Sequence record: OR188720.1
Length of the DNA stretch: 38,820 nt
Origin: Pseudomonas phage LPPA33
Reading direction: 5' to 3' (one strand)
The notes beneath the pieces were generated by a model. It worked only from the letters and a program-made list of their open reading frames with translations, ran no database searches and was not told where the DNA came from. Both the position numbers and the translations under genes were made by a program. Shown in pieces: positions 1-38,820 of the stretch. Numbering within the stretch: the stretch's first letter is position 1; every line of letters starts with the position of its first letter.

Positions 1-110
1 CCAAAGTCGGATCGTAGCCATGTCGTTCTGTGAGCCAAGGAGTTGTAGGCTCAGGTTGTCTTCCTAAGACCGCTTGGCCTCCGACTTGGTAATTCGAGCC
101 TCGTTCTCGC
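1..110. promoter_or_regulatory. Left-end cos region (cosB-like). Repeated AAGTCGGA-containing elements at 1-20 and, inverted, at 70-89, plus a 12-bp GGTAATTCGAGC repeat, in front of the small terminase gene. Probable terminase small-subunit binding sites.
   Basis: Seen in sequence: 70-89 is the exact reverse complement of 38801-38820. GGTAATTCGAGC occurs at 89-100 and at 38789-38800. Partial copies occur at 1-19 and 38751-38768. An A/T-rich stretch sits at 105-135. The position directly upstream of the Nu1-like gene parallels lambda cosB. Confidence 0.35.
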
Positions 111-164
111 TCTATATACGGGCATTTTTCACGACTTCCGTTTCCGGTTCCGGTTGGGTATCGC

Positions 165-692
165 ATGGCAACTCAGATCGAAGTGGCGAAGCACCTCGAT
201 CTCAGTGATCGCCAGGTGCGCAATCTCATCGCAGACGGTGTGCTGCCTGGCTCCAAGGGCAGGGGCGGGTTCGACGTGGATGCATGCCGGCTGGCCTATA
301 TCCGCTATCTGCGAGGACTCGGAAACGCTCAGGTCAAACCGGAAACGGCCCCAGACTCTGGCGACATAGACCCGCTGATCGAATACCGGCTCACTCAAGA
401 GCGCTTGCGGCTTACTGCGGCCCAGTCAGAGGCTCAGGAGCTAAAGAACGAAGTAACCAAGAAGCGGCTGATACCTGCTGAATTCATCACCTTCGCTTTC
501 GCAAAATTCATTCCGGCCGCCGGCTCGATATTCGATACGGTGGTCATGACGCTGCGGCGCCGTCACCCCGATCTCACTCCGGGGCAACTCGACTCGATTA
601 GCCGAGAGCTGACAAAGGCGCGCAACACTATCGCCCAGGCGGCAGATCGCCTACCGGAGTGGCATGACGAGTTTATCGACAGTGCAGATTGA
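165..692 (+). CDS. terS: Terminase small subunit, Nu1-like, with an N-terminal HTH.
   Basis: 175 aa. The N-terminus has HTH character (EVAKHLDLSDRQVRNLIADGVLPG) and resembles lambda Nu1. It is the first gene after the cos repeats and overlaps the large terminase start. Confidence 0.65.
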   Translation: MATQIEVAKHLDLSDRQVRNLIADGVLPGSKGRGGFDVDACRLAYIRYLRGLGNAQVKPETAPDSGDIDPLIEYRLTQERLRLTAAQSEAQELKNEVTKKRLIPAEFITFAFAKFIPAAGSIFDTVVMTLRRRHPDLTPGQLDSISRELTKARNTIAQAADRLPEWHDEFIDSAD

Positions 693-2619
693 GGCCTGCC
701 AGGCTGCTATGTCAGCCGGCTTACTGTCTCTGCGCCGAGACGCGCCTCAGACTCCTGTGGCATGGGCTGACGATAATTTTTACCTGTCCAGCGAATCTTC
801 CTACCAAGAAGGTCGCTGGGAGACGCTTCCCTACCAGGTTGCGATGCTCAACGCCATGGGCAACGACGAGATTCGAATCGTCAACGTGATCAAGTCTGCC
901 CGTGTCGGCTACTCCAAGATGCTGCTGGCGGCCTCGGCTTACCAGATTGAGCACAAGCGTCGGCATATCGCGTTCTTCGTGCCAGATGATGGTAGCGCCG
1001 ACCTGTTCATGAAGTCCGAGATCGAAACCATGATCCGGGACGTTGGCGCCGTCCGCGCGCTGGCGCCTTGGTGCGGCAAGAAGAGCCGGGACAACACGCT
1101 CGACATCAAGAAATTCAGCCATGGCAAGCAGTTGTGGTGCCGCGGCGGTAAGGCAGCGAAGAACTATCGAGCTATTTCTGCTGACACTGTCATCTATGAC
1201 GAATTGGCAGCCTTTGATCACGACATCGATAAGGAGGGGTCTCCTCTCGTCCTGGGTGACAAGCGGATTGAAGGCTCTACTTTTCCGAAATCGATCAGGG
1301 GCAGCACGCCTAAGCTGCGAGGTCCAATCGATCGAGGCGGATGCCAGATTGAGGGTGCTGTCCAGAAATCGCCACACTTGCTGCGCTATCACATTCCTTG
1401 CCCTCACTGTGGCGCAGAGCAGTATTTGAAGTGGGGCGGCAAGGATTGCGCCTATGGCATCAAGTGGGACCCTGAACAGCCTGAGGATGCCTGGTACGTG
1501 TGTGAGGCTACCGGATGCCTGATCCGCTACTCAGAGGCGCTTGAGGCGCAGTACAAGGCGCGATGGATTTGCGAAAAGACTGGAATCTGGACCCGGGATG
1601 GTTTCGACTTTTTCGATGCAGAGGGGGCGCCGATTCCTACCCCAGAGTCCATCAGCTTCCACATTTGGACAGCCTATAGCTTCTTCGTGACCTGGGGTCG
1701 GATTGCACAGGACTTCCTTCAGGCGAAGGGTAGTCGCAGCGACCTGAAGACCTTCGTCAACACAACCCTTGGCGAGACATGGGAGGAAGACCAGGGCGAG
1801 CGCGTCGAGTGGGACGTGCTGCTCGGGCGCCGCGAGGTCTGGCAAGGCGAGATACCGGCCCAGGCTGTGATCCTCACTGGCGGCGGCGACACGCAGGATG
1901 ATCGCTACGAGGGGAGAGTCTGGGCATGGGGGCCAAACGAAGAGTGCTGGCTGGTTTATCGCTTCGTGCTGATGGGTGATCCAGGTGGTGAAGAGCTGCG
2001 CCGCAAGCGCGATCTGGAACTGCACCGCCAATTCACTCGGAGCGACGGCCTCGTGATGAAAGTGGAGCGCTGGTGTTGGGATGCTGGCGGCCACTACATC
2101 GATCAAGTCTGCGACGACAGCAAGAAGAACGGCTTGCTTTGGATGATCCCCATCATCGGCGCGCCGGTTTACGGGAAGCCCATCGCCAGCTTCCCCACGA
2201 AACGCAACAAGCGAGGCGTGTACCTGACAACTGTCGGTACGGACAACGCCAAAGAGCTGTTCTACAGCCGTCTACGACTGCCCTTAGATGTGTCGAAGTC
2301 CCAGGCAGGCATTACCCAGCCCCAAGTAATCCATTTGCCGGCCAACGACCTTGTTTGCGACGAAATGGAGGTCAGGCAACTGACGTCCGAAAGCAAGGTG
2401 CTCAAGGTCGTCAAGGGTGTGCAGCAGTATCGCTGGGACAATCAGGGGCGCCGCAACGAAGCACTGGACTGTTTCGTGTACGCCCTGGCGGCTCTGCGAA
2501 TCAGCCAGCAACGTTTCGGTTTGGACCTGGAGCGGTTGGCCGCGGCAGGAGTTGAGGCGCTGTCGCCCACTACGGATGAGCGCCCGCGGGTGCAGTCCTC
2601 TTATTGGAAGAAAGCGTGA
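664..2619 (+). CDS. terL: Terminase large subunit, lambda gpA family.
   Basis: 651 aa, the same size and position as lambda gpA. An ATPase-type region and a C-terminal nuclease region are apparent, and it is immediately followed by a gpW-like gene. Confidence 0.85.
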   Translation: MTSLSTVQIEACQAAMSAGLLSLRRDAPQTPVAWADDNFYLSSESSYQEGRWETLPYQVAMLNAMGNDEIRIVNVIKSARVGYSKMLLAASAYQIEHKRRHIAFFVPDDGSADLFMKSEIETMIRDVGAVRALAPWCGKKSRDNTLDIKKFSHGKQLWCRGGKAAKNYRAISADTVIYDELAAFDHDIDKEGSPLVLGDKRIEGSTFPKSIRGSTPKLRGPIDRGGCQIEGAVQKSPHLLRYHIPCPHCGAEQYLKWGGKDCAYGIKWDPEQPEDAWYVCEATGCLIRYSEALEAQYKARWICEKTGIWTRDGFDFFDAEGAPIPTPESISFHIWTAYSFFVTWGRIAQDFLQAKGSRSDLKTFVNTTLGETWEEDQGERVEWDVLLGRREVWQGEIPAQAVILTGGGDTQDDRYEGRVWAWGPNEECWLVYRFVLMGDPGGEELRRKRDLELHRQFTRSDGLVMKVERWCWDAGGHYIDQVCDDSKKNGLLWMIPIIGAPVYGKPIASFPTKRNKRGVYLTTVGTDNAKELFYSRLRLPLDVSKSQAGITQPQVIHLPANDLVCDEMEVRQLTSESKVLKVVKGVQQYRWDNQGRRNEALDCFVYALAALRISQQRFGLDLERLAAAGVEALSPTTDERPRVQSSYWKKA

Positions 2620-2822
2620 TGACCTACACCCTGGAACAATACCAAGCTCTGAAAGGGTCGGTGGCGGAGGGGGCTCTGTCGGTTCGTTATGCGGATCGCA
2701 GCGTCACCTACCGGTCGGTTGAAGAGATGCTGCGCATCCTCCGGTTGATGGAGGATGAACTGGGGCTTTCTGCGAACAACGACGGCGGACGCCGCTACAC
2801 CTCTTTTTCTAAAGGCTACTGA
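2619..2822 (+). CDS. Head-tail joining / DNA stabilisation protein, gpW-like.
   Basis: About 67 aa with an ATG that overlaps the terminase stop. The size, position and sequence character (MTYTLEQYQALKG...) match lambda W. Confidence 0.6.
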   Translation: MTYTLEQYQALKGSVAEGALSVRYADRSVTYRSVEEMLRILRLMEDELGLSANNDGGRRYTSFSKGY

Positions 2823-2823
2823 C

Positions 2824-4350
2824 ATGAGCGTGTTCGAGACTTGGTTTCCCGGCCTGGCCGCGAGACGCGCCGAACTGCGCCTGAAGAAAATTCGCGCGGA
2901 GCTTTCGGCGGGTCTGCTGACTCGACGTTTCGAGGGAGCCGCGGGAGGGCGGCGCAATGAAGGTTGGCGCTCGGCGGGGACCGATGCCAATGCCGAGAAC
3001 GCCCCGGCGCTTGAGCGCTTGCGCAATCGCGCGCGGGATCTGCGCCGAAACAACCCTTACGCCGAGCGGGCGGTGGCAGGCATTGCTGACAACGTGGTGG
3101 GCGCGGGCGTGGTGCCCCGGCCCATGGCGCGCAGTGATCGAGCCAACAACAAGCTGGGCGCACTCTGGAGGGCCTGGGCCGAGACGTTGGCCTGCGACGC
3201 CGATGGATTGGAGAACTTTTATGGTCTGCAGCACAAGGTCATGGAGGCCATTGTCGAGGCTGGCGAATGTCTAGTCCGACGGCGGAAGCGCTTCAGTAGC
3301 GATGGCTTACCCGTACCGATGCAACTGCAAGTTCTGGAAGCGGATTTTCTCGATGAAGCGCGCAGTGGAAAGAATGGCAAGAACGAAATCATCCAGGGGG
3401 TGGAGTTCGATCCGGTGGGGCGGCGTGTCGCCTATTGGCTGTTCGACGAGCACCCCGGGGGTACGCTGGCAATGCGTTCGTTGGAGTCGAGGCGCATTCC
3501 CGCCGAGGACGTGATTCACGTTTTTCTGTCCAAGCGCCCTGGGCAGGCGCGCGGCTACAGCTGGCTGGCGCCGGTGATGCAGCGCATGCGCAGCTTCGAC
3601 GAGATGGAGGACGCGATCATGGAGCAGGCGAAGATCGCGGCGTGCTTCGCGGCCTTCGTCACCAAGGATGAGTCGATCGCGGGACTCGAACGAAAGAGGC
3701 CGCCGCTGATCGAGCGGATGGAGCCAGGGCTGATCCAGGAGTTGGGGACTGGCGAGAGCGTGAGCTTCGCGGCACCGCCGGTTTTCAACGGCTACTCAGC
3801 CTATTCGTGGCAGGCCCTGCATGCGATTTCCGTGGGGCTTGGAGTGCCGTACGAACTGCTGGCCGGCGACCTGAAGGGCGTCAACTTCTCCAGTGGCCGG
3901 ATGGGCTGGCTGCATTTCGCCCGGCGGGTGGATGTATGGCAGTGGCGGATGCTGATTCCGCAACTCTGCGAGCCGGTCTGGAAGTGGTTCATGGAGGCGC
4001 AAGCGTTGCTGCCTGGCGGCGTCCTGGAAGACGCCTTGTCTGAATGGGTACCGCCGCGGCGGGACATGGTGGATCCGAGTGCCGAGGTCAGCGTGATCAA
4101 GGATCGCCTGCGCCTTGGCCTGATCACGCCAGACGATGCGCTGCGCGAGATGGGCTACACCGACCCGGACGATGTGCTGACCCGTTATGCCGCCCACCTG
4201 TCGAAGGTGGATGAGCTCGGGCTGGTCTTCGACTACGACGCGCGCAAGGTCTCCAACGGGGGCCAGGCGCAAGCCAAACCGCAGGGGAGCAATTCCCAGC
4301 AAGCACCTGAAGAGACTTCAAAAGATGACGGCAATGACCCAGACGCATGA
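2824..4350 (+). CDS. Portal protein, lambda gpB family.
   Basis: About 509 aa. It follows the W-like gene as in lambda W-B. The first in-frame ATG after the W stop was used as the start. Confidence 0.8.
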   Translation: MSVFETWFPGLAARRAELRLKKIRAELSAGLLTRRFEGAAGGRRNEGWRSAGTDANAENAPALERLRNRARDLRRNNPYAERAVAGIADNVVGAGVVPRPMARSDRANNKLGALWRAWAETLACDADGLENFYGLQHKVMEAIVEAGECLVRRRKRFSSDGLPVPMQLQVLEADFLDEARSGKNGKNEIIQGVEFDPVGRRVAYWLFDEHPGGTLAMRSLESRRIPAEDVIHVFLSKRPGQARGYSWLAPVMQRMRSFDEMEDAIMEQAKIAACFAAFVTKDESIAGLERKRPPLIERMEPGLIQELGTGESVSFAAPPVFNGYSAYSWQALHAISVGLGVPYELLAGDLKGVNFSSGRMGWLHFARRVDVWQWRMLIPQLCEPVWKWFMEAQALLPGGVLEDALSEWVPPRRDMVDPSAEVSVIKDRLRLGLITPDDALREMGYTDPDDVLTRYAAHLSKVDELGLVFDYDARKVSNGGQAQAKPQGSNSQQAPEETSKDDGNDPDA

Positions 4351-6313
4351 GACGCCGATGCTGAGCCTGCGCGCCGCGGTGCGGCCGGGCTCCGTGGATA
4401 TCGAGAACCGAACCGCTGAACTGACCTGGACTACCGGGGCGAAGGGGCGGCGCTGGTCCTGGGATATCGGCGCGTACATGGAAGAACTGGAGGTGACGCC
4501 CGAGGCGGTTCGGTTGGACCGACTGAACAACGGCGCGCCGTTCCTGAACACCCACAGTGCCTGGGAGTTGGGTGACGTGGTTGGCGTCGTCGAGCGCGCC
4601 TGGTTGGAAGGGGGGGCGGGGCACGCGCTGGTCCGTTTCAGCAAGCGCGAGGATGTCGAGGCGATCTTCCAGGATGTGCGCGACGGCATCCTGCGCAATA
4701 TCAGCGTGGGCTATTCCGTCCATCGCTACGAGTTGATCGAGGCCCCTGACGACAAGCTTCCGACCTACAGGGCGGTGGATTGGGAGCCGATGGAACTCTC
4801 CCTTGTACCGATTGGATTCGACGATGGGGCGAAGGTGCGAAGCGCCAAGACTCCTGCCGACTACCAGGGCCAACGTTTCACCACCCTTTTCGAGACCCGG
4901 GAGGCCGAGACGCCGACCGAACAACCGGCCGCCGTGGCCAACCCAAGAGAGGAAAATGCAATGACCGAAGAAGAGAAACGCGCGGCCGAGGAGTCGATTC
5001 GCCGTGAAGCCGCCGAGGCTGAGCGCAAGCGCTGCCTGAGCATCCGCCAGATGGCGCGTAAGGTGGGGCTGGACGAGGAGGTGGCGGAGGACTTGATCTC
5101 GCGCGGCGTGACCCTGGAGCAGGCCAGCGCGGAACTGATCGACAAGCTGGCCGAGCGGCAGCAGTCCGAGCAGCCGGAAAGTCGTAGCGCGCACGCCGGC
5201 GTGACCAGCGACATCGACCTGTCGGTCGTTGCCGCCAAGCGCGAGGCGATGCAAAACGCCCTGCTGCATCGTTGCAACCCCAAGGTGAAGCTGGAGGAGG
5301 CCGCCCGCGAGTTTCGCGGCATGCGCTTGATCGACATGGCCCGCGAGTCCGTGGAACTGGTTGGGGGGAAGGTCCGTGGACTGACCCCGCAGGAAGTGGC
5401 TCGCGCCGCCCTGGGCTGTGACCGCCAGGCGTTCCGCGCGGCGGGCATGCACACTACCAGCGATTTCCCGCTGCTGCTGGGTGGCACCGTGAACCGCACC
5501 CTGCGTGAGGCCTACGCGCTGGCGCCGCAGACGTGGCGCCCGCTCGGCCGCCAGACCACCGTCCCGGACTTCCGCGAGGTCACCCGAGTGGCGCTGGGCG
5601 ATATCGCCGCGCTGGAGAAGGTCAACGAGCACGGGGAGTACAAGTACGGCTCACTGGGCGAAGAAGGTGCGCCGATCAAGGTAGCCAAGTTCGGCAAGAT
5701 CATCGCGATCACCTGGGAGGCGATCGTCAATGATGATCTCTCGGCGCTGACACGTATTCCGCAGGCGCTGGGCGCGGCGGCCGGCCAGACCGAATCGAAC
5801 CTGGTGTGGGATCTGCTGCTGGGTAATCCGAAGTTCGTCGATGGAGAGGACCTGTTCTCGGATGCGCACGGCAACGTCGCCGCCAGCGGCGGGCCGATCA
5901 ATACCGCCACACTGGCGGCCGCTCGTGCCGCGATGCGCAAGCAGAAGTCCAAGGCCGGGCATTTCCTCAACCTGGCGCCGGAGTTCCTGGTGGTGGGGCC
6001 GGACAAGGAACTGGAGGCCTTCCAGTTCACCAGTTCCAACTACGTGCCGGCGAAGAACGCCGACATCAACGACATCCGCAACGCCTCTCTGACGGTGATC
6101 GTCGATGCGCGCATTACGGGTAACCAGTGGTACCTGTACGCCGCGCCGGGCGTCGTTGACACCTTTGAGTATGCCTACCTGGAAGGCGAGCAGGGCGTCT
6201 TCACCGAGACCCGTGAGGGGTTCGAGGTGGACGGCATGGAGATCAAGGCGCGGCTGGTCTTCGGCGCGGCCTGGATCGACTACCGCGGGGCCTACAAGAA
6301 CGCCGGTAACTGA
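4325..6313 (+). CDS. Prohead protease - scaffold (delta) domain - HK97-fold major capsid protein, as one fusion protein.
   Basis: About 660 aa. The N-terminal third resembles a prohead protease. The middle is a charged coiled-coil (EEKRAAEESIRREAAEAERKR...). The C-terminal part resembles an HK97-fold major capsid protein. The start at 4325 overlaps the portal stop; ATG 4358 is an alternative. Confidence 0.7.
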   Translation: MTAMTQTHETPMLSLRAAVRPGSVDIENRTAELTWTTGAKGRRWSWDIGAYMEELEVTPEAVRLDRLNNGAPFLNTHSAWELGDVVGVVERAWLEGGAGHALVRFSKREDVEAIFQDVRDGILRNISVGYSVHRYELIEAPDDKLPTYRAVDWEPMELSLVPIGFDDGAKVRSAKTPADYQGQRFTTLFETREAETPTEQPAAVANPREENAMTEEEKRAAEESIRREAAEAERKRCLSIRQMARKVGLDEEVAEDLISRGVTLEQASAELIDKLAERQQSEQPESRSAHAGVTSDIDLSVVAAKREAMQNALLHRCNPKVKLEEAAREFRGMRLIDMARESVELVGGKVRGLTPQEVARAALGCDRQAFRAAGMHTTSDFPLLLGGTVNRTLREAYALAPQTWRPLGRQTTVPDFREVTRVALGDIAALEKVNEHGEYKYGSLGEEGAPIKVAKFGKIIAITWEAIVNDDLSALTRIPQALGAAAGQTESNLVWDLLLGNPKFVDGEDLFSDAHGNVAASGGPINTATLAAARAAMRKQKSKAGHFLNLAPEFLVVGPDKELEAFQFTSSNYVPAKNADINDIRNASLTVIVDARITGNQWYLYAAPGVVDTFEYAYLEGEQGVFTETREGFEVDGMEIKARLVFGAAWIDYRGAYKNAGN

Positions 6314-6384
6314 TCGGCAGAGTCAAGCTGAAGGGCGCCACGGGGCGCCCTTTGTGTTTCTACGCACTCCTTGCGAGGTAAATC

Positions 6385-6747
6385 ATGAAGACCTTCATCC
6401 AACATGGCGACATGCTCACCGTCCCCGCCCCCTCTGGTGGAGCAGTATCGGGCAAACTGTACAAGGTCGGCGCCATCCTCGGCGTGGCCGCAACCACCGT
6501 CACCGATGGGCAGCCCGTCGAGTTGAAAACGACCGGCGTGTTTGAGCTGCCTAAGGTGGCCGCCCAAGCGTGGGGCGTGGGTGATCCGCTGTACCTGGAC
6601 GCAGCCAGTGGCGATCTAACCAATGCGCCTGGCGCGGGCCTGGTCCTGGTGGGGCTGGCTACCGAGGCGGCTGCAAATCCCTCCGCGGTTGGCCGCTGCC
6701 GGCTCAATGGCGTTTCGGCTCCAGCTGCCGAGGGAGCGGGAGGCTAG
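6385..6747 (+). CDS. Capsid-associated small protein, DUF2190-like (putative decoration/cement protein).
   Basis: 120 aa, Gly/Ala-rich with a beta character, immediately after the capsid gene. SD is GAGGTAAATC before the ATG. Confidence 0.4.
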   Translation: MKTFIQHGDMLTVPAPSGGAVSGKLYKVGAILGVAATTVTDGQPVELKTTGVFELPKVAAQAWGVGDPLYLDAASGDLTNAPGAGLVLVGLATEAAANPSAVGRCRLNGVSAPAAEGAGG

Positions 6748-6751
6748 TCCC

Positions 6752-7072
6752 ATGGGCTGGGCCAACTGGCGGGATCGCCTACATCAGACGGTAATGAAGA
6801 CTTTCGCCGATGGGCGGGCGACTCACCAGAGCGCCTCTGGCGCGCCCCCGTCCTGCGGCTTCGAGGTCATCATTGATCACAACCTGATGATGGCGGGTCC
6901 GGAGGGCATGTTTCAGACAAACAAGATCGGGCTCAGTTGGCGCAAGATCGATCTGTCCGGCGCGAGTCGGGGTGACGTGTTCATCGTGGGCGGTCAGCGC
7001 TTCATGGTTGAAGAGATGGTTGCGGACGATGGGCACATCCTGACCGCCGCCTGCAGGAAGGACCTATGCTGA
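6752..7072 (+). CDS. Head-tail joining protein, lambda FII-like.
   Basis: 106 aa. It aligns by eye to the lambda FII C-terminal half (GDVFIVGGQRFMVEEMVADDGHILTAAC against GDTLTIGEENFWVDRVSPDDGGSCHLWL). SD GGGAGG is present. Confidence 0.6.
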   Translation: MGWANWRDRLHQTVMKTFADGRATHQSASGAPPSCGFEVIIDHNLMMAGPEGMFQTNKIGLSWRKIDLSGASRGDVFIVGGQRFMVEEMVADDGHILTAACRKDLC

Positions 7073-7539
7073 AACCCAACGTCTTGACCGTGGGGCGACG
7101 AGCGTTGCTCGCGCGCCTGCAAACGATCACCCCGGCCAACGGCTACCGCACGGATGCAGGTACCCGTGTGCTCTCCGGCTGGTTCAACGAACTGATCAAG
7201 GAGTGCAGGCAAGGATTCCCGCTGATCGTCGTTCAGCCGGCCAAGGAGCAGCCGCCGGAGCATCTCGACGCCGGCGTTCGCTTCCATCGTGGCTTCGACG
7301 TGGTGGGCGCGGTGCAAGGTGGGCATGACCACTATGAGGAGGCCCTGGAGGATCTACAGCTAGACCTTCTGGCGTGCCTGATGCCTGCCCCCAAGGGGCA
7401 GTTCCTGCGCTGGCTGCCCCGAGAGCGCGGCATTACCGGGCTGACGTTGGGGCCGCCTGAGCCGTACCCGCCGGGTGATGGAGTGGCCGCTGCCGTGATT
7501 CGAATCCCTGTCTATCTGAAAACCATCATCGAGGGGTAA
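7066..7539 (+). CDS. Tail completion / tail terminator protein (gpU/DUF3168-like).
   Basis: 157 aa, placed between the FII-like and major tail genes. SD is AGGAAGGA. The functional call is by position only. Confidence 0.35.
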   Translation: MLKPNVLTVGRRALLARLQTITPANGYRTDAGTRVLSGWFNELIKECRQGFPLIVVQPAKEQPPEHLDAGVRFHRGFDVVGAVQGGHDHYEEALEDLQLDLLACLMPAPKGQFLRWLPRERGITGLTLGPPEPYPPGDGVAAAVIRIPVYLKTIIEG

Positions 7540-7542
7540 CCC

Positions 7543-7737
7543 ATGAAGAGCGATCCCCAGGTGCCGGCCACGGTCGACGCCGCGCCTCCGGCTGCGCTGA
7601 ACAAAGCCGTCGAGGTCACCCTGGCAAAGGTGCATTGGCACCAGGGCGAGGAGAAGGCGGCCGGCGAAAAGATCAACGTCAGCCCTGACCAGGTTGAATT
7701 CCTGCGCCGCGAAGGCGTGATCAAGAAGGAGGCCTGA
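7543..7737 (+). CDS. Hypothetical small protein in the tail module.
   Basis: 64 aa with a good SD (GAGGGG, 7-nt spacing) and high GC3. Confidence 0.4.
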   Translation: MKSDPQVPATVDAAPPAALNKAVEVTLAKVHWHQGEEKAAGEKINVSPDQVEFLRREGVIKKEA

Positions 7738-7738
7738 T

Positions 7739-8491
7739 ATGGCTATCGAGAAAGAGACGTATGTGATCGGCGGACCCTTCAAGATCCGCGAGTCTGGCGC
7801 CACCGCACCCTTCCAGTTCGCTGGCCTGGTGTCCACTATCCAGCAGACCATCGAGACCAACGAGATCACTCTGCCGGATACCACCACCCCGCAGGGTGGT
7901 GAGTACGATGCCGTTTCGCGCATCACTTCGGTCGGGTTGTCGATCAACTTCCGCGAACTCAAGACCAGCATTCTGGCTGCCTTAGTGTGGGGGGACGCCA
8001 CCAACGTTCCTTCTGCCACCCATACCGATGAAGCGCACACCGCCGTTCCGGGAGGCACGATCGCGCTCGACTTCATGCCGCTGGAGATCACCAGCGTGAA
8101 GAGCGATGACGGCACTACGACCTACGAAGAGTTCGACGACTGGAACATGACCGGCGCCGGCATCGAAATCGTTGAAGGGGGTGCGATCTCTGCGGCCACG
8201 CCGATCAAGGTGACTTACAAGTCCGCCACCGTCGATGTGATCGAGGCGCTGACCAACAGCGGCAAGACGTTCGAATTCCTCTTCGAGGGCGAGAACGCCG
8301 CTGGTACTCAGCGTCGCATCCAGGCGCGCTATTTCCGGTGCCGCCTGAACCCGTCGAGCCAGCAGGATTGGATCAACACCGAAGACTTCCTGGCTGCCGA
8401 GGCCACTGCCAAGGTGCTGATGGACCCGACCAAGGTCGGCGCTGGAAAATCGAAGTACTTCAACATCAAGAAGGAACTGGCGACGGTGTGA
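7739..8491 (+). CDS. Major tail (tube) protein.
   Basis: 250 aa, a size like lambda V. SD is AAGGAGG. It lies directly upstream of the chaperone and tape-measure block. Confidence 0.6.
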   Translation: MAIEKETYVIGGPFKIRESGATAPFQFAGLVSTIQQTIETNEITLPDTTTPQGGEYDAVSRITSVGLSINFRELKTSILAALVWGDATNVPSATHTDEAHTAVPGGTIALDFMPLEITSVKSDDGTTTYEEFDDWNMTGAGIEIVEGGAISAATPIKVTYKSATVDVIEALTNSGKTFEFLFEGENAAGTQRRIQARYFRCRLNPSSQQDWINTEDFLAAEATAKVLMDPTKVGAGKSKYFNIKKELATV

Positions 8492-8572
8492 CGCCGTTCA
8501 TGCCCGGCAGGGACGCCGGATGTGGGCTCGCCCGCGTGGTGCTACAGTTGCGCCATTTAGGGAGGGGTTGAA

Positions 8573-9094
8573 ATGTACTCTAGGTCGCGCGGATTTTCCC
8601 TTATCGAGTTGATGGTTGTGGTCGTACTCTTGGCCGTTTTGGCATTCATGGCCGTTCCGAGCTTCAAGGCTATGCAGGAGGGGAACAACCATCTAGCCGG
8701 CAAAGAAGTTTTTCTCCAGCACCTGGAATTTGCCAGGTCCTATGCGCTGTCAAAAAAGACAACTGTCGAAGTCTGTGCAGAAAGTGGAGGGTGGACTGAC
8801 GGATATATCGTGCGCACAGATTCTGGTAAGACTGTTTTGCTTAAGGAAAATAAGTATAAGAACATCCATCCAGTTGGAGCGTGGAAAGGCTCTATGGAGT
8901 ATGGGTGTGTGCGATTCGTATCCAATGGGAGCGCACCCGCGGTGCCTGCCCCGACGGGGGAGTACTACGACTCTGGTTTCTTCGGTGGTGAAGAGCTGGA
9001 CAAGGCTGCTTGGCGGGTGACGTTCAAGCCGTCTGGCTGGAACTGCACTGAGAAAGATCCTAAAGACCCTAAGTGCGCCAAGAAACCAACCTGA
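8573..9094 (+). CDS. Type IV pilin-like protein (prepilin-type N-terminal methylation domain; FimT/GspH-like minor pilin or pseudopilin). A moron inside the tail operon.
   Basis: 173 aa. It has a short leader (MYSRSR), then the G|FSLIELMVVVVLLAVLAFMAVP class III signal with Glu+5 and a hydrophobic helix, and C-terminal Cys residues. The local GC is lower than in the flanking tail genes. SD is GGGAGGGG. Confidence 0.65.
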   Translation: MYSRSRGFSLIELMVVVVLLAVLAFMAVPSFKAMQEGNNHLAGKEVFLQHLEFARSYALSKKTTVEVCAESGGWTDGYIVRTDSGKTVLLKENKYKNIHPVGAWKGSMEYGCVRFVSNGSAPAVPAPTGEYYDSGFFGGEELDKAAWRVTFKPSGWNCTEKDPKDPKCAKKPT

Positions 9095-9165
9095 TCGCCG
9101 GCTTGTGTTCTTGGTAATGGCCTGTTGATGCTAAAGTGTGAAGCGGTTCCAATGGAGAGTCGCTT

Positions 9166-9693
9166 ATGACACGGATTTTTCCCGTTCTCGCCTTGCTTCT
9201 TGCGGTCAGTTCTGCCAGTGGGGCGACGGTCTTTAAGTGCGTCGGCCCTGACGGAAAAGTCACTTTTACCCAGCAGAATTGCCCTGACAACCAATCGCTG
9301 AACGATGTGGTTTCTGCCACCAACCAGCGCCCAAGCGGGTCAGGTGCCTCGGCTGTCATGGCCAAGCCCAAGCAGCCATCAGGTCGTACCTATAGAGGTA
9401 GTCACCAGGTCGGCAGCGGAGTGATCGTCGTCGGTGGTTCGTCGCCAAGCCCTACGTGTTCCACAGGACTATCTGAGCGTGACCTTCGCAAGGCCAAGGT
9501 CCAGGGCAAGGTCGTTCCTGGAATGTCCAGGGAGGACGTGGAAAGCATCTACGGGAAGGTGAACCGCAACGGCAGTACCGCCGGCGCGGGTGCTGTCACC
9601 TACTGGAATGACAAGTATGTTGACCAGACGACCGTTTCGTTTGATCGTAACGGATGCGTCCAGGGTTCATACCAATCGGGCCACAAGAACTAG
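9166..9693 (+). CDS. Secreted protein with a signal peptide, a DUF4124-like N-terminal domain and a BamE/SmpA-like C-terminal motif. Second gene of the moron cassette.
   Basis: 175 aa. The signal peptide is MTRIFPVLALLLAVSSASGA, followed by a VFKCVGPDGKVTFTQQNCP motif and a later ...VPGMSREDVESIYGKV motif. It is lower in GC than its surroundings and has SD GGAGAG. Confidence 0.45.
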   Translation: MTRIFPVLALLLAVSSASGATVFKCVGPDGKVTFTQQNCPDNQSLNDVVSATNQRPSGSGASAVMAKPKQPSGRTYRGSHQVGSGVIVVGGSSPSPTCSTGLSERDLRKAKVQGKVVPGMSREDVESIYGKVNRNGSTAGAGAVTYWNDKYVDQTTVSFDRNGCVQGSYQSGHKN

Positions 9694-9716
9694 CCGATAT
9701 AACGCTTTTTAAACAG

Positions 9717-9744
9717 CCCCGCCATTCGGCGGGGTTTGTGCTTT
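9717..9744 (+). terminator. Rho-independent terminator closing the pilin/DUF4124 cassette.
   Basis: CCCCGCC-attc-GGCGGGG hairpin followed by TTTGTGCTTT. Confidence 0.55.
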
Positions 9745-9757
9745 CTGGAGGGTTGAA

Positions 9758-10060
9758 ATGTCCAGCTTTACTGCAAGTAGAGTTGTAGATATTGATGGCG
9801 TTGAGTTGACCGTGCGGGAACTTAGCGTTGCGGATGTTCGAAAGCTAATGCAAGAGGTCAGCGATCAAGACCTCGTCAACAATGTCCTCTTCGAAGATAT
9901 CAGGCTATCCGATCTGTGCCTGATGACGTCGGTTACGAAGAGCCAAATTAACGATCTCCGGCCTAGCCAACTCGCCAAGTTGCGGGATGCATGTAAAGAG
10001 GTGAACCCGCATTTTTTCGGAATGCTGGGCCGTCTCTCGAAACTCCCCGACAAGCCATAA
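9758..10060 (+). CDS. Tail assembly chaperone, lambda gpG-like.
   Basis: 100 aa. DGVELTVRELSVADVRKLMQE resembles lambda G (NGVTVTLSELSALQRIEHLALM). It is directly upstream of the tape measure gene, and a slippery site lies near its 3' end. Confidence 0.6.
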   Translation: MSSFTASRVVDIDGVELTVRELSVADVRKLMQEVSDQDLVNNVLFEDIRLSDLCLMTSVTKSQINDLRPSQLAKLRDACKEVNPHFFGMLGRLSKLPDKP

Positions 10061-10161
10061 GGAGTTTGGAGCGCGCCATTTGCGTTCTGGTGAGGCTTGG
10101 GCATCACCACGTCCTTGAATATCCCTGGTCGCTGTTCTTGACCGCGCTGAAGGCTGAATGA
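10012..10161 (+). other. Putative -1 programmed frameshift site (T_TTT_TTC, 10012-10018) that would give a G-T fusion chaperone. The -1 frame stays open to 10161, immediately before the tape-measure ATG.
   Basis: The heptamer sits in the zero frame of the G-like gene as X_XXY_YYZ. The -1 frame has no stop for about 48 codons and terminates at TGA 10159-10161. The canonical G/GT-TMP arrangement is established knowledge. Confidence 0.4.
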
Positions 10162-10162
10162 A

Positions 10163-12646
10163 ATGGCTGACGTAAAGATCCGGCTGACCGCTGACCTCGA
10201 TGATGCGCTGCGCGAGGTGTCAGGCTTCCGCAAGGAATATGCCGAACTGGTCAGGCAAGTCGCGCAACCTCTCAAGCGTTTAAACGATTTCACTGCTCTC
10301 GAAAGCACTCTCGAGGACACGCAACGCCAGGCGCGCTCGGCGCGCGAGCAGATCCGCACGCTCGGCAACGAGCTGGCATCGACGATCAGGCCAAGCCGCG
10401 AATTGCAGCAGGCTTACCGGGACTCCATTTCGGACTTGCGAAGCCTGGAGCGGGCAGAGACCGTCCAGGTAGCCAAGCTCGGAGCGATGCGCCGGGAGTT
10501 GAAGCAGGCCGGGCTGGATACGAGGAGCCTGACATCCGAACGGCAGCGGCTCCAGCGGGAGCTGGATCGAAACCTCCAGGCGGGCCGGAATGATGCGGCC
10601 ACCACCAGCCTCCGGCAACAGGCTGCAGCGATCAAGCAGAGCGCGATAGAGCAGCGCCGCTTCAACTTGGAGCAAGCGCGTAGCACCCTGGGAGTCGCCA
10701 GGGTGCGCGAACTGCAGGCTGCTATCGGGCAGTTGAACCAGCAATATCGCTTGCTTCGGTCGAGCGGAACGCTGTCCACAAGGGAACTTGCCGTTGCGCA
10801 GCGGGCGCTCAAAAAGCAGATCGCGGAGACCAAGAGCGAACTCAACTCGCTTGGCGCCGGCTCGCGGCTGTCGAGCATCGGCTCTCTCCGCGGGAGCGGT
10901 CCAGCGCTGGCAGTTGCGGGTCTCGCAGCCGCAGTAGGCGCTGCAACGGCGAAGCTAGCGAACGGCGCCGACACTGTTGGCCGGCTCGATTCCCGGCTTC
11001 GCCTGGCGACCCGCTCACAGGAAGAGTTCAACACCGCGCAGATCGAACTCGACCGTATCGCGGATGATGTTCAGGGCGACGTCGGCGACCTCATCGGCCT
11101 TTATTCGCGGTTGCAGCGCCCGCTTCGGGATGCGGGCATGGATCAGCGCGCCGCCCTTGAAACCGTAGAGGCGGTATCCCTTGGCCTGAAAATCGGTGGA
11201 GCCTCTGCCGAGGAGTCGGCGTCGGTCATTACCCAGTTCTCCCAGGCTATTGCCAGTGGCGTCCTTCGGGGCGAAGAGTTCAATACCGTTCTGGAGTCCT
11301 CGGATCGAATTGCTGGCGCTCTGGCGGACTCCTTCGGGGTGACTGTTGGACGGCTTCGTGAGATGGCTGCCGCCGGTGAGCTGACGTCGGAGCAGATCGT
11401 TATCGCGCTGCGGAAGGAACTTCCGAAGCTCCGCGAGGAGATGGCTTCGTTTGCGCCGGAGATCGGCGCGGGGCTGAACCGGATCTTTTCCGAAACCCAG
11501 AAATATTGGGGGCGCAGAGCGAAGGAAACAGGCATCGTCGACTGGGTTGCGAACCAGTTGAACGATGTTGCCAAGGGGATCAACACGGCGAATACGCTGG
11601 TGAAAAAGGGCGAGGGCAGCCTCACGGCCACCCTCGCCGCCGAGAAGGCGCGTCAAGAGCAGATCGTGAAGCGCCAGAACGATGCCCTGAAGCGGGCTCG
11701 GGATCAGAACGTCGCTGATCTCCAGTCTGAGGTTGTTCGGACCAAGGCCCTACTTGAGCAGTCCACCAAGAACCTCAACGACGCGCTTTCGCGCCAGGCA
11801 GATGTCCGCAAGGAGTTTGCCGACCTGGTGAAGGGCATCCAGGCGACGCCCACCTCCGGAACGCAGACCTTCGGTGATGCCACTGCGGCCCAGGCCTCGG
11901 CTCGCAACGCGCTGACCGCCGGCAACAACCAAAAGGCGATCGAGGAGGCGCGCCGCGCGCTGCAGATCCTTCAGCAACTGAAGGACGCTGGCGCGAACAG
12001 CTATGGCTTCGAAGGCGTGGCCAAAGAGGTGGAGCGCATCGCCAACAAGGCCGCAGAGGTCGAGGCTGGTAATGCCAAGGCTGCGGATGACGTCAACCGC
12101 CTGAACCTGGCCGACCTCGAGGAGCGCATCAAGGCTGTGCAAAACGTCGAGGTGTCGTTCGGAATGGACTTCGAAAGCGCGGAGACCTTGAAGCAACAGG
12201 TCGCCGACATCGCCGCCGGACTGGCTGAGCAGCTCGTGATACCTATCACGCTGGTTCCGCCTCCGGAGATGGGCTTGCCTGGCGTGCCCAGCATCACCCC
12301 CAAGATACCCGGGTTTGCCACTGGTACGCAGAGCGCTCCCCCTGGTATGGCGTGGGTTGGGGAGCGTGGGCCGGAGTTGATGATGATGCGCGGAGGAGAG
12401 CGCATCTTCAACGCGGTGCAGTCGCTGCAGATGTCGCAGAGGTATCAACGAACTCTCCCCGAGATACCCGAGATTCCGACTGCGGCGCTTCAGCAGGCGA
12501 ATCCGCCGGCAGCCATGCAAAACCTGGGATCGCTGACCCTCAACCTGGGTGGAGACGATGCCGGTTTCACCGTTTTCGGGACACACGACACGCTCCGAGA
12601 TATACGCAAGGCCGCTTCGAAGTTCGGGCGGACGCGCCCAAAATGA
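10163..12646 (+). CDS. Tail tape measure protein.
   Basis: 827 aa, highly alpha-helical, Ala/Gln/Arg/Glu-rich and coiled-coil throughout. It is preceded by the G/GT chaperone. Confidence 0.85.
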   Translation: MADVKIRLTADLDDALREVSGFRKEYAELVRQVAQPLKRLNDFTALESTLEDTQRQARSAREQIRTLGNELASTIRPSRELQQAYRDSISDLRSLERAETVQVAKLGAMRRELKQAGLDTRSLTSERQRLQRELDRNLQAGRNDAATTSLRQQAAAIKQSAIEQRRFNLEQARSTLGVARVRELQAAIGQLNQQYRLLRSSGTLSTRELAVAQRALKKQIAETKSELNSLGAGSRLSSIGSLRGSGPALAVAGLAAAVGAATAKLANGADTVGRLDSRLRLATRSQEEFNTAQIELDRIADDVQGDVGDLIGLYSRLQRPLRDAGMDQRAALETVEAVSLGLKIGGASAEESASVITQFSQAIASGVLRGEEFNTVLESSDRIAGALADSFGVTVGRLREMAAAGELTSEQIVIALRKELPKLREEMASFAPEIGAGLNRIFSETQKYWGRRAKETGIVDWVANQLNDVAKGINTANTLVKKGEGSLTATLAAEKARQEQIVKRQNDALKRARDQNVADLQSEVVRTKALLEQSTKNLNDALSRQADVRKEFADLVKGIQATPTSGTQTFGDATAAQASARNALTAGNNQKAIEEARRALQILQQLKDAGANSYGFEGVAKEVERIANKAAEVEAGNAKAADDVNRLNLADLEERIKAVQNVEVSFGMDFESAETLKQQVADIAAGLAEQLVIPITLVPPPEMGLPGVPSITPKIPGFATGTQSAPPGMAWVGERGPELMMMRGGERIFNAVQSLQMSQRYQRTLPEIPEIPTAALQQANPPAAMQNLGSLTLNLGGDDAGFTVFGTHDTLRDIRKAASKFGRTRPK

Positions 12647-12649
12647 CCA

Positions 12650-12674
12650 AGCCCGCCTCGCGCGGGCTTTTTTT
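12650..12674 (+). terminator. Intrinsic terminator directly after the tape measure gene.
   Basis: AGCCCGC-ctcgc-GCGGGCT stem followed by a run of seven T. The next ORF starts right after it. Confidence 0.55.
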
Positions 12675-12686
12675 ATGGAGTTGGGA

Positions 12687-13208
12687 ATGATCATTCCGAA
12701 CGTGATGCTTGGGGGCGTACCGATCGTGATACACGGCGGCGCCCCGCAGTGTCAGTACCAGGCTGTAGATGGCGGCGTCGAGCGATTGAGGCTCAGCGGA
12801 GGTGCGGCAGTACAGATGACGCACTGGCGCAAGACGGCAATCACCATCAGCGGTTCAGGATGGATCGGCACGGGGATGCTTGGACTCGACTTCGACAACC
12901 CGTTGGAGCTGCGATGCAATGCGTCGCTTGGCATTTCCGGCCGTACTGCCGCCGACCGAGTATTCACAATCCCTGGAGAGGTTCGCCCCGATGCCAGTCC
13001 GTGGGGGCTGGCGCTGGTCGGCCGTGAGTGGGTCAGAACGGACGTGTCGTCCGCCGGCCAGGTGGTAACCGTGTCGGAGATCCCAGGCGCGCAACTCTAC
13101 CGCGTCGAGTGGTGGCCGCTGTTCCACGTCTTCGCGTCGGTCCCTCCTGAAGCGCTTGATTCTTCGAACAACAGCCGGACCTGGCAAATTGTCGCTGAGG
13201 AAATCTGA
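12687..13208 (+). CDS. Minor or distal tail protein (first gene after the tape measure).
   Basis: About 174 aa, in the position of lambda M or a Dit-type protein. Alternative ATG at 12675. Confidence 0.4.
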   Translation: MIIPNVMLGGVPIVIHGGAPQCQYQAVDGGVERLRLSGGAAVQMTHWRKTAITISGSGWIGTGMLGLDFDNPLELRCNASLGISGRTAADRVFTIPGEVRPDASPWGLALVGREWVRTDVSSAGQVVTVSEIPGAQLYRVEWWPLFHVFASVPPEALDSSNNSRTWQIVAEEI

Positions 13209-14905
13209 TGCTCAACGGTGGACCGCTCAATAGCGCTGAGCTGAACTCGGCCGCTCAATCCGTTGTGCCTGGTCCTGAGCCGATCATTCCAGGCTACGCT
13301 TTCACCTGGCGAGCAATCGTGCGTGTTGGCGATGACGACGTTACACCGCTCCTGACCGGGGAGATCGAGGTCGATCGTGAAGAGGGGGCGGCTGGCGTCG
13401 CTTCCTTTTCGATATATCTCGGCGACGGCCCTGTTGTCCCTACGGACTGGATTGGTCGAACCGTAACCATCGACTACGCAACGGAGACCGCCGGCGAGCT
13501 GAGTCAGGGCCGGCGGTTTACGGGAAGGGTTACGCAGCCAGCCTGGAATCCTGTTCGGCGCGTCCTGGACGTCAGTTGCACTGACCAGTTGCAGCAGCGT
13601 GTAGAGGCCATGGAGATTGCGGCCGTTGACGCCTTGGTCGGCGGCGCCTGGTCCGCCGATGTGTTCGAGCCGGTCGATGGACGCTCGCGGTGGGACTACG
13701 CCCAGGAGCGTTTGACCAGCGTTACCGGGAGCTTGGACTGTTCGCCATACGGCGCTCTCCGCGTCACGTCATGGCTTTCGGTGGCTCCTGCCTTCGAGTT
13801 CGGCCAAGGCTCTACGGTATACGGGTCGCTTGCGGTCGAGTTGGCCGACCTGAGTTCGCAGACGAACAGGATCGAGATCGAGTGCGACTACCGATTCAGC
13901 CGGCTCTGGCAGTTGAACGCATCGTATGGATGGCAGCACCCCGGGACGGGTAACGCTGTTGGCGAGGCGGGGTTCTGTAATTGGCGCGGCGACGACACCG
14001 AGCTACCGGATGTCGAGATGATCACCTCAGCGACCGAAAGCAGCGGCCAGACGTTGTTCTATGCGACCTGGTATCCACTTCCGCCCACGGGCGTCTACTG
14101 CAATCCGCCGGCGGCATGGAGAAATGACTTCACCGAGCTGCTGCTCGGCGGAAATTGGATAGCTGGCCGGCGCTGGGTGCAGTCCGTCACAGAGCGCTAC
14201 CGGCTGGTCATGGAAGTTCAGCCGAGCGTTGCGGCGACCGGTCCGATTGTCGGTCGGCAGCGCGCCTCGTTCGAGATCGAGTCGGACAAGGCCGAGCGCT
14301 GGGAAAGCGACCCGATCACCGGCGGCAGCACCGGCCACGACGACGAGAAGGATGGCAATCGGCGTTTGTCCGCCCTGAATTGCTTGTTGGCCCAGGGCGC
14401 CACGACGCTTATTGCTGCGCACCGCGGCACGACCGTAACTTGGGATGTTCCGACGTCGATGATCCTGCCGATCGATCTTGTGCATACGCTCCGCCTCGAT
14501 GATCAGGGCGCGCGTGCGGTGGGCAAGTGTCGACGCATTGTTGACCGGTTCGACCTCGGGTCCGGTAGCGCCCTTACTACGATCTCTATCGCGGTGATGC
14601 GAGGTGGCGCTGGCGCCGCAGACCCCCTTGTTCCTCCTGCTGGCTCGTCCGATCCCGTCAGCCCACCGTCTGGCGGCGGACAGCTCTCGACGCAGCTCGG
14701 GGGCCGCAACGGCAGTCCCGCGTATGACGATGCGGCGGATGGTTTCTCCGGCAACTGGAGCAACCGCGATCCCGGTGCCGAGTTGTTCCCGCGGCGCTTC
14801 TCGTTGACCGCAAAAGACATTCCGGAGACCTACCGGGACGAGCATGCGCCGGAGCTTGCGGCCACCTACCGGGTATCCGTGCCTGACGACTTACTGGAGA
14901 TGTAG
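13208..14905 (+). CDS. Tail tip / baseplate-hub candidate protein.
   Basis: 565 aa, the largest post-tape-measure protein, with a Pro/Ser/Gly-rich stretch near the C-terminus. Its start is coupled to the previous stop by ATGA. Confidence 0.4.
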   Translation: MLNGGPLNSAELNSAAQSVVPGPEPIIPGYAFTWRAIVRVGDDDVTPLLTGEIEVDREEGAAGVASFSIYLGDGPVVPTDWIGRTVTIDYATETAGELSQGRRFTGRVTQPAWNPVRRVLDVSCTDQLQQRVEAMEIAAVDALVGGAWSADVFEPVDGRSRWDYAQERLTSVTGSLDCSPYGALRVTSWLSVAPAFEFGQGSTVYGSLAVELADLSSQTNRIEIECDYRFSRLWQLNASYGWQHPGTGNAVGEAGFCNWRGDDTELPDVEMITSATESSGQTLFYATWYPLPPTGVYCNPPAAWRNDFTELLLGGNWIAGRRWVQSVTERYRLVMEVQPSVAATGPIVGRQRASFEIESDKAERWESDPITGGSTGHDDEKDGNRRLSALNCLLAQGATTLIAAHRGTTVTWDVPTSMILPIDLVHTLRLDDQGARAVGKCRRIVDRFDLGSGSALTTISIAVMRGGAGAADPLVPPAGSSDPVSPPSGGGQLSTQLGGRNGSPAYDDAADGFSGNWSNRDPGAELFPRRFSLTAKDIPETYRDEHAPELAATYRVSVPDDLLEM

Positions 14906-14907
14906 CG

Positions 14908-15318
14908 ATGGCGAGAGCCTGGATCAACAACTGGAAGACGACGCTGAGCGCCGGCCTTTCGCCTGGCGAATTGAGCCTGACGGTGCCGGATGCTGCCGCC
15001 GCGCTGCTGCCGCTCTCTGGCGGTAACTGGGTGCTGTTGACGCTGGCGGATGCTGCCGGCGCTCAGCATGAGATCGTGAAAGCAACCTCCCGCGCCGGTG
15101 GGGTGGTGACGATCGAGCGCGCCCAGGAAGCCACCGCCGACGGCAACTGGCCGGCGGGGTCGGCGATCTATGCAGCCGTCACGGCCGGCGATCTCATGGC
15201 ACTGCAAGCGCGAATCGCGGCCCTTGAGGGCGGCACTCCCGAAGGAGCCCTGGTCGATGCGAGCGGTTCGGCTCTCGTCGATGGCGCCGGAAACAACCTG
15301 ATCATGGAGAACAACTGA
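14908..15318 (+). CDS. Hypothetical tail-module protein.
   Basis: 136 aa, in a translationally coupled series with high GC3. Confidence 0.35.
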   Translation: MARAWINNWKTTLSAGLSPGELSLTVPDAAAALLPLSGGNWVLLTLADAAGAQHEIVKATSRAGGVVTIERAQEATADGNWPAGSAIYAAVTAGDLMALQARIAALEGGTPEGALVDASGSALVDGAGNNLIMENN

Positions 15319-15863
15319 TGGCAACTGTTACGCACGTCCTGTCCGGTGCTGGCGCTCCACCCTCGGCCCCGCCCAGCGTGGGTGCTCATTACGTAAACAC
15401 GACAAACGGTGACCAATACCTTGCCAAGGGCACGGCCTCTGCGGCGGATTGGGTGAAGCAGGGTGGCGGCGGTGGAAGCGCTCCCTCCGAAGTACTGCAC
15501 ATAACTGGCGCGGGCAATTTCTCGCTTGGGCCGCAGCACGCTGTTGTCGAGGCGCCTCTGAATAACATTCCTGAGAACGAGATCGGGGCTGTCGATATCG
15601 AGACAGCCTCTTCTCGGCAATTTGATTTGCACGTCAAGGGGAACGCAGATTCAGTGTTTTTCGTCGGGACCGCGGGTGGCGTCGACTTGCCGGGTGGGAC
15701 GTTCATCGTCGGGATGCAGAGGAATTGGGCTTCAACCCGCGAGTATGGATTCCAGATCCGAGGCATAGACCTAGCTGGTGAGGCCTGGGCGCGGGTGTAT
15801 TACGACGCCATCGCTGGGACGATGACCATGCTTGTACTCGCTGACATGCCTGCGCCGGCATAA
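15318..15863 (+). CDS. Hypothetical tail-module protein (Gly-rich).
   Basis: 181 aa, with an ATGA overlap to the previous gene. Confidence 0.35.
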   Translation: MATVTHVLSGAGAPPSAPPSVGAHYVNTTNGDQYLAKGTASAADWVKQGGGGGSAPSEVLHITGAGNFSLGPQHAVVEAPLNNIPENEIGAVDIETASSRQFDLHVKGNADSVFFVGTAGGVDLPGGTFIVGMQRNWASTREYGFQIRGIDLAGEAWARVYYDAIAGTMTMLVLADMPAPA

Positions 15864-15875
15864 CGGAGGTGGATC

Positions 15876-16298
15876 ATGGCTCTATCAGATGAGCGCCGCG
15901 GCATCGGCGCAAGGAACGAAGCGATCCGCCGCGCCGGCGGCCAGCGGGTCGAAGCGGAGCGACGCGGTGACCAGGGTTTGACCGCCGCGCTCAACCGGCT
16001 GATCGAGCCGGAACGCCAGGCGCGGTCGCTGCGGAAAATCGATCCGCGCGGCGCCCTGGATGCAAAGCGCGGGCGGGCGGACTACAACCCCGCCGGAAAG
16101 CAGCTCGGTGGGGGTGGCGGTATTGCGAGCCCCCTGATCGAGGAAGATGCCGACCAGCGCGAATACTACGAACTGCAGACAATCCCCACCAGCGATGGCC
16201 TGGCCTGGCTCCGGTATCGCAGCGTGAAGAAGATCGTCATGACCGACGCGTTAGGCGCAGAAGTGGTGATGGAGTACGCGAACGATGTTTCCCAATAG
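15876..16298 (+). CDS. Hypothetical tail-module protein.
   Basis: 140 aa. SD is GGAGGTGG. Confidence 0.35.
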   Translation: MALSDERRGIGARNEAIRRAGGQRVEAERRGDQGLTAALNRLIEPERQARSLRKIDPRGALDAKRGRADYNPAGKQLGGGGGIASPLIEEDADQREYYELQTIPTSDGLAWLRYRSVKKIVMTDALGAEVVMEYANDVSQ

Positions 16299-17778
16299 TC
16301 CGCTCGATGAAGCTCCGCAGGTATGGGGGTGGCCATGGCACGGCCTAATACGACAGCCAATCAACGCCGTTGATTCGACCCTGACGTTACCAAGCGGGCG
16401 CACGATGACGATGCCGCCTGTCAGGCTCGCAAATAATACGGCCCTTTGGGACGTAGGCATGCCTATCCCTGAAGTGGAAACCGATGATCCAGATGAGCAG
16501 TGGCTAAACCGAGCGATTTTGCGTGGAACGGATTTGTCCGAAGCTTATGGCGGGGTTTCCTTACAGCCTGCATTTATTCGTGGTTACACGATTCGATACG
16601 GCGTAAGCGTTCAATACAATTTTTTTCTCGAAACAATAGCTGCTAGCTGTTTGTTTCGGGATGGATTTACAGGGTTTTCTGGGACGGTCAGTAGTAATGC
16701 AATATCTCTGTCAGACCTTGGATTGCCCGTCAAGCCGGACGGTATCTCTTTCGAAGTTCTGGATGTAAATAACGACGGAACACGCCGTCTCTACCTGGCT
16801 AGATATCAAGAGACCGCTGGGAGTGGATTCATTGGTGTTGGTGGGATGCTTGAGTTGCGTGTGAGTGCGAGCGGCGCGAACAGCTTTCAGGCGGAACTGT
16901 CCGTGGTTGCGCCTTGGGCGCAGATACAATTCGAGACTATCGACAGCAGCCGAACAGATGTTGACCCGAATACCCATACCCGCTTTTGGCGTGGGACGCC
17001 GGAGGACCCAGACGGCCCGTTCAATGAAAGCAGTGGAGAGCCGCCACCCCCGCCATACCCGGGGCATCCGTGGGCGCCTCACGTGTATAGAGTTCTAATC
17101 GGAGAGTTTTCAGCATCACTTCGCGCAAGGTCAACTGCTGGAGCGTGGTATGGATTGTCTGGCTCCCTTGAACTAATAACGCTCGAAGTTTCTATCGTGT
17201 CAACGATGTCGCGCTCGGCAGGTATCTCTGGCGACCACATCTCATTTAGCATGACCGAAGATATTTCGTTTTCCTACACCTTGAGCTCTTCTTCCGGCGG
17301 GTCCTCAGAGTCGCTGTACAACTCGCTTTCTACGAGCGGAGTTCTTAATGGGCCTGGTTCTATCCAATGGGCTGACAGCATCACTGGTCAAAGTGTCGCG
17401 AGTGGCTCGGAGTCTATTAGCTTGGGTGATATATACCTGCTTACTCCTGATGTTGGCGACAGTTATGCGGAAGGATTGGACTGGTCGTCACCAATTGAGC
17501 TGTTCCCGGGGCGTCCGTCGACGATAAGCGACCAATCTGCGTGGCCGGTGCTTAGATACTCAAACAAGCTTTTAGGCCTTTTTTTCTATCGTGGTAGAGA
17601 CCGTCGGTTTGCTGGAGTGGCTCTCACCCCGCATGGCCCCCACGGATCGCGTCAGGTTGATGTGGATGTTAGTGGCTTTTCCCCGTTAGAGATGGAGGCG
17701 TGGGGCAAGGGCTCCTACAACCCTCTCACCGGCGACGCTATACGCAACGACCCGAACGCCTTCTATTCCTACGTTTGA
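16285..17778 (+). CDS. Low-GC tail-tip protein, a candidate receptor-binding or host-range protein.
   Basis: 497 aa with about 47-50% GC, well below the roughly 63% of its neighbours. A Ser-rich stretch is SSSSGGSSESLYNSLSTSG. The start is uncertain because the first ATG has no clear SD. Confidence 0.4.
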   Translation: MFPNSPLDEAPQVWGWPWHGLIRQPINAVDSTLTLPSGRTMTMPPVRLANNTALWDVGMPIPEVETDDPDEQWLNRAILRGTDLSEAYGGVSLQPAFIRGYTIRYGVSVQYNFFLETIAASCLFRDGFTGFSGTVSSNAISLSDLGLPVKPDGISFEVLDVNNDGTRRLYLARYQETAGSGFIGVGGMLELRVSASGANSFQAELSVVAPWAQIQFETIDSSRTDVDPNTHTRFWRGTPEDPDGPFNESSGEPPPPPYPGHPWAPHVYRVLIGEFSASLRARSTAGAWYGLSGSLELITLEVSIVSTMSRSAGISGDHISFSMTEDISFSYTLSSSSGGSSESLYNSLSTSGVLNGPGSIQWADSITGQSVASGSESISLGDIYLLTPDVGDSYAEGLDWSSPIELFPGRPSTISDQSAWPVLRYSNKLLGLFFYRGRDRRFAGVALTPHGPHGSRQVDVDVSGFSPLEMEAWGKGSYNPLTGDAIRNDPNAFYSYV

Positions 17779-17800
17779 TTCCTTCCAAAGGAGAAGCCGC

Positions 17801-18388
17801 ATGACGCCGGCCTGTGTACCCCTGCGCGTGGAGCGCGGGGCGACGTTCCGCGACACGATGCGGATCATGCAACCGAGCCTGGTCTACCGGCCGATCACTC
17901 AGATCGCGCCGACTGCTCCCGTCCGGCTGACCATCCCTGGGCACGGATTGCCTGGCACGTGGCTGGCATGGATCGATGGTGTCCAGGGCATGCCCGAACT
18001 GAACCGCGCTCGACTTCGGCAATTGCCCCACCGGGTCGCGTCCATCGACGACGACACGATCGAGATCAACCTGCTGTCAGCCGTTGGGCTGGCGCCTGTT
18101 GGCGGGCAACTGATCTACCAGCCACCGGTTGACCTCACTGGCGCCGAGGTGCGGATGCAGATCCGCGCCGAGCCAGGCGGGACTGTGCTGATGACGCTGG
18201 CGCTCGGCTCCGGCCTTGAAATCGCTGGCGCCGGAACGATCTCGCGCGAGATATCGGCCTCCGATACCGCGGCGTTGGCATGGGCGTCGGCGGTCTACGA
18301 CGTGGACGTGACATACCCAGATGGCACGATCCACCGCTACTACAGCGGTCCGATCACTGTGAGCCGTGGGGGAGGGTGCGATGGATGA
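17801..18388 (+). CDS. Hypothetical tail protein.
   Basis: 195 aa. SD is AAGGAGAAG and GC returns to the phage norm. Confidence 0.35.
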   Translation: MTPACVPLRVERGATFRDTMRIMQPSLVYRPITQIAPTAPVRLTIPGHGLPGTWLAWIDGVQGMPELNRARLRQLPHRVASIDDDTIEINLLSAVGLAPVGGQLIYQPPVDLTGAEVRMQIRAEPGGTVLMTLALGSGLEIAGAGTISREISASDTAALAWASAVYDVDVTYPDGTIHRYYSGPITVSRGGGCDG

Positions 18389-18572
18389 CACCGCCGAGCC
18401 CTGGGCGCTGGCGATCGACGTTGATTGCGAGCCGCTGGTGCTCAGCGAGATGCAGGAATACGCGGTCACCGTGACGCCGCCGGCCGATGTGCTTGTGGTT
18501 GTTGCGGGTGACCAAGGGCCTCCCGGGAGGGATGGCGTAGACGGTGCCCAATGGGGCGCGACTGATTGGTGA
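18381..18572 (+). CDS. Small protein with a collagen-like Gly-X-Y run.
   Basis: 63 aa with GDQGPPGRDGVDGAQ (five G-X-Y triplets). SD is GGAGGG. It overlaps the start of the next gene. Confidence 0.3.
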   Translation: MDDTAEPWALAIDVDCEPLVLSEMQEYAVTVTPPADVLVVVAGDQGPPGRDGVDGAQWGATDW

Positions 18573-18576
18573 TGAC

Positions 18577-19137
18577 ATGGCCCAGATTCGATTTTTCAAA
18601 GTGGCGACCCTGCCGGGTACGCTGGAACCCGATTCGTTCTACTTCGTCGAGAATGGCAGCTACTCGGAGTCTTACCTGACGAACAGCGCGGGAGTCGCGC
18701 GCTCGATCGGCAACAGCGCGATGATCAACGCGCTGATCAACGAGGCGTTGGCCAGCTTGCCCGGCACCGGCGCGCCGATCCTGTTCGTTGCGGATATCGC
18801 GGCACGCGACGCCCTGGAGCCGGAGTCGGCGATATTCGTGCTGGTTCAAGACGCGAGCGCCGACCCGACAGTCGAATCCGGCGCTGCGTTGTACGCCTGG
18901 AACCCGGCGACCAGCGCCTGGCTGAAGGTTGCTGAATACGAAAGCATGGACGTCGAGCTCAACTGGGACGCGATCAATGGGCGGCCGACCTCGACGCCGG
19001 CGCAGATCGACACTGCCGTTTCCCAGGCGCACACGCACGCGAACAAGTCGACGCTGGACAAGTTCGGTGAGGCTTCTGGCCTGGTGCGCTTCAACGGCCA
19101 GCCGATCCCGGCCGAGTGGAATGGGACGGCCTGGTAA
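18577..19137 (+). CDS. Tail fibre-associated protein carrying the paralogous N-domain (copy 1).
   Basis: 186 aa. The N-terminal motif KVATLPGTLEPDSFYFVENG...TNSAGVA recurs in the next ORF. Confidence 0.4.
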   Translation: MAQIRFFKVATLPGTLEPDSFYFVENGSYSESYLTNSAGVARSIGNSAMINALINEALASLPGTGAPILFVADIAARDALEPESAIFVLVQDASADPTVESGAALYAWNPATSAWLKVAEYESMDVELNWDAINGRPTSTPAQIDTAVSQAHTHANKSTLDKFGEASGLVRFNGQPIPAEWNGTAW

Positions 19138-19418
19138 TGGCCGTCCTCCAGACCCACAAGGTCGTCGCGCAACTGCCTGCCGCGCTGGAGCCGAACGCGA
19201 TCTACTTCGTCCGGCGCAGCACCGGCTACGACCAGTTCGTCACCAACGGCGCGGGCGTGGTGGTGGCATACCCGATGAACGTCCGCATCCCCGCGGCTGT
19301 GCCGGGCTATCTCGCCGACGGCTCCATGCTGAGGCTCACGATGAACCCTGACGGCCAACTGCCGGCTTACACCGCCGGCGGCGTAACTCTCAACCTGCAG
19401 GTGCTTTTCAATGGCTGA
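19137..19418 (+). CDS. Tail fibre-associated protein carrying the paralogous N-domain (copy 2, domain only).
   Basis: 93 aa. KVVAQLPAALEPNAIYFVRR...TNGAGVV is a paralogue of 18577..19137. TAATG start-stop coupling. Confidence 0.4.
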   Translation: MAVLQTHKVVAQLPAALEPNAIYFVRRSTGYDQFVTNGAGVVVAYPMNVRIPAAVPGYLADGSMLRLTMNPDGQLPAYTAGGVTLNLQVLFNG

Positions 19419-19974
19419 TGTACGCCCGACGAAACTCCAGGCCGACGGAAACGGCTACGGCAGTCTCCGCGAGTTCGCCGACGGCGACACGGTGCCGATT
19501 GCCCTGGGTGGTACTGGCGCTGCAACCGCTGCTGGCGCTCGCACATCCCTTGGGCTTGGGAGTGCTGCAGTTAGAACTGCCCTGGGTTCAACTGGGGCTT
19601 TGTACTCGCGAGACAGCATCCTTGGCTCGGTTTCGCAGTCGAGCGGGGTGCCAACTGGCGCAGTGATCCAGCGGGGTAGTAATGCGAACGGTGAGTTCGT
19701 GCGGTTCGCTGATGGAACGCAAATATGCATAGTCACGTTGTTGGGCGACGGTAGTCAGCAGCCAGGTACGTCTATATCACTGCCCCTGCCGGCTGCATTT
19801 CTGGGTAATTGGACCACCGGTGTCAGCGTGAGTTGGGCGTCGCATGCGAGCAACCCTTCTGTGGCAAACGGGCTGAAAGTTGCCTATGCAAACGGCTCGA
19901 CATTGTTCTTCATCCTTCAGGACGCACTGGCCACCAATCGTTTGATTTTCACTTTGGTAGGGAGATGGTTCTGA
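19411..19974 (+). CDS. Tail fibre protein.
   Basis: 187 aa. It has the widely conserved tail-fibre motif IALGGTGAATAAGARTSLGLGSAA, followed by a beta-rich C-terminus. Confidence 0.55.
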   Translation: MADVRPTKLQADGNGYGSLREFADGDTVPIALGGTGAATAAGARTSLGLGSAAVRTALGSTGALYSRDSILGSVSQSSGVPTGAVIQRGSNANGEFVRFADGTQICIVTLLGDGSQQPGTSISLPLPAAFLGNWTTGVSVSWASHASNPSVANGLKVAYANGSTLFFILQDALATNRLIFTLVGRWF

Positions 19975-20276
19975 TGATCATCAAGTTGTCACCGTACGCA
20001 CCACTGCCAGGCAGCAACGAGCACCTGTCGCTGAGCAGGACTGGCGATGTGCTCACCGTGAACGGTCAGCCGTTCGACTTCACACCGCTACCGGAGGGCG
20101 GTGAACTGCCGGCTGAGGCGATTGGATCGGAGTGGTTCGCTGGTTCCGTAGTGCGACGCGCCGGCCGCATCCAACTGATCCTGCGGTTCCCGCTTGCCGC
20201 CGATGCCAGTGCCGCCGCTCGCTTCCCTGAACCGCTGATGATCGAGGCCGATGGCCCAGTGGAGTTACCACGATGA
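19974..20276 (+). CDS. Hypothetical protein downstream of the tail fibre (possible fibre assembly factor).
   Basis: 100 aa with ATGA coupling on both sides. Confidence 0.3.
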   Translation: MIIKLSPYAPLPGSNEHLSLSRTGDVLTVNGQPFDFTPLPEGGELPAEAIGSEWFAGSVVRRAGRIQLILRFPLAADASAAARFPEPLMIEADGPVELPR

Positions 20277-20512
20277 TCGACTGGAGCCAGGTAAAGACCA
20301 CTGAACAGCAGGCGCAAGATCGCAGGCAGGCTGAGTACGATGCCGCAACCGCGGCGCGGGCAAATGCCTACCGCCTGGAGAGTGACCCGCTCAAGACCGA
20401 GGCCGAGTTCGACGCTATCAAGGCCGGCGTGGAACCGGACTACAGCGCCTGGATCGCCAAGGTCGAGGAGATCAAGGCCAGGTATCCGCTGCCGGAGGCG
20501 GGCGGCGTGTAG
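20273..20512 (+). CDS. Tail fibre assembly-like small protein.
   Basis: 79 aa. The C-terminus (PDYSAWIAKVEEIKARYPLPE) is reminiscent of Tfa C-termini. The similarity is weak. Confidence 0.3.
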   Translation: MIDWSQVKTTEQQAQDRRQAEYDAATAARANAYRLESDPLKTEAEFDAIKAGVEPDYSAWIAKVEEIKARYPLPEAGGV

Positions 20513-20534
20513 ACTACCCATTTTGAATGGGAGC

Positions 20535-20813
20535 ATGGCCGTGCTGGTGGTGAGACTCAAGAAAGGGTGGACGCTGAAGCTTGATCGGAAAGTGAACGAT
20601 GCGAATCGGGCGGGGGTCTGGTCGTTCCATTGCTCCGAGAGCACGTTCGTGCCTGGCATGGATAACTTGCTGCGGCATGCTGCCATTCGTCCGGCTGAGC
20701 CGGCAGAAGGGAAGAGCACCGAGGTAGAGGTGGCCATCTGTCGGCCAGGTGATCCGGAGGAGAAGTGGATTCCGGTAGGGAAGGGCGTCGCGGTCTACGA
20801 GGCAGAGCGCTGA
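20535..20813 (+). CDS. Hypothetical protein, last plus-strand gene of the late operon.
   Basis: 92 aa, followed by hairpins at 20819-20863. Confidence 0.3.
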   Translation: MAVLVVRLKKGWTLKLDRKVNDANRAGVWSFHCSESTFVPGMDNLLRHAAIRPAEPAEGKSTEVEVAICRPGDPEEKWIPVGKGVAVYEAER

Positions 20814-21067
20814 TTGAATGCAAGCGCTTGCATACAAATGCGAACCCCGCCGAGGCGGGGTTCAAGTTGGGCTTCTAGCCCATTGCGATAAGACCGTTTC
20901 GATAGGTGCCCATGCAATCACGAATCTGAGTTGGCGCAGAGGAGGTGCGCCTTATGTCTTGAGAGGATGGGATTGCCCCGCTCCTATCCGAACAGGAGAT
21001 TTGGCGTGAACGACTATTTCGGTCATTTGCACTGGATTTGCCGATCTGCCCAGAAACGTCACGATAG

Positions 21068-22108
21068 TTAGAGGTCATGTGAATAGCCCGTATGGTTGTG
21101 AACCAGTTTTGGCTCATTGAGCATTGCGAATTTCTCGCCTCTCTTGAGCACACCAATGTGGGTTCTTCCTCCAACGGTAGCTACACCGTTGGCGAACCGC
21201 TGCATCCCTGACTGCAAGTTCACCAGCAATTCAGCTAGCTCAACTGCATACTGGGTTGGGAGATTTCCAAAGTCAATATCCGCAACGCAATCCCACCAAG
21301 GGAGAATCATTTCTCTTTGAGGTGCCTCGAACGTGAATCCTTCTGGGACATTGACACCTGCGGCCCGCAGTTGATCAACCACCGATTGAGCCGCTTGTCG
21401 GGTGCGCGATTCGATCTCACGATTTATCACTCCACTGACAGATTCGACAATTCTGCCATCTACGCCAACAAGAAGCCTCTCTACAAAATCAGACTGCCCG
21501 CCGAAACACGCGCCTGAACGTGTCTGCCAAAGAAACTGCTCCTCTGCTGTCAAATCTTTGACGAATATCTTGTAAACTTTACTCGTTTCGTCGTCTGCTC
21601 CATAGCCACCGACAATAAATTGAACGTCTGGCATGTAGGGCTTCTGCTCTTCTGGGCAGTTCTGGTAATTGACCTGCTTTTCCCACTCCTGACGAACAGC
21701 CCCCATAAAGTCCTTTGCGACCCGCTCTACCGTTCGGTAACGACGGTTCTCAGATGCACATAGGCGGCTGAACTTCTTAGCGAAACCTGCAATCGTCACG
21801 CCATTTAACGTCGCCATGCCAGCGGTGACGGCCGCGACAGAGGTGTCCTCATCTTCGTAGAGGAGGAACATCTTTTGCGCTCCAGAGAACACGTTGGTGA
21901 CGAACGGCTGCAAGTACGCAGTGGACACAACCTTCTCTCCTGAAGCATCAATCAACTCTTGACCATTCGCGTCTCTGGCAAAAGTTGCGCCATTTCGAAA
22001 CGGCAGAATTGCCTGTTCGACGATGCTTGATAGGCTGTCACACCCCAAGACGATTGAGTCATAGGTTGCGATTGCAATGTTAATTGTCAAGGGTGCTCTC
22101 CATAGCAT
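21068..22108 (-). CDS. Proteasome-beta/HslV-like Ntn-hydrolase fold protein. A lower-GC single-gene moron between the tail fibres and int.
   Basis: The N-terminus is MLWRAPL|TINIAIATYDSIVLGCDSLSS, which matches the proteasome-beta/HslV signature: Thr1 after a short propeptide, Asp17, then a ...QKMFLLYEDEDTSVAAVTAGMATL segment that resembles the K33 region. It also has FIVGGYGADDE and ...TRSGACFGG..., and a C-terminal TVGGRTHIGVLKRGEKF that resembles the SGG...V..I..K.G strand. GC is about 48% against 63% in the neighbours. The track ORF extends to TTG 22231, and ATG 22108 coincides with the drop in GC. No SD is present. Confidence 0.45.
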   Translation of the reverse strand: MLWRAPLTINIAIATYDSIVLGCDSLSSIVEQAILPFRNGATFARDANGQELIDASGEKVVSTAYLQPFVTNVFSGAQKMFLLYEDEDTSVAAVTAGMATLNGVTIAGFAKKFSRLCASENRRYRTVERVAKDFMGAVRQEWEKQVNYQNCPEEQKPYMPDVQFIVGGYGADDETSKVYKIFVKDLTAEEQFLWQTRSGACFGGQSDFVERLLVGVDGRIVESVSGVINREIESRTRQAAQSVVDQLRAAGVNVPEGFTFEAPQREMILPWWDCVADIDFGNLPTQYAVELAELLVNLQSGMQRFANGVATVGGRTHIGVLKRGEKFAMLNEPKLVHNHTGYSHDL

Positions 22109-22394
22109 GGGCGCGAGAGTATGGCGCCTAGGCGTTTTGCCATCAATCTTTGGTGATGATCGGCTGGGTCTCGACAACGGGCGGGACGTGTACCGCGAAG
22201 CCGTTGCGGATTCTGGCCGCTTCCACTCCAAAACGCTACCGTAAGCATTTGATTCTGTTGGCTTGCGGATGTTCTCAAGCGAATTGCTTTTTGATGGTCT
22301 TTTTTGTCATAACTAATTGATTTGTATAGGAAAAAGCAAATTCTATCGTGCGTCCCAGGCTTTGATGCCGTAGAGAACGTAAGTCATTGTTTTT

Positions 22395-22430
22395 CCTTTG
22401 GGGTTTTGGCTCCTCCAAAACCCCTCCAAT
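22395..22430. promoter_or_regulatory. Perfect 10-bp inverted repeat (GGGGTTTTGG-ctcct-CCAAAACCCC) just downstream of the int stop, within an AT-rich tract. Candidate sib-like retroregulator or attP core.
   Basis: Seen at 22401-22425. The 22232-22400 tract is AT-rich and contains TTGATT-type repeats (possible Int arm sites). The lambda sib and attP positions relative to int are analogous. Confidence 0.3.
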
Positions 22431-22453
22431 ATTCCTCTAAAATTCCCGCCAGA

Positions 22454-23557
22454 TTATGCCACGTCGATCCATTCGGCGCCCCGACTGTCCCGGTAGAGAT
22501 CCGTCATCTTCGCGGAGCGGTGGCCGAGCAGCCGTTGCGCATCGCGCCCTTCTTCTTCATGAAGCCTGGCAGCCAGGGAACGCATCTCATGGAAGCTTGG
22601 CGGGCTGGCGCCGAAATCGAGCCCATGCTTTTTCGCCGCCCTGTCCCTCGCATCAGCGAACGCGGCGCTTATGGTGTCCAGCATAATCGGCTGCCCAGCC
22701 TTGGCGCGACTGATCGTGCGGTGATGATGGATCATGTAGCGGGAAAGAACCCTCCCTCGGCATGATTTGATCACTGAGGCCAGATCGAGGCCAAGGACAG
22801 CCAGACCAATCGACGTGCTTATACGAAGGCGCATTCCCGTCTTCGACTGAACAACCTGCAGGTATCCGTCCTGCTCGTCCTTGAACTGCATTTCTGCAAG
22901 ATCCTCCCGCCTCTGGCCGGTAATAACCGCCAGTTCCATGGCTCGTTTCAACCAGGGCTGTTTCGCCTCGGCATAGATCAGACGCCATGTCTCCAGGGTC
23001 AGGCGCTCGCGCTTGATTTTCACCCGCGCCGCCTTCGTCACCTCCACCGGGTTTTTGTCAGTCCATCCGGCCGCCATCGACTCCATGAAAACATCACGCA
23101 GAAGGGATCGCATGGCTCGGGCCATTTGTGCTTTCCCTTCCTTCGCCATCTCCGAGAAGTAGCCGGCCACATCAATGGTCCCGATATCCCGGATGTCCAT
23201 CGTTCCGAACCTGGCGCGCAGCCGTTTCAGGCGCATCCGAGTATTACGGACACTGGCCGCCGCCAGGCCGCGCTCGGCGTAGATCTTTTCGTACTCGATG
23301 AGCCAGTCGTCAAATAGCCGCGGCGGACGTGATGGCTCAGAATTGAGCCTGTCGGCGATAGTCTGCTGAAGCGCTTCCGTGTGGTTTGCTTCGATCGCTT
23401 CCCGAATCGCGCGAGCCTTGTCCTTGCCCAGGCCGAACATCCGGCCGCTTACTGGATCTCGATAGGCGTAATAGGTTACGCCTGACCGAGAATCCGTCTT
23501 CTTGTAAAGGTTTGGGGGGAGGTCTTTTGACCCCTCTTTACGCGGCCTTGGTGCCAT
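22454..23557 (-). CDS. int: Tyrosine integrase, lambda Int family.
   Basis: 367 aa. The C-terminus (HEMRSLAARLHEEEG...LLGHRSAKMTDLYRDSRGAEWIDVA) parallels lambda Int (HELRSLSARLY...GHKSDTMASQYRDDRGREWDKIEIK). Confidence 0.9.
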   Translation of the reverse strand: MAPRPRKEGSKDLPPNLYKKTDSRSGVTYYAYRDPVSGRMFGLGKDKARAIREAIEANHTEALQQTIADRLNSEPSRPPRLFDDWLIEYEKIYAERGLAAASVRNTRMRLKRLRARFGTMDIRDIGTIDVAGYFSEMAKEGKAQMARAMRSLLRDVFMESMAAGWTDKNPVEVTKAARVKIKRERLTLETWRLIYAEAKQPWLKRAMELAVITGQRREDLAEMQFKDEQDGYLQVVQSKTGMRLRISTSIGLAVLGLDLASVIKSCRGRVLSRYMIHHHRTISRAKAGQPIMLDTISAAFADARDRAAKKHGLDFGASPPSFHEMRSLAARLHEEEGRDAQRLLGHRSAKMTDLYRDSRGAEWIDVA

Positions 23558-23780
23558 GGCGTGCGCTCTTAATGCGGGATATCAGACTGTCGCCAGGTGC
23601 GGAGCGTTTGGCGGGCTCTTGACTGCTGTACTCCGCATCCGGGCTCACGTAGTAGCTTCGACCATGCTTTACGGGTGCAGGGATAATACAGCCATCCCTT
23701 GCCCACCTGCGGAGGGTGTTGATACTCGGCGGCGTCCTGAAGTGCTCAGCCGCCCATTCTTCTAGGGTTACGAGTTTCAT
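23538..23780 (-). CDS. xis: Excisionase, lambda Xis-like.
   Basis: 80 aa. MKLVTLEEWAAEHFRTPPSINTLRRWARDGCIIPAPVKHGRSYY matches lambda Xis (MYLTLQEWNARQRRPRSLETVRRWVRECRIFPPPVKDGREYLF). It overlaps the int start by 20 nt, as in lambda. Confidence 0.8.
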   Translation of the reverse strand: MKLVTLEEWAAEHFRTPPSINTLRRWARDGCIIPAPVKHGRSYYVSPDAEYSSQEPAKRSAPGDSLISRIKSARHGTKAA

Positions 23781-23861
23781 TGGACAATACCTCCCCGCCC
23801 TGCTGGCGCTGGTCGGGAAAATGGTTTTCGGGGACTGGCAGCCTATTCGGCTGCCGGCGAA

Positions 23862-23984
23862 CTAGAACGAGCAGCCCCATTGCAGGGCTGCGAATGCTGG
23901 CGCGAGTTCGATCACTGCGTGTAGCGCGACCAGGCTTGCACCGATGACGGCTACTGCCGCCACTCGGGAAAGGGCTTTCATCAT
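23862..23984 (-). CDS. Possible 40-aa hydrophobic peptide (MMKALSRVAAVAVIGASLVALHAVIELAPAFAALQWGCSF).
   Basis: SD is GGAGCCCCA before the ATG. One predicted TM helix. Followed by the GGCAGCC-tattc-GGCTGCC hairpin at 23836-23854. Confidence 0.25.
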   Translation of the reverse strand: MMKALSRVAAVAVIGASLVALHAVIELAPAFAALQWGCSF

Positions 23985-23996
23985 TGGGGCTCCGGA

Positions 23997-24314
23997 TCAG
24001 TCGCCCGCGGCCTTCGAAACCAGGTGCATGAGCATTTCGCGCAGTTGCTCGCGCTCGAGCACCTGGCCGGTACGGGCATACTCGTCTGCCTGACGCAACA
24101 CTGCCTCTATCTCGATGTTGAACATCGGCGAGAGCACGTCTGGCTCGCACTGTTCGAGCAGCAACTGGATTGCGCGGGTCGGGTGCGCCATGGTGATGCC
24201 GAGCCAGTTGTAGGCCGAGGCAGTGCGGTAGTAGCGAAGGCCGGCGATCTCATGCCGCTGAGGCGGGCGGAAGGGTTTCGTGCGCATATGCAATCCGGGT
24301 AGTGGGTAGCCCAT
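23997..24314 (-). CDS. Hypothetical early protein.
   Basis: About 105 aa (MGYPLPGLHMRTKPF...). The start was chosen downstream of the stop of the 24359..24562 gene. ATG 24287 is an alternative. The SD is weak. Confidence 0.3.
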   Translation of the reverse strand: MGYPLPGLHMRTKPFRPPQRHEIAGLRYYRTASAYNWLGITMAHPTRAIQLLLEQCEPDVLSPMFNIEIEAVLRQADEYARTGQVLEREQLREMLMHLVSKAAGD

Positions 24315-24358
24315 TATCCGAATTGCTGTATATGCGTACAGTGGTTGGCGATGGGTGG

Positions 24359-24562
24359 CTATGCCTGCTCCGGCAGGTACTGCAACTCCCAGGTCGGGTG
24401 GAACTTCCTTGGCTTGCTTTCTCCGTCGAGCGTGATCATGAGGTGGGGGCCCTTGGCGCTTGTGATTGTCCCTCGCTCTTCGGTGCCACGTCCTCGGTAA
24501 ATGACTTGGCCGCCGCGCTTGCATGGAACGGCATAGGCCTTGCGGATGAACTCCATGCTCAT
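24359..24562 (-). CDS. Hypothetical early protein.
   Basis: 67 aa. Strong SD (AGGGAGGG). ATGA coupling to the upstream gene. Confidence 0.45.
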   Translation of the reverse strand: MSMEFIRKAYAVPCKRGGQVIYRGRGTEERGTITSAKGPHLMITLDGESKPRKFHPTWELQYLPEQA

Positions 24563-24987
24563 TGCGTCCCTCCCTGCTGCTCGCTCAGCAGGGCGCCTAC
24601 TTCAGCCGCCAGGACTTTCCCGCTCGGGTGTGCCGCTGCGAAATCGACAAGGCGCTGCAACAGCCCCTCGCTGACCGTCTTGCCGTTGAGGCGCGCCAGT
24701 TCGTCGAGGCAGGCGTTCCAAGACTCGGCCTTATCCATCGCCATAGCGAAGTAAGCCGGGCTGTTCAGGTGCTTCGCCTGGTCAGGCAGCGGCTTCCGCT
24801 CAGGAACAACCACCACCCTTGCGCGCAGGGCTGCCAGTTCTTCCATCGCCTTGATGGCGACGCGCTGCTGGCTGTCTCGCTCATCCCTGAGCGCCTGGGC
24901 CTCTGCGGCGAGGGCGTCGTAGTCCGCCTCCCGAACGCACCGAATGTTCCGTGCCTCGTGGCACCAGAAACTCTTCACCTCACTCAT
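24559..24987 (-). CDS. Hypothetical early protein.
   Basis: 142 aa, in the translationally coupled series of the leftward operon. Confidence 0.4.
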   Translation of the reverse strand: MSEVKSFWCHEARNIRCVREADYDALAAEAQALRDERDSQQRVAIKAMEELAALRARVVVVPERKPLPDQAKHLNSPAYFAMAMDKAESWNACLDELARLNGKTVSEGLLQRLVDFAAAHPSGKVLAAEVGALLSEQQGGTQ

Positions 24988-26386
24988 GACCTACCTCCTT
25001 GCCGGCCGCAGCCGCGCGGTCCAGGCGCTGGATCTCGGCCAGGATCAGGGCTCCGGCTTTCACAAGCATCCGGCGTGGCTCGCTGTGCTTGAGCCATTCC
25101 GGTGGCCAGGGCCAGAACTCGCGCCAGTTGCCAGGATTGATGCCGCCGGCCCAGAGCGCGTAGCAGGCGGCCGCATCTGCCAGTTCGCCGCCGTTGTGCT
25201 TGTCGTCGTGCTCCGGCGTCCATCCTTCGGCGATGATCTGCCGGCGGCGCTCGGCCTGGACGTCGAGCCAGGCCTGCGGCACTTCCTTGCCGGGCGCGGC
25301 GGCGAGCACGGTGCGCAGTTCTCGGAGCAGAGCTTTTCCGGTAGCGCCGCGCTGTGCGAGAAATTCACTCAGGCGCCCTATGAACTCCTCCGGCACGCTG
25401 TGCTGAGCCTGGGCTACAGGGGCGGCACAGGAATCCAGCAGTCGCTGCACAAAAAGGTCAAACTCTTCGGCACTGAACAGGTAGCCGTCTCCGTCTTCTG
25501 CCGGCTGCCCTTCCTCAAACGCCATTTGGTGAATTTCGTCAGGCCCAGGCACGTCCACCAGGTCCTGCTTCTCCAGCTCCGCCAGCTTCGCCTCAAGCTC
25601 CGCGACCCTGGCCAGGGCGGCGTCGCGCTCTTGCTCAACGCGATTGAACATTTCTGCCCAACGGGCAACGCTAGCGGCATGCTGCGCGACGGTCATCAGT
25701 TCATCGTTTGCATTGAGCGGACCGCAATGATCGAGGACGACAGGATTCGAATGCACGACGCGAGCCACCACCTCCGGCCGCTCCGCCTCTGCCTTTTCGG
25801 CCGGCGCCAGGGCGGGTTTCCAAGCACGGGCAGCCTTCCACTCATTCACAAGCCGTTCTCGCTCGTCATCGCCGACGCCTGCCATTCTGAGAACGGCCAT
25901 GGCGATATCTGCGTGCCCGCTTCCATCGGAACTGGTTATCTGCGCAAGGTTCTTGCAGGCGTAAATCAGAGCCTCGGAAACAGGGGAGGGTTGCGCCAGG
26001 GCGGCGCGGGCTTGCCACGCGGCCCAGCAGCGTTGCGTCAAGGGGTCATCGTAGACGAACTGACCGAAGCAGGCGGCTTCGAGATAGCGCTCGTCGGCGA
26101 AGGTTTCGCCATCCAACTGAGGCGGGAGGTCAAAGGTGTGCATCCACGCCTCGAACTCCTCGCGCTCATCCCCGCCTGCCTGCTCTACCGCAGGATGTGC
26201 CGGACAGGGATGGCGGAGGGAGCCGCCTCCGGAAGGGCAGGTGCAGGTGGCGTCGGGGCTCGCTCCTTGTAGCCCCTCGGCCGGGCTCAATGAGGATTTT
26301 TTCTGAGAGCCGGCCCGGATGTTCTCATCCGTAACCGTGGCGCTGGTAGAGCGGATCTGGTCCATCTGAATTTTCGAGGTGGTCAT
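24980..26386 (-). CDS. Large early protein of unknown function, with a central coiled-coil and a conserved-looking C-terminal domain.
   Basis: 468 aa. SD is GGAGAAAAATCCC before the ATG. The N-terminus is Cys/His-rich, the middle has ERDAALARVAELEAKLAELEKQ, and the C-terminus has ...EGWTPEHDDKHNGGELADAAACYALWA...WPWPPEWL. The last is possibly the phage DUF550/dNTP-pyrophosphohydrolase-like domain; this is from memory and unverified. Confidence 0.45.
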   Translation of the reverse strand: MTTSKIQMDQIRSTSATVTDENIRAGSQKKSSLSPAEGLQGASPDATCTCPSGGGSLRHPCPAHPAVEQAGGDEREEFEAWMHTFDLPPQLDGETFADERYLEAACFGQFVYDDPLTQRCWAAWQARAALAQPSPVSEALIYACKNLAQITSSDGSGHADIAMAVLRMAGVGDDERERLVNEWKAARAWKPALAPAEKAEAERPEVVARVVHSNPVVLDHCGPLNANDELMTVAQHAASVARWAEMFNRVEQERDAALARVAELEAKLAELEKQDLVDVPGPDEIHQMAFEEGQPAEDGDGYLFSAEEFDLFVQRLLDSCAAPVAQAQHSVPEEFIGRLSEFLAQRGATGKALLRELRTVLAAAPGKEVPQAWLDVQAERRRQIIAEGWTPEHDDKHNGGELADAAACYALWAGGINPGNWREFWPWPPEWLKHSEPRRMLVKAGALILAEIQRLDRAAAAGKEVGHE

Positions 26387-26592
26387 GGGATTTTTCTCCA
26401 GGCCTCGGTATTTCCGAGGTCAGAAACGGTGATCAGTCGGCGCCGGCGCTCGATGTTTTCGAGTTGAATGACCTCCCAAAGGCTGTCGATGACGACCCAG
26501 TGAATTCCTTTTGGTAGGTGGAGGTAGCGGGCTGGCGCGGGGGAGCACAGGGCGTTTATGCGGCGGACTGCGGGGCTTTCATCGAATGACAT
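26383..26592 (-). CDS. Hypothetical small protein.
   Basis: 69 aa. Its stop overlaps the downstream ATG (ATGA). Confidence 0.3.
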   Translation of the reverse strand: MSFDESPAVRRINALCSPAPARYLHLPKGIHWVVIDSLWEVIQLENIERRRRLITVSDLGNTEAWRKIP

Positions 26593-26804
26593 GGCTGGCA
26601 GGCTCCATACGGTGGCGCTGCGTAGGTGTGCAAACCAGTTGCGTCCTGGTCTGCGTCGTTTGCGATCTCGTTGAGCTGGCGTGCGAGCTGGCGCAGTTGA
26701 GAGGAGGAGAGCAGGGCGCCGAGGCGTGGGAGGCCGTTGACCTCGGCCAGGCGCTGGCCATCCTCGCCGTCCAGGAACAGCGCGGTCAGGTTGAGGGGTT
26801 CCAT
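26556..26804 (-). CDS. Hypothetical small protein.
   Basis: 82 aa. SD GAGGAA lies immediately after the stop of the MTase-like ORF. Confidence 0.35.
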   Translation of the reverse strand: MEPLNLTALFLDGEDGQRLAEVNGLPRLGALLSSSQLRQLARQLNEIANDADQDATGLHTYAAPPYGACQPCHSMKAPQSAA

Positions 26805-26815
26805 GGGATTCCTCG

Positions 26816-27424
26816 CTATGAGGTAGCGTCGAGGTATGCGGCTATGAACTGCGTCGCCGCTTCAGCATTGAGGGCGTTTCCGATGGCATGCAGAGCACCC
26901 ATTCGACCGGAATAGCCATGGTCCATGCTGCGAACGATGGGCTGAGGCCAACGATCTCCGGGCTGGAGCGGAGAGTCTGCGATAGCGCGCAGATCCTCTT
27001 CGCCACGCCATCTCCGCGGTCCAGCCTGGCAAGGACTTCTGCGCGACTGCTGTCCTTGTGCTCCCTCGCCGAGATGCTTGGCAGCAAAGTAGACCCGCTT
27101 CCTGAGGATCGGCTCCCCGCATGAGGCAGCTGCAAAATGTATCGCCCCAGCGGCGTATCCAGCCTCTTCAAGGTCACCCTGGACGAGATCAAACCAGCCA
27201 TGGACAAGCGCTTCAGGAGACTGCTCGCCAAACAACTCTGGAGGGCGCCGCTCTCTGATGAGATGGCTCCATGACGGCCAGAGGTGTCGTGGATCAGCAA
27301 ACCCAAGTCTCTTGCCTGCCTTGGAGTAAGGTTGGCAAGGACAGGAACCGGTCCAAACAGGTCGATCATCTGGCCAGCCGGCGCGGCGAAGGGAGAGCGA
27401 CCAGACACCGATTCCTGCGAAGTA
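26816..27424 (-). pseudogene. Compact or degenerate C5-cytosine DNA methyltransferase-like ORF. It is in the same frame as, and directly downstream of, the ParB-like gene, separated by a single TAG, and has no start codon of its own.
   Basis: Frame translation starting at the codon after the TAG gives YFAGIGVWSLSLRRAGW (motif I-like, FxGxG), then GSCPCQPYSKAGKRLGFADPR (motif IV PCQ). Further on are LIRERRPPELFGEQ (the ENV-region position with the Glu retained), GEPILRKRVYFAA (motif VIII-like, QxRxR) and RMGALHAIGNALNAEAATQFIAAYL (motif X, GN). Motifs II and III and a full TRD are missing. GC3 is about 56%, against about 80% for the ParB-like part. The first in-frame ATG/GTG/TTG is the TTG at 27235, downstream of motifs I and IV. 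Confidence 0.4.
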
Positions 27425-28291
27425 CTATTCACCGAGGGCGTCATCGGCCCTCGCGACCAGTTCAATCAATCGCTCGATGTGGGATGCCCTGGTGGTGAGG
27501 GTGATCGCTTCCGGCCCCTCTGCCAGGCCGGCGCGAAGGGCTGTCGGGAACGCCGTGACGATCTCCCGATTGAGCTTCAGCAACTCTTCGAGAATGGCGC
27601 GCGGCACGACTGGCTCAGCTACCGCCTTGTGGGTTACTTTGGTTCCGCCCGCTGCAATGACCTTCGCGAGCTTCTGGCCCAGCACCTGGCCGGCCTTCTC
27701 GCCGTGCTTCCTGACGACCTTCGCCGCGGTCGTCGCTGCGACTGCGCCGGAGCTGATCAACTGCTGCACATCGGTATTCGCGTTGCCCACGACCAGTACC
27801 TGATCGACGTGCTGCCGGGTTTTCCCCATCTTCTGGGCGATCTGTTCGACGGTCCATCCGAACGCAATGAGCCGTTTGTAGCCGTGTGCGAGCTCCAGAG
27901 GGGAGAGCTTGCGCCCCTCTTGGGAAGTGATCACGCGGAGCACGCGCTCAGCGTCGTTACCGCCGAACGCAACGATGGGCACCCAAAACTCGCCGTTCGG
28001 GTCGCGTGGCAACCGGCCCTCGGCGTCGAGCTTGAGGTAGGCGCGCCGGCGGCGGTGCCCGTCGACAACCCACATGCCGCCGTCTTCGCGCGGCCTCACT
28101 TCAAGGGCCGGAACGATGCCGCCCTGGTGCAGGTAGTCGGCCAGATCCGCGATGCTCTGTTCGAGGTCTTCGCCCTCGGCGCGGAGGTTGAAACCGGGCT
28201 CTTCGTGAAGGTCTTCGAGGCGAGCCTTCATCGCATCCGCGCGCTTCAGGTCGCCGTCCTTGATCATCTGCTTGAACGATTTGGCCGCCAT
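27425..28291 (-). CDS. ParB-like nuclease domain (ParB/Srx) protein with an internal HTH.
   Basis: 288 aa from ATG 28291, with SD GGAGG. WVVDGHRRRRAYL is the ParB N-terminal signature. The HTH-like segment is TVEQIAQKMGKTRQHVDQ. It ends at TAG 27425-27427, and the next 200 codons in the same frame are MTase-like. Confidence 0.55.
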   Translation of the reverse strand: MAAKSFKQMIKDGDLKRADAMKARLEDLHEEPGFNLRAEGEDLEQSIADLADYLHQGGIVPALEVRPREDGGMWVVDGHRRRRAYLKLDAEGRLPRDPNGEFWVPIVAFGGNDAERVLRVITSQEGRKLSPLELAHGYKRLIAFGWTVEQIAQKMGKTRQHVDQVLVVGNANTDVQQLISSGAVAATTAAKVVRKHGEKAGQVLGQKLAKVIAAGGTKVTHKAVAEPVVPRAILEELLKLNREIVTAFPTALRAGLAEGPEAITLTTRASHIERLIELVARADDALGE

Positions 28292-28540
28292 GAGGCCTCC
28301 GTCTGTTGTGATTGCGTGATGCTGTATGGGGGAGTGGTCTGGCCGGTGCTGAGTCTCTGTCCGGCTGGCGCCGGGCTGGGTCACTGGCGGACTAGATAGC
28401 CGCGCACACGCTATACCCCTAGCGCTGTGCGACCAGACCACTCTCCGATACAGCCTGGCGATGGGGAGCCAGGTGGATCGGGCCTGCCTTGGGGAACCCG
28501 GCAGGCTCGGGTGATGCCCTGCTACCGGCAGGGTGGCGGG

Positions 28541-28825
28541 TTAAGCTGCGAGCTTCTTGGCCTTCTTTAAGGCGCGCTCGAAACTCTCGAAGTAGTAGGT
28601 CTTTTCCGGCTTGAATACGTCTCCGACGTACAGCATCGTTGCTGCGGGATCGCGCTCAAGCACACGACCTCCAACGAATCCGCGCGGGCGGCAGTCGGCT
28701 ATCAGGATTCCATCCTTTGGCAGATGCTCACCGAATCCAAGCACGGTAACTCCCGCCGCCCGGCATGCTTCAATGCGTTCCTTCTTGAGAGCAAGAAGCC
28801 CATCGCTTCTTGTGTAGAGTTTCAT
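28541..28825 (-). CDS. Hypothetical early protein.
   Basis: 94 aa. SD is AGGAAAGGA. Confidence 0.4.
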   Translation of the reverse strand: MKLYTRSDGLLALKKERIEACRAAGVTVLGFGEHLPKDGILIADCRPRGFVGGRVLERDPAATMLYVGDVFKPEKTYYFESFERALKKAKKLAA

Positions 28826-28867
28826 GTCCTTTCCTCGGTGATGCCCCGGCGAACCGGGGCGCGGTGG

Positions 28868-29056
28868 TTAAGCAGGATTAATGATCATGCGGTCGGTGCC
28901 ATCTTCATTGAGGCCTTTCAGAATCTCGATGCTGAACAGGTCGGCGAGCTCTTCGCAGAGAACGCCGGTTTTGTAGGCTTCAGAGAACTGAGGGAAGAAC
29001 AGACCGACGGCGTTGGTGCCGCTGTTATCTACGTAGTGAACGTTCTTGCTAATCAT
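28868..29056 (-). CDS. Hypothetical small protein, first gene of the leftward early operon.
   Basis: 62 aa with SD GGAGGG at 7-nt spacing. The track ORF runs on to 29410, but the upstream part looks non-coding. It is preceded by a leader of about 300 nt that contains the GATGCCC-N10-GGGCATC hairpin. Confidence 0.4.
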   Translation of the reverse strand: MISKNVHYVDNSGTNAVGLFFPQFSEAYKTGVLCEELADLFSIEILKGLNEDGTDRMIINPA

Positions 29057-29358
29057 CGTCTTGCCCTCCAGGGCGTGTTGACTTCCTCGATGCCCCTCTT
29101 GCGAAGGGCATCTGAGAAATCGGGTCGTCTCGGTCGCTTCTCCTTGTCGGGGTTCGTTCCCACTCCTGCGTTTGCTTCTTTGGTCTATTGGCAGGTGACT
29201 TGAGCGACGTCGCGTGCAACGCATGGGCTTGCACGGCTGGACTGTCCGGCCCAGCTCAGGCTGCGTCTTTTGCCTCTCCCAGCGTCTCGCGACGTTGGCG
29301 CAGCAGAGGGTTCCCAAATTGTCGAAAGAGCGGTCGGCTCGGTGGCCTCCCTTGAACC

Positions 29359-29478
29359 AAAAAGGTACATAGGGTGAGCTGAAATTAGTAGCGAAAAGGT
29401 ACATTGTCAATACCTTGGTTGTACCTTTATGGCTCTTATAGGAATTCTGACTGTTCGGATACTGTATGTATGTACAGT
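29359..29478. promoter_or_regulatory. OL-like operator/promoter cluster: GTAC-centred half-sites and palindromes related to the OR operators.
   Basis: GGTACA at 29364-29369. AAAGGTACA (29395-29403) is inverted with TGTACCTTT (29420-29428). The palindrome CTGTATGTATGTACAG is at 29462-29477. The OR motif CTGTAC-N7-GTACAG is at 31319-31337. Confidence 0.35.
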
Positions 29479-29491
29479 TTATGAGGTGCTT

Positions 29492-29746
29492 ATGGCCAAG
29501 AAGCAGAAGCAGCAGGCGTACGAGGTCACGCCGACTGATCGCCTGGGGATGCGGGTGTCCGCGATGATCAATTCACCGAAGGCGCAGGATCTGGGGAAGG
29601 TGACGATTCACCGGCTGGACAGTGACCCGGCGGAAGCGTGGGATGCGGTGATGGAGGTGCTGGCTGAGACGGACGGTATCGACCTGGTGTTCAACGACGA
29701 CGGCACCGTGACACTGAGATGGGATAGGCAGGTACTGGAGGGGTAG
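29492..29746 (+). CDS. Hypothetical protein in the immunity region.
   Basis: 84 aa from the ATG that has SD GAGGTG. The palindromic operator-like site lies just upstream. Confidence 0.4.
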   Translation: MAKKQKQQAYEVTPTDRLGMRVSAMINSPKAQDLGKVTIHRLDSDPAEAWDAVMEVLAETDGIDLVFNDDGTVTLRWDRQVLEG

Positions 29747-29750
29747 GGCG

Positions 29751-29778
29751 GAAATGAAAAGCCCCGCAGATGCGGGGC
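29751..29778 (-). terminator. Rho-independent terminator for the brnTA-like pair. The hairpin also sits downstream of the plus-strand gene.
   Basis: GCCCCGC-agat-GCGGGGC, with a T-run on the minus strand (TTTTCATTTC). Confidence 0.55.
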
Positions 29779-29799
29779 CACTGGATAAACCTCTTTCTG

Positions 29800-30159
29800 T
29801 TACGCCCTCATTTTTTCGAGGAACTCCTTCACCGGAGCGGTGCTGGATTCGCTAACAGTTTTCTCGGACGATTCGATTTCATTCAGTCGCTGACAAATGA
29901 TTTGCTTGATCTCGGACCGAGCAAACCGATTGAGTAGGTCTCGGATCATCGGCTGATAGCCGACTCCGTGATACTCGGCAATTTTCTTGAGATCGTTTAC
30001 TAATTGCTTTTGTAGGCGAATGGAAATCAGTTGGAGGCCGAGCGCGTCATCCACCTCTTGCTTTGAGCCAGTGGAGACTTGGGCGTGCGCTTCGGTCGTC
30101 CCGAGCTCGCCGCTTTCCCACAGTTCAACGTTGCTCATAGCTTCCTCACTCTTTGTCAT
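29800..30159 (-). CDS. BrnA-like antitoxin.
   Basis: 119 aa. LQLISIRLQKQLVNDLKKIAEYHGVGYQPMIRDLLNRF matches the BrnA signature (iSiRl...Lk..A...g.pYQ.li). It overlaps the toxin stop (ATGA). GC is low, about 45%. Confidence 0.5.
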   Translation of the reverse strand: MTKSEEAMSNVELWESGELGTTEAHAQVSTGSKQEVDDALGLQLISIRLQKQLVNDLKKIAEYHGVGYQPMIRDLLNRFARSEIKQIICQRLNEIESSEKTVSESSTAPVKEFLEKMRA

Positions 30160-30449
30160 TTGATTGCAAATTTTCTGTAGATACGTGTTTCTTCAGCACT
30201 GGGTTCGTACGCTGTTTTCAGGAAAACCTTGCCATTCTCGAAGACGAAGCAGATCTTTAGGGCCCTGCCAGCGTTTGTTTCGGCTACGAACCATTTCGTT
30301 ACAGGGTCTGTCTTGTGATCCTCTCGCAGGTCGATCAGGTGTTCACCCTCGCAGTTCTCGAAGCATTGCTCGATTTCTCTGCGGCTCACGCCACCATGCT
30401 TTTCCTGAAGCTTCCTCTCGATGGCGTCCGAAATGATCAGATTTTCCAA
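30156..30449 (-). CDS. BrnT-like toxin (RelE-fold ribonuclease family).
   Basis: 97 aa. The N-terminal ...ERKLQEKHGGVSRREIEQCF resembles the BrnT KHGV.FeEa motif. It comes first in the operon, as in brnTA. It is AT-rich relative to the phage. Confidence 0.45.
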   Translation of the reverse strand: MENLIISDAIERKLQEKHGGVSRREIEQCFENCEGEHLIDLREDHKTDPVTKWFVAETNAGRALKICFVFENGKVFLKTAYEPSAEETRIYRKFAIK

Positions 30450-30561
30450 GCGCGGTTACCATTTGACTTTGTATATACAGATGATAGGCCGCTCTGGGAG
30501 GTAGATCAATCCCTCTGTATATACAGACAGCTAGGCAGAAAAATGGTTCGGCTGGGAGCAG

Positions 30562-31302
30562 TCAGTGTCGCCGCCGGCGCATCACCGACCACCAGAACAC
30601 CCACCCGATCACGCTGATGTCGCCGGCACGCATCTGGTCCCTGGTGTACTCCTCATCGGGGTACTCGTCCCGGTTGTAGCTGCGCAACCGGATGCCGCCG
30701 CCAGGCAGTCGATAGACGAATTTCACCCGCAGCAGGTCGTCATGCTTCAGGGCGTAGATCTCGCCGTCCACGATCGTGTTGACCGAGAGGTCGACGCCGA
30801 TGATCGAGCCGTCTGCAATAAGCGGCTCCATGCTGTTGCCTGTGACGTTCACGCAGACGGAGGTGCTCTTGTCGACGGCAGCCTCGCGCAGAGTTGCCTT
30901 CGGGAATCGAATCTTGCGCTTGGCCAGTTCGAGGTCAGGCACTCGCCCACCGCCCGCCGCTATCTCGACCTCATCGAAGTATGGGATTTCAACCTCGTCC
31001 GGCGCGATCGGGTCTCCGTCTGACCACGCTGATAGGGGCTCCAGATTTTCGGCGGTCGGCTCAGCCACCCGCTGGTGTTGTTCCGGGGTGTGCTGAATGT
31101 CGAGCCAGCCGCGCGGCATATTGAATTTCTCCTCAATGTGCCTGGCCAGCTTGTTGCCGATGTTCTTGGTGGGGTTCGAGCCAATCAAGCGGCTCACCTG
31201 GGTTGGCTCGCGATCTATGCGAGCAGCGAATGCGACTGTGCCGCCTTCCTTTTCGGCCAGTGTTAGCGCGTTCGCACGGCGGATTGTCGTGATATCGATC
31301 AT
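30562..31302 (-). CDS. cI: CI-type repressor (N-terminal HTH with a C-terminal S24/LexA-like autopeptidase domain).
   Basis: 246 aa. The C-terminal ...VTGNSMEPLIADGSIIGVDLS...LRVKFVYRLPGGGIRLRSYN carries the Ser/Lys dyad context. It is divergent from cro across the operator region. Confidence 0.8.
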   Translation of the reverse strand: MIDITTIRRANALTLAEKEGGTVAFAARIDREPTQVSRLIGSNPTKNIGNKLARHIEEKFNMPRGWLDIQHTPEQHQRVAEPTAENLEPLSAWSDGDPIAPDEVEIPYFDEVEIAAGGGRVPDLELAKRKIRFPKATLREAAVDKSTSVCVNVTGNSMEPLIADGSIIGVDLSVNTIVDGEIYALKHDDLLRVKFVYRLPGGGIRLRSYNRDEYPDEEYTRDQMRAGDISVIGWVFWWSVMRRRRH

Positions 31303-31318
31303 CTATCCATTTCATCAT

Positions 31319-31387
31319 CTGTACCTAAAAAGTACAGAACCTTGACGGTACACAACCTTTTCACCATGATTGTACCAAGGAGGTACA
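31319..31387. promoter_or_regulatory. OR-like operators between cI and cro.
   Basis: CTGTACctaaaaaGTACAG at 31319-31337. A GGTACAC half-site at about 31346-31352. TGTACCaaggagGTACA at 31371-31387, overlapping the cro SD. Confidence 0.5.
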
Positions 31388-31390
31388 TTT

Positions 31391-31657
31391 ATGGCCGTCG
31401 AGACACCCCAAAGCACCCACGCAGAAGCGCTTCGGGCCTTCTGGAAGTCGCTCAGCATCCAAGAGCGTGATGACGCTGCGAAGGCGCTCAGTACGAGCGT
31501 TGCGTACCTCAGGCAGGTTCTGACTTGCGGCCGGACTCCAGGGGCGGCGCTGGCGCGTGATCTTGAGCGCTTCTTTGGCGCTCGCATCACTCGCCACCAG
31601 CTCCGCCCAGACCTCTACGACGCGCCAGCAAGGCCTCGGGGTCGGAGTGCGGCATAG
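31391..31657 (+). CDS. cro: Cro-like HTH regulator.
   Basis: 88 aa from the ATG with SD AAGGAGG. The HTH-like segment is LSTSVAYLRQVLTCGRTPGAALARDLERFFG. It is divergent from cI. Confidence 0.5.
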   Translation: MAVETPQSTHAEALRAFWKSLSIQERDDAAKALSTSVAYLRQVLTCGRTPGAALARDLERFFGARITRHQLRPDLYDAPARPRGRSAA

Positions 31658-31811
31658 CACGTAGCAGATGTTACGGAGAGGGGCTGGCGCTACGTAGTCG
31701 GCTGCGACCCCTGTTCAGGCATCCAGTAGAGCAGACAGCAAAAAGCCCGGGGGCAACCGGGCTTTCTGAGGAGGCACCAGTAGGCGGTGCCGAACATCCA
31801 ACGGAGCGAAT

Positions 31812-32516
31812 ATGTCACAAGTTGCAGTCATCCAACAAGGCCCGGTCCTGACGATGAGCAGTCGTGAGATTGCGGAGCTGACCGGCAAGAAGCACAAGAA
31901 CGTCTTGAGGGATATTCGGGAGATGCTGGAGGCGTTGAGGAAGGATGGCTCAGATTTGAGCCATGTCCGGGAAGACCTCGACTCCCGCGGGTACACCGAG
32001 AATTTCCACCTTGACCGAGACCTGACCGAGACCCTCATCTCTGGTTACAGCGTCCCCCTTCGGTACCGGGTTATTCGACGACTCCACGAACTGGAGTCCA
32101 GCCAGGTTCCGAGCATCCCAACCAGTTTGCCGGAAGCGCTCAGGCTCGCCGCCGACCAGGCCGAACAGAACCAGTCGCTGCGATTGGTCATCAATGAGCA
32201 GGCACCCAAGGTCCAGGCCTTGGAGCGACTCAGCGGCGCAGCAGGAACGATGTGCATCACGGATGCTGCCAAGCACCTGAAGGTCAGCCCCTCCCGGCTC
32301 TTCGACTGGCTTCAGCAGAACCGATGGATCTACCGCCGGAGCGGCTCTGCTCGCTGGATCGGCTATCAGCCACGAATCCAGGACGGCTGGATCATGCACA
32401 AGGTTACGGTTCTCGGTCGTGACGATCAGGGCGACGAGCGTGCGGCGAGCCAGGTACGCATCACCGCCAAGGGACTCTCGGTGCTGGCGCGGAAGATCGA
32501 GGAGGGCAAGCTGTGA
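31812..32516 (+). CDS. Phage regulatory protein, Rha family (Rha N-terminal domain).
   Basis: 234 aa. LTMSSREIAELTGKKHKNVLRDIREM is the characteristic Rha N-terminal motif. Confidence 0.55.
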   Translation: MSQVAVIQQGPVLTMSSREIAELTGKKHKNVLRDIREMLEALRKDGSDLSHVREDLDSRGYTENFHLDRDLTETLISGYSVPLRYRVIRRLHELESSQVPSIPTSLPEALRLAADQAEQNQSLRLVINEQAPKVQALERLSGAAGTMCITDAAKHLKVSPSRLFDWLQQNRWIYRRSGSARWIGYQPRIQDGWIMHKVTVLGRDDQGDERAASQVRITAKGLSVLARKIEEGKL

Positions 32517-32581
32517 CCCTCGGCAGCGTGTCGCGACACGAAATCACGAATCAAGAAAATGTGTCGCCGGAGGTGAGCCAG

Positions 32582-33414
32582 TGAGCACGATCATCATGTC
32601 GGCCTGCTGGCCGCTACAGGGTCTGACGCCGGCGCAGAAGGCTGTGCTGATCAGCCTGGCGGACAACGCGAACGACGAGGGCGTGTGCTGGCCTTCGGTG
32701 GCGAAGATCGCCGAGCGCACCTGCCTGTCCGAACGTGCCGTGCAGCAGGCCATCAAGGTGCTGAACGAGTGCAAGGCGCTGAGCATTGAAGCGCGCCAGG
32801 GGCGCTCGACGATGTTCACCGTAACCCCCGCAGCATTTGCACCCCCGCAGAAGGTTCACCCCCGCAGGAAATGCACCCCCGCAGCATCTGCACCCACCCC
32901 CGCAGATGCTGCACCCCCACCCCCGCAGGATCTGCACCCCACCCCCGCAGATGCTGCACCCAGAACCGTAATAGAACCTACAAGGGAACCATCAGGGAAC
33001 CTTTTGCCGGCCGATTCCGGCCAGCCCGATGCGGAGCGTGATCGGCAACAGGCATGCAGGGCGATCTGGTCGGCGTATGCGGCGGCGTACCAGCACCGGT
33101 ACGGAACCCATCCGGTGCGAAACTCGAAGGTCAACGGTCAGGTTCGTGACCTGCTGAAGCGCTTGGGCGCCGAGGAGGCTCCGGCGGTGGCCGCGTATTT
33201 CGTCGGCATCAACGACGCCTACCTGATCCGCAACTGTCACGACCTGGGCTCGCTGCTGGCGAAGGCGGAGTCGTATCGCACCCAATGGGCGACTGACCGC
33301 CAGATGAACGGGACCACGGCTCGGCAACTGGAGCGCACTCAAGCGAACCTGAACGCTGCGAAGGAGGCTGCGGAGAGTATCCGAGAGGAGGGTCGTGCCA
33401 ATGCTTTCCTCTGA
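32582..33414 (+). CDS. Replication initiator, O-like: N-terminal HTH DNA-binding domain, low-complexity linker encoded by the iterons, and a C-terminal domain.
   Basis: GTG start with SD GGAGGTG. QKAVLISLADNANDEGVCWPSVAKIAERTCLSERAVQQAIKVL is a winged-helix/HTH typical of phage replication initiators. The iteron array lies inside the gene. Confidence 0.5.
32822..32960 (+). repeat. Iteron array (putative ori): at least seven copies of (N)TGCACCCCCGCAG spaced about 17-23 bp.
   Basis: CCCCCGCAG recurs at 32824, 32841, 32858, 32875, 32897, 32920 and 32942. It is followed by a relatively AT-richer tract with an AGGGAACC direct repeat. Confidence 0.55.
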
Positions 33415-34198
33415 CGAACAGGCTGACCTGGCCGCCGCGCTGGTAGCAACTGCCGAAACGCTTGGTCAGGAGATGAGCGCCAATGCCGCGAAGCTGATGG
33501 CCAAGGATCTCGCGGATTATCCGGGGGATGCGATCCGTAGCGCTCTGCAGGCGTGCCGCCGAGAGCTGACCGGAAAACTCACCCTCGCCGCCATCCTGCA
33601 GCGTGTGCAGGCAGTCGATGGCCGGCCTGAACCGAATGAGGCCTGGGCGCTGGCGCTGGAAGCATCGGACGAGCGCGCAACGGTGGTCCTTACCCCGGAG
33701 ATTCAGGAGGCGCTCACCATCGCTGCGCCGATCCTGGAGGCGAGAGACAAGGTAGGCGCCCGGATGGCGTTCATCTCGGCCTATGAGCGCGCAGTGTCTC
33801 GCTCTCGGCGCGAGGCGATACCTGTTGAGTGGCGCGTATCCCTTGGTCACGACGAGTCAGGGCGTCAGGCAGGGATACAGAAAGCCGCAGCGCTCAACCG
33901 ACTGCCGGCCTCCGAGGTGGCGCGCCTGGAGGGGACTGTGGTGCTCCAACTGCCGGCTCCAACAGATGCCGGACAGGCGATCTCCGGGCTGCTCACTGGC
34001 AATGCCCCTGCCGAGGTCACGAAGGCGCCGAAGGGGTTCGCGGAAAACATGGCGGCGCTCAAGGCAAGTCTCGCCGCACACCGTGCTCAGCGCGAGCAGA
34101 AAGAGAAGGACGAAGCCGCCAGGCGGCGCGCCGATCTCAACGAACGAATCAACCGGCACAACGAGGCCATTCAACAGCTACAGGAGTCCCGTTCATGA
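33401..34198 (+). CDS. Replication-associated protein (lambda P position; function unassigned).
   Basis: About 266 aa. SD is GGAGGG. Its start overlaps the end of the O-like gene. No Walker motifs were seen. Confidence 0.35.
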   Translation: MLSSDEQADLAAALVATAETLGQEMSANAAKLMAKDLADYPGDAIRSALQACRRELTGKLTLAAILQRVQAVDGRPEPNEAWALALEASDERATVVLTPEIQEALTIAAPILEARDKVGARMAFISAYERAVSRSRREAIPVEWRVSLGHDESGRQAGIQKAAALNRLPASEVARLEGTVVLQLPAPTDAGQAISGLLTGNAPAEVTKAPKGFAENMAALKASLAAHRAQREQKEKDEAARRRADLNERINRHNEAIQQLQESRS

Positions 34199-34401
34199 TG
34201 TGGAAGGCGCTCAACGATTATCTGGCGGTTAGCGACAGCTCGCCGCCCTACAAGGTTTGCAAACAACTGGTGGCCGGGGAGGCTCACTACCGGGCGAGCG
34301 TTCAAGGTGAATTCATTTGCGCCCCGGTTGCGTCGGCGAAAGAGGCTCAGGATGTTTGCGAGCGGCACCACCAGATCATGTATCCGCGGGAGGTCGCGTG
34401 A
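34198..34401 (+). CDS. Hypothetical small protein.
   Basis: About 68 aa, with tandem ATG codons at 34195 and 34198. Confidence 0.3.
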   Translation: MWKALNDYLAVSDSSPPYKVCKQLVAGEAHYRASVQGEFICAPVASAKEAQDVCERHHQIMYPREVA

Positions 34402-34769
34402 AGGGGCGGGCCGTTACTTCGGAGCAGAAGCGCTGGCACGACCTGCTGGCGCGCCATGTGGGGTGCATCGCATGTCGGGTGTCCATGGGGATCGTGAACA
34501 CCTATTGCAGCATTCACCACGTCGACGGAAGGACGAAGCCCCACGCGCATTGGTATGTGCTGCCGCTGTGCGCTGGGCATCATCAAAACGGCTACGGCGG
34601 TGTGGGCTTCACCGGGGTCGCCGTTCACCCGTACAAGGCGCGCTTTGAGGCTGAGTACGGAACCCAATCGGACCTGCTTTCGAAATGCGCCTCGATCTTG
34701 GCGGAGGATGGGCACGACATACCGGCGGGGTTCCTCGCATGGCTGGACGGTGGCGAGGTGGAAGCATGA
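34398..34769 (+). CDS. HNH/Ref-NinG-like putative nuclease.
   Basis: 123 aa from GTG, with SD GGGAGG. Cys/His motifs are C-IAC, SIHHVDGR and PLCAGHHQ. Confidence 0.4.
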   Translation: MKGRAVTSEQKRWHDLLARHVGCIACRVSMGIVNTYCSIHHVDGRTKPHAHWYVLPLCAGHHQNGYGGVGFTGVAVHPYKARFEAEYGTQSDLLSKCASILAEDGHDIPAGFLAWLDGGEVEA

Positions 34770-35113
34770 TCTCGATTCGCCTTCCCTGGCCGCCCAGCAA
34801 CAACACCTACTACCGGAACACGCAGTCCGGAACGCTGATCAGCGAGCGCGGCAGGAGTTATCGCCGATCGGTGTTGCAGCACTGCCTTGCGCAAGGCATC
34901 AGGAGGACGGCCGGGCCTGTTCGGGTTGTTATCCATGCATCCCCGCCAGATCGGCGAAAGCGCGATCTCGACAATCTACTCAAGGGGCTCCTTGACTCGT
35001 TGACCAAGGCTGGCGCCTGGGATGACGACGGATTGGTAGATGACCTGCGGATTGTTCGAGGCGAGGTGAAAGCTGGGGGCGAGGTTCTGGTGACCATCGA
35101 GGCGCTGGCATGA
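34766..35113 (+). CDS. rusA: Holliday junction resolvase RusA.
   Basis: 115 aa. ISIRLPWPPSNNTYYRN...DLDNLLKGLLDSLTKAGAWDDD matches E. coli RusA (ITLPWPPSNNRYYRH...DLDNLQKAAFDALTKAG.W.DD). Confidence 0.8.
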   Translation: MISIRLPWPPSNNTYYRNTQSGTLISERGRSYRRSVLQHCLAQGIRRTAGPVRVVIHASPPDRRKRDLDNLLKGLLDSLTKAGAWDDDGLVDDLRIVRGEVKAGGEVLVTIEALA

Positions 35114-35409
35114 AAAAGACACATGGTCCAGATCTGACGACCAAGCCACGCCTGCTCGCTCAGTGCCCCGTTTGCCACGGAAAAGGGTACAGCCGTGGCG
35201 TGTTCCACGAGATCGATTGCGCCGCTTGTGGAGCAGCGGGGTTCGTCGATGGCGTGACGGGGCTGGCGCTGGAGCAGCGGGATGCGGTGGTGCAACTGCG
35301 GATGTGGGTAAAGCGGCTGCTGGAAGAGCAGCGACGCCAGGCGAGCAGGCTGGCGCGAGAAGAGATCAACCGGAAGGGCGCTGGCGGCGCTCACTTTCGA
35401 GGGGATTGA
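35110..35409 (+). CDS. Zn-ribbon protein (CPVC...CAAC). Possible late regulator.
   Basis: 99 aa with four Cys in CxxC...CxxC. It is upstream of the late promoter region. Confidence 0.35.
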   Translation: MKKTHGPDLTTKPRLLAQCPVCHGKGYSRGVFHEIDCAACGAAGFVDGVTGLALEQRDAVVQLRMWVKRLLEEQRRQASRLAREEINRKGAGGAHFRGD

Positions 35410-35446
35410 CCAGCCATTGGCGCTACGCGCGCCGGAGGAGAGGACG

Positions 35447-36121
35447 ATGATTTACGAAAGCGTTTCAAGTGCGGTCGTTTCGGCGCTGGCAGCAGACTGC
35501 ATCGACAACACAAGCAAGCAGGCATGGCAAAAGCTCTATCAGGCCGGCGAGCCTGGTCGTCGTGGCGGAGTGATGGTATCCGCTGATCTCAGGCAGCAAA
35601 TCGATTGCTGGGTACATGCTCGCTTGCATGACCAACTTATTCCGCGCCACTGGGCGGCGCTGGTGGCGAAGTACAGCACTCACCAGGCTAAGAAAGTCCA
35701 GGCGATCTCTCTTCTGCGGTCGGTGGTCGCAACGCCGGCTCCTGCTCTTTTCCTCTACAAGGCTATAACGACTTGGGCGATTCCGAAACTGAAGGGTGTC
35801 CAGCCGGCGCTGCGGAAAACCGTCTCTGTCGAAATCCCAGTGGACGGATCACCAGAAAAGCAGGCCAGGGCCGTGCGCGCCGCGCTGGAGGCAGAGCGAG
35901 TGAAGCGGAAGCGCCTTATGGCTCGATCGTCTGGAATGATCGTCCTGCCGGATGAGTTCTACGACATGAACACATGGGATCTCGATGGAAAGCCCGAATC
36001 GACTCGGCGTGAGTGGCGCAGGAAGATTCATCGTGTTCTCGACGAAATGGTCGACGAGGCGCTGGTGGCGGCCGAGCAGATTCTCAACGCGGAGGGCTTG
36101 CTGGCCAAGGATGCGGCATAG
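35447..36121 (+). CDS. Hypothetical protein in the lambda Q position (candidate late antiterminator).
   Basis: About 224 aa from the ATG with SD GGAGGAGAGG. It ends immediately before a promoter-like site and a tandem terminator pair. Confidence 0.3.
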   Translation: MIYESVSSAVVSALAADCIDNTSKQAWQKLYQAGEPGRRGGVMVSADLRQQIDCWVHARLHDQLIPRHWAALVAKYSTHQAKKVQAISLLRSVVATPAPALFLYKAITTWAIPKLKGVQPALRKTVSVEIPVDGSPEKQARAVRAALEAERVKRKRLMARSSGMIVLPDEFYDMNTWDLDGKPESTRREWRRKIHRVLDEMVDEALVAAEQILNAEGLLAKDAA

Positions 36122-36125
36122 GGCT

Positions 36126-36160
36126 TGACTTGCTGTCATCACTCCATCAATATTTATCCC
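36126..36160 (+). promoter_or_regulatory. PR'-like late promoter candidate (TTGACT-N17-CAATAT).
   Basis: Seen at 36126-36154, followed by a structured leader of about 200 nt with two terminators before the holin. Confidence 0.3.
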
Positions 36161-36201
36161 ATCCTGCCGATCTTGCGCGTTTTGAGGATCGAGCAACAAA
36201 G

Positions 36202-36226
36202 AGCCCAGCCTTCGAGCTGGGCTTTT
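36202..36226 (+). terminator. Intrinsic terminator 1 in the late leader (tR'-like).
   Basis: AGCCCAGC-cttcga-GCTGGGCT followed by TTTT. Confidence 0.55.
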
Positions 36227-36300
36227 CCGTTTCTGCAGGTGGCGCATTGCGCTGCGGGGCGCGCGGCCCCCTTGAAAGGCCGTACCTGCACCTATCCCTG

Positions 36301-36325
36301 GCCCAGCCCTCGCGCTGGGCTTTTT
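36301..36325 (+). terminator. Intrinsic terminator 2 in the late leader (a duplicate of the terminator 1 stem).
   Basis: GCCCAGC-cctcgc-GCTGGGC followed by TTTTT. Confidence 0.55.
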
Positions 36326-36357
36326 CATTTCCGCCCCGCCGAGGGGATATCGAGACT

Positions 36358-36672
36358 ATGAAGATGCCAGAGAAGGACCCGTCATTCTGGGCCACGGTGC
36401 TGCTCGCGCTGCGCGAGCAAGGGCTGGCGATGGGGCTCGCCTTCATCCTTACCTGGCTCCGTACCCAGTACGAGGGGAAGGAGCCGAGCATTGTTCGGCA
36501 ACTGATCGAGGCGGCCCTTGGCGCGATGCTGGTCATGGTTGTCGGTCTCACCGCCAAGGAGTTTGGCTGGAGCCCTGCCTGGCAGTTCTTCGCCGCCGGC
36601 TTTGTTGGTGTCCTCGGGGTAAGCACCGTGCAAAAGCTGGGCGCACGCTGGGCGGAAAGGAAGGTGGGCTGA
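36358..36672 (+). CDS. S: Holin, lambda S family (class I) with an MKM dual-start motif.
   Basis: 104 aa. MKMPEKDPSFWATVLLALREQGLAMGLAFILTWLRTQYEG matches lambda S ([39 protein letters not shown]). Three TM segments. Confidence 0.85.
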   Translation: MKMPEKDPSFWATVLLALREQGLAMGLAFILTWLRTQYEGKEPSIVRQLIEAALGAMLVMVVGLTAKEFGWSPAWQFFAAGFVGVLGVSTVQKLGARWAERKVG

Positions 36673-37289
36673 TGAAGATCACCGCTGACCAACTCGACCG
36701 CGCTACCGGCTGCGGTGCTGCTACTGCCTTGACTTGGGTCGAACACATCAACGGCGCCATGGCCCGGTTCGAGATCAACACGCCCGAGCGCGTGGCGATG
36801 TTCCTGGCTCAGGTCGGGCACGAAAGCCAGAGCCTCAAGCGCCTGGTCGAGAACCTGAACTACTCAGCCGAGGGCTTGCTCAAGACCTGGCCGAAGCGGT
36901 TCACGCCGGCCGAGGCGAAGCAGTACGCCCGCCAGCCCGAGCGCATCGCGAACCGCGTCTATGCCAACAGGATGGGCAATGGGTCGCCGGATACGGGCGA
37001 TGGGTATCGATACCGTGGTCGTGGCCTGATCATGATCACCGGCCACGACAACTACGCCGAAGCCGCCCGCGCCCTGGCGCTGCCACTGGTGGCGCAACCG
37101 GAACTGCTCGAGCAACGGACCTGGGCTGCCATCGCGTCGGCATGGTGGTGGAAGTCGAGGGGTTTAAACGAACTGGCCGACCAGGGTCGCTTCGAGCGGA
37201 TCACCCTCAAGATCAACAGTGGCTACAACGGCGCAGATGACCGTGCGGCTCGCCTCGAGTGGGCGCGTGCTGCGCTCAAGGGGGAATGA
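36672..37289 (+). CDS. R: Endolysin, glycoside hydrolase family 19 (chitinase-like lysozyme).
   Basis: 205 aa. FLAQVGHESQ...ANRMGNG...GDGYRYRGRGLIMITGHDNY is the GH19 catalytic signature. ATGA coupling to the holin. Confidence 0.85.
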   Translation: MKITADQLDRATGCGAATALTWVEHINGAMARFEINTPERVAMFLAQVGHESQSLKRLVENLNYSAEGLLKTWPKRFTPAEAKQYARQPERIANRVYANRMGNGSPDTGDGYRYRGRGLIMITGHDNYAEAARALALPLVAQPELLEQRTWAAIASAWWWKSRGLNELADQGRFERITLKINSGYNGADDRAARLEWARAALKGE

Positions 37290-37528
37290 TGCTCGGGTTC
37301 ACGACGAAAGCTGAGGCGCGACGCATCGGAGCCTCGCACCACGGGAGCTATTACGGCATTCCGATGTGGCTAGGGGATGTCGATAGCGATTGCCCGCTAG
37401 CGTTCGCAAAGTGGGCGCCGCTTGAGCTGGTCGTCTCCCTGCTCTCGGTCATTGAGGGCATCGTCAACTCGATGCTCGATCAAGAGCAGACGTTCATGTT
37501 CAAGGTTGGTCGGAGGATCGACCAGTGA
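37286..37528 (+). CDS. Hypothetical protein between the endolysin and Rz.
   Basis: About 80 aa, overlapping stops on both sides. Confidence 0.3.
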   Translation: MMLGFTTKAEARRIGASHHGSYYGIPMWLGDVDSDCPLAFAKWAPLELVVSLLSVIEGIVNSMLDQEQTFMFKVGRRIDQ

Positions 37529-37995
37529 CCTGGCGGCCCTGGTTGGTGGTCGCCCTGGTAGGCGCGCTTGTGTTCTGGCGCCTCGATCACGTGACCGCCC
37601 AGCGTGATGACCTGCAGGCCGCCGTCGAGCAATCCGCCGAGACGATCACTGCCATGGCCCAGCAGGCCCAGCGCGACAACCAAGCGCAGGTCCAGACCGA
37701 TGCCCTGGCCCGAACCTACCAAGCAGCACTACAGGCCTCCCATGAAGAAAACCAATTGCGCCGCGATGCTATCGGCACTGGTGCTCGCGTCGTGTACGTC
37801 AAAGCCCGCTGCCCCGCAGACGGAGTGCACCAGGCTCCCGGAGCCTCCGGCAGCGCTGATGCAGGAAGAGCCGTCCTTGCTGCCGCTGATGGACAAGTTG
37901 TTTCTGATCTCCGAGCCGGAGTCGAGCGACGCGAACTGATGATTGAGGCGCTGCGTAAGCACATCGCCGGCCTGCCGAGGTATTGCAGAAGATGA
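37525..37995 (+). CDS. Rz: i-spanin Rz.
   Basis: 156 aa from GTG, with SD GGAGG. It has an N-terminal TM segment (WLVVALVGALVFW) followed by a periplasmic coiled-coil. Confidence 0.7.
   Translation: MTWRPWLVVALVGALVFWRLDHVTAQRDDLQAAVEQSAETITAMAQQAQRDNQAQVQTDALARTYQAALQASHEENQLRRDAIGTGARVVYVKARCPADGVHQAPGASGSADAGRAVLAAADGQVVSDLRAGVERRELMIEALRKHIAGLPRYCRR
37742..37939 (+). CDS. Rz1: o-spanin Rz1, embedded in the +1 frame of Rz.
   Basis: 65 aa (MKKTNCAAMLSALVLASC|TSKP...) with lipobox LASC and a Pro-rich mature part. It lies entirely within Rz. Confidence 0.6.
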   Translation: MKKTNCAAMLSALVLASCTSKPAAPQTECTRLPEPPAALMQEEPSLLPLMDKLFLISEPESSDAN

Positions 37996-38735
37996 TCAGT
38001 ATCAAGCCGGAAGGGTTCCAGCAGCAGCTCGCCGACCTGACTGAGCTTGAACAGAGGCAGATTCCTTACGCGACAGCCACTGCCCTTACGCGGACTGCGC
38101 AAGGCCTGATGGATCGATTGCGCGATGAGATGCGTGTCGTGTTCGACCGCCCGACCCCGTACACCCTGAACAGCCTGCGCATGGTGCCAGCCAGGAAAGA
38201 CCGGCTGGAAGCGCGGGTTTGGTTCAAGGACGAAGCGGACGGTGCGCAGCCTGCATCGGTGTGGATTGCCCCCGAGGTCTACGGTGGCCCGCGTCGGAAC
38301 AAGCCGGCCGAACTTCAGCTCAGGGCCAAGGGGATACTGCCCGAAGGCAAGTACGTGGTGCCCGGCGCCGGCGCGGACCTGGATCGCTACGGGAACATCA
38401 GGCGCGGCCAGGTCACCAAGGCATTGAGCGGCATCCGCGGCTTCAGCCAGGCCGGGTACAACGCGAACGCGACCGATAGCAGACGGAGCAGGGCGAAGGG
38501 TAATGCTCGCCGCTACTTCGTCATGACCCGTAAGGGCCAGCCCATAGGCATTGCTGAGCGCACAGGCCGAGGCCGGGATGCTGTCTCGGTCGTCATGGCC
38601 TTCGTGTCTCGCCCTTCGTACCGCCGCCGGCTGAGCTTCTTCGAGATCGCGCAGCAGTACGCCGACGAGAACCTGCCACGCGAGTTCGAGGTGGCGATGC
38701 GCGGCGTTGCTGCTCGGTTCGCTGCGAGGCGCTGA
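37992..38735 (+). CDS. Hypothetical protein, last gene before the right genome end.
   Basis: About 247 aa, basic and Arg-rich. It overlaps the Rz stop. The start was taken at the first ATG (the track begins at an upstream TTG). Confidence 0.4.
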   Translation: MISIKPEGFQQQLADLTELEQRQIPYATATALTRTAQGLMDRLRDEMRVVFDRPTPYTLNSLRMVPARKDRLEARVWFKDEADGAQPASVWIAPEVYGGPRRNKPAELQLRAKGILPEGKYVVPGAGADLDRYGNIRRGQVTKALSGIRGFSQAGYNANATDSRRSRAKGNARRYFVMTRKGQPIGIAERTGRGRDAVSVVMAFVSRPSYRRRLSFFEIAQQYADENLPREFEVAMRGVAARFAARR

Positions 38736-38749
38736 CTGATGCACCAAAG

Positions 38750-38820
38750 TGGTGCGTCGCGGGTCCTCCCCGGGGTGCCCCCGTCAGAGGGTAATTCGAG
38801 CAAGTCGGAGGCCAAGCGGT
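38750..38820. promoter_or_regulatory. Right-end cos repeats.
   Basis: CCAAAGTGGTGCGTCGCG (38751-38768) resembles window positions 1-19. GGTAATTCGAGC (38789-38800) is identical to 89-100. CAAGTCGGAGGCCAAGCGGT (38801-38820) is the exact reverse complement of 70-89. Confidence 0.35.

Follow-up and report, generated by a model that had tools for sequence, protein, structure and literature searches.

The prophage-encoded proteins Tip (D3112), Zip (JBD26), PfsE (Pf) and P-FimU all target the type IV pilus and act in superinfection exclusion in Pseudomonas aeruginosa. Tip, Zip and PfsE switch off pilus assembly or function through PilB, PilZ or PilC, and all pilus-dependent phages are blocked as a consequence. 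P-FimU, in contrast, keeps the pilus working and changes only the presentation of its tip. In principle, the prophage substitutes a functional decoy for one part of the receptor that it uses itself. Morons of lambdoid phages, in the model of Juhala and Hendrix for HK97 and HK022, are single genes with a promoter-like element before them and an intrinsic terminator behind them. They sit between two genes that a relative has side by side, differ in composition from the neighboring sequence and are expressed in the lysogen.

P-FimU has been described by Sztanko et al. (Cell Rep 2026, published January 2026; PMC12952977; below, Sztanko et al., 2026). It replaces host FimU in a working pilus tip, and its block of adsorption is confined to tip-binding F10-like phages; the pilus is not poisoned, pilus numbers and twitching are unchanged and five other groups of pilus-dependent phages are unaffected. 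All P-FimU proteins, including the CAAD type, restore twitching and infection by DMS3 and D3112 in ΔfimU. Sensitivity to P-FimU is decided by PTP4, and CAAD is the only P-FimU that blocks LES2 (LESφ2). For JBD68 P-FimU, localization at the tip, the adsorption block and prophage-level expression (RNA-seq) were shown, deletion of p-fimU leaves replication of JBD68 unaffected, and the list of its virion components comprises gp16-24, not gp10 (Sztanko et al., 2026). A second described system is TfpC of Neisseria, a DUF4124 protein that is needed to keep type IV pili extended and that consists of DUF4124, a proline-rich linker and a C-terminal helical domain (PMC7593972).

Here, we analyze a window of 38,820 nt from Pseudomonas phage LPPA33 (record OR188720.1), in whose positions all coordinates are given. 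The phage is an F10/MD8-like temperate P. aeruginosa siphophage and is 99.2% identical to phage MD8 at 7739-10160. This region contains the following features:

7739..8491, plus strand: tail tube gene (major tail gene), conserved left-hand neighbor of the slot
8492..8519, plus strand: shared post-tube stretch, 28 nt after the stop codon, CGCC(G/A)TTCATGCCCGGCAGGGACGCCGG
8540..8548, plus strand: candidate extended -10 element of p-fimU, TGcTACAGT (motif TGCTANAGT)
8561..8576, plus strand: Shine-Dalgarno sequence and start of p-fimU, GGAGGGGTTGAAATGT
8573..9094, plus strand: p-fimU, CAAD type, a FimU-like minor pilin of 173 aa (FimU/FimT/GspH-family prepilin)
9129..9137, plus strand: candidate extended -10 element of the DUF4124 moron, TGcTAAAGT (same motif)
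9166..9693, plus strand: predicted secreted DUF4124 + BamE-like protein of 175 aa, putative independent moron, by profile search and predicted fold
9715..9746, plus strand: intrinsic terminator, GCCCCGCC-ATTC-GGCGGGGT and T-rich tail, -19.1 kcal/mol
9747..9761, plus strand: Shine-Dalgarno sequence and start of the chaperone gene, GGAGGGTTGAAATGT, nearly identical to the p-fimU start region
9758..10161, plus strand: gene G for the tail assembly chaperone (ends at 10060) and GT, made by -1 frameshifting (ends at 10161), right-hand gene

We report the anatomy of this slot, the family membership and mobility of its genes and a match to PTP4. Our explanation, that F10-like P. aeruginosa phages have a hotspot for cargo in the tube-chaperone interval and that two stacked, independently mobile morons occupy it in the window, is probable when its parts (slot, P-FimU, DUF4124 factor and transcription) are judged jointly.

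First, we focus on the flanks of the slot. The product of the left-hand gene is a tail tube protein (NF052337 tail_tube_6XGR, 5e-30; phrog_807, 2.3e-77) and is 100% identical to that of F10. The chaperone (9758-10060) matches phrog_7608 and, weakly and below the cut-off, Pfam Phage_TAC_7 (7.9e-5). A slippery site, T_TTT_TTC, is located at 10012-10018 and the -1 frame stops at 10161; the reconstructed frameshift product GT has 134 aa and ends 1 nt before the ATG of the tape-measure gene (TMP) at 10163. A slot between tube and chaperone is present in 32 of the 32 F10-like phages found. What it holds varies or has been replaced among phages whose tube and chaperone are 99-100% identical in protein sequence. 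This variation supports the view of the first-pass annotation that its two genes, which are indeed present at 8573-9094 (173 aa) and 9166-9693 (175 aa), are accessory cargo rather than core tail genes. The comparison with phages lacking the insert that it had suggested holds for the distant relative Ralstonia RS138, where tube and chaperone are 21 bp apart and the chaperone is just 40% identical, but not for the 32 close relatives, none of which has an empty slot. The post-tube stretch is common to p-fimU-type, DUF4124-only and L021 slots and the sequences diverge beyond it, which places the predicted left recombination boundary of the slot just past 8519. At the other end, the 3' half of the terminator is the start of the conserved right flank, and terminator and chaperone ribosome-binding site (RBS) occur in every slot variant, including those without p-fimU. 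As the flanks are fixed, homologous recombination appears to exchange one cargo for another.

The first-pass annotation had proposed one inserted cassette of two lower-GC genes. Both genes are below the GC content of the window (0.517 for the pilin gene and 0.572 for the DUF4124 gene vs. 0.608), but the dip extends to ~10160 and does not alone mark the cassette. Low GC as proof of foreign origin was rejected, as the lowest GC of the region, 0.498, is that of the conserved chaperone gene. The DUF4124 gene is the sole slot occupant in ~20 of the 32 sequenced F10-like phages, a fraction that overstates the independent observations since a single study contributed many of the DUF4124-only phages, and these are nearly identical to each other. 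A lone copy with 94% identity is found in the CF, BR, AV001 and D14L phages, in which no P-FimU homolog occurs anywhere. Furthermore, an 83% variant resides in the Q-holin slot, phages whose head genes are unrelated have a 60% variant in the tube-chaperone interval, and chromosomal orthologs are present in the P. citronellolis group (other pseudomonads). The upstream block and the terminator travel with the gene. Judged by this distribution, the DUF4124 gene is a separate, independently mobile moron. A single two-gene cassette was rejected because each gene is found alone with its own control elements; instead, two independent morons are stacked in one slot. Neither the pilin gene nor the DUF4124 gene has a further copy elsewhere in the window.

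The genes in the slot thus resemble lambdoid morons in their layout, in their position between direct neighbors of a related genome and in a composition unlike that of the neighboring sequence. They differ in that two are stacked here and in that the cargo alternates between two sites: the tube-chaperone and Q-holin slots exchange the same small cargo set, each gene accompanied by a TGCTAnAGT box and a CCCCGC-hairpin terminator. The commonest slot cargo in sequenced F10-like phages is the DUF4124 + BamE-like gene, not p-fimU.

The pilin starts with MYSRSRG/FSLIELM and has Glu at +5, i.e., G-1, F+1 and E+5 of a prepilin leader are all in place. Profile searches matched N_methyl (E=2.9e-8) and GspH (PF12019, E=7.9e-7), both over the Pfam cut-offs, in agreement with the FimT/GspH-like prepilin called at first. 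The equivalog model of type II secretion GspH (TIGR01708) reached 34.6 bits against a cut-off of 80 and covered the N-terminal 70 residues only. Sequence search against solved structures retrieved just the generic N-terminal pilin helix; the match to FimU emerged solely through fold comparison, which revealed a FimU-like fold. Host FimU (PAO1, PDB 4IPU) and the window pilin are 15% identical in the structural alignment, and the latter differs in being phage-encoded and in having extra, poorly predicted segments (123-143 and 166-173). These low-confidence segments fit the published description of P-FimU, which has one extra loop and a C-terminal extension. Moreover, the two ends of the gene correspond exactly to the published cloning primers for CAAD P-FimU, and the BWH reverse primer matches P0070 (L022-25), which is 76% identical to the window pilin and fits the 45-76% range given in the paper. 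On the strength of the two primers and the family pattern, we identify the pilin gene as the CAAD-type P-FimU of Sztanko et al. (2026). Host species, phage group, tube-chaperone slot and promoter/leader region are shared with the CAAD group, and there is no substantive difference from it. The mechanism of the pilin is hence already known, and this half of the locus is an independent rediscovery without new biology. The main text of Sztanko et al. (2026) does not mention the neighboring DUF4124 gene, the terminator, the RBS identity or phage MD8.

In a lysogen, p-fimU would be transcribed from its own weak extended -10 promoter, and the product would probably be processed by PilD in the manner of a prepilin and join the minor-pilin complex of the pilus tip, there accompanying or replacing host FimU. 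The pilus would stay functional, and F10-like tip binders whose PTP4 cannot engage P-FimU would fail to adsorb. This mechanism has been shown by others for the CAAD type (Sztanko et al., 2026), to which we add the probable cleavage by PilD. The published experiments support the role in superinfection exclusion that the first-pass annotation had assigned, although in a narrower form, as only tip-binding F10-like phages are blocked and not pilus-dependent phages in general. They also bear on its idea that the pilin would poison or re-prime the assembly of type IV pili, with broad exclusion of pilus-dependent phages or altered twitching as the result, an outcome like that of Tip, Aqs1 or Zip. Membership of the FimU/GspH prepilin family and the disturbance of pilus assembly that over-expressed host FimU can cause (Sztanko et al., 2026) are compatible with poisoning. 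Nevertheless, the restored twitching and DMS3/D3112 infection in ΔfimU, obtained with CAAD as well, the constant pilus numbers and the five unaffected phage groups have already largely refuted this idea, and we consider it very improbable.

The tail-tip protein that determines sensitivity to P-FimU is encoded further downstream:

16285..17778, plus strand: PTP4 homolog (tail-tip protein, P-FimU sensitivity determinant) of the LESφ2 type, found by tblastn

In tblastn, the PTP4 of the window is 98.8% identical to that of LESφ2, 99% to that of MD8 and 58.5% to the gp19 region of JBD68, and has no match in F10, LES3 or CF phages. Since this is the PTP4 type that CAAD P-FimU alone blocks, the prophage probably keeps out phages like itself. 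That one genome combines CAAD P-FimU with a LESφ2-type PTP4 is a new observation. The coexistence of this P-FimU with the PTP4 type that it reportedly blocks fits the proposed arms race between P-FimU and PTP4 and predicts self-exclusion.

Both slot genes lie within the tail cluster on the same strand, and read-through of the terminator would put them on late transcripts. One or both proteins could accordingly be late-operon products that end up in the virion, such as an adhesin exposed on the tail, a role that had been named as an alternative for the pilin. Such a function is extremely improbable given that the slot content varies among phages with nearly identical tube and chaperone proteins, that the same genes are found in the Q-holin slot of other prophages and that both proteins carry export signals for the host envelope. 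Moreover, JBD68 replicates without p-fimU, and its virion list does not contain gp10 (Sztanko et al., 2026).

The 175-aa protein contains a DUF4124 domain (PF13511, residues 9-52, E=2.3e-8, 34.6 bits vs. a gathering cut-off of 22), and its model shows a BamE-like αα-βββ domain, for which the sequence profile (PF04355) scores 15.1 bits, under the cut-off of 23.2. The signal peptide ends with A-x-A followed by (A)TVFKC; a lipobox (Cys at +1) is absent and the protein is thus not a lipoprotein. With BamE/OmlA/OsmE and BLIP-type αα-βββ domains it shares only the fold, and it differs from them by the missing lipobox, the added DUF4124 domain and two conserved cysteine pairs. Hence, the product name "BamE-like" in the MD8 and Solano records denotes fold, not function. 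No match was obtained in PADLOC or NCBIfam, profile search against solved structures gave only OsmE (E 0.22), and fold search against viral predicted structures returned only the protein's own fragment and a weak lipoprotein match. The protein would be Sec-exported, soluble and periplasmic; a disordered linker would connect its DUF4124 hairpin to a BamE/BLIP-like binding domain with disulfide bonds.

Our best guess is that this protein acts in the envelope as a second lysogenic-conversion factor, most likely one that would exclude phages at adsorption or entry by binding an envelope partner. Its assignment as a second, mechanistically distinct superinfection-exclusion factor is tentative. In this reading, the phage would carry its own form of a host envelope protein whose site of action is the periplasm and whose target may be the type IV pilus machine or the entry of DNA. 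The gene would be an alternative cargo of the two slots used by p-fimU, which it would replace in most sequenced F10-like phages. A lysogenic-conversion function other than phage exclusion is somewhat doubtful; examples are a periplasmic immunity protein or inhibitor against type VI secretion effectors, pyocins or lytic enzymes, or an OsmE-type envelope-stress protein. The chromosomal orthologs in non-prophage contexts suggest such a role in host physiology, whereas the use in sequenced phages of the two slots that hold p-fimU elsewhere, and the proximity to tail genes, seen in three or more lineages of phages, argue circumstantially against it. The protein is proposed as a cheap and concrete candidate for a new envelope-level defense of cystic-fibrosis-associated P. 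aeruginosa prophages.

The two morons might also form a functional pair, in which the DUF4124 protein serves as a periplasmic helper for the stability, incorporation or specificity of CAAD P-FimU. No terminator is found between the two genes, making co-transcription likely, and in the phage collection the CAAD type always occurs with the DUF4124 gene (MD8, Solano and the window). Furthermore, the only characterized DUF4124 protein, Neisseria TfpC, is a pilus factor that stabilizes type IV pili (PMC7593972). We nonetheless regard such a partnership as unlikely: each gene is found without the other in the same two slots, an IS element separates them in MD8 and CAAD P-FimU functions alone from a plasmid (Sztanko et al., 2026). 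Both TfpC and the window protein have an N-terminal signal peptide followed by DUF4124, and TfpC is periplasmic and linked to the type IV pilus. However, the small DUF4124 domain is all they share, as the C-terminal part of TfpC, compared here by its description, is helical and not the BamE-like αα-βββ domain, and the authors report no close TfpC ortholog in P. aeruginosa (PMC7593972). The likeness to TfpC is a lead only.

For both morons, we infer promoters from sequence. The motif TGCTANAGT occurs at two sites only in the window, each 25-29 nt upstream of one moron ATG. The box is conserved upstream of the BWH-type p-fimU in a different slot, and TGCTA[A/G]AGTGTGA[A/G]G together with GGAGAGTCGCT accompanies the DUF4124 gene in CF55b, L018/phi2 (Q-holin slot) and L021. 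A scan for consensus sigma-70 promoters found none, so that the -35 of p-fimU would be weak. A promoter within 8492-8572 had been anticipated by the first-pass annotation, and a candidate is present there; the 82-nt region upstream of p-fimU is identical to that of F10. Sztanko et al. (2026) report that JBD68 p-fimU is expressed from the prophage and that a predicted promoter is conserved.

The intrinsic terminator claimed at 9717-9744 is real, with its stem at 9715-9736 and the T-rich tail after it. It belongs to the conserved right flank: upstream of the chaperone RBS, all slot variants have a CCCCGC...GCGGGG hairpin, which is also found downstream of the same morons in the Q-holin slot. In the lysogen, the shared terminator would halt moron transcription before the tail genes, and during lytic growth antiterminated late transcription would presumably read through it. 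We infer antitermination from gene position alone, i.e., from the following gene, whose product has no Pfam match:

35447-36121: Q-position gene of 224 aa, upstream of the holin gene

Finally, the near-identity of the translation start regions of the pilin and G genes, which the first-pass annotation had noticed with the G coordinates off by one, is genuine. GGTTGAAATG occurs in the window in these two start regions only, against 0.05 expected, and no other start site of the late operon resembles the pair. Insertion at the G RBS with duplication of the RBS is plausible but unproven. The chaperone start varies between phages (GGAGGATTGAAATG in CF55b, GGAGTAATGAAATG in F10, GGAGTCGAAAATG in LES and JBD68). 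The p-fimU start region is invariant in all p-fimU genes of the tube-chaperone slot and reads GGGAGGTAGTTGGAATG in the Q-holin copy; on its way into another slot, the gene takes its initiation region along.

The window comprises the whole genome of an F10/MD8-like temperate siphophage that infects Pseudomonas aeruginosa. Region 7739-10160 is 96% identical to phage Solano and 99.2% identical to phage MD8, when the MD8 insertion sequence between the two cargo genes is set aside. The ORFs reported by the first-pass annotation are all present, in the following order:

7739-8491: tail tube gene (NF052337, 5e-30; phrog_807)
8573-9094: p-fimU, the pilin gene, 173 aa
9166-9693: DUF4124 gene, 175 aa
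9758-10060: tail assembly chaperone gene (weak Pfam match)

At 10012-10018 the chaperone gene contains a clean -1 slippery site, T_TTT_TTC, which gives a GT product of 134 aa; the -1 frame stops at 10161, one base ahead of the tape-measure ATG. A 64-aa DUF7210 ORF (7543-7737), for which the MD8 annotation gives 'DNA-packaging protein FI', lies directly upstream of the tube gene and is kept in all relatives.

The 173-aa pilin begins with MYSRSRG|FSLIELM, and its N_methyl and GspH matches exceed the Pfam cut-offs. Sztanko et al. (Cell Rep 2026; PMC12952977) described P-FimU proteins of F10-like phages, whose genes lie between those for the tail tube and the chaperone. Both ends of the window gene (8566-8591 and 9074-9094) are exact matches to the published cloning primers for CAAD P-FimU. 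The nearest pilin relative outside the MD8 type, P0070, has the BWH reverse primer and is 76% identical, which fits the 45-76% mutual identity of the CAAD, BWH and NSYG groups (PMC12952977). Judged by sequence, the window pilin is the published P-FimU protein of the CAAD type. The most prominent feature of the region is hence already known, being annotated in MD8 (PMC8508860) and mechanistically worked out in 2026 (PMC12952977). The first-pass observation of a pilin and secreted-protein cassette is confirmed as a whole and its interpretation holds in part; what remains of interest is the DUF4124 moron and its candidate role, the cognate pairing of P-FimU with the tail-tip protein PTP4, and the exchange of cargo between two slots.

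The pilin had been proposed to poison or re-prime host pilus assembly, excluding pilus-dependent phages or altering twitching. Published data uphold superinfection exclusion but replace poisoning by functional substitution and narrow the effect to tip-binding phages, with no twitching defect (PMC12952977). Transcription of p-fimU from the JBD68 prophage is about as strong as that of host fimU; the protein has the same pilin partners as FimU and is found at the pilus tip (PMC12952977). In a ΔfimU strain, P-FimU proteins including CAAD rescue both twitching and infection by DMS3 and D3112, and p-fimU deletion leaves JBD68 replication unaffected (PMC12952977). The adsorption block is limited to F10-like phages, which bind the pilus tip, and sensitivity is set by PTP4; LESφ2 is blocked by CAAD P-FimU only, and F10 and LESφ3 are not blocked by CAAD (PMC12952977).

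The PTP4 homologue of the window (16285-17778) shares 98.8% identity with the LESφ2 protein, 99% with that of MD8 and 58.5% with that of JBD68; no match to it could be detected in F10, LESφ3, Solano or the CF phages. CAAD P-FimU and a LESφ2-type PTP4, the type reportedly blocked by CAAD, thus stand together in one genome, and the phage seems to carry a matched pair of decoy and tail tip. With both in one genome, a lysogen would probably exclude phages like its resident one. LESφ2 differs in this respect, as its own P-FimU does not block it.

All variants of the tube-chaperone slot share a left flank reaching 28 nt past the tube stop codon and a right flank comprising the terminator 3' half, the chaperone RBS and the chaperone gene. 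The intrinsic terminator, described earlier as belonging to the cassette, was confirmed, with a stem at 9715-9736, a T-rich tail and -19.1 kcal/mol; since its 3' half is common to all variants, it is part of the conserved right flank instead. The initiation regions of p-fimU and the chaperone gene do share GGAGGG(G)TTGAAATGT, with the second copy at 9747-9761, one base from its earlier placement. The 10-mer GGTTGAAATG occurs in the window only in these two regions (0.05 expected), and the remaining start sites of the late operon are unlike them. In phages with and without p-fimU, the chaperone RBS reads GGAGG(G/A)TTGAAATG; in F10, LES and JBD68 it is more diverged. Duplication of this RBS by insertion is compatible with the data, which do not prove it. 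No empty slot was found among close relatives; the tube and chaperone genes of the distant Ralstonia phage RS138 are only 21 bp apart. Taken together, these comparisons show secondary filling of the slot. Insertion sequences have entered the slot twice independently, in MD8 between the two morons (L001, 2857-4259) and in D14L directly after the DUF4124 stop codon (L010, 2926-4317); each carries two transposase ORFs.

The interval separating the Q-position gene from the holin is a second cargo site. In the window this site (within 35447-36672) is empty, with ~220 nt between the holin and a 224-aa Q-position gene that has no Pfam match. In other P. aeruginosa prophages it holds an 83% DUF4124 variant or a BWH-type p-fimU, with or without HicAB. 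The p-fimU initiation region travels with the gene: the Q–holin BWH copies retain a diverged Shine-Dalgarno region and ~85 nt with homology to the interval between the tube gene and p-fimU, TGCTACAGT included. These similarities suggest transfer of the cassette out of the tail slot into the Q–holin slot. They are consistent with a p-fimU born at the chaperone RBS and moved later, because a remnant of the tube gene end seems to persist in the Q–holin copy. In one such locus (L022, 4960-5040, against window 8480-8576), the whole intergenic region is kept in diverged form, apparently including the last tube gene codons.

The DUF4124 gene is a moron separate from p-fimU. At 94% identity it is the sole slot cargo in about 20 phages (CF/BR series, AV001, D14L), in which no P-FimU homologue was found anywhere. 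In phi2, TC7, D14E, zjk6 and one P. aeruginosa prophage, the 83% variant fills the Q–holin site; siphophages whose head genes are unrelated have a 60% variant in the tube-chaperone position. Other prophages carry a 150-aa variant in the F10-like slot, alone or together with a Bro-N gene (with Bro-N in L019/L020, 4807-6453). A tblastn search of Solano (OR683411.1) with the DUF4124 protein returns two places. Orthologues with DUF4124 and BamE-like parts (42-48% identical) occupy one chromosomal locus in the group of P. citronellolis, P. delhiensis and P. panipatensis, with Dus/TAL genes upstream in three of four genomes. They lie outside prophages and may thus represent a host ancestor of the phage gene. 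These loci (L011-L013, L035-L038) lie upstream of an MCP gene, mostly with Dus/TAL on the other side.

Base composition is lower in the pilin gene (GC 0.517) and the DUF4124 gene (0.572) than in the whole window (0.608). The conserved core chaperone gene is lower still, the lowest of the region (0.498), and GC alone therefore does not delimit foreign DNA.

The DUF4124 protein has a match above the Pfam cut-off to DUF4124 and one below it to BamE. A Sec signal peptide ending in A-x-A, without a lipobox, is followed by a DUF4124 hairpin, which has two invariant cysteines, by a linker that varies and is poorly predicted, and by a confidently predicted αα-βββ domain with two further invariant cysteines. 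This gene and p-fimU alternate as cargo of the two slots, and the former adjoins tail genes in several phage lineages. Our best guess, a tentative one, is an exclusion factor acting in the envelope; an unrelated role in conversion, for instance as an immunity, inhibitor or stress protein, follows close behind.

Both morons carry putative control elements. The block TGCTA[A/G]AGTGTGA[A/G]G followed by GGAGAGTCGCT upstream of the DUF4124 gene, and a CCCCGC-loop-GCGGGG terminator, accompany it in all compared phage contexts except the 60% variant (L016). A consensus scan found no sigma-70-type promoter. TGCTANAGT occurs exactly twice in the window (8540-8548 and 9129-9137; 0.34 expected, two copies in 3 of 100 shuffles), each time 25-29 nt before a moron start codon, and we read the copies as candidate weak extended -10 promoters. 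No terminator was found between the two moron genes, so the DUF4124 gene is probably transcribed from both.

Follow-up and report, generated by a model that had tools for sequence, protein, structure and literature searches.

What a proteasome-like hydrolase does for a temperate phage, when its gene is inserted between the tail-fibre genes and int/xis, is the question raised by a minus-strand locus of Pseudomonas phage LPPA33 (OR188720.1), 38,820 nucleotides of which constitute the window analysed here. Prophages usually place defence or host-modifying genes at such sites. Many orphan proteasome homologues are present in bacteria (Anbu, BPH and the 22 families of a 2021 catalogue, PMC8665760), and their functions are essentially unknown. 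We propose that the locus is a mobile cassette, in which a proteasome-like protease is regulated by a small partner protein and serves as a conflict module; taken as a whole, this explanation has in our judgement an even chance of being right.

Organization of the cassette

An open reading frame occupies 21068-22231 of the minus strand, as stated in the preliminary description, and its site between the tail-fibre genes and int/xis was confirmed, as was, by a neighbour survey, the lack of an adjacent ATPase or alpha-like gene. The frame is indeed low in GC content (50.6% vs 60.8% for the window), the earlier figure of ~48% being too low. It does not stand alone, contrary to what was first thought: the ATG of a small gene encoding 67 residues (20875..21078, minus strand) overlaps the protease stop codon by 11 nt (cATGACCTCTAA), and a counterpart is present in every homologous locus. 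The 250 bp at 20814-21067, described as non-coding, consist mostly of this gene and a terminator hairpin. A promoter-like element, the protease gene, the small gene and the terminator thus follow one another, in that order, on the minus strand of 20841-22232. This stretch has a GC content of 52%, as compared to 61% for the window, and forms a self-contained cargo of two genes (“moron”) that moves horizontally and is carried here by a lambda-like temperate P. aeruginosa phage. The moron reading, already put forward from the first inspection, is borne out by the promoter-like element, the terminator, the deviant GC content, the patchy presence among similar phages and the inter-module position.

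The start of the protease gene determines how its nucleophile would become available. A start codon directly precedes the Thr codon in 39/39 loci (ATG in 20, TTG in 13 and GTG in 6), and an SD-like motif lies upstream of it in 32 of the 39 scorable homologous loci. The start codon of the window gene is a TTG at 22090, and reading of the sequence places a Shine-Dalgarno motif, GGAGAG (22096..22101, minus strand), 5 nt before it. Since the Thr codon is preceded by a start codon and a Shine-Dalgarno motif, the coding sequence is taken as 21068..22090 on the minus strand, and its product is a proteasome-like N-terminal-threonine hydrolase of 340 aa that begins M-T-INIAIATYDSIVLGCDS. The search for homologues yielded 321 proteins by word index, and the family comprises 1,208 cluster representatives at E<=1e-3. 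Together with a dN/dS of 0.03-0.10, this identifies the frame as a real, conserved gene.

The same evidence bears on the mode of activation that had been suggested earlier, namely a lone, self-activating threonine protease that removes its own propeptide, MLWRAPL, and then acts on proteins of the host or the phage. Such a propeptide could start from the ATG at 22108, which is in frame with the Thr codon and lies upstream of it, and the fold and catalytic residues are proteasome-like. The peptide encoded upstream of the TTG is, however, not conserved among homologues, a start codon adjoins the Thr codon in every one of the 39 loci, in 32 of them with an SD-like motif ahead of it, and a partner ORF accompanies the protease gene in all 51 loci examined, which makes this explanation very improbable. 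With Thr next to the initiator Met, removal of Met alone should expose the nucleophile, so that autoprocessing would be needless; with no propeptide, the self-activation step falls away as well. In HslV (ClpQ), Thr1 is likewise bared by removal of the initiator Met and no propeptide exists, and the family Thr of the cassette protease similarly lies directly behind the initiator Met.

The small partner gene is a constant feature of the locus. An ORF of 61-75 aa was found in 51/51 homologous loci examined, overlapping the protease stop by 8-11 nt at a constant offset of -10 or -7. The +1 frame, which carries it, is open in 33/33 distinct loci, as compared to 5/33 for each other frame. Its pN/pS of about 0.2-0.7, with synonymous sites saturated, indicates that the partner gene is under purifying selection, and its constancy and overlap mark it as obligatory and translationally coupled to the protease gene. 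No other conserved neighbour of the protease gene was found besides the partner ORF. The distant relatives P0224, P0175 and P0190 also precede small downstream genes; P0241, a more distant relative of Ser1 type, has no small ORF downstream.

Ser, Arg and Pro abound in the partner protein, which evolves fast. Its conserved features are limited to a Gly-centred linear motif and a C-terminal β-hairpin. The motif reads D-R-S-G-A-I in the window, with the Gly invariant, and [DE]-R-[ST]-G-[AS]-[IV] in most clades; the Stenotrophomonas/Lysobacter clade differs in having R-I-[IV]-A-P-x-x-N-G-Q. AlphaFold2 predicts the partner alone to be disordered except for the C-terminal β-hairpin at residues 57-66. 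A Pup-like tag was considered and rejected because the C-termini vary. The partner belongs to no PHROGs family, and the 11 matches from a profile search are all named “hypothetical” or are unnamed. The gene is unannotated in most public records, including that of LESphi2, and the second gene of the cassette has accordingly been overlooked by most genome annotations.

The 5' leader and promoter region extends over 22091..22232 on the minus strand and contains a putative σ70-like promoter, with TTGATG (22146-22141), a 17-nt spacer and CATACT (22123-22118). The element agrees with the consensus at 8 of 12 positions, which is below the scan threshold, and the promoter scan therefore gave none. It is nevertheless kept in Pseudomonas loci with otherwise unrelated upstream DNA. 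A σ54 promoter at a TGGCAA element was rejected, as its -12 element misfits. Homology to LESphi2 and the vB_Pae_CF/BR phages stops at 22232, which on this comparison is the homology boundary with other cassette-carrying phages. At the other end, an intrinsic-terminator-like hairpin (20841..20864, minus strand; GAACCCCGCC-tc-GGCGGGGTTC then CATTTGTATG) begins 11 nt past the stop of the small ORF and, situated between convergent transcription units, is probably a bidirectional terminator. A further palindrome, TTGAATGCAAGCG/CGCTTGCATACAA, is located at 20814..20837, directly 3' of the last plus-strand late gene. Scanning the window for Rfam families and tRNAs gave no match; the flanks thus harbour neither a known RNA gene nor a tRNA att site.

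Fold and active site of the protease

The AlphaFold2 model of the protease (pLDDT 84.4, pTM 0.78) adopts the four-layer αββα fold of Ntn hydrolases with proteasome topology (S1-S5, H1-H2, S6-S9, H3-H4, S10). Foldseek matched it to 416 PDB chains at E<=1e-3, and the best 50 of the 416 are all proteasome or Anbu. The broadened profile, A3, agrees: when it was run against PDB sequences, the matches listed were almost exclusively to proteasome subunits or Anbu (best E 0.0055), and position 2 of the profile, the Thr, aligns with residue 1 of mature β subunits and Anbu. Alignment of A3 with the T. acidophilum β subunit by hhalign gave a probability of 70%. The narrow family profile, A1, found no proteasome match among PDB sequences and reached a probability of 2% in hhalign against a single β-subunit sequence. 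The relationship to proteasome β, HslV and Anbu that had been suspected from the sequence is hence upheld, both a profile match and the Ntn sandwich having been found, and the protease is shown to be a member of the proteasome-beta/Anbu branch of Ntn hydrolases.

The Pfam profile that had been suggested as a check, PF00227, has no match to the window protein even at E<=10, and superfamily membership therefore rests on the structural and profile evidence. In four of ten distant relatives, PF00227 gives sub-threshold matches (E 0.007-0.22; 11.6-16.5 bits vs a cutoff of 22.4), which are anchored at the N-terminus. No family of Pfam or NCBIfam was matched by the protease, and a PHROGs scan returned a marginal match only, to phrog_5990 (function unknown).

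The motifs quoted in the preliminary description are present in the protein, and the residues of interest, T2, D18, K73 and G91, show little or no variation; they correspond to T1, D17, K33 and G47 of the proteasome. Across 62 diverse members, K73 and G91 never vary, and conservation of T2, D18 and S19 is ≥90%. In the model, K73 directly precedes the S4-like strand and G91 closes the S5-like one. The pairing of D18 with D17 of M. tuberculosis PrcB by hhalign is of low probability. The regions corresponding to Ser129, Asp166 and Ser169 read ...G-x-C-[WF]-G-G-Q... and ...T-V-G-G-R-T....

That equivalents of these last three residues were not located, and that Anbu itself is without demonstrated protease activity (PMC8665760), could point to a catalytically inactive proteasome-fold scaffold resembling α subunits, or to a virion or assembly protein. 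The conservation of the T1, D17, K33 and G47 equivalents across the 62 members argues against an inactive scaffold. A virion protein is disfavoured by the absence of the gene from most related phages, its presence in non-phage islands, and its strand and GC content, the former opposite to that of the structural operon and the latter different from it. We regard either form of this explanation as highly unlikely.

The extra length of the protein had been described as an extension of roughly 140 aa; apart from a disordered tail of 14 residues, it is instead internal. The model contains an S3-S4 insertion of about 35 aa (residues ~28-60), which is non-helical, and an H3-H4 insertion of about 70 aa (residues ~209-278). 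Helices H1 (100-113) and H2 (121-139) are present, and the 14 C-terminal residues form a low-confidence tail rather than a helix.

Comparison with known proteasome homologues

Fuchs, Alva and Lupas (2021, Bioinformatics; PMC8665760) compiled a bioinformatic catalogue, without experimental data, of orphan proteasome homologues, some of them phage-borne. One of its families, PMI-5, is a rare one, with 19 sequences in nr90, all from Proteobacteria, and is described as having an unstructured S3-S4 insertion, a further H3-H4 insertion, a proteasome-like fold and conserved active-site residues (PMC8665760). The protease model exhibits the same two insertions, fold and active-site residues, and its family, too, is sparse and nearly all of its named hosts are Gammaproteobacteria, a likeness by description. 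The PMI-5 representative WP_179179973.1 (KEGG OC.651801) was absent from the 20 clusters whose accessions were compared. In its anatomy, the cassette protease fits the uncharacterised PMI homologues, and PMI-5 in particular. The phage-borne cassette and its obligatory small partner go further than PMI-5 as published, for which no phage occurrence is listed and in whose description the terms “operon” and “small protein” are absent from the text (PMC8665760). The catalogue also notes that an H3-H4 insertion falls on the ring-ring contact and may prevent double rings.

Anbu (ancestral beta subunit; PDB 5lox, 5loy, 5nyw), termed a “hypothetical bacterial protease” in the same catalogue (PMC8665760), is the best structural match of the protease. 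The ATP-grasp, transglutaminase-like and alpha-E families are not among the recurrent neighbours listed for the cassette loci. These are the gene families of the Anbu operon, and Anbu ends in a C-terminal coiled-coil helix, H5. The cassette protease lacks H5 and ends in the tail described above. Membership in HslV or Anbu was rejected, as the operon partners are missing: no hslU adjoins the gene, and the families listed for 146 neighbouring proteins include no recurrent AAA+ family. The protein is also much longer than the ~175-aa HslV subunit. It differs from the 20S β subunit (MEROPS T1; PF00227) in having no α subunit and no propeptide, and in its 340 aa as compared to about 200.

Connectase (MJ0548; PDB 6zw0) has a proteasome fold with an S3-S4 insertion and acts on one short substrate motif (PMC8665760). 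The insertion is a lid that selects the substrate, and the cassette protease possesses a large insertion at the same site, along with a co-encoded partner that bears one conserved short motif. A connectase-like role in peptide processing or ligation may hence be considered, in which the protease would be a transpeptidase or processing protease of high sequence specificity and the small protein its sole substrate. Cleavage at the Gly-centred motif would either set a bioactive peptide free or be followed by ligation of one fragment to target proteins as a tag. Such ligation would also make up a more radical version of the anti-phage reading given below, namely protein tagging by a system derived from a proteasome homologue. 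Connectase is, however, archaeal, lacks H1 and H2 and has a two-helix S3-S4 insertion, whereas the cassette protease is bacterial, retains both helices and has a non-helical insertion. Proteasome and Anbu are also much better structural matches than connectase, a conserved acceptor or target gene is absent from the vicinity, and the partner termini are not conserved as those of a tag would be. Taken together, these points render the connectase-like role rather unlikely.

Proteasome-fold genes do travel on tailed phages, as evidenced by PPH, AAH and proteasome-like proteins in BFVD. PPH (about 140 aa, of the HslV/BPH-like group I) and AAH are catalogued phage homologues (PMC8665760); the BFVD matches, of 167-289 aa, are at most 14% identical to the cassette protease. 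None of these proteins has been reported with a small partner. The earlier remark that no described module of this kind was known stands for defence, according to PADLOC and the literature, and falls for phage-borne orphan homologues in general, which were catalogued in 2021 (PMC8665760).

Distribution and candidate role

The region around the cassette matches 113 phage records, and only 15 of these carry the protease gene; the same slot is filled by other minus-strand cargo in MD8, TC7 and zjk6. A survey of 185,579 species genomes encountered the protease family in 22. The named hosts are all Gammaproteobacteria, except for two very short, incomplete contigs assigned to Trinickia and Corallococcus. 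Two elements of other kinds also carry the cassette: one possesses a conjugative-transfer gene (TrbL), and the other resembles a phage satellite and has a DUF927 primase-like gene.

The cassette is common in clinical P. aeruginosa, with one identical protein encoded on 773 contigs, and LES prophage 2 is among its carriers. These occurrences, together with the moron position and anatomy, would agree with lysogenic conversion, in which the protease remodels host physiology or virulence, for example by degrading a host regulator, a surface-structure component or a stress protein; such an activity could add to the competitive advantage in vivo that has been linked to LES prophages. The same cassette is, however, found in soil- and plant-associated Pseudomonas, Xanthomonas, Luteibacter, Rhodanobacter and Halomonadaceae, and this broad host range makes a niche-specific virulence role unlikely. 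The literature search also ties the protease gene to no phenotype, and yielded no function for the LESphi2 copy. We consider lysogenic conversion improbable.

The arrangement of two translationally coupled genes, the smaller of them fast-evolving, is reminiscent of toxin-antitoxin-like addiction, in which free protease would be toxic, a labile small protein would neutralise it, and the prophage or island would be stabilised with no anti-phage role. The diverse mobile elements on which the cassette rides, and a distant relative that adjoins a PemK toxin gene, are in line with this possibility. The order of the genes, with the large one first and the small one second, is nevertheless atypical for type II systems, as is a partner without a DNA-binding domain. 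A search of 72,556 plasmids found no copies, which is unexpected for a pure addiction module. Addiction alone is thus an unlikely explanation.

The partner-regulated conflict module that we prefer can be outlined as follows. The small protein would be the cognate substrate or a pseudosubstrate regulator of the protease. Its hairpin may dock on the protease while the linear motif fills the active-site cleft, and through this binding a threonine protease that might otherwise do harm would stay specific or silent in the lysogen. Cleavage or displacement of the partner, or an end to its synthesis, as might happen upon infection by another phage, would let the protease attack its targets. From the genomic context, we infer regulated proteolysis in a conflict or defence role, and the cassette may act as a prophage-expressed conflict module in superinfection exclusion, in abortive infection or in a toxin-antitoxin-like manner. 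The narrower proposal of a new kind of anti-phage or abortive-infection system, in which a co-encoded disordered mini-protein is the gatekeeper or the specific target of a proteasome-fold threonine protease, is tentative, and we give it clearly less than an even chance.

If the defence reading is true, it would provide the first functional role for any orphan bacterial proteasome homologue. We see in the cassette a candidate for a new module of conflict or defence, one that no current defence database recognises: PADLOC-DB 2.0 models matched the protease with 0 families at E<=10, and a literature search retrieved no paper that ties proteasome-like, HslV or Ntn proteins to phage defence. The setting, an inducible P. 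aeruginosa prophage of LES-phi2 type, is genetically tractable, and in combination with an apparent dedicated substrate or regulator it makes what the protease cuts, and when, directly testable.

Defence genes in the surroundings of homologous loci, counted as raw occurrences, include TIR, DRT2, nSTAND, PDC-S31, S35, S60 and S67, and in IMG/VR prophages the cassette is often no more than a few kb away from an end. We also note that a Xanthomonas cassette is located 56 nt downstream of a cI-like repressor gene and is co-oriented with it, the position held by rexAB in lambda.

Gene, fold and active site of the protease

By its gene content, the window is a lambda-like temperate siphovirus: in PHROG scans the plus strand carries genes for terminase, tape measure and tail fibre, and the minus strand those for integrase (22454-23557), excisionase and a CI-like repressor. 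DNA similarity affiliates the phage with the P. aeruginosa LES-prophage-2/vB_Pae_CF/BR group. In this layout the protease gene has the last late genes on one side and int on the other, as the preliminary description had it. The minus-strand ORF reported there at 21068-22231 is a genuine gene, with 321 homologues in a word-index search, 1,208 cluster representatives at E ≤ 1e-3 in an exhaustive profile search, and dN/dS of 0.03-0.10 among close relatives. Its GC content is 50.6% vs. 60.8% for the window. The same protease is found at ~97% identity in 15 phage records, and one identical sequence on 773 contigs. It is named “proteasome subunit beta” in one GenBank phage record, LESphi2 (LES prophage 2), and “hypothetical protein” in the remaining named RefSeq, GenBank or UniRef entries seen.

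Homologues of the protease start with MTINIA, the codon preceding the threonine is ATG, TTG or GTG in 39/39 loci, and a Shine-Dalgarno-like motif lies upstream of the start in 32 of these. Since the window likewise carries GGAGAG on the minus strand, 5 nt before TTG at 22090, the CDS is assigned to 21068-22090 (340 aa). The supposed propeptide MLWRAPL is thus an untranslated leader and the protease lacks a propeptide; as in HslV, the threonine is residue 2.

Pfam, NCBIfam and PADLOC scans of the protease returned no match, and PHROGs gave only a marginal match to a family of unknown function. The earlier assignment to the proteasome-type Ntn hydrolases, although it found no match in the Pfam search, is upheld by the AlphaFold2 model, Foldseek and a broadened profile. 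The model, computed from 49 family members, predicts a proteasome-like fold (pLDDT 84.4, pTM 0.78), and its best 50 Foldseek matches in the PDB are all proteasome or Anbu chains with probability 1.0. The profile, built from 62 diverse members, matches almost exclusively proteasome subunits among PDB sequences (best E 0.0055) and sets the family threonine opposite residue 1 of mature beta subunits and Anbu. A manually entered sequence of the T. acidophilum beta subunit is matched by hhalign with 70% probability over H2-S8, and sub-threshold, N-terminally anchored PF00227 matches occur in 4/10 distant relatives.

Among the 62 members, K73 and G91 never vary, and conservation is at least 90% for T2, D18 and S19. 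Relative to the predicted strands, T2, D18, K73 and G91 sit as T1, D17, K33 and G47 of the proteasome; equivalents were placed for these four catalytic residues and not for Ser129, Asp166 and Ser169. That the protein is an inactive scaffold, or else a virion or assembly protein of the phage, is very improbable.

The 140-aa extension noted previously is not C-terminal; the model accounts for the additional length by internal insertions of ~35 residues between S3 and S4 and ~70 residues between H3 and H4, and ends in a 14-residue tail of low confidence. By description, the anatomy of the protease fits that of PMI-5 in Fuchs, Alva & Lupas 2021 (PMC8665760), a rare, Proteobacteria-only family of orphan proteasome homologues in which S3/S4 holds an unstructured insertion and H3/H4 a further one. 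That purely bioinformatic study lists PMI-5 without any phage occurrence, and neither “operon” nor “small protein” appears in its text.

We also note that the protease tail (~327-340; window 21068-21110), L-x-H-x-H-T-G-Y-x-H-[DE]-x, is predicted to be disordered (pLDDT <50) and is nevertheless strongly conserved, with H331 and G335 invariant and H333 and Y336 at least 90% conserved. As the overlap with the partner start is limited to the last 3-4 codons, this conservation acts mostly on the protease itself, and the tail could serve in metal binding or docking.

The overlapping partner gene

Clustering of all neighbouring ORFs at 23 loci revealed no conserved neighbour of ordinary size. The protease gene, previously taken to stand alone, is however followed by an ORF of 61-75 aa, with its ATG 7 or 10 nt before the protease gene end, in 51/51 loci (23 from genomes, the window among them, 24 from IMG/VR viral contigs and 4 others). 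In the window this partner ORF occupies 20875-21078 on the minus strand and its start reads cATGACCTCTAA. Over 171 nt past the protease stop its frame is open in 33/33 distinct loci vs. 5/33 for each of the other two frames, and between loci L006 and L007 it has changed at 19/143 non-synonymous vs. 35/46 synonymous sites, which together show that the ORF is coding. The partner is obligatory and coupled to the protease. It is unannotated in LESphi2 and in 3 further NCBI assemblies inspected. In Rhodanobacter sp. FW104-R8 (~10950-11209 of locus L022), a frameshift near the conserved TVGG-RTH motif joins the protease to the partner frame in a fused ORF of 424 aa; pseudogene formation, a sequencing error and a natural fusion are all possible explanations.

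Other partners share 13-49% identity with that of the window and are rich in Ser, Arg and Pro. The sole invariant column in the alignment of all 22, besides the initiator Met, is one Gly, which in most clades lies within [DE]-R-[ST]-G-[AS]-[IV], a motif that gives way to R-I-[IV]-A-P-x-x-N-G-Q in the Stenotrophomonas/Lysobacter clade. When this clade is omitted (21 partners), two more positions do not vary, the Arg at position -2 from the Gly and another Gly located in the C-terminal turn. After the Gly motif comes a V-x-V...G...V-x-V hairpin, to which Xanthomonadales add a basic tail; the AlphaFold2 model is disordered except for this hairpin (pLDDT 59). The partner belongs to no Pfam or PHROG family, and its 11 database matches are all unnamed or “hypothetical”.

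Downstream small genes also follow the distant protease relatives P0224 (282 aa), P0175 (341 aa) and P0190 (338 aa), with no recognisable homology to the partner, and none follows the Ser1-type relative P0241. At loci L061/L062 (4001-5394), the gene of the distant 280-aa relative P0232 overlaps that of an 89-aa acidic protein downstream, and a PemK/MazF-type toxin gene comes next; the acidic protein is a candidate protease partner, PemK antitoxin, or both.

Proposed control of proteolysis

Methionine aminopeptidase would expose Thr1, so that activity would have to be controlled by other means, and the partner is the sole co-inherited candidate controller. As a disordered chain with a motif of 4-6 residues as its only conserved feature, it may be a substrate or pseudosubstrate for the active-site cleft, and its hairpin might dock by beta-augmentation. 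The S3/S4 insertion of the protease corresponds to the site of the substrate-selecting lid in connectase (PMC8665760). Taken together, these points favour a module of regulated proteolysis, with a partner that would gate or direct the protease. A dedicated processing or ligation system is distinctly unlikely, and a pure addiction module is unlikely. The lone self-processing protease envisaged in the preliminary description is ruled out by the missing propeptide and the presence of the partner at every locus examined.

Boundaries and genomic contexts of the cassette

The 3' flank, earlier described as 250 bp of non-coding DNA, holds the partner gene and, after it, a terminator-like hairpin (20841-20864) with a 10-bp GC-rich stem and a T-rich tail. 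On the 5' side, homology to other carrier phages ends at 22232, 142 nt from the protease start. Within these 142 nt lies a sigma70-like promoter element (22146-22118; TTGATG, 17 nt, CATACT), which is kept in Pseudomonas loci with otherwise unrelated upstream DNA; the unit therefore runs from its own promoter through the protease and partner genes to a terminator, and is an autonomous mobile cassette. Its GC content is 52%, and it is a classic moron. The int module of the window is unlike that of LESphi2.

The cassette is optional among related phages, being carried by only 15/113 phage records that match the surrounding region; other small minus-strand genes fill the same slot in MD8, TC7 and zjk6. 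The protease is sporadic, occurring in 22/185,579 species genomes, all Gammaproteobacteria but one tiny contig, and a plasmid search returned no copy of the cassette. In a Xanthomonas campestris prophage (CP156001.1, 6153-8240), the cassette lies 56 nt downstream of a same-strand cI-like HTH_3+Peptidase_S24 repressor, the place that rexAB takes relative to cI in lambda. By analogy with cI-rexAB, this suggests that lysogens transcribe the cassette together with the repressor. In Lysobacter the cassette lies on an element that also carries TrbL, a conjugative-transfer gene, and in P. cichorii on a phage-satellite-like one whose genes include a DUF927 primase-like gene. In Luteibacter jiangsuensis (L003/L010) it is flanked by a 1,018-aa metallophosphatase-nSTAND NTPase, Peptidase_M78, and Multi_ubiq plus ThiF, a ubiquitin-like conjugation pair; judged by these genes, the locus is likely a defence island. 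A TIR protein adjoins the cassette in Pseudomonas M47T1. A raw tally of 146 neighbour proteins at 26 loci includes integrases, resolvases, TIR (2), DRT2, PDC-S31/35/60/67 and restriction-modification, and is suggestive of defence-island or mobile-element cargo.

The proposed regulated-proteolysis module would be expressed from the prophage for conflict, in superinfection exclusion, abortive infection or a toxin-antitoxin-like system; a host-remodelling conversion factor is quite improbable. Phage-borne proteasome homologues, and orphan bacterial ones in large variety, have been described before (PMC8665760), so the fold is not a new kind; phage proteasome-like matches were also found among BFVD structures. 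What appears to be new is that the protease is always paired with an unannotated mini-protein, together with the full moron anatomy and the prophage-cargo contexts, and no coverage of such a cassette was found in defence databases (PADLOC) or the literature. The cassette is plausibly a new conflict system and makes an orphan proteasome homologue accessible to experiment.

Several further features surround the cassette. A 24-bp near-perfect palindrome, TTGAATGCAAGCGCTTGCATACAA (20814-20837), lies right after the last plus-strand gene and adjoins the terminator hairpin; it might form another terminator stem or bind a protein. The 220 bp from the cassette boundary to the int stop (22232-22453) are absent from LESphi2, whose integrase also differs, and contain a perfect 10-bp inverted repeat, GGGGTTTTGG/CCAAAACCCC (22400-22424), just past int; this stretch is probably an attP region or int terminator. 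A tRNA scan of the window gave no match. In the LESphi2 record (OQ594955.1), the cassette at 40815-41837 is 286 bp from the linear record end and int is at the opposite end, so that the protease would read inward from the att junction if the record is in prophage orientation. The ends of two IMG/VR prophage predictions (L032, L033) cut through the protease gene. Lower-GC patches elsewhere in the window (8501-10000, 16501-17500 and 29001-30500; 0.51-0.56 vs. ~0.61) may be further mosaic or cargo segments, the second of them lying inside a 497-aa ORF (16285-17778; phrog_15966, unknown function).

Follow-up and report, generated by a model that had tools for sequence, protein, structure and literature searches.

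A ParB-like gene abutting a 5'-truncated C5-cytosine methyltransferase in Pseudomonas phage LPPA33, and a second coding frame in the methyltransferase family

Fusions between ParB domains and DNA methyltransferases occur in phages and plasmids as single open reading frames (ORFs), typically with enzymes of the N6/N4 (PF01555) type. Among the C5-cytosine methyltransferases, M.EcoHK31I of E. coli is a heterodimer. Its alpha chain (309 amino acids) is described as containing motifs I-VIII and X together with the target-recognition domain. Its beta chain (176 amino acids) is encoded wholly inside alpha in another frame of the same strand, is initiated separately and contributes motif IX, and the enzyme is inactive without it; closing the second frame by silent mutations demonstrated the need for both chains (PMC2836561, PMC3404938). 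M.AquI is also a C5 enzyme divided into two polypeptides, in the variable region (PMC3404938), but it is split end to end (motifs I-VIII in alpha, IX-X in beta), with no chain nested in another frame, unlike the phage family described below.

The DNA analysed here (the window, a stretch of 38,820 nucleotides of Pseudomonas phage LPPA33, record OR188720.1) appears to be early-region DNA of a temperate siphophage of Pseudomonas aeruginosa. An earlier, sequence-only reading of this DNA had noted that a ParB-like gene ends at a TAG and that the same frame continues as a C5-methyltransferase-like stretch, hereafter frame A; a competing ORF occupies the +1 frame relative to it, hereafter frame B. 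The features concerned are the following:

27425..28291, minus strand: ParB-like gene, complete and stand-alone, 288 amino acids, including the TAG stop at 27427-27425
27422..27423, no strand assigned: junction of the ParB module with the methyltransferase module, attributed to deletion or recombination and placed by homology breakpoints
26816..27424, minus strand: frame A, what is left of a compact C5-cytosine methyltransferase gene after 5' truncation, 202 codons and stop, without codons 1-54 and without a start codon
26842..27444, minus strand: frame B, an intact ORF that overlaps frame A in the +1 frame, 200 amino acids from an ATG at the 3' end of ParB
27448..27452, minus strand: GAGGG, possible Shine-Dalgarno sequence, 3 nt 5' of the substitute frame-B ATG (27444-27442) and within the ParB coding sequence
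26556..26804, minus strand: small downstream gene, 82 amino acids, phrog_6604 (E=3e-36)

As in the ParB-methyltransferase fusions, a ParB-like domain and a methyltransferase adjoin on one strand of the window. Unlike in those fusions, the window ParB has a conserved stop, and its neighbour is a truncated C5 enzyme that would have been brought there by deletion. It is highly probable that a complete ParB gene here abuts the truncated pseudogene of a methyltransferase from a two-frame family, the border being a deletion scar without fusion or read-through.

The ParB-methyltransferase junction

The ParB-like ORF matches the profiles PF17762 HTH_ParB (E=3e-10) and, over residues 2-258, phrog_1033 (E=3e-84), while a match to ParB_N is weak and below cut-off (E=0.029). 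It shows 95.7% nucleotide identity to gp48 of phage MD8, annotated as 'ParB-like partition protein', and both genes have equal length and equal stop position. The stand-alone homologues of 288 amino acids in MD8 and Riah terminate at the stop position of the window gene and are followed by unrelated genes; their 3' ends read GAA TAG TAG, a tandem stop, in MD8 and GAA CAG TAG in Riah. Among the phrog_1033 members of MD8, Riah, phi2 and LESphi3 (88-96% nucleotide identity), length and stop are as in the window gene, which is an ordinary member of this group and differs only in its downstream neighbour. Judged from sequence, the window ParB is a complete stand-alone gene, the translation of which would proceed normally and end at the TAG.

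Frame A opens with TAC (27424-27422) immediately after the ParB TAG, in the same frame, and extends for 202 sense codons (not 203, as first counted) to a TAG at 26818-26816. Its likeness to C5 methyltransferases was confirmed by profile matches to PF00145 (E=2e-13; 50.9 bits, where the cut-off is 22; aligned to positions 65-165 of the 324 in the profile) and to phrog_363 'DNA methyltransferase' (E=2e-41). On the minus strand it carries FAGIG (27421-27407), PCQ (27340-27332), GEQ (27229-27221), RKRVYFAA (motif VIII, 27103-27080) and GNA (26881-26873); motifs VI (GEQ, the family variant of ENV), VIII and X (GNA) stand in canonical order and are conserved across the subfamily. The stretch does lack a start codon of its own, the earliest one past the ParB TAG being a TTG at 27235, 3' of the catalytic PCQ.

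The best intact relative, P0001 (a 'DNA cytosine methyltransferase' of P. aeruginosa; 255 amino acids, 146 member sequences), is 97% identical to frame A over its residues 55-254, but its residues 1-54 (AYYNEIDP...DVDERSIEDV..., with the NEID and DV motifs) have no counterpart in frame A, and the missing 54 codons are absent from the whole window, which retains the last 80% of the methyltransferase gene. Likewise, the methyltransferases of XAP3, LASTA, SI7, BcepC6B, Riah and Haboob have about 50-65 residues ahead of FAGIG. In the AlphaFold model of P0001 (pLDDT 82), which is structurally similar to M.HhaI and M.HaeIII (match probability 1.0), residues 1-55 form confidently predicted core strands and a helix. 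Frame A can be aligned over its entire remaining length with the compact phage C5-methyltransferase family (phrog_363; N15 gp58, BcepC6B gp33, P0001), with which it shares PCQ, GEQ, motif VIII and GNA. Unlike the members of that family, the window copy is without residues 1-54 and the start codon; it is a remnant and not a functional member.

Since frame A has lost its start codon along with residues 1-54, and with these NEID, DV and several core strands, while neither reading frame is damaged relative to intact relatives, it is, as far as sequence tells, a recent 5'-truncated pseudogene. Methyltransferase activity at this locus would be gone, and the earlier suggestion of a catalytically dead pseudo-methyltransferase almost certainly holds for the window copy. 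The grounds then given for decay fared differently. Motifs II and III are indeed absent from the window, yet they lie in the lost N-terminal residues and did not decay, and the apparently degenerate motif I and ENV region are traits of the whole subfamily: decay was rejected as their source, given that identical residues are conserved among its proteins of 250-255 amino acids. The third-codon-position GC content (GC3) agrees with the values first given (0.80 for ParB, 0.57 for the methyltransferase frame), but the low GC3 is no sign of decay. The flat GC3 of the methyltransferase region, with 0.69 in the competing frame, fits a two-frame gene.

The two homologies meet exactly at the border. 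Nucleotide homology to the ParB genes of MD8 and Riah stops at 27423 (in window coordinates, for genes on the minus strand), and homology to the methyltransferase genes of L010, L012, L013 and Riah begins at 27422, with zero overlap between them. About 4.5 kb that separate the two genes in Riah are absent from the window, and the sequences on either side come from a single phage backbone and keep the order and orientation found in MD8 and Riah. A deletion or illegitimate recombination would have joined the ParB end (the TAG and two further bases) to methyltransferase codon 55. That frame A came to lie in phase with ParB is probably coincidence, with a one-in-three chance, although the in-phase join directly after a stop, together with a usable ATG and GAGG for frame B, may point to selection for some product.

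Frame B is open in the window back to a TTG at 27465 (26842..27465, 207 codons); this is the ORF for whose region the earlier reading had asked for a real test of coding status. From the junction onward its translation hardly differs from that of frame B in the intact relatives L010, L012 and L013, and it matches phrog_1008 (E=8e-11); no match was obtained in Pfam (E up to 10), in NCBIfam or among PDB sequences, and AlphaFold models the frame-B protein by itself with low confidence (pLDDT 56). The deletion would have removed the native start of frame B together with its embedded GGAG, both of which lie 5' of the junction; in the window, GAGGG at 27448..27452 is the putative substitute Shine-Dalgarno sequence. 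With the catalytic partner absent, window frame B is probably without function now. The small phrog_6604 gene follows; its GAGGA, 5 nt ahead of the ATG, falls just past the stop of the methyltransferase frame, in agreement with the first description. This gene also comes after the methyltransferase in Riah and L012, and is also present in MD8, phi2 and LESphi3.

Two reading frames in the methyltransferase family

Across the family, selection acts on both frames, which bears out the interest of the competing frame well beyond this locus. The +1 frame is open for 198-369 codons in 80 of 80 viral loci. When expected numbers of +1 stops were derived by synonymous shuffling in 78 family members, none was observed against 136 expected in the catalytic region and none against 64 in the middle, as compared with 153 against 110 in the N-terminal part; stops in the +2 frame occur as expected under the same procedure. 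Reciprocally, frame A has no stops in the middle of the gene where synonymous shuffling of frame B predicts 160. Mid-gene mismatches are highest at position 1 of frame A, which is position 3 of frame B, and in this part frame B is more conserved than frame A. The synonymous fractions in frames A and B were, by region, 0.76/0.04, 0.56/0.22, 0.13/0.33, 0.32/0.34 and 0.46/0.12.

Frame B has initiation signals of its own. An ATG stands 14 codons ahead of FFAG in 66 of 78 sequences, and 46 of these 66 have a GGAG 6-15 nt 5' of it. The rare arginine codon AGG accounts for 32 of 66 cases at the GGAG site, compared with 159 of 1850 at other places (p=3e-16, although the sequences are related, so that the p-values of the selection tests overstate their independence). 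The frame-B protein carries WPTP-type repeats and a conserved segment, LNPxxSRWLMGLPxEW, for which no profile, PDB or Pfam match was found and which we read as motif-IX-like from its sequence. In the loci examined, frame B is always accompanied by the methyltransferase frame, including a locus in which only frame B is annotated. Proteins of the frame-B type by themselves form no fewer than 7,730 clusters when grouped at 50% identity; the members include N15 gp58 and one or more enzymes from mycobacteriophages.

These observations suggest a division of labour in which frame A would provide the core for catalysis, with motif X and the region from motif IV to motif VIII, and frame B, separately initiated, would provide a second protein with the WPTP-type repeats and the motif-IX-like segment. 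By analogy with M.EcoHK31I, the latter may be a beta-like partner subunit needed for DNA recognition. As in that enzyme, the second ORF lies within the first; frame B has an ATG and a putative Shine-Dalgarno sequence to itself, and possibly a segment like motif IX. Unlike in M.EcoHK31I, frame B of the phage family runs to 200-370 codons, roughly 80-95% of the length of frame A, and holds the variable repeat region, which frame A does not possess as a folded domain; moreover, the window copy is truncated, and the likeness of the family to M.EcoHK31I lies in the gene layout as read from sequences. Such a nested two-frame layout has so far been documented only for M.EcoHK31I, and no description of the second frame of the family was found in the literature on overlapping genes in phage C5 methyltransferases, N15 gp58 and Mte8. 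The two-subunit methyltransferase of Stx phages was considered as a parallel and set aside as unrelated, being an adenine/rRNA enzyme with separate genes. Whether these compact C5 methyltransferases of phages and prophages, a very large family, are obligate two-chain enzymes with a recognition/motif-IX subunit encoded in the +1 frame over nearly the whole catalytic gene, and whether what the deletion spared in the window is accordingly a newly started beta-type ORF bereft of its partner, we regard as evenly poised.

Alternative explanations

Two other accounts concern the junction itself. The earlier reading listed, among its possibilities, a genuine ParB-methyltransferase fusion gene, either inactivated by a nonsense mutation or expressed at a low level by programmed amber read-through, and the two frames are indeed in phase with one stop between them; in VLCpiS13e and KpV2811 a ParB-like gene lies immediately 5' of a methyltransferase of the same family, and fusions of this general kind, usually with N6/N4 enzymes, are known from phages and plasmids. 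However, the ParB homologues of MD8 and Riah are stand-alone, end at the same position (in MD8 with its tandem TAG TAG) and precede unrelated genes, homology on both sides breaks off at that stop, and intact methyltransferase homologues are all separate genes with an essential N-terminal segment of some 50 residues that is lacking here. No fusion homologue occurs among the best 120 frame-A matches (147-351 amino acids). A suppressor tRNA reading the ParB TAG was rejected, as the window has no tRNA genes, and a read-through product would in any case lack core strands of the methyltransferase, all of which makes a fusion extremely improbable. An error of sequencing or assembly had been proposed as well. 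A single-base error fails to account for the locus, since altering the TAG would restore nothing while 54 methyltransferase codons are absent from the entire window, but the junction could be a chimera, for instance of two related prophages, the true genome having an intact methyltransferase and the intervening genes. Such an artefact is possible because the junction is in no second genome (its 22- and 24-mers match no viral, genome or metagenome contig among those searched) and the proteins around it are unrecorded (exact look-ups of the window ParB and of frame B, each with two starts, and of the small downstream gene retrieved no record); related phages also measure 41-45 kb, against 38.8 kb here. 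Yet chimeras usually arise in shared repeats, and no sequence is common to both sides at the join; as both sides keep the backbone order and orientation of MD8 and Riah, a simple internal deletion explains all. We therefore take the event to be a deletion and consider an artefact quite unlikely.

The two remaining accounts concern frame B. The more strongly selected frame alternates A, B, A along the gene, the order of catalytic core, WPTP repeats, LNP..LMGLP.EW and GNA resembles that of a canonical C5 enzyme, and AlphaFold models frame A with confidence only in the parts where that frame prevails, so a single methyltransferase polypeptide might be made by two programmed frameshifts, from A to B after motif VIII and back to A before GNA, with frame B as its internal segment. 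A frameshift product, however, needs neither the opening of frame B over the whole catalytic region (0 stops for 136 expected) nor that of frame A over the middle (0 for 160), and this two-frame openness speaks against it, as do the conserved ATG of frame B with a GGAG embedded by rare codons, the constraint on both frames in the C-terminal region, and the documentation of M.EcoHK31I as two separately initiated chains; we rate this account as very unlikely, only somewhat ahead of a fusion. Less remote, though still unlikely, is that frame B is a real overlapping gene unrelated to methylation, such as an overprinted accessory or anti-defence gene, in which case a useful protein may yet be made from the window despite the dead methyltransferase. 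Its predicted, largely disordered product (pLDDT 56) would be typical of overprinted proteins, it matches no curated family or solved structure, and in the window it survived the deletion intact with a substitute ATG and GAGG. The truncation, however, looks too recent for that intactness to speak for selection, and frame B co-occurs with the methyltransferase frame in every locus examined, even the one annotated for frame B only; its C-terminal segment, furthermore, appears to resemble the C5 motif IX that the beta chain of M.EcoHK31I supplies in trans. The reading of frame B as a putative partner subunit of the methyltransferase is retained here.

Implications for annotation and for the family

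For the window, the result is mainly a correction: a normal ParB gene stands beside a freshly truncated methyltransferase gene, with no read-through fusion, and the annotation here should be that of a pseudogene rather than of a new architecture. For the family, it describes a long and deeply conserved same-strand overlap of 200-370 codons in which both frames are selected, and in which the ribosome-binding site of the second frame is written into the first by rare codons. Databases carry the family as if it were two unrelated ones, 'DNA cytosine methyltransferase' on the one hand and, on the other, 'hypothetical proteins' in their thousands. If the second product is a recognition subunit, as in M.EcoHK31I, these thousands of 'hypothetical proteins' would be explained, and gene callers would be systematically overlooking half of a common phage methyltransferase. 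In that case frame A cloned alone would yield an inactive or non-specific enzyme, and the family would constitute a large natural data set on two proteins sharing one sequence.

ParB stop and methyltransferase remnant

The ParB-like gene is followed, in its own frame past the TAG, by 202 sense codons (frame A) and then a TAG at 26818-26816 on the minus strand, and a +1 frame relative to frame A (frame B) is open over the same stretch:

27425..28291, minus strand: ParB-like gene, 288 aa, TAG stop 27427-27425; PF17762 (E=3e-10), phrog_1033 (E=3e-84)
27421-27407, minus strand: frame A motif FAGIG
27340-27332, minus strand: frame A motif PCQ
27229-27221, minus strand: frame A motif GEQ
27103-27080, minus strand: frame A motif RKRVYFAA
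26881-26873, minus strand: frame A motif GNA
26842..27465, minus strand: competing ORF, open extent of frame B; matches phrog_1008, also labelled 'DNA methyltransferase'
26842..27444, minus strand: frame-B ORF, 200 aa, near-identical to intact relatives beyond its first 9 residues

Profile searches matched the frame-A translation to PF00145 (E=2e-13, positions 65-165 of the 324 in the profile) and to phrog_363 'DNA methyltransferase' (E=2e-41), and GC3 is 0.80 in ParB, 0.57 in frame A and 0.69 in the competing frame. ORFs, profile matches, motifs and GC3 thus agree with the sequence-only reading, which had described a ParB gene, a TAG and an in-frame methyltransferase-like stretch of lower GC3.

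A ParB-methyltransferase fusion, among the possibilities it listed, is not supported, since the homologous ParBs (MD8 gp48 and Riah) are stand-alone proteins of equal length, end at this point and are followed by unrelated genes. The stop context is GAA TAG TAG (tandem) in MD8, GAA CAG TAG (one extra Gln) in Riah and GAA TAG TAC in the window, where TAC is a hybrid codon formed at the junction in place of the second stop. By this comparison, the ParB gene is judged complete and the TAG its normal stop. In Klebsiella phage VLCpiS13e (L094, 85-1820, plus strand) the end of a ParB-like gene is the start of a family methyltransferase, both intact and adjoining, indicating that the two occur naturally side by side in N15-like phages without fusion.

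Over the frame-A residues, identity is 97% to residues 55-254 of P0001, a P. aeruginosa 'DNA cytosine methyltransferase' of 255 aa (146 member sequences) that starts with MKLTTTAYYNEIDPYAAQWLRNLIAAGHIAPGDVDERSIEDVHPDDLKHYTQCHF ahead of FAGIG. About 50-65 residues precede FAGIG in every intact relative examined (Riah, Haboob, XAP3, LASTA, SI7, BcepC6B and N15 gp58). The 54 missing N-terminal residues were found nowhere in a search across the window, and the earliest start codon in frame A is a TTG at 27235, past the catalytic cysteine. The AlphaFold model of P0001 (pLDDT 82, pTM 0.74) matches the fold of M.HhaI, M.HaeIII and DNMT2 with probability 1.0, and it places residues 1-55 confidently in strands and a helix that belong to the Rossmann-type core. 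Loss of 54 core residues implies that the remnant would lack methyltransferase activity even if read-through occurred; sequence and model together indicate that it is almost certainly a dead, 5'-truncated copy. The same loss, the shared stop of the ParB homologues and a search of the window that found no tRNA genes speak against a nonsense mutation or amber read-through. Also, the 'degenerate' motifs taken as decay are conserved features of the 250-255-aa subfamily. In P0001 (residues 1-85) and Riah (L003, 2817-3764, minus strand) the order is a motif-II-like AYYNEIDP, a motif-III-like DV and a motif-I-like FFAGIG just before PCQ. The TIGR00675 alignment to the family begins at profile position 24. 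The sequences suggest that the AdoMet-binding elements stand in a permuted or non-canonical order.

Probable deletion junction and its setting

Nucleotide homology to the MD8 and Riah ParB genes extends to 27423 and homology to intact methyltransferase genes (L010, L012, L013 and Riah) begins exactly at 27422, which places the breakpoint at 27423|27422 with zero shared bases. Relative to Riah, about 4.5 kb between ParB and the methyltransferase is gone. Both frames are otherwise undamaged in comparison with intact relatives, suggesting that the event was recent. The 22- and 24-mers spanning the junction were found in none of the viral, genome and metagenome collections searched, and exact look-ups of ParB, the frame-B product and the small downstream gene product returned no entry elsewhere, as might be expected if the join were an assembly artefact. 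However, the two sides share synteny with a single phage backbone and the join carries no repeat, which favours a true deletion; an artefact is therefore improbable, and the locus is very likely a recent deletion scar consisting of a normal ParB, a dead frame-A remnant and an intact frame-B ORF.

Frame B has lost its native ATG and GGAG, which lay 5' of the junction. A substitute ATG (27444-27442) is provided by the ParB 3' end (…GAGGGCCGATGACG…), with GAGGG 3 nt 5' of it, and frame B might be translated by coupling to ParB termination. It is expected to be without function, the catalytic partner being absent.

MD8, Riah, phi2 and LESphi3 are relatives of this temperate P. aeruginosa siphophage, which has terminase, portal, tape measure, integrase and CI-like repressor genes; the locus belongs to the early accessory region, flanked by integrase and repressor. 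For a 468-aa ORF further downstream in this operon (24980-26386, minus strand), the only matches are to PHROGs of unknown function (phrog_3956, phrog_11504). A 442-codon ORF overlapping it on the opposite strand (24944..26272) is probably a chance open frame in GC-rich DNA.

Coding in two frames across the family

The competing frame, which the sequence-only reading had thought worth testing, is not noise: it matches phrog_1008 and is conserved family-wide, the two frames being divided in databases between phrog_363 (A) and phrog_1008 (B). The +1 frame is open and conserved in 8/8 translated known members, with the common motifs GSTLYKLTWK, RLRASxxRTS, repeated GWPTPxAxDxKG and LNPxxSRWLMGLPxEW. 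All 80 viral loci have an open +1 run of 198-369 codons, while their +2 frame has 5-24 stops.

Stop codons in the +1 frame of 78 sequences, observed and expected from synonymous-codon shuffling (the sequences are related, so p-values overstate independence)
N-terminal part: observed 153, expected 110
14 codons before FFAG: observed 6, expected 27
Catalytic region: observed 0, expected 136
Middle region: observed 0, expected 64
C-terminal region: observed 5, expected 61

In the same shuffle, +2 stops match expectation in every region. Conversely, shuffling frame B synonymously predicts 160 frame-A stops in the middle region, against 0 observed.

Mismatch rates at frame-A codon positions 1/2/3 (294 pairs) and synonymous fraction among differing codons in frames A/B
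N-terminus:.10/.09/.41;.76/.04
Catalytic:.13/.07/.24;.56/.22
Middle:.30/.22/.20;.13/.33
C-terminal:.21/.14/.22;.32/.34
Tail:.18/.20/.33;.46/.12

The mismatch peak in the middle region falls on frame-B position 3. These patterns indicate that frame A dominates at the ends and frame B in the middle, where it is the more conserved. Near the C-terminus the constraint falls on both frames, and the two ORFs stay open over their whole length.

In 66/78 sequences an ATG in frame B stands 14 codons ahead of FFAG, and in 46 of these 66 it is preceded at 6-15 nt by GGAG. The rare Arg codon AGG, with an AGY Ser codon next, makes this GGAG; AGG is used there in 32/66 cases and elsewhere in 159/1850 (8.6%; p=3e-16, the sequences being related). 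One example among the viral loci L012-L091 is gatgaaAGGAGtatcgaagATG (L019), with the Shine-Dalgarno about 11-15 nt 5' of the frame-B ATG, in rare codons of the methyltransferase frame. Its own ATG and embedded GGAG point to separate initiation of frame B rather than frameshifting.

Possible role, breadth and annotation

Searches of frame B against curated families (Pfam, NCBIfam) and sequences of solved structures (PDB) gave no match. Modelled alone it is poor (pLDDT 56) except for a helix and hairpin at residues 66-112; the P0001 model is confident only at residues 1-175 and 236-255, and the low-confidence stretch between them coincides with the region dominated by frame B. In the E. coli enzyme M.EcoHK31I, the alpha chain carries motifs I-VIII, the target-recognition domain and motif X, and the beta chain, coded wholly within alpha in another reading frame, carries motif IX; activity requires both chains, and internal Met codons are usable as beta starts (PMC2836561, PMC3404938). 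The phage family resembles it in having a second ORF in another frame inside the methyltransferase gene. This precedent leads us to infer a beta-like role for frame B, as the partner that would supply motif IX and probably also the variable recognition repeats.

The +1 ORF also occurs in N15 gp58, VLCpiS13e, ST13-OXA48phi12.5, RcWata gp22 and mycobacteriophage OwlsT2W gp71. The last (L095, 991-1704, plus strand) is a C5 methyltransferase of 237 aa whose N-terminus is canonical (FSGIGG) and which has an open +1 frame of about 210 codons containing WRTPVARDYKG and PNPTWLAWLMGFPVEW; judging from this case, two-frame coding may reach far outside the family in proteobacterial phages.

Databases contain large numbers of frame-B-type proteins, entered as 'hypothetical proteins' without a Pfam domain (6,897 matches in one search; 18,112 representatives at E≤1e-3 and 7,730 at E≤1e-30 in a second), and in one case checked the methyltransferase frame underlies such a protein. 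None of the GenBank records inspected annotates both frames together. In Riah, the strand bearing an intact 315-codon methyltransferase ORF and the frame-B ORF (L003, 2817-3764, minus strand) has no annotated gene there. The PMG1 'DNA methyltransferase, Mte8-like' is the frame-B ORF, and its methyltransferase frame is broken near the N-terminus (L004, 2480-3330, minus strand). Several P. aeruginosa database proteins, P0012, P0059 and P0064 among them, are hybrids switching between frames. The PMG1 break and these hybrids suggest that frameshift mutations or sequencing errors are frequent in the methyltransferase gene.

The feature in the window is itself ordinary, and it is the two-frame coding across the family that merits follow-up. 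By analogy, the family would constitute a very large new set of M.EcoHK31I-type members rather than a new kind.
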